In this document: positions 1 to 36,624 of the stretch, in pieces
Layout: each line of letters begins with the position of its first letter
Numbering within the stretch: position 1 is the first letter of the stretch
Origin: a virus
Taxonomy: Duplodnaviria; Caudoviricetes
Length of the DNA stretch: 36,624 nt
IMG/VR virus record: IMGVR_UViG_3300043932_000294
Coordinates: 1 to 36,624 of that record
Reading direction: 5' to 3' (one strand)
The notes under the pieces: model-generated
What the model saw: only the letters and a program-made list of their open reading frames with translations
Told to the model about the DNA's origin: nothing
Database searches by the model: none
Made by a program: the position numbers and the translations under genes

Positions 1-1383
1 ATGTTATTGAATTTTACCGTTTCGAATTTCACTTCTTTTGATAAAACTAAAGAGTTTAGTATGGAAGCAGGACGTGTTAGAGGAAAAAGAGAACATGTGG
101 CAGTTTCTAGGTACTCACGTACACTCAAATTTTCTGCAATATATGGCGCAAATGCAGCAGGAAAATCAAATCTTATCAAAGCCATGAATTTTGCACGAAA
201 TGTCATAGTTAATAATGGGCATATTCCAAATGGTTACACGTCTTCATATAATCGAGTAAAAGCTGACAATATTAATGTACCCAGCACTTTTGAGTTTGAA
301 ATTTTACTGGGGAAGAAAAGATATACTTACGGATTTTCTCTTCTCCTTGCATCGTTGACATTTGAAAAAGAGTGGTTATATGATAGCACAAACAATTCGA
401 AATTATTATTTAGTCGGAGTTTCGATGACGAATCTTCTCTTAATTTTCCAATTAAAGGTGAAGATGAAAAACGTATTCGCATTTATTTTGATGATATAAA
501 ATATGATCATGAAACTCTATTTTTGTCGGAAATGAACCGCAAAAAAAATGAAACATATAAAGAAATTACCAGCATTGCTTTTTTACGTGATGTATATAAT
601 TGGTTTTCAAAAAAGTTGGTATTCATTTATCCTGAAGCAGGTGACCCAAATAGGTATTCGTTCACATTTAATACAGATAAAAAAAATCTGTTTTCAAAAT
701 TGAAGATATTTGGTTTGGATATCACAGATTACAAATATGAGCAGACAAACATAGATAATGTTCTAGGACCTATTCCTGATGAATTAAAGAAAAACCTTCT
801 CGCGGACATTGAAAAATCTCTAGCTAAAAAGAGACGTGGCGAAATCAAGGAGGAACATCGTAATTTTTTATTTAACGGAAAAAATTTGTACTTTTTTGGA
901 TTAGATTCGAAAGATTCTGTTGTATTTCAAACAGTGAAAATCCAACATGGTAATCTTGGTGAGTACTTATTATCAGAAGAGTCTGATGGTACACGTCGTA
1001 TTCTTGAGCTGGTTGAAGTCTTGTTATCAACAGAAGATGATGTTACCTATGTTATTGATGAGATAGATAGAAGCATGCATCCGTTACTGACAGATGCGTT
1101 TATATCCGAATATCTTTCGAAGGTTGGAGAACGCAACATTCAGCTTATTGTAACAACACATGAATCTCGGCTATTAAATACTAACCATTTACGTCGTGAT
1201 GAAATTTGGTTTATGGAAAAGAAGAATGGAAATTCTGATATATGGCGATTTGATCAAATGGAAGATACTGAAAATACTGGTACGCTGGCACGTGGTGATA
1301 TAAGAATTGAAACCGCATATCTTAATGGACGATATGGAGGAATTCCAAATTTGATAACTTATATTAATGGAGATAAATTATGA
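1..1383 (+). CDS. RloA/AbiLi-like ABC-type (AAA_21) ATPase, putative abortive-infection component
   Basis: N-terminal MLLNFTVSNFTSF, Walker A GANAAGKSN, signature ESDGTRR, Walker B YVIDEID, H-loop TTHE, LRRDEIWF and C-terminal YLNGRYGGIP; AT-rich. Confidence 0.85.
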   Translation: MLLNFTVSNFTSFDKTKEFSMEAGRVRGKREHVAVSRYSRTLKFSAIYGANAAGKSNLIKAMNFARNVIVNNGHIPNGYTSSYNRVKADNINVPSTFEFEILLGKKRYTYGFSLLLASLTFEKEWLYDSTNNSKLLFSRSFDDESSLNFPIKGEDEKRIRIYFDDIKYDHETLFLSEMNRKKNETYKEITSIAFLRDVYNWFSKKLVFIYPEAGDPNRYSFTFNTDKKNLFSKLKIFGLDITDYKYEQTNIDNVLGPIPDELKKNLLADIEKSLAKKRRGEIKEEHRNFLFNGKNLYFFGLDSKDSVVFQTVKIQHGNLGEYLLSEESDGTRRILELVEVLLSTEDDVTYVIDEIDRSMHPLLTDAFISEYLSKVGERNIQLIVTTHESRLLNTNHLRRDEIWFMEKKNGNSDIWRFDQMEDTENTGTLARGDIRIETAYLNGRYGGIPNLITYINGDKL

Positions 1384-1691
1384 TGAGGCGTTGTAAGCCT
1401 ATTCTTTGGTGCTGTATGCAAAGTGAGAAAAAAGATTTTTTATGTGATTGGCTTTCGCCTTATTGTGAAAAATTTGGTATATGCATCAAGGTAGTGTTAT
1501 GCTCCAGTTATAAAGAAGTTGCACGTGCAATAAAGGAAATTCCTAAGATGTCAGCTTACTCTAAAAATTCTGACTCTATACTTGTGCTCTATCCACTCTC
1601 CAGTTCAGAACAAAACTATATCTCATCTAGTCAACTTGTCTGGTTCTTTTCATCCGCATCTTTTCTACAAAATTGGAAAATTGGATATTAA
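1380..1691 (+). CDS. 103-aa hypothetical partner of the ATPase (occupies the usual RloB position)
   Basis: Start overlaps the ATPase stop (ATGA), GGAG upstream; no clear RloB/TOPRIM acidic motifs. Confidence 0.55.
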   Translation: MMRRCKPILWCCMQSEKKDFLCDWLSPYCEKFGICIKVVLCSSYKEVARAIKEIPKMSAYSKNSDSILVLYPLSSSEQNYISSSQLVWFFSSASFLQNWKIGY

Positions 1692-1733
1692 AAAAGCACA
1701 GCAAAAATATTAAAAACAATGGAGGTGATTATA

Positions 1734-1817
1734 ATGGCTAATATCGGAGAACGCTTACATAAACAAAAAGCTCTGTTAGATTTTGCCGAATCCAACAGAG
1801 CCATGTTACTTGTATAG
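1734..1817 (+). CDS. Possible 27-aa peptide MANIGERLHKQKALLDFAESNRAMLLV
   Basis: Strong RBS GGAGGTG at 1721-1727, 6 nt before ATG; below the ORF-track cut-off. Confidence 0.4.
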   Translation: MANIGERLHKQKALLDFAESNRAMLLV

Positions 1818-1955
1818 AATCCCCCGATGCTATATTGAATATAAGTGGAGGATGTACTATACAAATTATATAATACAATATACTAATAGTATATGACCTA
1901 TCCTCCTAAAAAGCAATACAAAAATATAAAAATCAAAAAGGAGGAAGTTTAATTT

Positions 1956-2912
1956 ATGTTAAACTTTAGCAATTACTTTAATTTATCGATTTCTGGACAT
2001 AAAGACATTGAATTTATTGATGTGCCTGTGGATACTGATGTTAGATTATTTCTTGATCCTGGTCTTATAGAGTCTGGAGGGGACAATTTTTCGAAAGCAT
2101 GCACGGCTGTTATAAAATCTTATTTTAATGCTGTCTTTGATTGCTGCCGTTCAAGAGACCATCTTAATTTACCTAAACTGTTAAACCATTCAGCTGAGCC
2201 CAATGAGACACATTTGGGAAATAGTATTTATTATTCGAAAGGGCATGGTGCATCAGAACAAATCTTATATACGATGTTCTCAAATCTAATTGACCAAGAG
2301 CTTTTTGAGCGTGATGTAATTCATTATCCATGTGATCTTTACGTTTTTGCTCCTAATTTTGACAAGGATAGAATGTCAGATTTACTTACGAATATTCTGC
2401 GCGATTTGTTAAGCCAATTCACTAAACAACAATGTGATAAACATGGAATTTTACTTAAGGGTAAACGTATTGGATGCTTCTGGGATCCTCTAAGTAATCA
2501 GTGGCAAACGAAGAATTGGCAATTACCAATTGCAAATGGTAAACCTGTTTTACTCGTACCGAAATCTTTTGTAAGCCGAAACTATCATTTTAGTACAAGC
2601 AGTTATATCAATAAATATCTTCTAGAATATAGGCAAAGATATCATTTGGAAAATCACACGGACTTATGTTATGAGAGATTACTAAAGAACGGAAGTAAAA
2701 AGCTTATGCCTCCTAAAAAAAGTGACATAAGACTAATAGAATTTTCAGGAGTACAGTGGAAACAAGAAGCAATTGATTTTGCGTGTAAAAATCCTGATAC
2801 CATGTTGTATTTCGACCGGGAACGTAAGAAGTCATTTGCTGATGGTTGTTATGCTATGTCTAATTATGAACTGGATTTAATGTTATATTCTCAAAAAATT
2901 AAAACTGCTTAA
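1956..2912 (+). CDS. 318-aa uncharacterised protein, candidate defence-island gene
   Basis: RBS AAGGAGG; motifs FIDVPVDTDVRLFLDP, EPNETHLG, DRMSDLLTNI, LLVPK; AT-rich; function unknown. Confidence 0.75.
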   Translation: MLNFSNYFNLSISGHKDIEFIDVPVDTDVRLFLDPGLIESGGDNFSKACTAVIKSYFNAVFDCCRSRDHLNLPKLLNHSAEPNETHLGNSIYYSKGHGASEQILYTMFSNLIDQELFERDVIHYPCDLYVFAPNFDKDRMSDLLTNILRDLLSQFTKQQCDKHGILLKGKRIGCFWDPLSNQWQTKNWQLPIANGKPVLLVPKSFVSRNYHFSTSSYINKYLLEYRQRYHLENHTDLCYERLLKNGSKKLMPPKKSDIRLIEFSGVQWKQEAIDFACKNPDTMLYFDRERKKSFADGCYAMSNYELDLMLYSQKIKTA

Positions 2913-3072
2913 TGTAAAATCCAAGAGACTGACAAACCGCTTCTGGTCTAATCTTATTGTGAATAGAGTTGAGTACCAATTCAAAAACAGCGCAACATAA
3001 TTTCATAATGAATGCGTATTGCTTATAATGCATTATTTTGACACTGTGATGCCAAATTATGTCTATTAAAGC

Positions 3073-3120
3073 AAAAAATCCCCCAGCCGTCCTTGCAAAT
3101 TTGAAGGATAGCTGGGGGAT
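3073..3120 (-). terminator. Rho-independent terminator ending the late/lysis operon
   Basis: ATCCCCCAGC...GCTGGGGGAT stem with inner TCCTT/AAGGA pairing, followed by a T-run on the minus strand just after the holin stop. Confidence 0.85.
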
Positions 3121-3143
3121 CAGTTTATGGAGATGTTTAATTT

Positions 3144-3443
3144 TTAGGTACCAGATTTGCTGGACACTCGTGCGATTGCCTGGTAGGCACCGTTGCTGGT
3201 CGTCGATACCAATACCGCGTTAAGCGGCACCAGTGCCCATACTGTCCAGGGCTGAAAGAATCCTCCGTTAGCTGCCGTGCTGATGAGCAGCACAACCAGT
3301 GCAATCAGGTAGCTTAAAATTTGTGTCGGCATCTTTGCAATGGTGCCGGCACCTTTAAGTAATTGTGTCAAAAGTCCTGTGACTGCTGCGGCACCTGCGA
3401 AGGTGCCGAGAATACTCCAGGTTAAAAAATCATTCATGTTCAT
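3144..3443 (-). CDS. Holin (99 aa, ~3 hydrophobic segments)
   Basis: Start reassigned to MNMNDF (RBS AAGGAGG); hydrophobic; last gene of lysis cassette. Confidence 0.75.
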   Translation of the reverse strand: MNMNDFLTWSILGTFAGAAAVTGLLTQLLKGAGTIAKMPTQILSYLIALVVLLISTAANGGFFQPWTVWALVPLNAVLVSTTSNGAYQAIARVSSKSGT

Positions 3444-3666
3444 AATGTTCCTCCTTAACTTCCAAATCACTGATTCGGTGATTTGCAACTTTCATCTGTT
3501 CTTCTAGTCTGTAGGTGCGCTCTACGACTTGATTGTGTTTTGCAACTTTTTCTTCTAACTTGCAAAGACGATAATCCACTAATTTATTGGAAATGCGGAT
3601 TCCACCCCAGCTGCCGACCGCTGTTCCTAAGAAGGCAATCAGCGCAACAATAACTTCTGTTGGCAT
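3430..3666 (-). CDS. Small single-TM lysis-region protein (holin/XhlA-like)
   Basis: N-terminal TM helix then coiled coil (LEEKVAKHNQVVERTYRLEE); RBS GGAGG; adjacent to endolysin. Confidence 0.75.
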   Translation of the reverse strand: MPTEVIVALIAFLGTAVGSWGGIRISNKLVDYRLCKLEEKVAKHNQVVERTYRLEEQMKVANHRISDLEVKEEHYEHE

Positions 3667-3676
3667 TTTGTCCTCC

Positions 3677-4633
3677 TCATGCGACCGTCATCTGGAAACG
3701 GTCGATTGTATTGCCGTACTTCCCGGAAAATCCGTCCATACCATTATCGGTATTATCGTCGATCTGCTCTTCATACCAGGATTGGAGGTTCGGACTGACT
3801 TTGTAATGGGCGCAGCGAAGTGGGTGCATTCCGGCAGGGGAGTAATAATATGCCTCGACCGCATCGATTTCCTGACCGTTGCCAGCATAGCCGTTGTTGT
3901 CGTCGTTAATATCATAGCCGGTTACCCATGGCAGCCAGTCACCGCCGCATACATGGACACGGTACCGAATAGCCCCCTGCGTGACACCGATTGCAACATC
4001 GGTAATCTTGTGCCCACGCAAACCGCCAAAGTCGTTGTCATCCCAGATCTCTTCGAGCCAGCCATCCTCTTTGGTGCGGACCCGATAGGCGGCGCTGACC
4101 TTGCCGGTATTATCTGCAGTAGTGGTGGCAGCACTGACCGTATCAGACGGAGTATTTCCTGACATATAGGATTGCACCATTCCTACAAAGCGTCCCCAGC
4201 CTCGGTCAAGCGTTCTGTGCGGGCAATACTTGTCCATGTAATCCTGGTGCTTTGTGAGCCGATCGATCCCCCAACCGTACTTATTGAGCAACATAGCCGC
4301 CAACTGCGCACCGCTGCGCTCTGCGGCGTCAAAACGTTCCCCGCCGGATAAACTGTAGCAGATTTCAATCGCGATTCCCTGACGGTTTCCGGGACCGTTT
4401 CCGTCGCCTGCATGCCAGGCGTTCCGGTTCTCTGGAATTCCCTGTACGACTTCCTGATCATCGACCGCATAATGGAAAGAACACTCGTTGTTGTTGCCGA
4501 TCATGTAAGCAATTTCAGAGCGCGCAGAGGCATCGTTATATGTATTGTGAATGACGACGCGGGTCGGAGCCATAGGGTAGGGGCACTTGATCCCGTATTT
4601 TTCAGGTGGACAAAGCATTTGTATAGTATCCAT
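3677..4633 (-). CDS. Endolysin, N-acetylmuramoyl-L-alanine amidase (Amidase_2) with C-terminal cell-wall binding region
   Basis: VVIHNT, SFHYAVDD, AWHAGDG, IAIEIC, KHQD..KYCPH motifs; S/T linker; Trp/Gly-rich ChW-like C-terminus. Confidence 0.92.
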   Translation of the reverse strand: MDTIQMLCPPEKYGIKCPYPMAPTRVVIHNTYNDASARSEIAYMIGNNNECSFHYAVDDQEVVQGIPENRNAWHAGDGNGPGNRQGIAIEICYSLSGGERFDAAERSGAQLAAMLLNKYGWGIDRLTKHQDYMDKYCPHRTLDRGWGRFVGMVQSYMSGNTPSDTVSAATTTADNTGKVSAAYRVRTKEDGWLEEIWDDNDFGGLRGHKITDVAIGVTQGAIRYRVHVCGGDWLPWVTGYDINDDNNGYAGNGQEIDAVEAYYYSPAGMHPLRCAHYKVSPNLQSWYEEQIDDNTDNGMDGFSGKYGNTIDRFQMTVA

Positions 4634-4728
4634 TATTCTGCATCTCCTTTCTGGGCTTCCTGGTGGTCGATTCCTTTTTGTGCGGCCTGATAAAGGTCGT
4701 CTGTGTAAATGATTACTTTAGTATCCAT
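4633..4728 (-). CDS. 31-aa peptide MDTKVIIYTDDLYQAAQKGIDHQEAQKGDAE
   Basis: RBS AAGGAGG; TAATG stop/start overlap with the endolysin; fills the gap exactly. Confidence 0.6.
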   Translation of the reverse strand: MDTKVIIYTDDLYQAAQKGIDHQEAQKGDAE

Positions 4729-4740
4729 GAGTTTTCCTCC

Positions 4741-5616
4741 TTATTGTGTATCATGCTTTTTTCCGCTCAAATCGTAAGCAGATATTAAGACAAAGTGGGG
4801 CTTTCCGCTGCTATCATAGGCTGTCACGAGTCCAACGTGTTTTTTTCCGGCCGAGTCATATACCGTGATCACACCGGATTTAACTTCCACGCCAACCCAG
4901 CAAACGGGGGAGGACGGATAAGATCCGTACCACTCGTGAACTTCCCAGACTGCATAATAGACCCAGCCTTTTTTCTTATTGGAAACTGATATCCGATTGT
5001 AGTAATTGTCTTTACCGTACTGATCAAGTGTTTTGCTCGGTACCGTCTGAATACTTGTTCCGGATCCGACATACAGCCTTGCACCGAGTCCGTCGGTAAC
5101 CTCGAAATGATCGAAATTTGCATTGCCCTGCGTGCTGGACTTTGTCCATGATAATGTGATCGCCATTCCGATCGGCACTTGCGTCTTAGATACTTTAGCG
5201 GACGGAGCGCCGGCTGCGTAATAAGGCCGCGCGGGAATGGTAAGAGTTCCATCAACCTCGCCGTTGTTGCCTGCAGGACCGTACCCGTTGACCGTATCGC
5301 CCCAGTATTTTCCGAATACGGTGACGTCGTAATCACTGTCGCTCCGGTTAAAGTCCCAGGAACCTTCTACTTGCCCAACCCAGTTTCCGTTTCCGTTGTA
5401 AATTCCTTCTCCGTCTGCGCTGTAATTTTCAACGCCGCACTGCGTATGAACACCGTATTCACTCATTCCACCATTGATACAGGTCGTGGATGCGTGTACA
5501 TGGACACGTGCCGTATATTCGCTGATAATTTCGACAGATGCGGATAAGTATGCTTGGGTGGTGCTAGAGCCCCAGTAATAACTGTAGTCGCTATTGCCGC
5601 CGTACCATTCAGCCAT
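4741..5616 (-). CDS. Tail tip / receptor-binding-type structural protein (beta-rich)
   Basis: Position after tail-fibre gene; G/Y/W/S-rich; TLTIPARP followed by an FnIII-like ITLSW segment. Confidence 0.6.
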   Translation of the reverse strand: MAEWYGGNSDYSYYWGSSTTQAYLSASVEIISEYTARVHVHASTTCINGGMSEYGVHTQCGVENYSADGEGIYNGNGNWVGQVEGSWDFNRSDSDYDVTVFGKYWGDTVNGYGPAGNNGEVDGTLTIPARPYYAAGAPSAKVSKTQVPIGMAITLSWTKSSTQGNANFDHFEVTDGLGARLYVGSGTSIQTVPSKTLDQYGKDNYYNRISVSNKKKGWVYYAVWEVHEWYGSYPSSPVCWVGVEVKSGVITVYDSAGKKHVGLVTAYDSSGKPHFVLISAYDLSGKKHDTQ

Positions 5617-5631
5617 TTAAATCACATCCCA

Positions 5632-6630
5632 TCATAACAGTTGAATATAAAAGCTATTGGCGGCTGCGGTAGCAGGTGCTGCCGAGGTGCCCCAGTTAAT
5701 GCCTAGGGCATGCAGACCATCTACACGGTTATTACATCCGTGACCGCCATTGGCGATTGGCAGCGGACCGGTCGTATTTCCAAGACCCATCACACTACGG
5801 CTGGCGGCAAGTGAATTCTGTCCGGTGCCTCCGGCAGATACCGGTACGGGACCGGATGATCCTAATCCCATAGCATTACGGGTGTTAGATAAGGACTTTT
5901 CTCCGGTGCCGCCCTGCTCCGGGGGAACAGCTCCATCTTTGTTCAGTCCGGCGATACCGTTTGCATGACCTTTTGACTCATTGATTGCATTAATTTTTTG
6001 GAGCAGATTTCCCGCCGTGTCTCCGGATAATGTGTTTTGGACGTTTGCAAACCAGGTACTAAATGCATTGTTAACCTTGGTCTGAAAGTCCTGATACATC
6101 GCATTGTATTGCGCAAACAATTCTTTGGTAGAGACATCAGTGACCGCTGATGCTACAATTCCACACACACTATTGTCAAATCTGAAGTCTTCAATATTTG
6201 AATCAGATATTTTTACTGCACCTTTGGCAACTTTGATTTGGCACAGCTTAATATCGTCGATATCAGATGTCCGACTAAGAGGAGGAATCGTTGGACTACT
6301 TGCAGGAGTGCCGGCTATATAAGTGAGTTTTGCGTTTTGGTTAATAAGGTCGCGCCGTACAACGATAATGTCGATTCGGTCAAGTGCCCCGTCAGCCGTC
6401 GGAACGGTAAGGTTAAATTCTCCGTCACTGTTGTCGAGCTCATATCGGTACCCGTCGATAAAAGCAACGCCAGGTAATACGGTTATCCGCATATCGTTAT
6501 GGAGCGCCCTGATTTTAAGTCCATTTGCTGGCTTTGCAAAAACTCCGTTTTTAAAAAATGATGCAAAATATGCAGCGAAATCTGCTGCAGAATAAGTGGG
6601 CCCATTAAAGAAACTGCAATGTTCTGCCAT
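5632..6630 (-). CDS. Baseplate/tail fibre protein
   Basis: N-terminal SFFN..YSAADFA.YF...NGVF and RIDIIVVR typical of Firmicute siphophage baseplate proteins; coiled coil; three xP...GG(T/H)G repeats. Confidence 0.8.
   Translation of the reverse strand: MAEHCSFFNGPTYSAADFAAYFASFFKNGVFAKPANGLKIRALHNDMRITVLPGVAFIDGYRYELDNSDGEFNLTVPTADGALDRIDIIVVRRDLINQNAKLTYIAGTPASSPTIPPLSRTSDIDDIKLCQIKVAKGAVKISDSNIEDFRFDNSVCGIVASAVTDVSTKELFAQYNAMYQDFQTKVNNAFSTWFANVQNTLSGDTAGNLLQKINAINESKGHANGIAGLNKDGAVPPEQGGTGEKSLSNTRNAMGLGSSGPVPVSAGGTGQNSLAASRSVMGLGNTTGPLPIANGGHGCNNRVDGLHALGINWGTSAAPATAAANSFYIQLL
5737..5928 (-). repeat. Three ~27-aa fibre repeats (VPPEQGGTG / VPVSAGGTG / LPIANGGHG)
   Basis: Visible in the translation, with SL...R..MGLG spacers. 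Confidence 0.75.
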
Positions 6631-6647
6631 TATTTAAATCCTCCTAT

Positions 6648-6785
6648 TCAATTAGAAATATTACTTTTAATAATTTCGTCGGCTTCTGTTTGAGTTATCT
6701 TTTTTCCGACAAGAGAGTTAATTTGCTCTGTGGTAACGCATCCTAACTTAAACTGGATCATCAAAAAATTAGCGACTGCACTCAT
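6648..6785 (-). CDS. 45-aa XkdX-like protein MSAVANFLMIQFKLGCVTTEQINSLVGKKITQTEADEIIKSNISN
   Basis: RBS GGGAGG, ATGA overlap with upstream gene, ITxxEAxEI motif; missed by the ORF track. Confidence 0.7.
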   Translation of the reverse strand: MSAVANFLMIQFKLGCVTTEQINSLVGKKITQTEADEIIKSNISN

Positions 6786-7144
6786 GCTTCGTTCCCTCCC
6801 ATAATTTGGGCGAGCTGCATCTCCTCCAATGCGGCCACCCGGCTTTCAAGTGTCGGAGTGTTTTTCTGCTTTTCGATTGCGGTAAGTTCTTCTGCCGTGT
6901 AGGGAATATACCGCTCAATATCTTCGTACTCATCGTAGGCGTCATGACCGACTACTGCCGGAACATCAACCACCTTTTCGACGTCTTTCCCGCCATTCGG
7001 ATAGACACGTACCGTTCTAAGATGTGACTGTTCTGCAACAGCCGCCACCACATCATGGTGGATTGTCAGTTTGTCCGACTCCAAATGACCTTTTTCCAAA
7101 TCCGGATTCAAGATTTCGTTGCCCTGCTGATCCAAAATTTTCAT
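6782..7144 (-). CDS. Tail fibre assembly/chaperone-like protein (XkdW-like position), 120 aa
   Basis: Start reassigned to MKILDQQG (RBS AGGAGG); PDLEKGHL, YIPYTAEEL, PTLESRVAALEE motifs. Confidence 0.7.
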   Translation of the reverse strand: MKILDQQGNEILNPDLEKGHLESDKLTIHHDVVAAVAEQSHLRTVRVYPNGGKDVEKVVDVPAVVGHDAYDEYEDIERYIPYTAEELTAIEKQKNTPTLESRVAALEEMQLAQIMGGNEA

Positions 7145-7158
7145 GATAGTTCCTCCTT

Positions 7159-8760
7159 TTAAGACAGTCGTTCCCACATGTAAACGCACAGATACGGGGG
7201 CATATTATTGTGCGGCTTTCCCCCGCCAGCCTCTGACGTAAGCGAATTTCCCAGATAGCCCCGATGCGGAAGATTTTCATCGATCTTTACCGCATAATTG
7301 CTATTATCTAGCGGGGCACCACCATTTGAATTTAATAAGCTATGACGATGTTTTGGTATTTCGTCACCCGTTAATGTGTTTGTAGCTTCTCCACCAGTTT
7401 TGCCTCCGTAATAGATTGAATTAGGATCACTATAAGCGGCAAAAAGGAACTTCCCGCCTAGCGCTTGCCATGTGCCACCGTATTTTGATGCGGGACTGGT
7501 ACTCTTTGTGCTGATATAAATATCTCCAACGTCATATTTATTAGGAATCCCCTTCAAGTCTAAATATTCTCCGGTGTAGGCTTCGGTGGATAATGTGGGG
7601 GCTCCGATAATATGAGCGTAGGGAATAGGCAGCTTCTTGATCTTGTCATTCTGCGTCGGCACGTCGTTTCCAAGCGTTGGAGTGTATGTTGCGCCGTTGC
7701 TGTCGTACACTTCCTCCACCGTGGGAATTCGGGTGTTAAGGTGATATCCCCATTTTTTATTCATGCAGGTGACAAGGTCCCCTAAGTCCCAGTCTTTTTT
7801 GTATTGCTTTTTTCCGTCCGGTTGGATTCGTTCGGTCGCAGTGCAGATGTTTTTGTTTTCAGTGAGCTTTTCCAGCCCTCTTTGCTTTAACCTTGCCTTA
7901 TAGCTGTTGTCTGATTCGCCCTCTGTTTTCTGCAGGTCGCGGGCGTCAACTACTAGTTCGCGGGGCGTTTCTGATTCTGTCCCAGACAGTCTGACAAAGA
8001 CGCCGATACGCGCATCATCTTCGCCTTCGCCCATTACAAATGCAACGTTTTTATAATCAGCGTTATTCTCCAAATAGCTTTCTCCAAGGATAGTGTCGTA
8101 CTGTTTAGAAAAGATGCAGCGTTGATTAATTGTCTGATTGATTGTGCGGTCAAGCCCTCGGTAAAGTTGAAAACTGTACGTCCATGTTTTGCGGTCAAAT
8201 ACCGTTTTAAAGCCGATATCGTTGTCCTGGCATAATTTAGTGACTAAGGATAATATCTCGCCGTAGGTGTCCTGCAGGCTTACTTTGGGGGTGCTTGATA
8301 AGGTGGGGCCTAATACAAAATGAGGGACATTCCGTGCTGCCATATAAGAAGCTGCAGAAGAGTCCCTAAAAGTGAGATTATTTTGTGTTAATGACCGCCC
8401 AACCAGTGCCCTCACGACGGTATCGAGTTCCACGTTGTCAAAATTCCGCGTCTCGAGATTATATCGGTCTTTTAAAAGAATTGACAGATCATAGGCAATA
8501 ACGGACAGTTCAAATTGATCGTCCATGTCAATCTTTTCGACACTCTTAATGATGTAGGCCGTTTCGTCGCCGCGCTTGTGCAAAATGTTTTCCTGCTTTA
8601 GGAGGTTAAGGTTGTGCGGCGAGATCGCACAGTGTAGGTCCATCTCTCCCACGTCGTTATACTTGCGCTTGACGTCGAGCGACGTGATACCTGTGATCCG
8701 CCCGTAATTAGGCGGCCTCGTCTGGCCGGTTGGCGGGGGAGTATAGCAAGTGAGAATCAT
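7159..8760 (-). CDS. ReqiPepy6 Gp37-like tail hub protein with a C-terminal fibre/collar-like domain
   Basis: KNVAFVMGEGE, RELVVDARDL, YKKDWDLGDLVT; C-terminal VGDIYIS..SPASKYGGTW..GGEATNTLT..HNNMPPYLCVYMWER. Confidence 0.8.
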   Translation of the reverse strand: MILTCYTPPPTGQTRPPNYGRITGITSLDVKRKYNDVGEMDLHCAISPHNLNLLKQENILHKRGDETAYIIKSVEKIDMDDQFELSVIAYDLSILLKDRYNLETRNFDNVELDTVVRALVGRSLTQNNLTFRDSSAASYMAARNVPHFVLGPTLSSTPKVSLQDTYGEILSLVTKLCQDNDIGFKTVFDRKTWTYSFQLYRGLDRTINQTINQRCIFSKQYDTILGESYLENNADYKNVAFVMGEGEDDARIGVFVRLSGTESETPRELVVDARDLQKTEGESDNSYKARLKQRGLEKLTENKNICTATERIQPDGKKQYKKDWDLGDLVTCMNKKWGYHLNTRIPTVEEVYDSNGATYTPTLGNDVPTQNDKIKKLPIPYAHIIGAPTLSTEAYTGEYLDLKGIPNKYDVGDIYISTKSTSPASKYGGTWQALGGKFLFAAYSDPNSIYYGGKTGGEATNTLTGDEIPKHRHSLLNSNGGAPLDNSNYAVKIDENLPHRGYLGNSLTSEAGGGKPHNNMPPYLCVYMWERLS

Positions 8761-8773
8761 CTATATCATCTCC

Positions 8774-9622
8774 TCATAAATAGACTGGATCATAAGCAAT
8801 CCCGCAATCGAGGCTGTTCGTGTTTGTGTCAGTATAATACCGTAGTACGTTATCGCCCGCATTGAGCTGCAGATAATCACAGTCCGGGTCAACAAGATTG
8901 CTGATATCCATGTGTGCTCCACTGCGCAGCAGATCGGCCGATTGATTTTCCGTATCCACCGTGACAATATCCCCGGACTGCAAGTCCAAATGGTCAAACT
9001 GGAAATACTCGCGGGTATTGGCGTTGAGAATTCCGGGATTTTTGATTGACGCATGCGCCTGAAAAGTGATCAGCATTCCACAGGGCAGATCTCCGGGGTT
9101 ATAAATGTTTTTAATCAATGACTGATCACGGGTTGCAAAGGTAATCGCTTTAAAGACGGTTGGAAACTGGAATTTTTTAATCCATTGCGCAAGCTGTACG
9201 GACTGTGAGTCGGTTGCTCTGTAGCATGGCTGATATGCTGTTCCCGCAAGGTCAAATTCCAGAAGATAGGAAGTATCGTCTGCATGATTATCTTTGATGT
9301 CCGGCGTGCTTTTAAGGTGGAAAGAGATCACGCGGTCTTTTTCGGTGTCTACATACTGGAATTTCTGCAAGGGATTAAAAAAGGAACGCACAGAGCGTTC
9401 CAATAGATCCATTTCTGCTTGTGAGTCAGCCTTTAGATAGCATACAAATTCCAGTGGGCGAGTGCCGAGAGCCGTATGCAGGACGGATTCTCCAATTTGA
9501 TCAACACCTTTCGACGTTGTGTAGTTTGCGGGAATGGTTCCGAGATCGTAGGTGTATAGGATTCTGCGGTCATAGTCAAAGTCAAATTGTTTTCCTGTCG
9601 TGAGATTTTTAAAGTATTCCAT
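8774..9622 (-). CDS. Distal tail protein (Dit, Sipho_tail family)
   Basis: Directly after TMP; IYNPGDLPCGMLI, LQLNAGDNVLRY motifs. Confidence 0.85.
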   Translation of the reverse strand: MEYFKNLTTGKQFDFDYDRRILYTYDLGTIPANYTTSKGVDQIGESVLHTALGTRPLEFVCYLKADSQAEMDLLERSVRSFFNPLQKFQYVDTEKDRVISFHLKSTPDIKDNHADDTSYLLEFDLAGTAYQPCYRATDSQSVQLAQWIKKFQFPTVFKAITFATRDQSLIKNIYNPGDLPCGMLITFQAHASIKNPGILNANTREYFQFDHLDLQSGDIVTVDTENQSADLLRSGAHMDISNLVDPDCDYLQLNAGDNVLRYYTDTNTNSLDCGIAYDPVYL

Positions 9623-9637
9623 AGGCCATCCCTCCTT

Positions 9638-12600
9638 TTATAATCCGTGTGCGGCTTTGATTTGCTGACGGTGGAACTCTGCCGCTGCTGCTGCTGCGTC
9701 CATCTGCTGGTTTCCGTTGTTATTGATTGTGACATCTGGCGCCGCGGACATAAGCGAGGCGGTAAGTTCCCCTTTGAGGGATAAGATTCCGTCGGTAATG
9801 GCTTGTTTATAGGTGTTGGCGTTATCTTTGTCATACTGCACTTTAAGGACCTGCTTTAATGGCAGTTTTTGTCCCTGCACAACGTCATTGATGGATTCCC
9901 AGGTGCCAGTGTCAATAGTTGGTTTTACGACCATAGCATCACGCATACGCTCCGCAATCGCTCTGGACTGCTTTTCTATAGCAGGGGAGGACTGCTTTAA
10001 AAGTTCTGCGTACCGATTGACAAAATCTACCGGCCACTGCTCATAGTCACGCATAGGGCCATATTCCGGCCGAGAGCAGTGTAGGTTCCCCCATACTGCG
10101 TTAGCAAGCCCTACTGCAGCAAGCCCTACTGTTTTTAGCGTTCTGGTAATTCCACTTGCAAAATTAGATCCCATATCAAAGCCCCACCCGGATGACTGAT
10201 CTTGCAGCCCGGATAAAGGACTTTGGGCTTTGTCGGCCAGTTTTTGAGACGCACCATTTACGCCTTCCTGCTGCCCGCTAAGTCCGCCGGCAAGATTTAA
10301 ACCGGTACCAGACCCAACAGTATTTGCGGTGCCTTCCAGACCGGCATTAATAAGGGCTGTTTGTACATCATTTGCAATTCCAGATGCGCTCCCTGATACG
10401 TCGCCGCTTTTCCCGCTCATTCCACCGGCTAAGTTAGCGCCCGTGTTCGATCCAACCGTGTTCGCAGTATCTTCAAGACCCGCACCGGTTAAAGCATTCT
10501 TTGCACCTTCCGCGGTATCTCCGGCGGCACCGGAAACACCGCCGGCATTATCTGTTATTCCGGAGCTGAGAGCCTGATCAACGTCAATGCCAAGATTATT
10601 AAGTGCAGATATAATACCAGGTCTTTGATCCTCAGATGCACTTTGCAATTGCATCATTAGATCTACGGCCTTTTGTCGTACATCGGGGGAGGCACTCGCA
10701 AGAGATTCCGAGAGTTCGTCCGACATATCGATTCCGAGGGACTTTGCAGCATTTTTTATGGCAGGTGCGGTCATCTCTGCCCCTGCTGCTAATTGCATGC
10801 AAGCATCAATGGCCGCACTTTGATCGTCAGCACCCATTTTTGATATTGCTGTGACTGCGGCATCAGATATTTCTATCCCAAGACTTTTTAAGGTGGACTT
10901 AACGTCATCAAATCCCAGTGCCGCGCCTTCTGCGGCATCTCCGCCGGCTTTACGGTACTCTGCCTTTGCTTTGTTGGCTAAGTCTTGAGCATCTGACACC
11001 ATTTGCTGCGTTACAGTGTTATCTCCATCGGCGTATCTTTGCTTTAGGTCCTCAAAACTGCTTTCTGTGGAATTTACCTGATCTTCCAGCTGTTGCTTTG
11101 TAGCATTACCTGCCGCTGTATAAGATAAGGTGAGGCGATTTAAAAAGGTATTGGATAGATTGTAGTTTTTTTCCGCACTTGCACCAACAGCGTCATTATA
11201 GTTTTCTATCGTTTGCTGATACTTACCAACGACTGAGCTTGTTTCTCCGACAGTTTTTTGTGCCGCTTCCATTTCTGAGCGAGCGTCTGTGATCCTTTTG
11301 GTAAACGAGGCATCTAGCCCCTCGCCCCCTTTGGCTCCTAGGTCTGATTGTTCCTTAATCAGACCGTTATATTTATCTGTTGCGCTGTTTAATTTGTCCT
11401 GTGCTTCTGTCGCGTCTTTCCTCGCATCTGCAATTCCCTGCAGCGCGGTGGTGTATTTTGACTGATAGGCATCAAGATTGGCTTTATTCCTTTGTGCCTG
11501 AATAAGATCTTCCAAGCTTTGTTTTTCTTTGTTGTATTCTTGTATAACGCCATCTTCCACGGAGATATTGGTACCTAATGCGCCATTAAGCTCATTTAGA
11601 ATATAATTGACTCTATCTTCTTGCCCGTTCTTTACACGGCCGTTCGCATCGACAAGATTATCAAGCTCGGATTCCAGACTACGCAGATTATCAGATTCTG
11701 TGTTATTGGCGGACACATTTGCCTGTGTGCTGATAGATAATTTTTCCCAGGACTCTGCTTCTTGGGAAATCTTTTGAGATAGCGCATCGCACTCAGCCAT
11801 AAATTTGTTGTGAGCTTCTTCCTGCTTTTGATAAGCTGCATAGGCTGCCACGCCTACAGCAGTAATTGCAGCTACCGTTAGACCTGCAGGAGATACAACA
11901 CTGCCTAACGCCTTAGCCAGCCCTGCATTTTTATCGCTCAAAGTTTCTGCCGCAGCTGACAAGCTAATGTGCGCAGATTTGGCTTTTGACAAGGCCTGCG
12001 TTAATCCACCTACATTAGAGATCACTTTTCCCACACCAGATACCATTTTCCCCAATACCTTTAGAACCGGACCGCCTGCTGCGACATATATGGCGGCCTT
12101 AACAGCGGCATCCTTTTGCGAATCGGATAATTCGTCAAATTTATCAACTAGTCCACCAACAGTACTGATACCTTTTTCAGCATATGGGATCAGCTTTTCG
12201 CCGATTTCAATTCCTTCGTTTTTAATCTTATTAAGTTCTTTCTGCATTTTCATAGCAGGGGTAGCGTCCATCTTATCTGCAGCAGATTGTGCAGCACCTG
12301 CGGAACTTGCCATTTGCTGCAAAATTTCATTGTATTCTTTTCCACCATCGGACATAAGAGAGAATGCGGCACTTCCTGCTTCTACACTACCGAACATGTC
12401 GCTAAGTTGTTTACCACTTTTTGACGCGTAATCTTGTAGCATCTGCAGGATATCTGTAACGGATTTTCCGCTTGCCATTAAGTCCGAAAATCCCTTTCCA
12501 GATATTTGGTGCAAAGCTTGATCTGCAGCAGTACCACTTTTACCTAGTTCTTTGAGCATGGACGTAAGGTAGGTGGTTGCTTCTTCAGTCTTAATACCAC

Positions 12601-13783
12601 GTTTTGTCATGACTGCCATAGATGTACAGACTTCATCAATGGATACTTTATTTTCTTTGGCCGCTGGGATTACGCGTCCTAGACTAGATGCCAGTTGGTC
12701 AACAGTTGTTTTGCCGATATTCTGTGTGGTGATCAATTTATTGGAAATGGAGGAGGCATTATCTGCACTCAAGCCATAAGCATTGAGCACCGAAGTTACA
12801 ACGTCGACGGCCTTTGACGTATCGGTGAAACCGCCCCGGGCCAGCTTTACCATATCGGTTGTAAATCCAATGGCTTTGCCCGAATCCACACCTGCGGAAA
12901 TAGACTGATAGAGAGCCTCATTTAAATCTGTAACGGCTACGCCTGTTTGATTGGATGCATCTGTAATCCCAGTTTTAAGCCGATCGTAGGAAAGCTTTGT
13001 ACTGTCTGCAATAGTGCTAACCTTGGCATAGCTGGTTTCTGCGCTCTCAGCCCATTTATAAGAAGCAGTACCGGCAGCGACAAGAGGAGCTGTAACGGCA
13101 AGAGATAAAGTCCCACCGACTTTGCTCATTACTTTTCCTGCACTTTGCATTTTGTTTCCGACGCCTTCGGCAGCTACACCGAAAGCGTGCATTTTGCTCT
13201 CTGCAATGCTAAGTTCTCGTTCCATATTCTGGATATCTGCTTGAGTGTTGTTCATAGCAGCTGCATACTCGTTGATTTTGGCCTTTGAACCATCAATTTC
13301 AAGTTTTAGAGAAGCATGTCGGGACTGCTCCTGCAAAAGCTGATTGTTTAATTCTTGAGAAGCTTTTACCGCTTTTTGGTATTCTTCCGACTCTTTTCCG
13401 TGCGCATTTGCAGCATCCTGCACTTTTGCTTTTGATGCCTCGTATTTTTTGGAAAGCGCATCAATGTTTTTTCCGGTTTTATCATACTCGGTCTGGGATT
13501 TTTTGATAATTTCATTTAATCCGGATATGCCGGTCTTATAAGCCTCTGTCTTTTGCTTTGCAATTTCAATTTCAGCCGATAGGCGCTTGGATTTTTGCGC
13601 GGCGTCATTAAATACACCGCCCACACCTTTAGTGGCAGTTTCCATCAACCGCAGCTGTGATTCTGTAAGATTTCCAGTACGCTCAAGCTGCTGTAACTGA
13701 CCTACTGTGGAAGCGACGCCTTTCTGTAAGTTGGAAAAATCAAGGTCAATATGGCCTTCCGCCACGCCTAAATCAATAGCCAT
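9638..13783 (-). CDS. Tail tape measure protein (TP901-type core), 1381 aa
   Basis: Long Ala/Gly-rich helical protein; LNEALYQSISAGVD, TQNIGKTTVDQLASSLGRVIP; central hydrophobic segments. Confidence 0.95.
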   Translation of the reverse strand: MAIDLGVAEGHIDLDFSNLQKGVASTVGQLQQLERTGNLTESQLRLMETATKGVGGVFNDAAQKSKRLSAEIEIAKQKTEAYKTGISGLNEIIKKSQTEYDKTGKNIDALSKKYEASKAKVQDAANAHGKESEEYQKAVKASQELNNQLLQEQSRHASLKLEIDGSKAKINEYAAAMNNTQADIQNMERELSIAESKMHAFGVAAEGVGNKMQSAGKVMSKVGGTLSLAVTAPLVAAGTASYKWAESAETSYAKVSTIADSTKLSYDRLKTGITDASNQTGVAVTDLNEALYQSISAGVDSGKAIGFTTDMVKLARGGFTDTSKAVDVVTSVLNAYGLSADNASSISNKLITTQNIGKTTVDQLASSLGRVIPAAKENKVSIDEVCTSMAVMTKRGIKTEEATTYLTSMLKELGKSGTAADQALHQISGKGFSDLMASGKSVTDILQMLQDYASKSGKQLSDMFGSVEAGSAAFSLMSDGGKEYNEILQQMASSAGAAQSAADKMDATPAMKMQKELNKIKNEGIEIGEKLIPYAEKGISTVGGLVDKFDELSDSQKDAAVKAAIYVAAGGPVLKVLGKMVSGVGKVISNVGGLTQALSKAKSAHISLSAAAETLSDKNAGLAKALGSVVSPAGLTVAAITAVGVAAYAAYQKQEEAHNKFMAECDALSQKISQEAESWEKLSISTQANVSANNTESDNLRSLESELDNLVDANGRVKNGQEDRVNYILNELNGALGTNISVEDGVIQEYNKEKQSLEDLIQAQRNKANLDAYQSKYTTALQGIADARKDATEAQDKLNSATDKYNGLIKEQSDLGAKGGEGLDASFTKRITDARSEMEAAQKTVGETSSVVGKYQQTIENYNDAVGASAEKNYNLSNTFLNRLTLSYTAAGNATKQQLEDQVNSTESSFEDLKQRYADGDNTVTQQMVSDAQDLANKAKAEYRKAGGDAAEGAALGFDDVKSTLKSLGIEISDAAVTAISKMGADDQSAAIDACMQLAAGAEMTAPAIKNAAKSLGIDMSDELSESLASASPDVRQKAVDLMMQLQSASEDQRPGIISALNNLGIDVDQALSSGITDNAGGVSGAAGDTAEGAKNALTGAGLEDTANTVGSNTGANLAGGMSGKSGDVSGSASGIANDVQTALINAGLEGTANTVGSGTGLNLAGGLSGQQEGVNGASQKLADKAQSPLSGLQDQSSGWGFDMGSNFASGITRTLKTVGLAAVGLANAVWGNLHCSRPEYGPMRDYEQWPVDFVNRYAELLKQSSPAIEKQSRAIAERMRDAMVVKPTIDTGTWESINDVVQGQKLPLKQVLKVQYDKDNANTYKQAITDGILSLKGELTASLMSAAPDVTINNNGNQQMDAAAAAAEFHRQQIKAAHGL

Positions 13784-13799
13784 TTAATCGCCTCCTGTT

Positions 13800-13842
13800 T
13801 AAAAATGGGTATAAAAATACCCCGGATATAACACCCGAGGTA
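13800..13842 (-). terminator. Terminator-like hairpin plus conserved 20-nt tail after the lipoprotein moron
   Basis: Minus strand TACCTCGGG-loop-TCCGGGGTA then TTTTTATACCCATTTTTA. Confidence 0.7.
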
Positions 13843-13861
13843 AAATGAGTTATTGAAATGA

Positions 13862-14224
13862 TCACTCAATACGTTTAAATTCGGAACCGTCATATTCAAA
13901 TTTTACAAAATCGTGCTGAGGCTTTTCTTCCATAATTGTAACGGTTATTTTAGAATACTTGCGTCCAAGCTCGGAATCCAAAATATTAGTAATTGCTTTT
14001 GTTTGTCCATTGGTAAGGACAGATCCACTATAATCTAGGTCAACGCTCAGCTCTTTTTTGTCTCCTGAAGCACTTTCTTTATAAGTGGAATAATTTAAGG
14101 TGTTTCCTCCACTTTGCAGTTTTGCATCTACGCTTGGAAATTTTACTTCTTTAGAACTCCCACCGCACCCTGCTAAGGCAAAGCACATAATTGCCGCCAA
14201 AAGCAGTGCAAAAAACTTTTTCAT
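13862..14224 (-). CDS. Lipoprotein moron, candidate superinfection exclusion protein
   Basis: MKKFFALLLAAIMCFALAG-C lipobox; own promoter and terminator; AT-rich; alternative start 14230. Confidence 0.8.
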   Translation of the reverse strand: MKKFFALLLAAIMCFALAGCGGSSKEVKFPSVDAKLQSGGNTLNYSTYKESASGDKKELSVDLDYSGSVLTNGQTKAITNILDSELGRKYSKITVTIMEEKPQHDFVKFEYDGSEFKRIE

Positions 14225-14245
14225 AAACATCTCTCCTTCATGGAA

Positions 14246-14274
14246 ATTATACGCCGGTCAATCAATTTTGACAA
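14246..14274 (-). promoter_or_regulatory. SigmaA promoter for the lipoprotein
   Basis: TTGTCA-N17-TATAAT, overlapping the end of the chaperone extension frame. Confidence 0.75.
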
Positions 14275-14477
14275 GGATTCCCATATAGCTCAAGGAAAGT
14301 TGTTTCGTACCGATAGGTGGGTTCTTCACCAAGTGACCGCTTGGAATCTATGTAAAGACACGCTTCATCAAAGCAGTACGCTGTGTAGGGATCATCAATG
14401 CTTAGTAACTCTGCGGGCCTTTTTCGGTACGCTTTCGCCATCGTGATCGTCCCCAGAAGGCTTTGACTCTTGACGAA
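14262..14477 (-). CDS. Tail assembly chaperone C-terminal extension (gpT-like), reached by +1 frameshift
   Basis: Open +1 frame FVKSQSLLGTITMAKAYRKRPAELLSIDDPYTAYCFDEAC..; lies between chaperone and TMP. Confidence 0.7.
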   Translation of the reverse strand, partial: FVKSQSLLGTITMAKAYRKRPAELLSIDDPYTAYCFDEACLYIDSKRSLGEEPTYRYETTFLELYGNPCQN

Positions 14478-14844
14478 ATCGACGGAGGATATCAACCCCC
14501 GTTTGGCTGTAATTATAAATGTAGGTGAGCTGTACATCGGTGAGGTGAATTCCGGCAGCCTGCAGTTCCTCATAAGAAGGGGAGACAAGAGACGCTTTTG
14601 CAATCGCTTCAAATACCTTTGCCATATTGAGAAAATCGCTCTCTCCAGCCTTGTTTGTGCCACCGGTAAATAAGTCTGCCGCTGTATGCAGAAGTGGGTT
14701 TGGAATATCGCCGGACTGTGCCAAAAGAAGCATGGACGGCCGACGGAGCTTTACCGTAAAGATTTCGTCCTCTGCGAATCCTGGAAGATCAACTTCCACA
14801 CCTTCCGCATACTTTTTAATTTCAGAGATATTTGTAACTGCCAT
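14395..14844 (-). CDS. Tail assembly chaperone (gpG-like)
   Basis: Follows major tail gene; RBS AGGAGG; LRRPSMLLL..G.IPNPLL; TTT CGT at codons 123-124. Confidence 0.8.
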   Translation of the reverse strand: MAVTNISEIKKYAEGVEVDLPGFAEDEIFTVKLRRPSMLLLAQSGDIPNPLLHTAADLFTGGTNKAGESDFLNMAKVFEAIAKASLVSPSYEELQAAGIHLTDVQLTYIYNYSQTGVDILRRFRQESKPSGDDHDGESVPKKARRVTKH

Positions 14845-14917
14845 AATAATGTTTCCTCCTAAATTTTAGATTTCTGGAAGCAGGGACTATTAAACCCGCC
14901 CCTGCCGTTGGATTGAT

Positions 14918-15487
14918 TTACGCTGCCGTTACTGTGGGAAGTGCAGCAACAATTGTCATTGCATAGGGAGCCTGACCTCCGCCCGGTGTGCTGTTGATCG
15001 TGTACTCATTGACCTGGAATACGTTATCCTCAGCGCCCATGCAGACCGGAACACCAATACAATGCGGATAAGCAATGCAGGAGTAACCTGTAGTGGTGGA
15101 GCCTTCCATGATTGCGGAGTAGGCTTTCAGCGTTCCGGGTTTGCCTTCGGACTTGCCGGACACCGGGGGAGTGTACCCAGTGATTTTTTTACTGGTTTCG
15201 TCCTTTGTCAGAATACCGCCCTGCAGCATCTGAATCAGGTCCATAATCACCAGGTTGTCGGTTAAAGTTAACTTGTGACCGGTGACCGTAGTTTGTTCCG
15301 GCTTTTTTGCGATTGATTCACCTTTGATGACCAGTTCCACCGCATCGGTCGCTTTGGTTTGCTGTTCGACGCCGAGCTTTGTACCGGACGTGATTGCAAT
15401 CGGTGCCACGGTGGTGTCGTCCGGCTCAAAGACAATCATGGCGCAGTCGATGAGCGCCATGCCCTTCGGTTTTGTAATATCTGCCAT
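14918..15487 (-). CDS. Major tail (tube) protein
   Basis: Synteny (after tail completion genes, before chaperone), 189 aa, Thr/Gly-rich beta composition. Confidence 0.75.
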   Translation of the reverse strand: MADITKPKGMALIDCAMIVFEPDDTTVAPIAITSGTKLGVEQQTKATDAVELVIKGESIAKKPEQTTVTGHKLTLTDNLVIMDLIQMLQGGILTKDETSKKITGYTPPVSGKSEGKPGTLKAYSAIMEGSTTTGYSCIAYPHCIGVPVCMGAEDNVFQVNEYTINSTPGGGQAPYAMTIVAALPTVTAA

Positions 15488-15503
15488 AATATCAGTTCCT
15501 TTC

Positions 15504-15857
15504 TTAATTACGATTCACTTTGGATTCTTTAATCAGCCTGTAAGTAAGGTTTGTCATGTATCCCAATACATCGGGGTCAAGATAATGCGGCCCCGGACCG
15601 TCTACCAGTTTGAGCGTAGGGAAGAGGCCATTCATGCTCTCTTTTACAGAGTCAATATAATCTTCAAACTGATAATAATAATCAGAGGGATAATAAAGGA
15701 GCAGCTCATAAAGAGTCTGCTCCATATCTATCCCGCGATCTCCGTCTCCGTTGTTGCGGATGACGATGTACGGTGTCTTGCAGGTGCCCTCATGCTGCCC
15801 GAGAGCGTACACATCAAAGCCCTTGCTTTTGAGATAGTCGTATATTGTTTTCCACAT
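15504..15857 (-). CDS. Tail terminator/completion protein
   Basis: MWKTIYDYLKSKGFDVY..GQH.G.CKTPY; synteny; start reassigned to ATG 15857. Confidence 0.65.
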   Translation of the reverse strand: MWKTIYDYLKSKGFDVYALGQHEGTCKTPYIVIRNNGDGDRGIDMEQTLYELLLYYPSDYYYQFEDYIDSVKESMNGLFPTLKLVDGPGPHYLDPDVLGYMTNLTYRLIKESKVNRN

Positions 15858-15861
15858 ACGA

Positions 15862-16206
15862 TCACAACCTGTCAAATAAATTCTGCAGGCCGTTCATGAC
15901 TCCAGGACCTTCCTGCTGCAGAGTTGGATAAATTACCGCATATCGCTTTTCGTTGGCAAATTCCAGATAGACGCCATATTCCACGCCATGCGCGAGAGAG
16001 ATGCGGATTCCGGTATCGATTCTTTCGCAGTCACCATGCAAACGTTGACGTGCTTGTGCTGTCCGGTCAGTCCATGGGCGATCTTCCTTCGCCTTTGCTT
16101 CGATCTTACTTGCGGCGGTGCGGCCATAGGCCATCACAGCCTGCTGTACTTTTTGGGGAAGCGCATCAAGCGACTGGTAGATTTCTCCGAAATCAAACAT
16201 GCTCAT
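15862..16206 (-). CDS. HK97 gp10-like tail component
   Basis: PWTDRT..AR..L and LAHGVEYGVYLE motifs. Confidence 0.8.
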   Translation of the reverse strand: MSMFDFGEIYQSLDALPQKVQQAVMAYGRTAASKIEAKAKEDRPWTDRTAQARQRLHGDCERIDTGIRISLAHGVEYGVYLEFANEKRYAVIYPTLQQEGPGVMNGLQNLFDRL

Positions 16207-16559
16207 GTGCTATCGACCTCCGTCAATGACAAGTCCATGCAGATCCCCAGCATTCCAACATCATCTACCGTGTTCACCGTGAAAGTGTGGCCACTGATTT
16301 TCAGGGTGTCGCCCTTTTTGGGATAAGAGGAATGGAGAATGAGAAACATGGGCTGCTTATTATCTGACAACTTTCCTGCTTCCTGAATAGTCACGTTGAG
16401 GTAACTGTTTGACGTGTGGAAAAGCCCCTTTAAGTCAGTAACTTTTTCCGGAATCCCCGGAGAGCCGTACTGCCCTTTTCCAGGGCGCCACAGCTCTGCG
16501 GATTTTCCATACTGCTCAATCGCCTGTGATAGCGTATAAGCTTGCTGTATCAATCCCAT
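16203..16559 (-). CDS. Head closure / head-tail joining protein
   Basis: Synteny; C-terminal KKGDTLKISGHTFTV motif. Confidence 0.65.
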   Translation of the reverse strand: MGLIQQAYTLSQAIEQYGKSAELWRPGKGQYGSPGIPEKVTDLKGLFHTSNSYLNVTIQEAGKLSDNKQPMFLILHSSYPKKGDTLKISGHTFTVNTVDDVGMLGICMDLSLTEVDST

Positions 16560-16562
16560 AAA

Positions 16563-16826
16563 TTATCCTCCCTCGATCACACACGAACCGGACGGGCGCA
16601 CAGAGGCGGCAAGCCGCAGCCAGTAACGAGACGTATCGGCAAGCGTTAATCCGGATACTTGTACGGTGCTGTTTTCTGCCTTAATAATCAGACAGCGATA
16701 GGCCGCGAGGTCAATGTCTCCGCCGGCTCGCTGGAGCTGATAGTTGAGCTCGTCATCACTAAAATAAGGCGCCTGCTTTTCTCGGCACAGCATTTTAAGT
16801 TCTTCCAGCGGTTTCATTGTTTCCAT
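16563..16826 (-). CDS. Head-tail connector (adaptor)
   Basis: Immediately after capsid gene; PYFSDDEL helical pattern. Confidence 0.65.
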   Translation of the reverse strand: METMKPLEELKMLCREKQAPYFSDDELNYQLQRAGGDIDLAAYRCLIIKAENSTVQVSGLTLADTSRYWLRLAASVRPSGSCVIEGG

Positions 16827-16839
16827 TGCTTACGCCTTC

Positions 16840-17877
16840 TTAGCCGTTTGTAATGAGTGCGGCCATTGGAATTGCCTTGGGGTCGAATTGAATTGCCCAG
16901 TTGGAGGAATTGCCAAGCTGTTGATTGGTAGGAGATTCACTCCAGCCAGAGGTAGGCACTTTAAAACTAAATCCGTTCGGATGAATGGTTTCACGGATAC
17001 GGGTATATAAGGTTTCCTGGCCGCCGTTTTTGGCCGGATCATACTGTGTGTCGTTCGGATGATCCAAACGGGCATTTGCTGTCCGAAGTACACCGCCGCC
17101 TAAAAGATAAGTGGTATATTTTATGAGCCCTTTATTGGCGCCGTCTCCTCCGACAGCCACTGCCGGCACACCATCATCGATCACTACGGTATATCCGTTC
17201 ATAGATCCTAAATTCAGCGGCCGCTGAATTCCATTCGCATCAGTCTGCTTCCAATACTCTAACAACTGTTTGTTTTCTAAGGTCTTGGCAACATTGGAAT
17301 GCATAATAACCAGTGAAAACAGCGACTTGTTGTCACCAAGTGCTTCGGTCGCAAGGTTATTTAGATCTGTATCTCCGATGACGTAGGGGGTAGCGGTCGC
17401 ACTGCTTAAGTCCACTACATGATTATCCTGCCACTTCTTGGCATTGCCGGAGGCTCCGCTAACGCCCATCGCAGCATTGAGAATCTGCAGCATGACAGCC
17501 TGACGCTGTTTCTGCCAATATCGCGCTACAGATTGTGCGATATGTCCCATGGGGTCATTCCCGACTAATTCTGCCGCAAAATTTCTGGCAGTAAAACCTT
17601 TTGCACGGCCATAGACTACACCGGTTTGACTGCCGCCGTCTGTTTCAGTAGCAGGAATGTCGGTCTGACCGTCATAGTTAACGGGATCACCGCCGAGAAT
17701 GTTATAAAACGGCACGGTGTATAAATTTCCGCTTCCGCTGATTTGCTGTGCAATTACACCGTCCTGTGCCATTGCACCACTGTTTAAAATAGCGGTGCGT
17801 ACTGGGTCTGGAGCTTCACTCCAGGCATTGTGAAATAGTTCCTCGTCAAAAGGAAATCCTAAAAATGTTTCAGGCAT
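16840..17877 (-). CDS. Major capsid protein
   Basis: 345 aa after scaffold; NYDGQTDI, IMHSNVA..LE, VVIDDGVP, HPNGFSF, NW motifs. Confidence 0.9.
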   Translation of the reverse strand: MPETFLGFPFDEELFHNAWSEAPDPVRTAILNSGAMAQDGVIAQQISGSGNLYTVPFYNILGGDPVNYDGQTDIPATETDGGSQTGVVYGRAKGFTARNFAAELVGNDPMGHIAQSVARYWQKQRQAVMLQILNAAMGVSGASGNAKKWQDNHVVDLSSATATPYVIGDTDLNNLATEALGDNKSLFSLVIMHSNVAKTLENKQLLEYWKQTDANGIQRPLNLGSMNGYTVVIDDGVPAVAVGGDGANKGLIKYTTYLLGGGVLRTANARLDHPNDTQYDPAKNGGQETLYTRIRETIHPNGFSFKVPTSGWSESPTNQQLGNSSNWAIQFDPKAIPMAALITNG

Positions 17878-17879
17878 GA

Positions 17880-18491
17880 TTATTTACCTCCTGTTTCATT
17901 TGCCATTAGCGCTTGATAGGCTTCTGGCTGTTCAGTTTTGAGCTTAAACTGCTCCATATAGGGCAGCTTAAAAAACTCTTCTTTTGTCATGGGCTTTTCC
18001 GATTGGTGGTGGCTGCGCTGGAAGTTTCCGAGACTTCCGGTCCCGCCGGTTGGCTTTTGGGGGTCTGTACCTGAGTCAGCCTCAGGAAACATGGTGGCAT
18101 AGTCCTTTTTGCAGGATTCCAGCAGAGCATCGGAGCCCTTTAAAGTGCCGTCGTCTGCAAATTCCACTTTGTCGCCGAGCTTAAAGATAATGTAATCCGT
18201 ATCCTTACAGCCGGCTTTTGTCAGTGTGGATTTAAGGTTCCAGCTCTGCAAATCCTTTTTGCGTCCGTCCTTTTCGGCCTGCAGCTGAGTCTGCAGATCT
18301 TTCACGTCGACTTTTTCAAGATCCGCAACTTTTGTATTAGCTGCCGTAAGGTCGGTGCGCAGGGTGCCAATCTCGGTGTCTTTGGTCTTGAGCTGGGTGC
18401 GCAGGGTAGTCATCTCAGTTCCATTTTGATCTAAGATTTTGTCGATCACATCTTTTTCAAGGCCCAGGTCAGTCAAAAATTTTCTGTCCAT
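17880..18491 (-). CDS. Capsid scaffolding protein (Gp20-like)
   Basis: MDRKFLTDLGLEKDVIDKI start with RBS AAAGGAG; coiled coil; C-terminal MTKEEF..PEAYQAL. Confidence 0.85.
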   Translation of the reverse strand: MDRKFLTDLGLEKDVIDKILDQNGTEMTTLRTQLKTKDTEIGTLRTDLTAANTKVADLEKVDVKDLQTQLQAEKDGRKKDLQSWNLKSTLTKAGCKDTDYIIFKLGDKVEFADDGTLKGSDALLESCKKDYATMFPEADSGTDPQKPTGGTGSLGNFQRSHHQSEKPMTKEEFFKLPYMEQFKLKTEQPEAYQALMANETGGK

Positions 18492-18585
18492 ACTTTGTGC
18501 TCCTTTCACAACACACGTTTTTAACGAGGTTCCGATCCTCCGTTGTCCCGTAGTTTCGCGACTTCGGGCCGGTCAATTTTTGTAT

Positions 18586-18613
18586 GAAAAAAGCAGCCCC
18601 ATAAAGGCTGCTT
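18586..18613 (-). terminator. Hairpin terminator upstream of the scaffold leader
   Basis: AAGCAGCC-tttatgg-GGCTGCTT followed by TTTT. Confidence 0.7.
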
Positions 18614-18629
18614 CGTTCTGAAATTGTGT

Positions 18630-18851
18630 TTAATTCTGCGAATCATGTGAAACCTCTGCGCCCCATTGGTAGAGCTCATACAATAGCTTGGCAACGCCTG
18701 GAATACTCTCTGCTTCAGCATCGGACAAGTCAATTGCGTGCCACGAAGTCAGTCTATCAAGATATCGGTCGAGTTGAGTTGCCAAACGGTTAATATTAGC
18801 TGTGAATGTTTTTTCATACTGCTTATCTTTGAAAACAATTCCTTTATCCAC
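18630..18851 (-). CDS. 73-aa hypothetical protein
   Basis: GTG start at 18851 preferred because AAGGAGG lies 8 nt upstream. Confidence 0.6.
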   Translation of the reverse strand: MDKGIVFKDKQYEKTFTANINRLATQLDRYLDRLTSWHAIDLSDAEAESIPGVAKLLYELYQWGAEVSHDSQN

Positions 18852-18865
18852 CTTTTGTTCCTCCT

Positions 18866-18909
18866 TAAAAGTAGGCATAAAAATACCACCCTACCTTTTG
18901 GTGGGTGGT
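18866..18909 (-). terminator. Terminator-like hairpin plus conserved 20-nt tail after the candidate immunity gene
   Basis: ACCACCCACC-aaaa-GGTAGGGTGGT then ATTTTTATGCCTACTTTTA. Confidence 0.7.
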
Positions 18910-19143
18910 TTAATATTTTAAATCTTTTGGGGGATTGTGTATTGCTTTATAATTGTCCGGAATCTTTAAACGTGAGATATGAAACGCATTTTTGCAAGAA
19001 TTACACCAAACATCACCATATCCTAGATGTTGTTTTGCATCAACTTCCGTATAGGCATACTGGGTATCATTGCTCCCACAGCAGGGGCATGAACCGGGGG
19101 TACCTTTTTGGGAAATATTTTCAAGATTTTTTAGCCATTTCAT
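18910..19143 (-). CDS. 77-aa Cys-rich (CPCC/CNSC) protein, candidate immunity protein for the MuF C-terminal domain
   Basis: ATGA overlap with the MuF stop; AT-rich like the MuF extension; two CxxC pairs. Confidence 0.65.
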   Translation of the reverse strand: MKWLKNLENISQKGTPGSCPCCGSNDTQYAYTEVDAKQHLGYGDVWCNSCKNAFHISRLKIPDNYKAIHNPPKDLKY

Positions 19144-20468
19144 GATCTCACCTTCTTTTTTAATGCTAAATAAATGATGTTTTCAAGACGATATGCTTGC
19201 TTTTCCATGTGCTCCATGTCTTCTTGCACAATTTTCACACCATATCTTTTATACTGCGCAATATGAACTTTTTCATGTATGAGAGTTTTGATCATAGTTT
19301 CTTCATCTTGAAAGGCATTTGGGAACAAGTCAATCCTTCCAACGTCATGAGAATCAGCATCTGCAAGATATGGAAGGGCAACTAGTGCTTCAGATCGTTG
19401 AATCTTTACGGTAACTCCATTCATGTCTAATCCATATTTTCTGGCAATTTGTAGGACTTGACGCTTTTGCATTGGAACCTGTAAATTCTTAAAAGCTCCT
19501 GTGTTTTGATCACGCCTATCCATCCTTAATAAAGACATTTTATCATTGCCTTTATCAGATTTCAATAGCCATTTATCAAGTTCCGGGTTATCACTTTTTC
19601 CGGCGGCCCAGTCGCCCAATTCCTGCCCGATCTCATCATAGCTTTTCGGGATCACAGCAGTCACGGTGCACATGCCGTTCGGGTGGTCGAAGGGGAGAGC
19701 ATCTTTCTGATAAATCCTGCCGTCACGCTGTGCACATAACTCGCACATGCGGGCACCGTGACTGCTGTGCCACTTGTACGATTCCACAAAGGGATTATCT
19801 TTGGTCGCCCGCTCAAAAGACAGCTGATAAGCGTGTGTAATGGCTGTACGGGAAAGCCTCTGCGCGTTATAGTCAACCACCTGATTGACACCCGGATAAA
19901 CAATGTTCCAGTTCCACGGCTTTGCAGCCTTTGGGTCAACATACATTTCCAAATCTTTCGCAAGATCAAAGGCGGATTTCTGTGCCTCGATTCCCTTGAC
20001 GATCACGGTCTGAATATCACGGTTATACTTTTTGCGGTAATTCCAGATACGCTCAGACAGCCCGGAAAAATCTTTATAGATTCCACCGGACATCAGCTCA
20101 TCGGCGGCAGACTGAGGAACTCTGGAAAACACATCGGAGAAATGTTCAGAGAGTTCCGGGGCAAGCTTGGAATAAAACGTCTGCTCTGCCTTTACGGGAG
20201 CTTTTGCGGATTGTAACAAACTATCCGCAACTCCTGCTTTAATCACGGTATAGAGCCGCTTGCTGTCTTTCTGTAGGCTTTTTGCATAGTCCTTAACCCA
20301 ACGATAGGTGAGAGAGTCGGGGGTGTATCGCTGCAGTCGGTGATTTAAGTCATCCGAGATTTCCTGATAGAGCCCCGCAATCTGCTTTTGCTGTGCCTTT
20401 GTGATGGTGACACGCGCCTGCTCGGCGGCTTTCACAAGCTCCCAGTAATTTCCCAGTCGGCCGGACAT
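19140..20468 (-). CDS. MuF/SPP1 gp7-like minor head protein with C-terminal HEXXH metallopeptidase-like extension
   Basis: RLSRTAITHAY, CELC, PFDHPNGMC MuF motifs; extra ~130 aa with TLIHEKVH...E..AY. Confidence 0.85.
   Translation of the reverse strand: MSGRLGNYWELVKAAEQARVTITKAQQKQIAGLYQEISDDLNHRLQRYTPDSLTYRWVKDYAKSLQKDSKRLYTVIKAGVADSLLQSAKAPVKAEQTFYSKLAPELSEHFSDVFSRVPQSAADELMSGGIYKDFSGLSERIWNYRKKYNRDIQTVIVKGIEAQKSAFDLAKDLEMYVDPKAAKPWNWNIVYPGVNQVVDYNAQRLSRTAITHAYQLSFERATKDNPFVESYKWHSSHGARMCELCAQRDGRIYQKDALPFDHPNGMCTVTAVIPKSYDEIGQELGDWAAGKSDNPELDKWLLKSDKGNDKMSLLRMDRRDQNTGAFKNLQVPMQKRQVLQIARKYGLDMNGVTVKIQRSEALVALPYLADADSHDVGRIDLFPNAFQDEETMIKTLIHEKVHIAQYKRYGVKIVQEDMEHMEKQAYRLENIIYLALKKKVRS
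19537..19565 (-). promoter_or_regulatory. Internal sigmaA promoter at the MuF/extension junction
   Basis: TTGAAA-N17-TAAAAT with extended -10 TG, encoded in the linker LLKSDKGNDKM. Confidence 0.55.
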
Positions 20469-21940
20469 TACTCGTCACCAGCCGGGGAGGGCTCAGCTGC
20501 AAAGCTGTCCTGCATCATCTGTTGCTCTTTAGCAATCTGCTCGATCTCCGTTTCCGCGTCTTCCGGCGTCATACCCTTACTGTTGGGGCCGCCCCATTTC
20601 ATGAGGTAGCTCTTAATAGACCTGGACTTGTTGGAAACTTCGGAAAGATCAAGCTGCTTTTCTTCGTCTTCATCTTCGGGCAGGGGGTATTGATTATCGA
20701 TCATAATCACATGTGTGTCTGCCTCAAAAGCTCCATAGACATTTTTAAGTCCTGGATTAACATCCGCCGCGTAAAGCAGCAGTTCTGTGAGCCATTCGAG
20801 CGCCGGTCCCCAGGCATTCATCTTTTCTTCGCACCTGCAGATCAGCGGCCAGTATAATGTTTTAAGTCCCTTGCCGCTGGTGATTACATTGCGGGTGCTT
20901 TCCTGGTTAAGATCAGGCACACCGACAAGATCGTGCATATCCTGTTTGATAGTGGACTCAGTATCTGCAAAAGCAGAGGCATAGGAAAACGTATTAGAGA
21001 TCGTACCAACCTGTACATTAGGCGCGCCGCCGTCGCTCGCTTGTGCCAGATCGCCTTTTAGATCCCACAGAGCGCCGGGGGCGCAGCGGAAAGATTTCAT
21101 GCAGGACGGGTCAACGCCGGACATGTATGTAATCTGGTTCATGCCTTTTCGCAGGGAATCAATATTGCCTGACTTTAATCGGCCATACCAGGCATCATCG
21201 CACATCAGATCGCGGATTTCACTGACGCCTTCTGTATCGCCGGACAGACCATCATTGAGGATCACATAGGCCGGTATTCTGTCAAGTCCCGTGTCGTAAT
21301 CCTGCTTTGTGCCGTCCCACTCTACCGTTTGACCGTAGCCGTCTGTAATACGTTCATCAAGTAGACATCGGGTGCCCTCCATGCGGTATTTCTGCACCCA
21401 AATACGCTGGCGTTGTCTATCCGGATCGTCCTGCATCGTGTAGAAAAACACAATGCGCTCGATTATATCAACGTCATCAAGCGCCGTCTCATATACAAAG
21501 CCGTCCGCCGGAACAAACATAATGCTCAGCTTATCAGCAGTTACATTGACTTTGAGAGCGACTCTGCCGCCGATCAGACAGTCACGGGCACCTTTAATCA
21601 GCTTGTCTCTCCAAAGGTTAGACTTCAATACCTTTCCAAGATATGCCTGCATATCGGCTTCATTCGGGCGGCCGTCTTTTGTTTGGGTTTCCTCTGGACA
21701 AATGACTTTGATTTCCGGTGACTTGCCAAAAAGGAACTGTGCTTCGCGGCGGATCAGTTTCTTAATTTGCTTAGACGGTAGTTTAGCCGGTGCATAGTCG
21801 CCGCCGGAGTCTACCTCAAAACGTGCGCCGTTATCGTAAATCGCGTAATAGTCCTCAATCTTTCCCAGCTTCTGTAGCACATCGGGGCCATAGGGGCCAA
21901 CAAGTTCAGAGTAAATAAAATTTGGTATCAGAATAATCAC
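20468..21940 (-). CDS. Portal protein (SPP1 gp6-like)
   Basis: 490 aa between TerL and MuF; SGKGLKTLY..L, acidic C-terminus; exact start uncertain. Confidence 0.88.
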   Translation of the reverse strand: MIILIPNFIYSELVGPYGPDVLQKLGKIEDYYAIYDNGARFEVDSGGDYAPAKLPSKQIKKLIRREAQFLFGKSPEIKVICPEETQTKDGRPNEADMQAYLGKVLKSNLWRDKLIKGARDCLIGGRVALKVNVTADKLSIMFVPADGFVYETALDDVDIIERIVFFYTMQDDPDRQRQRIWVQKYRMEGTRCLLDERITDGYGQTVEWDGTKQDYDTGLDRIPAYVILNDGLSGDTEGVSEIRDLMCDDAWYGRLKSGNIDSLRKGMNQITYMSGVDPSCMKSFRCAPGALWDLKGDLAQASDGGAPNVQVGTISNTFSYASAFADTESTIKQDMHDLVGVPDLNQESTRNVITSGKGLKTLYWPLICRCEEKMNAWGPALEWLTELLLYAADVNPGLKNVYGAFEADTHVIMIDNQYPLPEDEDEEKQLDLSEVSNKSRSIKSYLMKWGGPNSKGMTPEDAETEIEQIAKEQQMMQDSFAAEPSPAGDE

Positions 21941-23139
21941 CTCCCATATTTTTTATCGCTGTAAATTCCGTACCGGATTGCGTCCTGCACGTCATCATCA
22001 ATCTTGACCGGCTCGTCCGTACCTTTTTTCCAGACATAGCTATAGATCTCATGCGGGAATCTGCTGACGTTTTCCCGCACAATAAACAGTCGCTTTTGCT
22101 TATAGAGGCTTGCAACTTCGGCAATGCCGGCAAGTACGTCCTTCCGGGCATTGATAGCACGCAGCCTTGCAACGCGCATCTGCTGAATTAAATCAGGCCG
22201 TGCAGAATCGCAGTAGAAATTAATATCACCGTACTGATCTTTGATCGATTGCCCGATCTTGATCCAGTTGTCGATATGTCGGTGCTGTGCCGCCCATTCC
22301 CGGACAAGGTAATACCGCCCGTCCTCTGTGCGGCCGATCAGTACAAATGCGCCCCAGTGCTCCCAGCCAAAGTCAACACCAACGAACCAGCGGCTGATCT
22401 CGTCAATTGGAACTTGATCCATGCTAATGTAATGCACCTTTTCATCAAAGTCCGGATAGACAGCACCGTCAGCCGATACCCATGCACCATTAATATCTCG
22501 GTCATAAAACATACCAGACGGGGTAGAGGTTTTAATGTTCTGCCGGTATCGATCAGATAAGAATGTGTTATCGTCCAGTCTCCATGAGTACTGCACGATT
22601 GTCTTTCCGTCAGCTTTATCGATGTAGTCGGTTTTGAGCCAGTGCGCAGGATCGGCCGGGTTGGTATCCATGAGAATGCGCGCACCGTCACCCGAACATC
22701 GGGACTTGATTTCGTCAAAGACTTCCTCATTTGCAACGCATGCTTCGTTGATGTAAGCGCCCCAGGCCGTCATGCCTCGAATGCGCCCCATATCATTGAT
22801 TTTGGAATGACCGAAGCAGCATACCTGGACGCCGAACAGCTGAAAGCGGTTAAACTTATCAAACTGAAATTGGAGGCCGTATTTGCCGGACAATTCGTTG
22901 AGTATATTGCGGTGGATGCTGCCAATGTCAGCGGCAGCTAAAATGTACTGTGGGTTTGAAACCCCGGCAGCGGCGGCATTTTTGCGCGCTCTCATAAGCT
23001 CATACAGAAACAAATCGTTGTCGAGTACCGTCTTACCGGATCGTTTGGCACCGTGATTGATCAGCATAAAATAATCCTGCGTCATAGCTCGGCGCAGGAC
23101 TTCTTGTTGCTTTGTGTGATATAGATTATTTAGGCTCAT
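21937..23139 (-). CDS. terL: Terminase large subunit (PBSX/SPP1-type)
   Basis: Walker A GAKRSGKT, Walker B YINEA, DTNP..P.HW, nuclease GVDFG, DSARP, DDVQDAIRY. Confidence 0.95.
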   Translation of the reverse strand: MSLNNLYHTKQQEVLRRAMTQDYFMLINHGAKRSGKTVLDNDLFLYELMRARKNAAAAGVSNPQYILAAADIGSIHRNILNELSGKYGLQFQFDKFNRFQLFGVQVCCFGHSKINDMGRIRGMTAWGAYINEACVANEEVFDEIKSRCSGDGARILMDTNPADPAHWLKTDYIDKADGKTIVQYSWRLDDNTFLSDRYRQNIKTSTPSGMFYDRDINGAWVSADGAVYPDFDEKVHYISMDQVPIDEISRWFVGVDFGWEHWGAFVLIGRTEDGRYYLVREWAAQHRHIDNWIKIGQSIKDQYGDINFYCDSARPDLIQQMRVARLRAINARKDVLAGIAEVASLYKQKRLFIVRENVSRFPHEIYSYVWKKGTDEPVKIDDDVQDAIRYGIYSDKKYGR

Positions 23140-23527
23140 TTTTTACAGTACCCTCCAAAGCTTTGAGATAATCCGCGATGCGATCTTCCGCAGACGATGA
23201 TTGCAGGTTGTCCTCTCCAATCAAATTCCGCAGCTCCTTAACAGCCTGTACATCTCCTGACTGTGCGGCTTGCATTAATGCAAATGTTACCAGCATCTTA
23301 TTATCGCAGCCCTCGGGCGGAACACCGGCACGAGACAACTTGTTCCACTTGCGCCGATCAGAAACAGGGAGGGACAGCAGGAAATCAGCGTACTCGCGCA
23401 TCGTCTTTTTTGCCCTGCGAGCTTCACCACTTGCTTTGCCGGCTTTTCGGGCGTTCGCCGCGCGTTCAGAAGGTGTCAAGCTGTTATTTAAGGCATCGGC
23501 AGACATTAGATTTTTTCCTTTTGCCAT
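23126..23527 (-). CDS. terS: Terminase small subunit (putative)
   Basis: Overlaps terL start; ARKAGKASGEARR and A.SGDVQA motifs. Confidence 0.75.
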   Translation of the reverse strand: MAKGKNLMSADALNNSLTPSERAANARKAGKASGEARRAKKTMREYADFLLSLPVSDRRKWNKLSRAGVPPEGCDNKMLVTFALMQAAQSGDVQAVKELRNLIGEDNLQSSSAEDRIADYLKALEGTVKNEPK

Positions 23528-23767
23528 TTAGGGACCACCACCCGGAGGGCGCTGACCGATCAGCATCAAGTCAGTAGCCCATTGTGCCCGCAGCCGGCGA
23601 AGATCGGCTTCCTGCTGGATAGATCGATGGGGTAGGGCCTCGAGATTGCGGATTGCTTTATCTAGCTCCTTGCGGTGATGCGGGTCCAGCGGGCAATAGG
23701 GGAGGGCACACGCTGGGGTGCCGGCCTTTATAGTGTTATTCTGCGGACAATGATTACATGGCAGCAT
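23528..23767 (-). CDS. 79-aa hypothetical protein with N-terminal Cys cluster
   Basis: RBS AAGGAGGT; stop abuts the terS start; CNHC..CALPYC. Confidence 0.7.
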   Translation of the reverse strand: MLPCNHCPQNNTIKAGTPACALPYCPLDPHHRKELDKAIRNLEALPHRSIQQEADLRRLRAQWATDLMLIGQRPPGGGP

Positions 23768-23780
23768 GGTGCCACCTCCT

Positions 23781-23820
23781 TAAAAATGAGTATAAAAATA
23801 GCAGCCTGATTGAGGCTGCT
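23781..23820 (-). terminator. Terminator-like hairpin plus conserved 20-nt tail at the left edge of the defence cassette
   Basis: AGCAGCCT-caatc-AGGCTGCT then ATTTTTATACTCATTTTTA. Confidence 0.75.
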
Positions 23821-23872
23821 CGAATGAATTAAATAATTTATGGAAGCCTTAAAAATAATATAGGCTTTTATG

Positions 23873-23901
23873 TTGATTATTGAAAAAAATGGTAATATAC
23901 T
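23873..23901 (+). promoter_or_regulatory. SigmaA promoter for the SLATT gene
   Basis: TTGATT-N17-TATACT. Confidence 0.65.
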
Positions 23902-23927
23902 AAAAATATTAATTAAAATATTAAATT

Positions 23928-24383
23928 ATGGTAGTGAATATAATGCAGATTTGTGATTACATACATGATCGTGTTGATGACCAAATTAAATGGTACGATG
24001 AAAAGTCTTTATCATGCCAAAAAAAATACAAAGTAATTCAAATAATAGAAATTGTTTTCGCAGCGTTCATTCCGCTCTTATCTGGTTATACCGCTGTAAA
24101 TTTTATTATTCCGATTATTATTGGTATAATTGGTGCAGTTATAACGATATTAGAATCTTTAACGAAATTGAATAAATATCATGAAAATTGGATTTCATAC
24201 AGAACAACTTGTGAGATGCTTAGATACCATAAAAATTTATTTTTAACACATTCAGGGCCATATTGTACAGAAGAAGAATCTGTGGAAAATTTATTCGTAA
24301 AAAATATGGAGCAAATTATTTCTGTAGAAAATAATCAATGGAAGTCAGTAAATGAAAAAAATGCAAAAGAAAACAAAAAGTGA
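23928..24383 (+). CDS. DUF4231/SLATT-family two-TM protein, putative membrane effector
   Basis: Y..DRVDDQIKWYDEKS, two TM helices, HENWISYRTTCE.L..HK.LF, E..ISVEN..W; alternative start 23943. Confidence 0.85.
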   Translation: MVVNIMQICDYIHDRVDDQIKWYDEKSLSCQKKYKVIQIIEIVFAAFIPLLSGYTAVNFIIPIIIGIIGAVITILESLTKLNKYHENWISYRTTCEMLRYHKNLFLTHSGPYCTEEESVENLFVKNMEQIISVENNQWKSVNEKNAKENKK

Positions 24384-24386
24384 CCC

Positions 24387-24578
24387 TTAGATCTTTTTAT
24401 ATGTTTTTTTAAATATATCCGGTTTACAAGGGTATTGTTCTCCATGAATTCCTGTGATGATCCAATCTCCTGGTTCTGCTATCATGTCTCCTTCTAAAGT
24501 ATGGATAACTAACTTTTCAAAAGTTTGATATGCTTCTACAGTAATAGGCTTTTTTTGAAATTTGTTTGGATGTTGCAT
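24387..24578 (-). CDS. 63-aa PGDYG-like beta protein (KKP..EA / TLEG / PGDW / YPCKPDIF family)
   Basis: RBS GAGGTG; motif set of a widespread small phage protein family, here in minimal form. Confidence 0.85.
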   Translation of the reverse strand: MQHPNKFQKKPITVEAYQTFEKLVIHTLEGDMIAEPGDWIITGIHGEQYPCKPDIFKKTYKKI

Positions 24579-24583
24579 AAAAT
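24555..24583 (+). promoter_or_regulatory. SigmaA promoter for the TIR gene, overlapping the start of the antisense gene
   Basis: TTGAAA-N17-TAAAAT. Confidence 0.55.
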
Positions 24584-24620
24584 CACCTCGTAATTATTAA
24601 TCGTTTTGAAAGGAGTTTAA

Positions 24621-25049
24621 ATGAAAAACTATCATATTTTTATTAGTCATGCATGGAAATATTCTGATGCTTACAATAAAGTTGTATCCTGGCTTAACGA
24701 AGCGCAAGATGAGGGAGAATTTACTTGGAGTAACTATTCGGTTCCGGAGCATGACCCATTAATTGATCCAAATACATCAAGTGGAAAGAGACAATTAAAA
24801 GAAGCATTGAATGGTCAAATTAGTCCGGCATCTCTTGTTATTGTGATTTCTGGAATGTATGTTGCATACAGTGAATGGATTGACTATGAAATCGATACAG
24901 CTGTGTCTTATGGAAAATATATTATTGGCTTAAAGCCTTGGGGACAAGAGCGTATTCCTGAAAAAGTATCTGATAATGCTGATATAATGGTTGGATGGAA
25001 TAAAAAATCTTTAGTTGATGCTATAAAAAATTCGGGGAAAAATTCTTAA
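24621..25049 (+). CDS. ThsB-like (MTH538/DUF1863) TIR-domain protein
   Basis: IFISHAW, NYSVP..DP, VIVISG, catalytic-type SEWIDYEI, GKYIIG, VGWN; RBS AAAGGAG. Confidence 0.9.
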   Translation: MKNYHIFISHAWKYSDAYNKVVSWLNEAQDEGEFTWSNYSVPEHDPLIDPNTSSGKRQLKEALNGQISPASLVIVISGMYVAYSEWIDYEIDTAVSYGKYIIGLKPWGQERIPEKVSDNADIMVGWNKKSLVDAIKNSGKNS

Positions 25050-25077
25050 AATTTTATAAGAAACTGTAGAAGCTTTC

Positions 25078-25114
25078 AAAATAACTGCTGTACAAAATAT
25101 ACAGCAGTTATTTT
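25078..25114. terminator. Bidirectional terminator after the TIR gene
   Basis: Perfect inverted repeat AAAATAACTGCTGTA / TACAGCAGTTATTTT. Confidence 0.8.
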
Positions 25115-25228
25115 AATATCATTACTTATGTCCTTGAAATGAGAATAAGCCTTTCTAACAATCTCTTATATGACACGCAAAATTAGCCTTAATAGACTAA
25201 TATATTACAATATTAAAAAAATAAAAGC

Positions 25229-25258
25229 AAAAAAGCACCACTGTTTCAGCGGTGCTTT
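25229..25258 (-). terminator. Terminator after the methyltransferase
   Basis: AAAGCACC...GGTGCTTT stem with a T-run on the minus strand. Confidence 0.75.
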
Positions 25259-25275
25259 AGGGGGTAGGAAAAAGA

Positions 25276-26010
25276 CTATTTGTCTTGTAATCGGTTTATG
25301 GCTGTTTGGTAATACTGCCGGTCAATTTCCCAGCATACAAAATTTCTTTTGGACTGTTTGCATGCAACCGCCGTTGTTCCGCTGCCGCAGCAGCTGTCGA
25401 GGACAAGTTCGCCCGGGTTTGTGTAAGTCCGAATCAGGTAGTCAAATAGGGCTACCGGCTTTTGAGTCGGATGTAGGCCGCGCTCACACTTGACTTCTAG
25501 GAGCTGGCGTGGATAATGAACAATGCAGGTTTCTGTGTCATGGGAAAGGCTGTTGTCCATACGATAGACGCAGTCTCCATGGGCAGGAACTTTTTTACCA
25601 CTTCTTTTGACTGGTTTGTCTAAAACAATTAGTCCCTGTGGATTGTAAGTGGGGAGGTGCTTGTAAAATACACACACTTCTTCAATACACCGCAGGGGCA
25701 TTTTCTTTGCGTTCGCAAATCCGGTTGGTTGATTTTTGTACCAGTACCAGCAATATCGGAAAAGCTTTGGTTGACTGCTGATTAGCTGCGTCGTGAAAGG
25801 CTGGCATCCGGTTAAACAGATTGCACCGTGATCTTTGATGACTCTGAGGTATTGTTCCCATAACTGATCAAACGGTAAGAGGCTGTCCCAGCGACACCCC
25901 GTGATTCCATACGGGAGATCGGTGAGGATCATGTCTACACTGTGATCGGGCAGCCGGTGCATTCCGGCGATGCAGTCTTCGTTAAAAATATGATTGATAT
26001 AGTTTTCCAT
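25276..26010 (-). CDS. Orphan N4/N6 DNA methyltransferase (beta class)
   Basis: Motif IV DLPY near the N-terminus, HPTQKP, motif I variant DSCCGSGTT. Confidence 0.92.
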   Translation of the reverse strand: MENYINHIFNEDCIAGMHRLPDHSVDMILTDLPYGITGCRWDSLLPFDQLWEQYLRVIKDHGAICLTGCQPFTTQLISSQPKLFRYCWYWYKNQPTGFANAKKMPLRCIEEVCVFYKHLPTYNPQGLIVLDKPVKRSGKKVPAHGDCVYRMDNSLSHDTETCIVHYPRQLLEVKCERGLHPTQKPVALFDYLIRTYTNPGELVLDSCCGSGTTAVACKQSKRNFVCWEIDRQYYQTAINRLQDK

Positions 26011-26129
26011 GTGTAATCTCCTTTTTGTCAGAGACCCGCATGGCCTGCACTAAAAACGGTATAGAAAAAGAAGCTTTTAAAAGCCCCTCTCTGCGAAATT
26101 CCTGTAATTATATGTTAGCACACATTTTT

Positions 26130-26189
26130 CTCCGGTGCGCTCCGGAAAACTCCGGTTTACTCCGATTTACTCCGGAAAACTCCGGCTTT
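26130..26189 (-). promoter_or_regulatory. Six tandem 10-bp repeats, putative late-activator binding array upstream of the late promoter
   Basis: CTCCG(G/A) at 26130, 26140, 26150, 26160, 26170, 26180; minus-strand TGCTAACAT/TATAAT just downstream; directly after the activator gene. Confidence 0.8.
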
Positions 26190-26702
26190 TTAGCAGCTTC
26201 CCCAGCTAAACACCTCTTGAGGGGAAAGATCTGATAATTCTTGAATCATTTTTCTAGCAATATCGTAAGTCTGGCTTTCACTGTATCCGACTTTATCGGC
26301 AATTTCTTTCCATGGCGGTCGGCGTGTCCACTTTTTTCGTGCATCTGGATCTTTAGGCCCTAAATAAGCCAGCTCTAAGATTCGTCTTTCTGTTAGTCCC
26401 AACGTGCTTAACGCCACTCGGCACCAGTCGCGCTGCTCCTGAAGGCTGGCAATGCGCTTTTGGCAGGATCCAATCTGTCGGTCAAAATAAACGGTGTTGT
26501 CCCGCATGGCTGCGTTCGCAGTTTGATCGCTCGTGCTGCCTTTTCCGGTCGGCAGCCCGGAGAGGATAGGGGAGGAAAGAGAAAATTTTCCGCGCTCTTC
26601 CTGGCAGTGCCGGATCGTTGCCAACTCTTCATCAATCATTTGAGGAATGTCGTAATATTTCTGCAAAAGTTTCTTGATCTGATCCGGCGTCATTGGTTCC
26701 AT
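26190..26702 (-). CDS. ArpU/RinA-like late transcriptional activator
   Basis: GKGSTSDQT, ERRILELAY, C-terminal HTH WKEIADKVGYSESQ; last early gene. Confidence 0.8.
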   Translation of the reverse strand: MEPMTPDQIKKLLQKYYDIPQMIDEELATIRHCQEERGKFSLSSPILSGLPTGKGSTSDQTANAAMRDNTVYFDRQIGSCQKRIASLQEQRDWCRVALSTLGLTERRILELAYLGPKDPDARKKWTRRPPWKEIADKVGYSESQTYDIARKMIQELSDLSPQEVFSWGSC

Positions 26703-26725
26703 TCAAAACATTCCTCCTATAAAAA

Positions 26726-27220
26726 TCATTCGCTGAAATAGTTTCTCGCTTGCTGACGTGCGTTTTGTAACGTCCTGAATTGATCTGCGTTTCCTCCGCA
26801 ATCTGGATGATCAATTTTCGCAAGACGTCTGAATTGAGTTTCTACATCATCCAGACTTTTAGGTACTTCCGAAAACTGCAATACTTTTGCCCAGTCAGGA
26901 AGATTGCTTTTTGCGGGCAGCATTTTCATACCAGCTACCCATGTCGATAGATCGTATATTCCGCGCTCAACCATTCGGGCAAGGTCTTCCAGTGACAAAA
27001 CCACCTGGGCAAATACATCGGACCCATATTTGATATTGACCCCGTGAGCGATAGCATTCTCTACACTGTGAGAAAACCGGTAATGCTGCCCTTTATAAAC
27101 GAATTCCACCCAACAGGAAAAACGATCCCAATTATAATCATATTGATCAACGCCAAGGCGAGCCATTACCTTTTCGAGTTTTGCTTCATAGGTCGCTGGC
27201 TCTGCATATTGTTTTGACAT
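26726..27220 (-). CDS. Protein with C-terminal DnaJ (J) domain
   Basis: FRRLAKIDHPDCGGNADQFRTLQNA (HPD motif); start MSKQY with RBS AGGAGG. Confidence 0.8.
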   Translation of the reverse strand: MSKQYAEPATYEAKLEKVMARLGVDQYDYNWDRFSCWVEFVYKGQHYRFSHSVENAIAHGVNIKYGSDVFAQVVLSLEDLARMVERGIYDLSTWVAGMKMLPAKSNLPDWAKVLQFSEVPKSLDDVETQFRRLAKIDHPDCGGNADQFRTLQNARQQARNYFSE

Positions 27221-27237
27221 TATGACACCTCCTTGTT

Positions 27238-27678
27238 TTAGTCTGCAATAATTTCTCGAAATGCCCATCCGTTCGGACGGCAGTACTTTTCAATGAATAA
27301 CCTTCGGCGGTATATGTAATCTCTCTGAAGCTTTCGTATGGCCTTTGATTTCGTTTCTACGGCTTCAATAGTCCCGTTCCGGTAAGTTATGAGGAAATCA
27401 GGAGTATAACGCGCTGAGGGCAATTTTAGGCCGCAGTACTCGCTCTTTGGAAGTAGCTCAAAACTTTTGTGTAACTCTACATCAATCACCTGTCCGCTTA
27501 AGATTTTCGGGAGTATGTCGGTCATATAAAAATTACGTTCCAGCTGACTGTCAAACTCATCGGATTGTTTCGGCTTGCAGTGCTCTTTCCGCTGATTTTG
27601 TCTTTGTCGTTCTTTTATTTGACGTTTCAGTTCGGCACGGACAGCAGGACCAAGTTGACTTAAGTCGTCAATTCTCAT
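27238..27678 (-). CDS. DUF1064-like PD-(D/E)XK endonuclease
   Basis: FDSQLE, FELLP, YTPDF, VETK motifs. Confidence 0.8.
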   Translation of the reverse strand: MRIDDLSQLGPAVRAELKRQIKERQRQNQRKEHCKPKQSDEFDSQLERNFYMTDILPKILSGQVIDVELHKSFELLPKSEYCGLKLPSARYTPDFLITYRNGTIEAVETKSKAIRKLQRDYIYRRRLFIEKYCRPNGWAFREIIAD

Positions 27679-27872
27679 GAAAAAACGTTTCTCCCGTTTT
27701 GCATTTCTTTTTTGCGCCGAATGAGTTCGGTCTGAATAATTTCTATTTCTGCCCTGGCAGAAGATACAGATTCGCTTTTGCCGATTTGGAGATTAAAGCT
27801 GATTGTTTCCATGAGACTATCGATTCGGCGCTGAAGTCTTTCTACAGGGAGTGTATGGTAATCAAGACTCAT
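27675..27872 (-). CDS. 65-aa hypothetical protein (MSLDYHTLPVE...)
   Basis: RBS GGAGG; coupled to neighbours; start reassigned from 28070. Confidence 0.65.
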   Translation of the reverse strand: MSLDYHTLPVERLQRRIDSLMETISFNLQIGKSESVSSARAEIEIIQTELIRRKKEMQNGRNVFS

Positions 27873-28080
27873 TTTTTGTTGCCTCCAGTTTTGGCAGTAT
27901 GTATTTTTCAAAATCCAGCCGTTCGCTGTCAGATAGGGGACACCAGCCCGGAATCCCCTTCCAGTGTTTGTAACGCTTGTATAGCGGCAGGACGGTCGGG
28001 TGGTTAATATTGACCCGAAACCCATATGGACTGTGTTCCAACAGAAGCCCGGTTTCTGCCGGATTGTCATGGTAAATCAT
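27862..28080 (-). CDS. 72-aa hypothetical protein
   Basis: Overlaps both neighbours; GFRVNINHP..LY.RYK..KGI..PLSDSER..FE. Confidence 0.7.
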   Translation of the reverse strand: MIYHDNPAETGLLLEHSPYGFRVNINHPTVLPLYKRYKHWKGIPGWCPLSDSERLDFEKYILPKLEATKNES

Positions 28081-28966
28081 GCGTGATCTCTTTCATACTG
28101 TTTTTAAGATATTCATCCCAATCATTTTTCATTCTGTTTTGGGGCTGCGGTAATCCCTTTTGATTCTGTGATCTGGAAAGCCATGAATTGATGAATTTTT
28201 TGATTCCACTTTTTGTCTTTCTGCGGCTTTGGTTGGCATCACACCAGCCTTTCATTTTCCGAAATTCCTGCTCGATATCTGCTGCAGGATATAACGCTTT
28301 CCATTCTCCAATCTGACGTTCAGTAATTGGATATTCAGAATTATCACGAAGAATAAGAGAAATAAATGGAGGGGAGACGGGTGAAACCGCTTTTGCGGTT
28401 GAACCTGTCTTTTCTATACTCTTCTTTTTTCCTTTACTCTCCTTTCCTTTACTTTGGGGATTAATTTGCAAATTAACTTGGTTATTTTCTAAATTAACGG
28501 TGGTTTTCTCTAAATTTACAGTTTTAAAGGTAACCTTATTAAGAATGCTGGTTGGAACGTCTTTTTTATCAGATGAATCCAATAACCAGTATTCTTTTAT
28601 AATCTGTATTTCTTCACGGGTAGATACTGCACGTATGTACCTGCGCTGGATACCCGCCGATGTCAAAATGCCGAACATCTGAAAAACCCCATTATTGAAA
28701 ATGGAACGTCGCAGACACCCTTGCACCACCTGCGTTATGTTCTCGGGGACGATCCCACAACCGACAGCGTCAGCCATGAGGAGGCAGGAATCTTTGTCCC
28801 ACACTTTGTAATATCCAGTCGTGCGATAAATATCGCACAATAGAGAGATCACAATCAGGATCCCTTTTGATCCAAATTCGGCCTTGATCAGCCGGATTTT
28901 ATCATCTTGAAGAAAATCAACATCAAGAGGAAAATAATCAATCCCGTCCTTAGTGGGACGAGCCAT
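28067..28966 (-). CDS. Replication initiator (DUF4373/Lin1244-like N-terminus)
   Basis: MARPTKDGIDYFPLDVDF, ILTSAGIQRRY, basic linker, C-terminal YPAADIEQE..W...RKT..GI..FINSWL. Confidence 0.85.
   Translation of the reverse strand: MARPTKDGIDYFPLDVDFLQDDKIRLIKAEFGSKGILIVISLLCDIYRTTGYYKVWDKDSCLLMADAVGCGIVPENITQVVQGCLRRSIFNNGVFQMFGILTSAGIQRRYIRAVSTREEIQIIKEYWLLDSSDKKDVPTSILNKVTFKTVNLEKTTVNLENNQVNLQINPQSKGKESKGKKKSIEKTGSTAKAVSPVSPPFISLILRDNSEYPITERQIGEWKALYPAADIEQEFRKMKGWCDANQSRRKTKSGIKKFINSWLSRSQNQKGLPQPQNRMKNDWDEYLKNSMKEITHDLP
28457..28519. repeat. Three 21-bp-period repeats inside the initiator gene, candidate origin iterons
   Basis: AAATT(A/T)AC at 28470, 28491, 28512; AT-rich. Confidence 0.6.
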
Positions 28967-29029
28967 AAGATCACCTCCCAGATAACGGATAGAACACACC
29001 ACCCACCATCCCACTTGTGTCCTACATTT

Positions 29030-29353
29030 TTAAAGCTGATTTTGTTTTGCATATTTTAAGGAAAGATACCGAAATTTTCTACAGGTGAATACATGAGGCT
29101 GCAGAGCGTAAAAGGTACGCTGCCCAATGAAGTCTCCTGCATTTTGCGCAGTAAGAATTTTAACTCCGGTAATGATTTCCCCTTTATAAACCACATGGAG
29201 GGGACTGCATGGATCCCACATGCAAAGAACTGGATTCCGATCGCATGGGCAGTATTTCCGATCTCCAACTTTTCTCCAAACCAGCGCTGCTTCACACTGA
29301 GGGCAGATGTCTTCGCCCCTCTTAAAGTGTGTCAAATATACTCGTTCCTGCAT
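29030..29353 (-). CDS. Cys-containing hypothetical protein
   Basis: CPQC..L.W...PCD..PHVFTC; ATG 29353 best spaced from GGAG. Confidence 0.65.
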   Translation of the reverse strand: MQERVYLTHFKRGEDICPQCEAALVWRKVGDRKYCPCDRNPVLCMWDPCSPLHVVYKGEIITGVKILTAQNAGDFIGQRTFYALQPHVFTCRKFRYLSLKYAKQNQL

Positions 29354-30236
29354 AATCGTCATACTCCTGATTATCCGGATCAAACCGAAACTGCGGCATT
29401 AAATCCGTGTACATTTTGAATCGCCTGAGCTGCTTTGTTCTGCGACAATATTCACACTCTCCGCACCGCCTGGGATTTTCTTCTCCGTTCTTGAGACGCT
29501 GAATATGAGGGACGTTGGCTTTTACTGTTTTTAATTCCAACTCCCAGCGTGCATCGTCATTGAGTAGAAAGGCTTCTTTATCCGGTGGGGATTGTTTGGA
29601 AACTCCTAAAATAATAAAGGTTGGGAAGGTATCTGCTTTGGCGTTCTGCCGCTCGATTTCGCCATATACGGCAGCCCGCATCAAATACCCATATTCTTCT
29701 ACAAACGTTTGATGTTCTTTGGTAACCGGGTTATAGAAGGTTTCTCTCAAATTTGCTGAGGTCTTATAGTCGATGATCTTTCGCCCGGAAGCACAATACT
29801 TATCCATCTTCATCCGCCAGGGAATCCCTCCAACTGTACCTACCATGGGCATTTCATTTTCGCCGGGCCAGGATAGCACCATAGACATTAGAGGATCCTG
29901 GTGAACTGCTAAAATCATTTGATCCAACAATTCAAACGGCGCATATTTACCGATAATTTCAGTACCTCTTGCTTTTGTGGTTTTCGTCTTAAAGATCTTA
30001 TCAGACCCATCTTCGCAAAACTTTTTAAACGCTTCCGGGCTTTCAAAATAGGAATGAAAATACTGCCCTTGAAACAGCGCATCTGATTGTTTCTCCGGTT
30101 CCCATAGACCTCGAAGCTTCGCAATTTCAGCAGCCTCACATTTCTGAAATGCTTGGTACTGAGAGCAGCTCATATAATTGATATCTGCTTCTCGGGAATA
30201 ATAATTTTCATCAGTCAGTTGGAATACTTCCGGCAT
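29322..30236 (-). CDS. DUF3799 PD-(D/E)XK exonuclease (RecE-like partner of RecT)
   Basis: LTDENYYS, YMSCSQY, KMD, IIDYKT, Q/R.AVY, C-terminal CGECEYC. Confidence 0.85.
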   Translation of the reverse strand: MPEVFQLTDENYYSREADINYMSCSQYQAFQKCEAAEIAKLRGLWEPEKQSDALFQGQYFHSYFESPEAFKKFCEDGSDKIFKTKTTKARGTEIIGKYAPFELLDQMILAVHQDPLMSMVLSWPGENEMPMVGTVGGIPWRMKMDKYCASGRKIIDYKTSANLRETFYNPVTKEHQTFVEEYGYLMRAAVYGEIERQNAKADTFPTFIILGVSKQSPPDKEAFLLNDDARWELELKTVKANVPHIQRLKNGEENPRRCGECEYCRRTKQLRRFKMYTDLMPQFRFDPDNQEYDDYAGTSIFDTL

Positions 30237-31110
30237 GATTCGCTTCCTCCTTTTCTAGTCTTTCCGCTGCTGTCCCTTTTACAGGTTCAACCTGAGCTAC
30301 CTCAACCGGAATGGAGGCCTTTGTTTGCACCTCAGCATTCAAAGATTCCAGCCGCTTGTTTTCCTCCTGCACGGGGGTAGCAGAAGTATTCACATACTGC
30401 TCGCCTGTAGCATTGAATGCCTCAATGACTAGGTCGCTATCATCAGAAGTATTTAAAAAGAACTTACAAGCACGCCCAATCACTGTTCTTTTCGCCATCT
30501 GATCCGGGAATTCCTTATGTACGGAATGTTCCTTTGAACGGCTTTTACTCCAAGCCTTTTCAATCTGCTTGCGATTCATAATCTCGGTATAGCTTTCCCC
30601 TTCATCCAACAGAATGGTGCAATAAACTGCTCGGATATCCTCAATCCCATCCCCAATATTATCAATGGAGCTTTCGTGTTTTAGAATTTTCCAGCTGCCG
30701 GCCTCTTTGGTTACTTCAAAGGTATCTCCGTTCCAGACCACATCTGAAATGATCTTTTTCACACCTGGAACATGTTTGGTTACAGCCATGGTTCCAAAAT
30801 AGGAACGTTGCGCTTGCAGATGATTTCCATAAACAATGTAATAAATTTGCTTCTTTGCAGGGTTCAATCCCTGAATAACCGTATACAGCAAAGCATTTGC
30901 CACACTATCCTTTGTGCAGACATCCAGGGCAGGGCGTTTTTGCAAATCCTTTGTTTCCTGAATGGTCAGCCATGCGGTACGCAGTGCATTTGATACACTG
31001 TAGTTCGGAGGAAAGTTAATGCCACCCTGATGAGATAGCTCCTCAATCCGATCATTTACGCTATCAAGAATACTTTTTTCCTGTTTGCGAGCTAACGTGT
31101 TTTCAGACAT
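30211..31110 (-). CDS. recT: RecT-family single-strand annealing protein
   Basis: NYSVSNAL, GLNPAKKQIY.I.YG, QRSYFG, FPDQMAKRTVI.RACK. Confidence 0.9.
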   Translation of the reverse strand: MSENTLARKQEKSILDSVNDRIEELSHQGGINFPPNYSVSNALRTAWLTIQETKDLQKRPALDVCTKDSVANALLYTVIQGLNPAKKQIYYIVYGNHLQAQRSYFGTMAVTKHVPGVKKIISDVVWNGDTFEVTKEAGSWKILKHESSIDNIGDGIEDIRAVYCTILLDEGESYTEIMNRKQIEKAWSKSRSKEHSVHKEFPDQMAKRTVIGRACKFFLNTSDDSDLVIEAFNATGEQYVNTSATPVQEENKRLESLNAEVQTKASIPVEVAQVEPVKGTAAERLEKEEANHAGSIPTD

Positions 31111-31426
31111 TTCTTATTCCTCCATTTTCTGATTTATCTGGCAGCCAATTCCCGGAATAAAACCAATTGACTAGTGCTTTCATAAATTCCTGCCGGCAGT
31201 CGCCTATATTTTCAGAATAAACAAACGTTATTCCACAGCGAAGCATGGCATAGGGAAGAGCATCATCTGCAGACACAGTTTTTCCTCTCTCTGGACCGAT
31301 CCCTTTATAAGCAACGATATTTTGCTTGACAAATTTCTTATTCTGCGGTACTTTTAAATTATTAGTGGTTCTGTTTTCCGCCCGAGTGTTGGTAGCGCTC
31401 TGGGCGGTATTTTTATATTCCGGCAT
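31103..31426 (-). CDS. 107-aa hypothetical protein
   Basis: RBS AAGGAG; YKGIGPE.G..V...DA..YA and WFYSGNW motifs. Confidence 0.7.
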   Translation of the reverse strand: MPEYKNTAQSATNTRAENRTTNNLKVPQNKKFVKQNIVAYKGIGPERGKTVSADDALPYAMLRCGITFVYSENIGDCRQEFMKALVNWFYSGNWLPDKSENGGIRNV

Positions 31427-31679
31427 TGTTATTTCTCCTTTCTTTCATTAAAATATCGGTTGGATTACTTCCGGATGCTTGGCAAGCACGGATCAACGCA
31501 TTTTTGAGTTCTGTGGAAGTCCATGTTTCCGGCTCATATTTGCGCAAAACGATGCAGTCTCCGTCTACAAAAATTTCTATTGGGTCACCATCTTTAATGC
31601 CGCGAGTTTTGCGGAGTTCCTTCGGAATTACCACTCGTCCGAGATTATCAATGTGTCTTACGACTCCTGTTGCTTTCAT
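31413..31679 (-). CDS. AbrB/SpoVT-family DNA-binding protein
   Basis: MKATGVVRHIDNLGRVVIPKELR..I..GDPIEIFVDGD.IVLRKY. Confidence 0.92.
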   Translation of the reverse strand: MKATGVVRHIDNLGRVVIPKELRKTRGIKDGDPIEIFVDGDCIVLRKYEPETWTSTELKNALIRACQASGSNPTDILMKERRNNNAGI

Positions 31680-31853
31680 TTATTCCCACCTCATTTCTTG
31701 GCGATTTTGTGATTTTCTGCGATTGATACGCCGCTGCTCATGCTCCCAGGCTTTCATGGCCTTCTGACGGTAATGCTCAATCGAGATTGCTTTAATGGCA
31801 CGGATCGCAATCGATACGACAGCGATCAAGCCTATGTACTCAAATAAATTCAT
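31680..31853 (-). CDS. 57-aa single-TM protein MNLFEYIGLIAVVSIAIRAIK...
   Basis: RBS AAGGAGG; stop abuts the AbrB start; missed by the ORF track. Confidence 0.7.
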   Translation of the reverse strand: MNLFEYIGLIAVVSIAIRAIKAISIEHYRQKAMKAWEHEQRRINRRKSQNRQEMRWE

Positions 31854-31874
31854 GCTGATTCCTCCTTCCTAAAC

Positions 31875-31903
31875 TTGTCCTCTTCCACCGCTGGTGATAT
31901 TAT
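31875..31903 (+). promoter_or_regulatory. SigmaA promoter for the DUF4145 gene
   Basis: TTGTCC-N17-TATTAT with extended -10 TG. Confidence 0.6.
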
Positions 31904-31927
31904 TTAGGTGGGGAGGAGGTGAATGAA

Positions 31928-32596
31928 ATGTCAACATTTGTATGTCCATATTGTGGAGTTACCGTTCCAGAAGATTGGGACACGATAAATACTTTTGAAA
32001 TTAAGGACACGAAAGTGCAAACAGTCAGTCTGTATTCAAGTGATGAGCATTGGAAGGACTGCCTTAAGATTCTTCAAAAAAAATGTCCAGAATGTGGTAA
32101 TTATTTTATTACTGCCAAAGGCACAGGAGGAAAATATGCTAGCGTAGATTGTATTATTTCTCCTAAATCGCTTGCAAAACATTTTCCAAACTATATCCCG
32201 GCGGCAATTCGATCTGATTATGAAGAAGCCTATCTGATTTTGAAGGAGAGCCCAAAGGCATCTGCAACTTTGTCAAGAAGATGCCTGCAAGGCATGATTC
32301 ACGACTTTTGGAATATTCATGGGAAGAACCTTAACACTGAAATTTCACAGTTACATACTTGCGTGTCTCCTACTATGTGGAAAGCAATTGATGGTTTGCG
32401 TAAGCTTGGGAATATCGGTGCGCATATGGAAATCGAGGCCGACAAGGTCATCGATATAGAGCCAGATGAAGCAGAAAAACTTCTGAAGCTTATTGAGCTG
32501 CTCATTGAAAAGTGGTATATAAGCAGGCATGATGAAGAAAAATTGTATTCCGATATTGTGGAAATTAATGAAGAAAAGGTTTTGCAGAAGAAATGA
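31928..32596 (+). CDS. DUF4145 (HEPN-like) protein with N-terminal zinc ribbon
   Basis: CPYC/CPEC; DYEEA..SPKASATLSRRCLQ; LRKLGNIGAH; opposite strand to the early operon. Confidence 0.85.
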   Translation: MSTFVCPYCGVTVPEDWDTINTFEIKDTKVQTVSLYSSDEHWKDCLKILQKKCPECGNYFITAKGTGGKYASVDCIISPKSLAKHFPNYIPAAIRSDYEEAYLILKESPKASATLSRRCLQGMIHDFWNIHGKNLNTEISQLHTCVSPTMWKAIDGLRKLGNIGAHMEIEADKVIDIEPDEAEKLLKLIELLIEKWYISRHDEEKLYSDIVEINEEKVLQKK

Positions 32597-32601
32597 CCGT
32601 T

Positions 32602-32772
32602 TTAATTACGAGATTCAGCTAGCAACTTTCCGTCAAAATTCCAGTACTGGGAAACGATTCTTGCGGGGTCGTTATCTGTTCCGCGCCCTTTTAATGATCG
32701 TGTTTCGATAACTTTAATAACTTTAGCGCTGTCCGTTCCTCTAGGACGGGCAGCCTTTATTTCATCTTTCGT
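32602..32772 (-). pseudogene. 56-codon phage gene lacking a canonical start (ACG where ATG is expected)
   Basis: TKDEIKAARPRGTDSAKVIKVIETRSLKGRGTDNDPARIVSQYWNFDGKLLAESRN; purine-rich RBS-like region upstream; in-frame TGA three codons before ACG. Confidence 0.55.
32728..32762 (+). terminator. Hairpin terminator downstream of DUF4145
   Basis: GCTGTCCGTTC / GGACGGGCAGC stem then CTTTATTT. Confidence 0.55.
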
Positions 32773-32848
32773 CTTTCCTCAATTCCTTTCTTTTTCAGAC
32801 TGATGGGGCTTGTCCGACTTCGAAATTTTAAACGTCCTGAATCTTTAA

Positions 32849-33040
32849 TCACTTTTGTTTCTTTCGCATTTCTTCCTCAGCCTTTTCCATACACATTTGG
32901 GCGATGAGATGATACGCGGGGAGAGTCGTTTCATTGACTGGTACTACATATCCATCCATTGATTCCCTGATTGTTCCGTCCTTCATGCGATTGGTAATAT
33001 GCACGGTTTTCCCGCCGAGCTGCATATACATAAAAATCAC
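32849..33040 (-). CDS. Small early protein (ITNRMKDGTIRESMDGYVVP motif)
   Basis: GGGAGGTG upstream; start may be ATG 33031 or a later GTG. Confidence 0.7.
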   Translation of the reverse strand: MIFMYMQLGGKTVHITNRMKDGTIRESMDGYVVPVNETTLPAYHLIAQMCMEKAEEEMRKKQK

Positions 33041-33093
33041 CTCCCAAGATGTATATGATCGTTTGATTGTCCGACTTTACGCGGATTTTTCGG

Positions 33094-33234
33094 TTAAGCC
33101 ACTTCTTGCTTTACCCGATCACGCACGTTTGCCATGCCTTCGGCAAAGATTGCAATTGCTTCCTTGTCAGAATCATTAAGTTTTTCACAATTTTCAAAAA
33201 TCTTTTTGAGAATTTCCTTTGATTTATCTGTCAT
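33094..33234 (-). CDS. 46-aa first early gene (cro position), no HTH; resembles the repressor C-terminal helices
   Basis: MTDKSKEILKKIFENCEKLNDSDKEAIAIFAEGMANVRDRVKQEVA; RBS AAGGAGG; directly behind the consensus leftward promoter. Confidence 0.8.
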   Translation of the reverse strand: MTDKSKEILKKIFENCEKLNDSDKEAIAIFAEGMANVRDRVKQEVA

Positions 33235-33254
33235 GTGGCGTTCCTCCTTCCTTT

Positions 33255-33347
33255 ATATTGACTATGTGGGAATTATACCATGACAACGTGACTATGTCAA
33301 TACTTGTTTTAAAAAAATATTGACAATGTGGGATTGAGTGGTACAAT
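33255..33347. promoter_or_regulatory. Lysis/lysogeny switch: divergent promoters and operators
   Basis: Leftward TTGACA(33300-33295)-N17-TATAAT(33277-33272); rightward TTGACA(33320)-N16-TACAAT(33342); 17-bp repeats ATATTGACWATGTGGGA at 33255 and 33317; TGACAACGTG and TGACTATGTC at 33281 and 33289. Confidence 0.85.
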
Positions 33348-33372
33348 ATACTTGCAATCAGGAGGTGGTATT

Positions 33373-33750
33373 GTGTTAAAAGATAGAATTAAAGAAATTA
33401 GAAAATCAGTAGGCCTAAATCAGTCTGATTTTGGGGCAAAGGTCGGTGTTAAGGGTAATACGATAGGAAACTATGAGATCGGATTACGTTCTCCGTCGGA
33501 TGCGGTAATATTTTCAATTTGCAGAGAATTTAATGTAAATGAAAATTGGCTTAGGACCGGAGAAGGAGAAATGTTTTTAAAAATAAATGAAGAGGAAGAA
33601 TTATATTCTTTTTTAGGAGGACTAGCTAAGGAAGAGAATAGTTCATTTAAAAAACGTCTTATTTCTGCTTTAAGCCGGTTAAATGAGAGTGATTGGGAAA
33701 TGCTTGAAAAAATATCTGATAAAATGGTACAAAAAAAAGACGACGCTTAA
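33373..33750 (+). CDS. Xre-family HTH prophage repressor, no S24 peptidase domain (125 aa)
   Basis: RIKEIRK..GLNQSDFG..VG....IGNYEIG.R.PS; WLRTGEGEMF; GTG start with RBS AGGAGGT. Confidence 0.9.
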   Translation: MLKDRIKEIRKSVGLNQSDFGAKVGVKGNTIGNYEIGLRSPSDAVIFSICREFNVNENWLRTGEGEMFLKINEEEELYSFLGGLAKEENSSFKKRLISALSRLNESDWEMLEKISDKMVQKKDDA

Positions 33751-33765
33751 TGCGTCGCCTTTTAT
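33733..33765. terminator. Bidirectional terminator between the repressor and the convergent small ORF
   Basis: A-run, CGACGC-ttaat-GCGTCG, CCTTTT. Confidence 0.7.
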
Positions 33766-33771
33766 TATCTT

Positions 33772-33882
33772 TTATATCCAATTTTCTAAAAATTTTATCA
33801 ATAAATACAACTTTTGATTTGGCACATTTTTTAATAACCTTTTAATTTCGCCTTTTAACAGCATTCGTTCTTTTTTATTCAT
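33772..33882 (-). CDS. 36-aa putative SOS-induced antirepressor MNKKERMLLKGEIKRLLKNVPNQKLYLLIKFLENWI
   Basis: GGAGATGGGG upstream; own promoter with two DinR-like boxes; amphipathic helix pattern. Confidence 0.65.
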   Translation of the reverse strand: MNKKERMLLKGEIKRLLKNVPNQKLYLLIKFLENWI

Positions 33883-33903
33883 TTATCCCCATCTCCAAAA
33901 ATC

Positions 33904-33961
33904 CGCACATTTGTTCCGGTAGCGTGCCTTTTATTATAGAACGTCCATTCGACCAAATCAA
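33904..33961 (-). promoter_or_regulatory. SigmaA promoter with two LexA/DinR (GAAC-N4-GTTC-like) boxes
   Basis: TTGATT(33961-33956)-N17-TATAAT(33938-33933); GAATggacGTTC in the spacer (33939-33950); GAACaaatGTGC at 33905-33916. Confidence 0.7.
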
Positions 33962-34113
33962 CTAAAAAATCGACTAATTTTATAATGATATTTTTGTATG
34001 GGACAAATTTGGGACATGAGATTGATTTTTGGTGAGAAATTGGAAATATAGGATTGATTGTTGTCATATATTGGGATATATTGTAAATATCTATATTTAA
34101 AGGAGAGATATTT

Positions 34114-35082
34114 ATGAAATGCCCCAAATGTAATGCTGACTTAGGAGATCAAGATTTTGCTTTTTGTCCTAAGTGTGGGGAGAAGCTCCCCAGCAAGAGT
34201 GAGCAAGAGAATCAATCCGAGCAAGAGCCTGATACTATTAGTCAGACAGATTCTAAAACTTTTGGAAAGTACCAAGATCCATCAGATAAGGTTGCTAAGC
34301 CTAAAAAGAAATACATATGGATAGTTGTATTGGTTCTTGTTATTCTCTTTTTATTTATTTTAATTAGAGCCTGTTCGGGTGGCGGAAAGTCAAATAATAA
34401 CTCTGGCGCTTCATCAGCGTATTCAAAGGATATTAATACGTCTTCTGCCGAAAAAATAGACTTGCAAAGTCTCTCAACTTCACAGCAATGTTTTTATTTT
34501 ACTCCTAAAAATTCCTATTCAAAGGAAGATAAAATTTACGGAAGTTATGCTTTTGAAGTGACAAATACCTTTGATGTTCCAATTATGATTTCTAGTTATA
34601 CAGTGGATTTTGTTGATGCTTCCGGAACAATTTTAGGCCATGATAACAATGTTAATTTGATTCCACGTATTTTACAACCAGGAGAAAAAGGGTATTGTGG
34701 TGGGGAGACCAGTGCAGTTACCTCAGATCCTGCAAATATTTCTAAAATGAAAGTATCGCTAAGTGTTGAAAGGACCAATAAGAAAGTTCAAATGTTTGAC
34801 TTTGAAAATGTTAATATGCTGTATTCAAAACACGATATCAAGGCAACAGGAACTGTAATAAATAATACATCTTTAGATGCAAAGGATGGGGCATCAATTG
34901 TTGTAGTATGTTTTGATAAAGATAATCATTTGATTGGAGCACAATTTGCTAGAGTCAACAGCAAAATTGAAAAAGGAAAAAGCGCAACATTTGAAGTGGG
35001 TTTTTTGAGTTCTAATTTGACACAAGATAAAGTGGCAAAAGTTATGGCCGTCGGATACGATTTTGATCAAACATTAAGATAA
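34114..35082 (+). CDS. Membrane-anchored protein: zinc ribbon + TM + two extracellular FxLYD-like beta domains (candidate Sie)
   Basis: CPKC..FCPKCG, TM YIWIVVLVLVILFLFILI, FVDASGTILG..ILQPGEKG and FDKDNHLIG..IEKGKSATF. Confidence 0.8.
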   Translation: MKCPKCNADLGDQDFAFCPKCGEKLPSKSEQENQSEQEPDTISQTDSKTFGKYQDPSDKVAKPKKKYIWIVVLVLVILFLFILIRACSGGGKSNNNSGASSAYSKDINTSSAEKIDLQSLSTSQQCFYFTPKNSYSKEDKIYGSYAFEVTNTFDVPIMISSYTVDFVDASGTILGHDNNVNLIPRILQPGEKGYCGGETSAVTSDPANISKMKVSLSVERTNKKVQMFDFENVNMLYSKHDIKATGTVINNTSLDAKDGASIVVVCFDKDNHLIGAQFARVNSKIEKGKSATFEVGFLSSNLTQDKVAKVMAVGYDFDQTLR

Positions 35083-35100
35083 TGATATTTACAATATCAT

Positions 35101-35139
35101 AAAAAAACCGCCTGCCGGTACTGCAATACCAACAGGCGG
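35101..35139. terminator. Hairpin upstream of the integrase (terminator-like on the minus strand)
   Basis: A7-CCGCCTG..GGTA.TGCAATACC..CAGGCGG. Confidence 0.6.
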
Positions 35140-35220
35140 AGATCAACGGCCGGAGCCGATGGAAATGAATGGAATCCTATTGTACCAGTCATTCATCTAA
35201 AAGTAAAGAGAGGTGATACT

Positions 35221-36624
35221 TTGCAGCAATCGTCGTTTTCCCGTGTAGGGTGCTATGTCCGTGTGTCGACGGAAAACCAATTAGAAAATTACTCCATACC
35301 AGAGCAAAAAGAGCGCTTAGAAGCTTACTGTAAAGCCAAAGGGTGGAGCATCTATAAAATATATCCGGATGCCGGATTTTCCGGCGGAAATACTGATCGC
35401 CCGGCGCTACAGCAAATGCTAAAAGATATACGCTTACACCGGATTGATATGGTAGCAGTTTATAAACTTGACCGTCTGTCCCGTTCTCAGAAAGATACAC
35501 TGACTTTGATAGAGGATGAGTTTATCGCAAACGGCGTGGAATTTGTCAGCATGTCAGAAAATTTTGACACGTCAACTGCGTTTGGGCGCGCCATGATTGG
35601 AATACTGTCTGTTTTCGCACAGTTGGAAAAAGACCAGATTACGGAGCGCTTTACAATGGGGCGCATCGGTCGCAGCAAAGCCGGATATTTTCATGGTGGA
35701 GGGAATGCTCCACGGGGGTATGACTATATTGACGGAAAATTAGTTGTAAATGAATTTATGGCAAAGCAAGTACAAGAGGTTTATCAGCAATTTTTGGCCG
35801 GCGAGTCTATCAATTCGATTTATAAGGATATGCACGAAAAATATGGTGGTTGGAATTCGTCACGCGCTGTGCTTAATACTTTAAAAAACAGTGTGTACAT
35901 TGGAAAAGTAAAGTTTAAGGGGAAGTCTTATGATGGAGTACAGGATCACATCATATCAGATGCAGACTATAACCAAGTACAAAAACTGCTCCGCTCATCA
36001 GCACGAGAAGAATCCAAAACCAGCGCCCAGAAAACACCTTTTCGGGCTGGGTATCTTTTATCCAGCCTTGTCTATTGTGCCCGCTGCGGGGCGAGATACA
36101 GCGCTAATCACGGGTATTATAAATGCTATTCACGCTCTAAGAGCAGTCAGAAATTTATAACCGATCCAAATTGTAAAAATACCAATTACGAAATTGAGGA
36201 ATTAGATGCCGCGGTAATTGCACAAATAAATCGTTTGCAGTATGATAAGGATTATTTCAATGAAGTGGTTGGAAAGCCTAGGAGTACGAAAGATGATACT
36301 AAAGCATTGTCAGATAGACTTGCGGAACTGGATCGGCAGATATCCAGAATGCTTGATCTGTACCAGGTAGGAACAATTCCGATCGAGCAAATATCTTCAA
36401 GACTGCAGGAGCTGCAGAGCAAGCGGGATACCGTAAAGGAGAAACTTATCTCTGTACAGCAAGGGACAGGAAATGGACAAAAAGAAGAATTTATAAAGGC
36501 TTTAAAATCTGCAAATGATATTCTGAATTCCGATTCTCTAGAGAAAAAAAGATTACTATTATCTACCATGATAGAGTCTATCTGGATTGACGGAGAGTCC
36601 GTAGAAATTAGTTGGAGAATCTAA
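35221..36624 (+). CDS. int: Large serine recombinase (phage integrase)
   Basis: YVRVST catalytic Ser, DAGFSGG..RP, DRLSRS, recombinase domain, CARCG..YYKC..C zinc ribbon, coiled coil; TTG start with RBS GAGGTG. Confidence 0.96.
   Translation: MQQSSFSRVGCYVRVSTENQLENYSIPEQKERLEAYCKAKGWSIYKIYPDAGFSGGNTDRPALQQMLKDIRLHRIDMVAVYKLDRLSRSQKDTLTLIEDEFIANGVEFVSMSENFDTSTAFGRAMIGILSVFAQLEKDQITERFTMGRIGRSKAGYFHGGGNAPRGYDYIDGKLVVNEFMAKQVQEVYQQFLAGESINSIYKDMHEKYGGWNSSRAVLNTLKNSVYIGKVKFKGKSYDGVQDHIISDADYNQVQKLLRSSAREESKTSAQKTPFRAGYLLSSLVYCARCGARYSANHGYYKCYSRSKSSQKFITDPNCKNTNYEIEELDAAVIAQINRLQYDKDYFNEVVGKPRSTKDDTKALSDRLAELDRQISRMLDLYQVGTIPIEQISSRLQELQSKRDTVKEKLISVQQGTGNGQKEEFIKALKSANDILNSDSLEKKRLLLSTMIESIWIDGESVEISWRI

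Follow-up and report, generated by a model that had tools for sequence, protein, structure and literature searches.

The small minus-strand gene at positions 24387–24578 of the window (the whole 36,624-nucleotide viral stretch that was analyzed) probably encodes the cognate self-immunity sponge of the defence cassette in which it is embedded, most plausibly for canonical cADPR. For the PGDYG/PHROG_419 family to which its product belongs, the prospects are evenly balanced that it is a large new family of nucleotide-signal sponges and the first for canonical cADPR, acting in anti-defence where the gene stands alone and as a self-immunity off-switch where it is nested antisense in the Thoeris cassettes of temperate phages themselves. 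Sponges are small phage-encoded proteins, often of less than 100 amino acids, which assemble into homo-oligomers with a positively charged pocket between the protomers, bind the signal in stoichiometric amounts and let it go unaltered; with 63 amino acids and occurrence in 716 phage records, the small protein agreed with this size and source. The evidence for a sponge comprised the antisense three-gene layout, the orientation on the lytic strand, the promoter consensus sites fixed in position, the fusions to known sponges and the complementary loss of motifs in tandem proteins.

The antisense orientation, on which the initial annotation was silent, is the key feature of the small gene. It was located between a SLATT gene and a ThsB-type TIR gene, both on the plus strand, and was tail-to-tail with the former (gap of 3 nt) and head-to-head with the latter (42 nt apart). 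The gene is a real open reading frame on the minus strand, with a ribosome-binding site, GAGGTG, at 24584–24589 (minus strand), 5 nt upstream of the ATG; similar purine-rich sites were found upstream of its homologues. The 63-residue reading frame and the motifs quoted in the initial annotation were all recovered in the translation of 24387–24578, and the label "PGDYG-like" was borne out by the PHROG_419 profile (E = 3.6e-24) and the full PF14083 PGDYG model (19.3 bits). The latter score was below the cut-off of 27 bits because the Pfam model reaches across portions of two tandem units. The small protein corresponds to one unit of the PGDYG repeat, and tandem proteins exceeded the cut-off, with 51 bits for a tandem cassette homologue. 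PF14083/PHROG_419 is a clear homologue, a family without an assigned function, and a "PGDYG protein" in BFVD also resembled the small protein (TM 0.93). PF14083 was the sole match in the Pfam scan at E ≤ 0.1, with none to PF11195, PF24729, PF13876 or PF21825 (the Tad2, Tad1/Acb2, Acb4 and Sequestin models), and the PADLOC and NCBIfam scans returned no match. The protein had also been described as basic, which did not hold: it contains nine K/R and eight D/E (pI 7.9). This near-neutral net charge counts against a sponge, the pockets of which are positive. In the alignment of 91 homologues, K9, A16, T27, E29, G30, D38, G43, G46, E47, Y49, P50, K52, F56 and Y60 were invariant, and the lysines K6, K9, K10 and K52 were conserved.

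The SLATT gene (23928–24383, plus strand) encodes a ThsH-like SLATT_1/DUF4231 membrane effector (NF033634, 127 bits against a cut-off of 41; PF14015, 85 bits). The TIR gene (24621–25049, plus strand) encodes a ThsB-type signal synthase (PF08937, 58.8 bits; PADLOC ThsB), and the alignment revealed an invariant E90 in WxxxE, which is presumed catalytic from its family. A ThsB TIR with the conserved Glu adjoining a SLATT effector is the gene content of type VII Thoeris, which consists of the ThsB TIR and the ThsH SLATT and uses the canonical cADPR signal (Yirmiya et al., 10.64898/2025.12.03.692087). By its sequence, the cassette is type VII Thoeris-like, in a prophage. Type VII Thoeris was proposed as two-gene operons, however, and no mention of an antisense third gene was found in the accessible part of that paper (10.64898/2025.12.03.692087), from the text of which the word "prophage" was absent.

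The GC contents of the SLATT, small and TIR genes were 0.281, 0.312 and 0.340, respectively, and those of the flanking MTase and terminase genes were 0.47–0.49. Contigs in two of four runs skipped all three genes en bloc, with joints from 23798 to 25251 in run X13 and from 23802 to 25251 and 23800 to 25306 in run X3, intervening DNA being possible. Hence, the low GC and the block-wise skipping indicated that the three genes form one accessory cassette (23799–25250), which is missing or replaced in sister phages. Both the low GC shared by the small gene with TIR and SLATT and its travelling with the cassette had been noted at the outset and were upheld. The 36.6 kb viral record carried repressor-like and serine-integrase-like genes on the plus strand and the replication, packaging, structural and lysis genes on the minus strand, with gene names taken partly from PHROG matches and partly from reading of the translations. 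The cassette, outside the repressor operon, was flanked by the MTase/late-regulator region on one side and by the terminase genes on the other. Its slot (23780–23800 and 25250–25310) resembled a variable hotspot, where contigs left into other sequences. Elsewhere in the window, a second defence module may occupy the left end (1–2912), where a low-GC plus-strand gene pair encoded an AAA_21 ATPase of 460 aa and a 318-aa protein that matched no Pfam model; a DUF4145 gene was located at 31919–32596 on the plus strand in the immunity region.

The small gene tracks SLATT, not TIR. Loci found by the window's SLATT alone carried it antisense in 10/10 cases, and those found by the window's TIR alone in 15/17, one miss being a contig-end cut. 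Among the profile-anchored loci, the gene was present in 76/80 SLATT loci (best 80 of 171) and 76/80 TIR loci (best 80 of 185), for which the profiles were built almost wholly from cassette members and were thus biased to the window's clade. The four SLATT loci without it, among the best 80 of 171, were three contig-end cuts and L202; L161, counted as a SLATT match, carried the small gene in two pieces and had no TIR. The linkage was assigned to SLATT because the four TIR loci without the small gene carried an 8xMP effector (L240), a caspase (L265) or no SLATT (L232 and L119). At L240 (2992–3917) and L265 (2992–4396), the same TIR clade was paired with the 8xMP membrane protein or the caspase (type IV-like), and the antisense gene was absent. 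When the SLATT proteins of all loci, including those found via the small gene, were clustered at 70% identity, 33/34 clusters had the small gene. Three gene orders were observed, with the small gene (PG) always antisense: SLATT> <PG TIR>, TIR> SLATT> <PG and SLATT> TIR> <PG. In INPHARED, all 34 phage records with this SLATT had the antisense small gene, and these redundant records represented roughly ten lineages of Staphylococcus, Streptococcus, Enterococcus and Clostridioides phages and satellites. Together with the 76/80 SLATT-anchored loci, this demonstrated the enrichment beside TIR/SLATT genes on which the initial annotation had itself staked its proposal. Streptococcal satellite phages (MK448394.1, MK448456.1 and related records) also had SLATT and the antisense small gene.

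Genome surveys agreed with this linkage in Bacillota. In 401 sampled Bacilli genomes, three close SLATT matches (one in the centre genome) were all accompanied by TIR and the small gene, and three weaker matches by neither. In 401 Bacillota genomes, DUF4231 exceeded the cut-off in five, of which three (one being the centre genome) had the small gene, G166 had a broken cassette without it, and the other was unrelated. The exceptions to the linkage were the damaged cassettes of L202 and G166, which lacked the small gene, and L161 and G247, which had SLATT and the small gene without a TIR match nearby. G247 (L292:809–1719), one of the three Bacillota genomes with the small gene, carried it beside SLATT as an antisense tandem duplication; no TIR was present within 1.5 kb, and the locus did not appear to belong to a prophage. 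Outside Bacillota, the small gene occurred within 1.5 kb of SLATT_1 in 0/60 loci (Bacteroidota and Actinomycetota, irrespective of prophage status), and none of eight Bacteroidota/Actinomycetota SLATT_1 loci with a TIR match (three of them weak) had it. In the Bacteroidota locus L317 (G806), SLATT was followed by two TIR genes, one near the window's TIR clade, and by no small gene, forming a natural two-component control. The small gene itself mostly stood alone: 716 INPHARED phage records carried it and 34 carried this SLATT, and SLATT was present in 24/107 of the loci found via the small gene.

The near-universal linkage within the clade would also be expected of a positive component, i.e. 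a sensor or adaptor required for defence. This role is extremely improbable, as the small gene was always antisense, was absent beside the close SLATT–TIR pair of L317, and was carried by 716 phage records of which just 34 had this SLATT. The initial annotation had proposed a sponge or sensor binding the TIR product. The sensor part was undermined by the antisense position and by the SLATT–TIR pairs without the small gene, and the sponge part was strengthened by the SLATT–TIR enrichment, the fusions to four known sponge families and the dimer-pocket signature. Moreover, the likely ligand, canonical cADPR, by analogy with type VII Thoeris, was absent from the list of ligands proposed at that time.

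The strand of the flanking genes was examined against PHROGs for 89 ORFs (88 of 118 listed and one more), with short ORFs and loci without the small gene mostly left out. Integrase flanks were on the SLATT/TIR strand in 26/27 loci, the exception being L060, where the integrase shared the strand of the small gene, and endolysin, terminase or late-regulator flanks were on the strand of the small gene in 8/8, the window likewise. The small gene points in the lytic direction. In Staphylococcus phage X2, the order was repressor >, PH-domain >, SLATT >, TIR >, < small gene, integrase >; the small gene was thus antisense between the repressor-led genes and the integrase, i.e. in the lysogeny module, and phiCDKH01 had a similar layout with the small gene in the middle. 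Local read-through out of adjacent lytic genes did not hold up in general: the closest flank was on the defence strand in 41/54 cases upstream and 39/56 downstream, since the lysogeny module houses most of the cassettes. Copies without a recognized phage flank were L003, L004, L005, L026 and G247.

This layout has precedents. In the prophage Tha defence, the antisense gene ith, which has its own constitutive promoter and lies in the lysogeny module (ith-1 in that of 80alpha), inhibits the defence on induction (Rostol et al., PMC11087260), and Tai/ati shows a similar antisense layout in the late operon (PMC11364771). As in Tha/ith (PMC11087260) and Tai/ati (PMC11364771), a prophage defence gene was accompanied here by a candidate cognate inhibitor on the opposite strand, and as for ith (PMC11087260), the small gene had its own promoter, here a consensus match. 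The non-contiguous operon of the ith type, an antisense gene within or abutting a defence operon with its own predicted promoter, was therefore found in the cassette. The differences are that the effectors of Tha/ith and Tai/ati are an HEPN RNase or a tail-assembly blocker, whereas the present cassette is one of nucleotide signalling, and that, unlike ith and ati, the candidate inhibitor comes from a huge family whose members also serve as stand-alone genes. The term "TIR" was absent from the texts of PMC11087260 and PMC11364771.

A predicted sigmaA-type promoter of its own often accompanied the small gene, and the TIR stop codon was the most frequent position of this promoter. In the window, an antisense consensus match (TTGAAA-17-TAAAAT; 25051–25079, minus strand) was located at the TIR stop codon and directed through TIR towards the small gene; the predicted mRNA of the small gene would therefore be antisense to the entire TIR gene. 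The survey covered 45 representative SLATT> <PG TIR> loci, with the score and threshold set after the sequences had been inspected. A site of this type on the small gene's strand, between -30 and +70 of the TIR stop, was found in 23/45 loci against 2.1 expected from shuffles, and the control zones gave 0/45 on the sense strand, 1/45 in mid-TIR and 3/45 further out. The -10 ended -7 to +18 nt from the TIR stop in 22 of the 23 loci with the site, and these 22 spanned 15/32 TIR clusters at 80% identity and 6/17 at 70%. Where the gap between the small gene and TIR was short, the match was distal in 21/29 loci, and where it was long, an extended -10 occurred in the gap instead (8/16, 0.8 expected). 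The window-wide promoter count was at chance (11 against 9.2 ± 3.1), so that the sites were informative only through their conserved position.

Other predicted signals framed the cassette. A perfect 15-bp inverted repeat (25078–25114), likely a TIR terminator and insulator, abutted the antisense -35, and a hairpin with z ≤ -2 was found in this zone in 20/45 loci. Further terminator-like hairpins on the minus strand were predicted at 25232–25258, which would end the upstream phage MTase transcript, and at 23800–23820, which would end the antisense transcript beyond SLATT. One or more SLATT promoters were predicted at 23873–23907 (plus strand) from consensus matches only. A possible sense promoter of TIR (24555–24583, plus strand) overlapped the start of the small gene and was not conserved, and a conserved sense promoter for TIR was unsupported in the 45 loci (6/45, 2.4 expected).

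According to the proposed mechanism, sense transcription in the lysogen, usually from the repressor operon, would yield SLATT and TIR and damp the opposing promoter. On induction, the balance would tip and the antisense promoter would prevail, its transcript running through TIR and opposing TIR transcription. The small protein made from this transcript would form dimers sequestering the TIR signal, SLATT would not be activated, and the defence would be off while the prophage induces. Copies standing alone in other phages would act as ordinary anti-defence genes that target type VII/VIII Thoeris of the host. The signal made by the window's TIR would be cADPR by extension from other SLATT systems; in these, type VII Thoeris was not cancelled by Tad1 or MoTad2 (10.64898/2025.12.03.692087). 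Two findings count against an induction switch: the predicted promoter was of the constitutive type, and the window's cassette, outside the repressor operon, was equipped with a predicted SLATT promoter of its own and, towards the MTase, with a predicted terminator. The consensus sigmaA promoter, this SLATT promoter and the copies without a recognized phage flank would rather suit a buffer or antitoxin made constitutively in the lysogen, which soaks up basal signal, sets the firing threshold and is lost when an invading phage shuts off the host. Such a buffer, not tied to induction, is nonetheless quite unlikely, since the lytic-strand orientation was strict, the eight Bacteroidota/Actinomycetota SLATT–TIR loci lacked the small gene, and other type VII systems made cADPR strictly in response to phage (10.64898/2025.12.03.692087).

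If the cognate-sponge reading is correct, a function would be assigned to a very common uncharacterized phage family (24,967 clusters at 50% identity with E ≤ 0.001; 716 INPHARED records), and a counter-defence would be available to the cADPR-based type VII/VIII Thoeris that Tad1 and MoTad2 failed to block. Antisense self-immunity would reach a second-messenger system, beyond protein-inhibited effectors, and a conserved antisense gene in a prophage defence cassette would be worth searching for as an inhibitor of that system. The three-gene cassette is present in cultured phages. Moreover, the protein would be a genetically encoded binder of cADPR. This molecule is a signal in animals too.

The AlphaFold2 monomer (pLDDT 91.4) was confidently modelled as a small beta domain followed by a C-terminal helix, and a natural tandem from a SLATT locus was predicted with a pLDDT of 91.6 and a pTM of 0.72; the terminal segments became strands in the tandem model, unlike in the monomer model. 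The best fold matches were weak and to Tudor-like domains (monomer, Z 3.4, rmsd 2.1, 42 aligned; tandem, Z 4.1, rmsd 2.2, 47 aligned). The PDB fold search gave no clear match and no sponge entry among the matches listed, the PDB sequence search gave no homologue, ESM Atlas gave unnamed or PGDYG clusters only, and the viral structure matches were uncharacterized proteins. Single-unit proteins kept TxE (T27/E29) and K52 in 337/342 cases, a set selected by query similarity and hence biased, whereas two-unit proteins kept TxE in only one unit in 28/29. Where K52 survived once in two-unit proteins, it was in the opposite unit to TxE in 12 and in the same unit in 1 (nominal p = 0.003, the sequences not being independent). 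Four proteins had four or five detected units, and this split was followed by two of them, mixed in one and contradicted by one; TxE and K52 were kept in the same unit in P0242 and in the second pair of P0243. The complementary motif loss in tandems suggests a pocket formed by two protomers at a dimer interface, and the small protein is predicted to be a homodimer.

The median identity across 31 cassettes was 65% for the small protein, 37% for SLATT and 41% for TIR, and that between cassette and stand-alone copies of the small protein was 62%. This higher conservation would be easier to reconcile with an unchanging small ligand than with a protein partner that drifts. A tree of the small proteins (83 columns, quick method) was poorly resolved, with ten changes, and was compatible with one origin; the cassette copies were interspersed with the stand-alone ones. 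An inhibitor acting by direct contact, blocking SLATT (Tad8-like) or TIR (Tad3-7-like) in the way that Ith and Ati act on their partners, might explain the tracking of SLATT across differing TIR clades, the small gene beside SLATT without a TIR match nearby (L276/G247, L004, L026 and L161) and the small beta-barrel with weak SH3/Tudor-like matches (Z ≤ 4.1). It is, however, unlikely: the small protein was far more conserved than either partner, its covariation with SLATT was little (rho 0.19), its cassette and stand-alone copies were intermixed, and its relatives were fused to small-molecule sponges. A passenger role, in which the antisense RNA alone matters or the gene hitch-hikes, would be natural for so common a phage gene but is very unlikely, since the gene was retained and strongly conserved across several host genera and in spite of three rearrangements.

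Sponges are a known class. Seven families are described in the accessible part of a review, i.e. Tad1, Tad2, Acb2, Acb4, Sequestin, Lockin and TadIV-1 (PMC13712596). Like these phage sponges (PMC13712596; 10.1101/2025.07.12.664507), the PGDYG proteins are small, phage-borne and fused to other sponges, with a predicted inter-protomer pocket; unlike them, the cassette copy would bind canonical cADPR and is embedded in its own defence cassette, for which no example was found in that part of the review (PMC13712596). No sequence or fold match of the small protein to phage sponges was found in the Pfam models or the PDB. The layout has precedents in ith and ati, and the PGDYG family matches no sponge Pfam model and has no solved homologue. 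The family was not found in the accessible parts of an editorial (PMC13728456), the TadIV-1 and TerI papers, Hadary et al. and the RyDEP preprint (PMC13232231). No description of the three-gene cassette was found in the full-text literature, in which subscription journals are thinly covered; the literature matches to "PGDYG" were unrelated by title, and "PHROG_419" and "PF14083" were not found among the matches listed.

Fusions connected the family to known sponges. The fusion of Tad2 to a PGDYG unit was found in 4/4 tested loci, and nine of 120 longer homologues carried known sponge domains (six Tad2, two Sequestin and one Acb2/Tad1); the sponge domains and the PGDYG unit occupied separate residues. 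Sponge–sponge fusions are documented, and the same fusion logic led to Sequestin (Tal et al., 10.1101/2025.07.12.664507, PMC12265669). In the accessible tables of Tal et al. (PMC12265669), the YPCKP motif was present in 10 of 3,244 Sequestin rows and 4 of 907 Lockin rows, the inspected rows (two of each) all being fusions, and the family motifs were absent from the accessible candidate-screen table. The small share of motif rows in the two tables counts against a sponge, as do the huge size of the family and its promiscuous fusion: among the 30 longer homologues for which a partner could be named, it was a non-sponge one in 21 (DUF551, 6; WDGH, 3; DUF4406, 2; dUTPase, 2; CN-hydrolase, 2; six singles). 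A small enzyme that degrades the TIR signal instead of holding it (Acb5/RyDEP-like) is rather improbable. The invariant E29, D38, E47, K52, Y49 and Y60, the PGDYG units fused to DHH phosphoesterases and the presence of both hydrolases and sponges in the RyDEP family (PMC13232231) would be consistent with it, but the protein has 63 residues and no known catalytic motif, and the documented pattern is that of sponge–sponge fusions.

DHH/DHHA1 phosphoesterases with a C-terminal tandem PGDYG pair (L296:472–2010, L299:1210–2718 and L300:1195–2718, in G152, G335 and G341) were located among housekeeping-type genes and may be nucleotide-regulated phosphodiesterases. Proteins of 600–3,700 aa (P0241, P0242, P0243, P0246 and P0257) contained up to 30 matched PGDYG stretches, and P0241 additionally matched Annexin and Zeta/AAA_33. 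Furthermore, stand-alone copies adjoined or were fused to DUF6275, Tad2 or an Acb2/Tad1-like gene (L001, L029, L044 and L019), and DUF6275 may itself be anti-defence.
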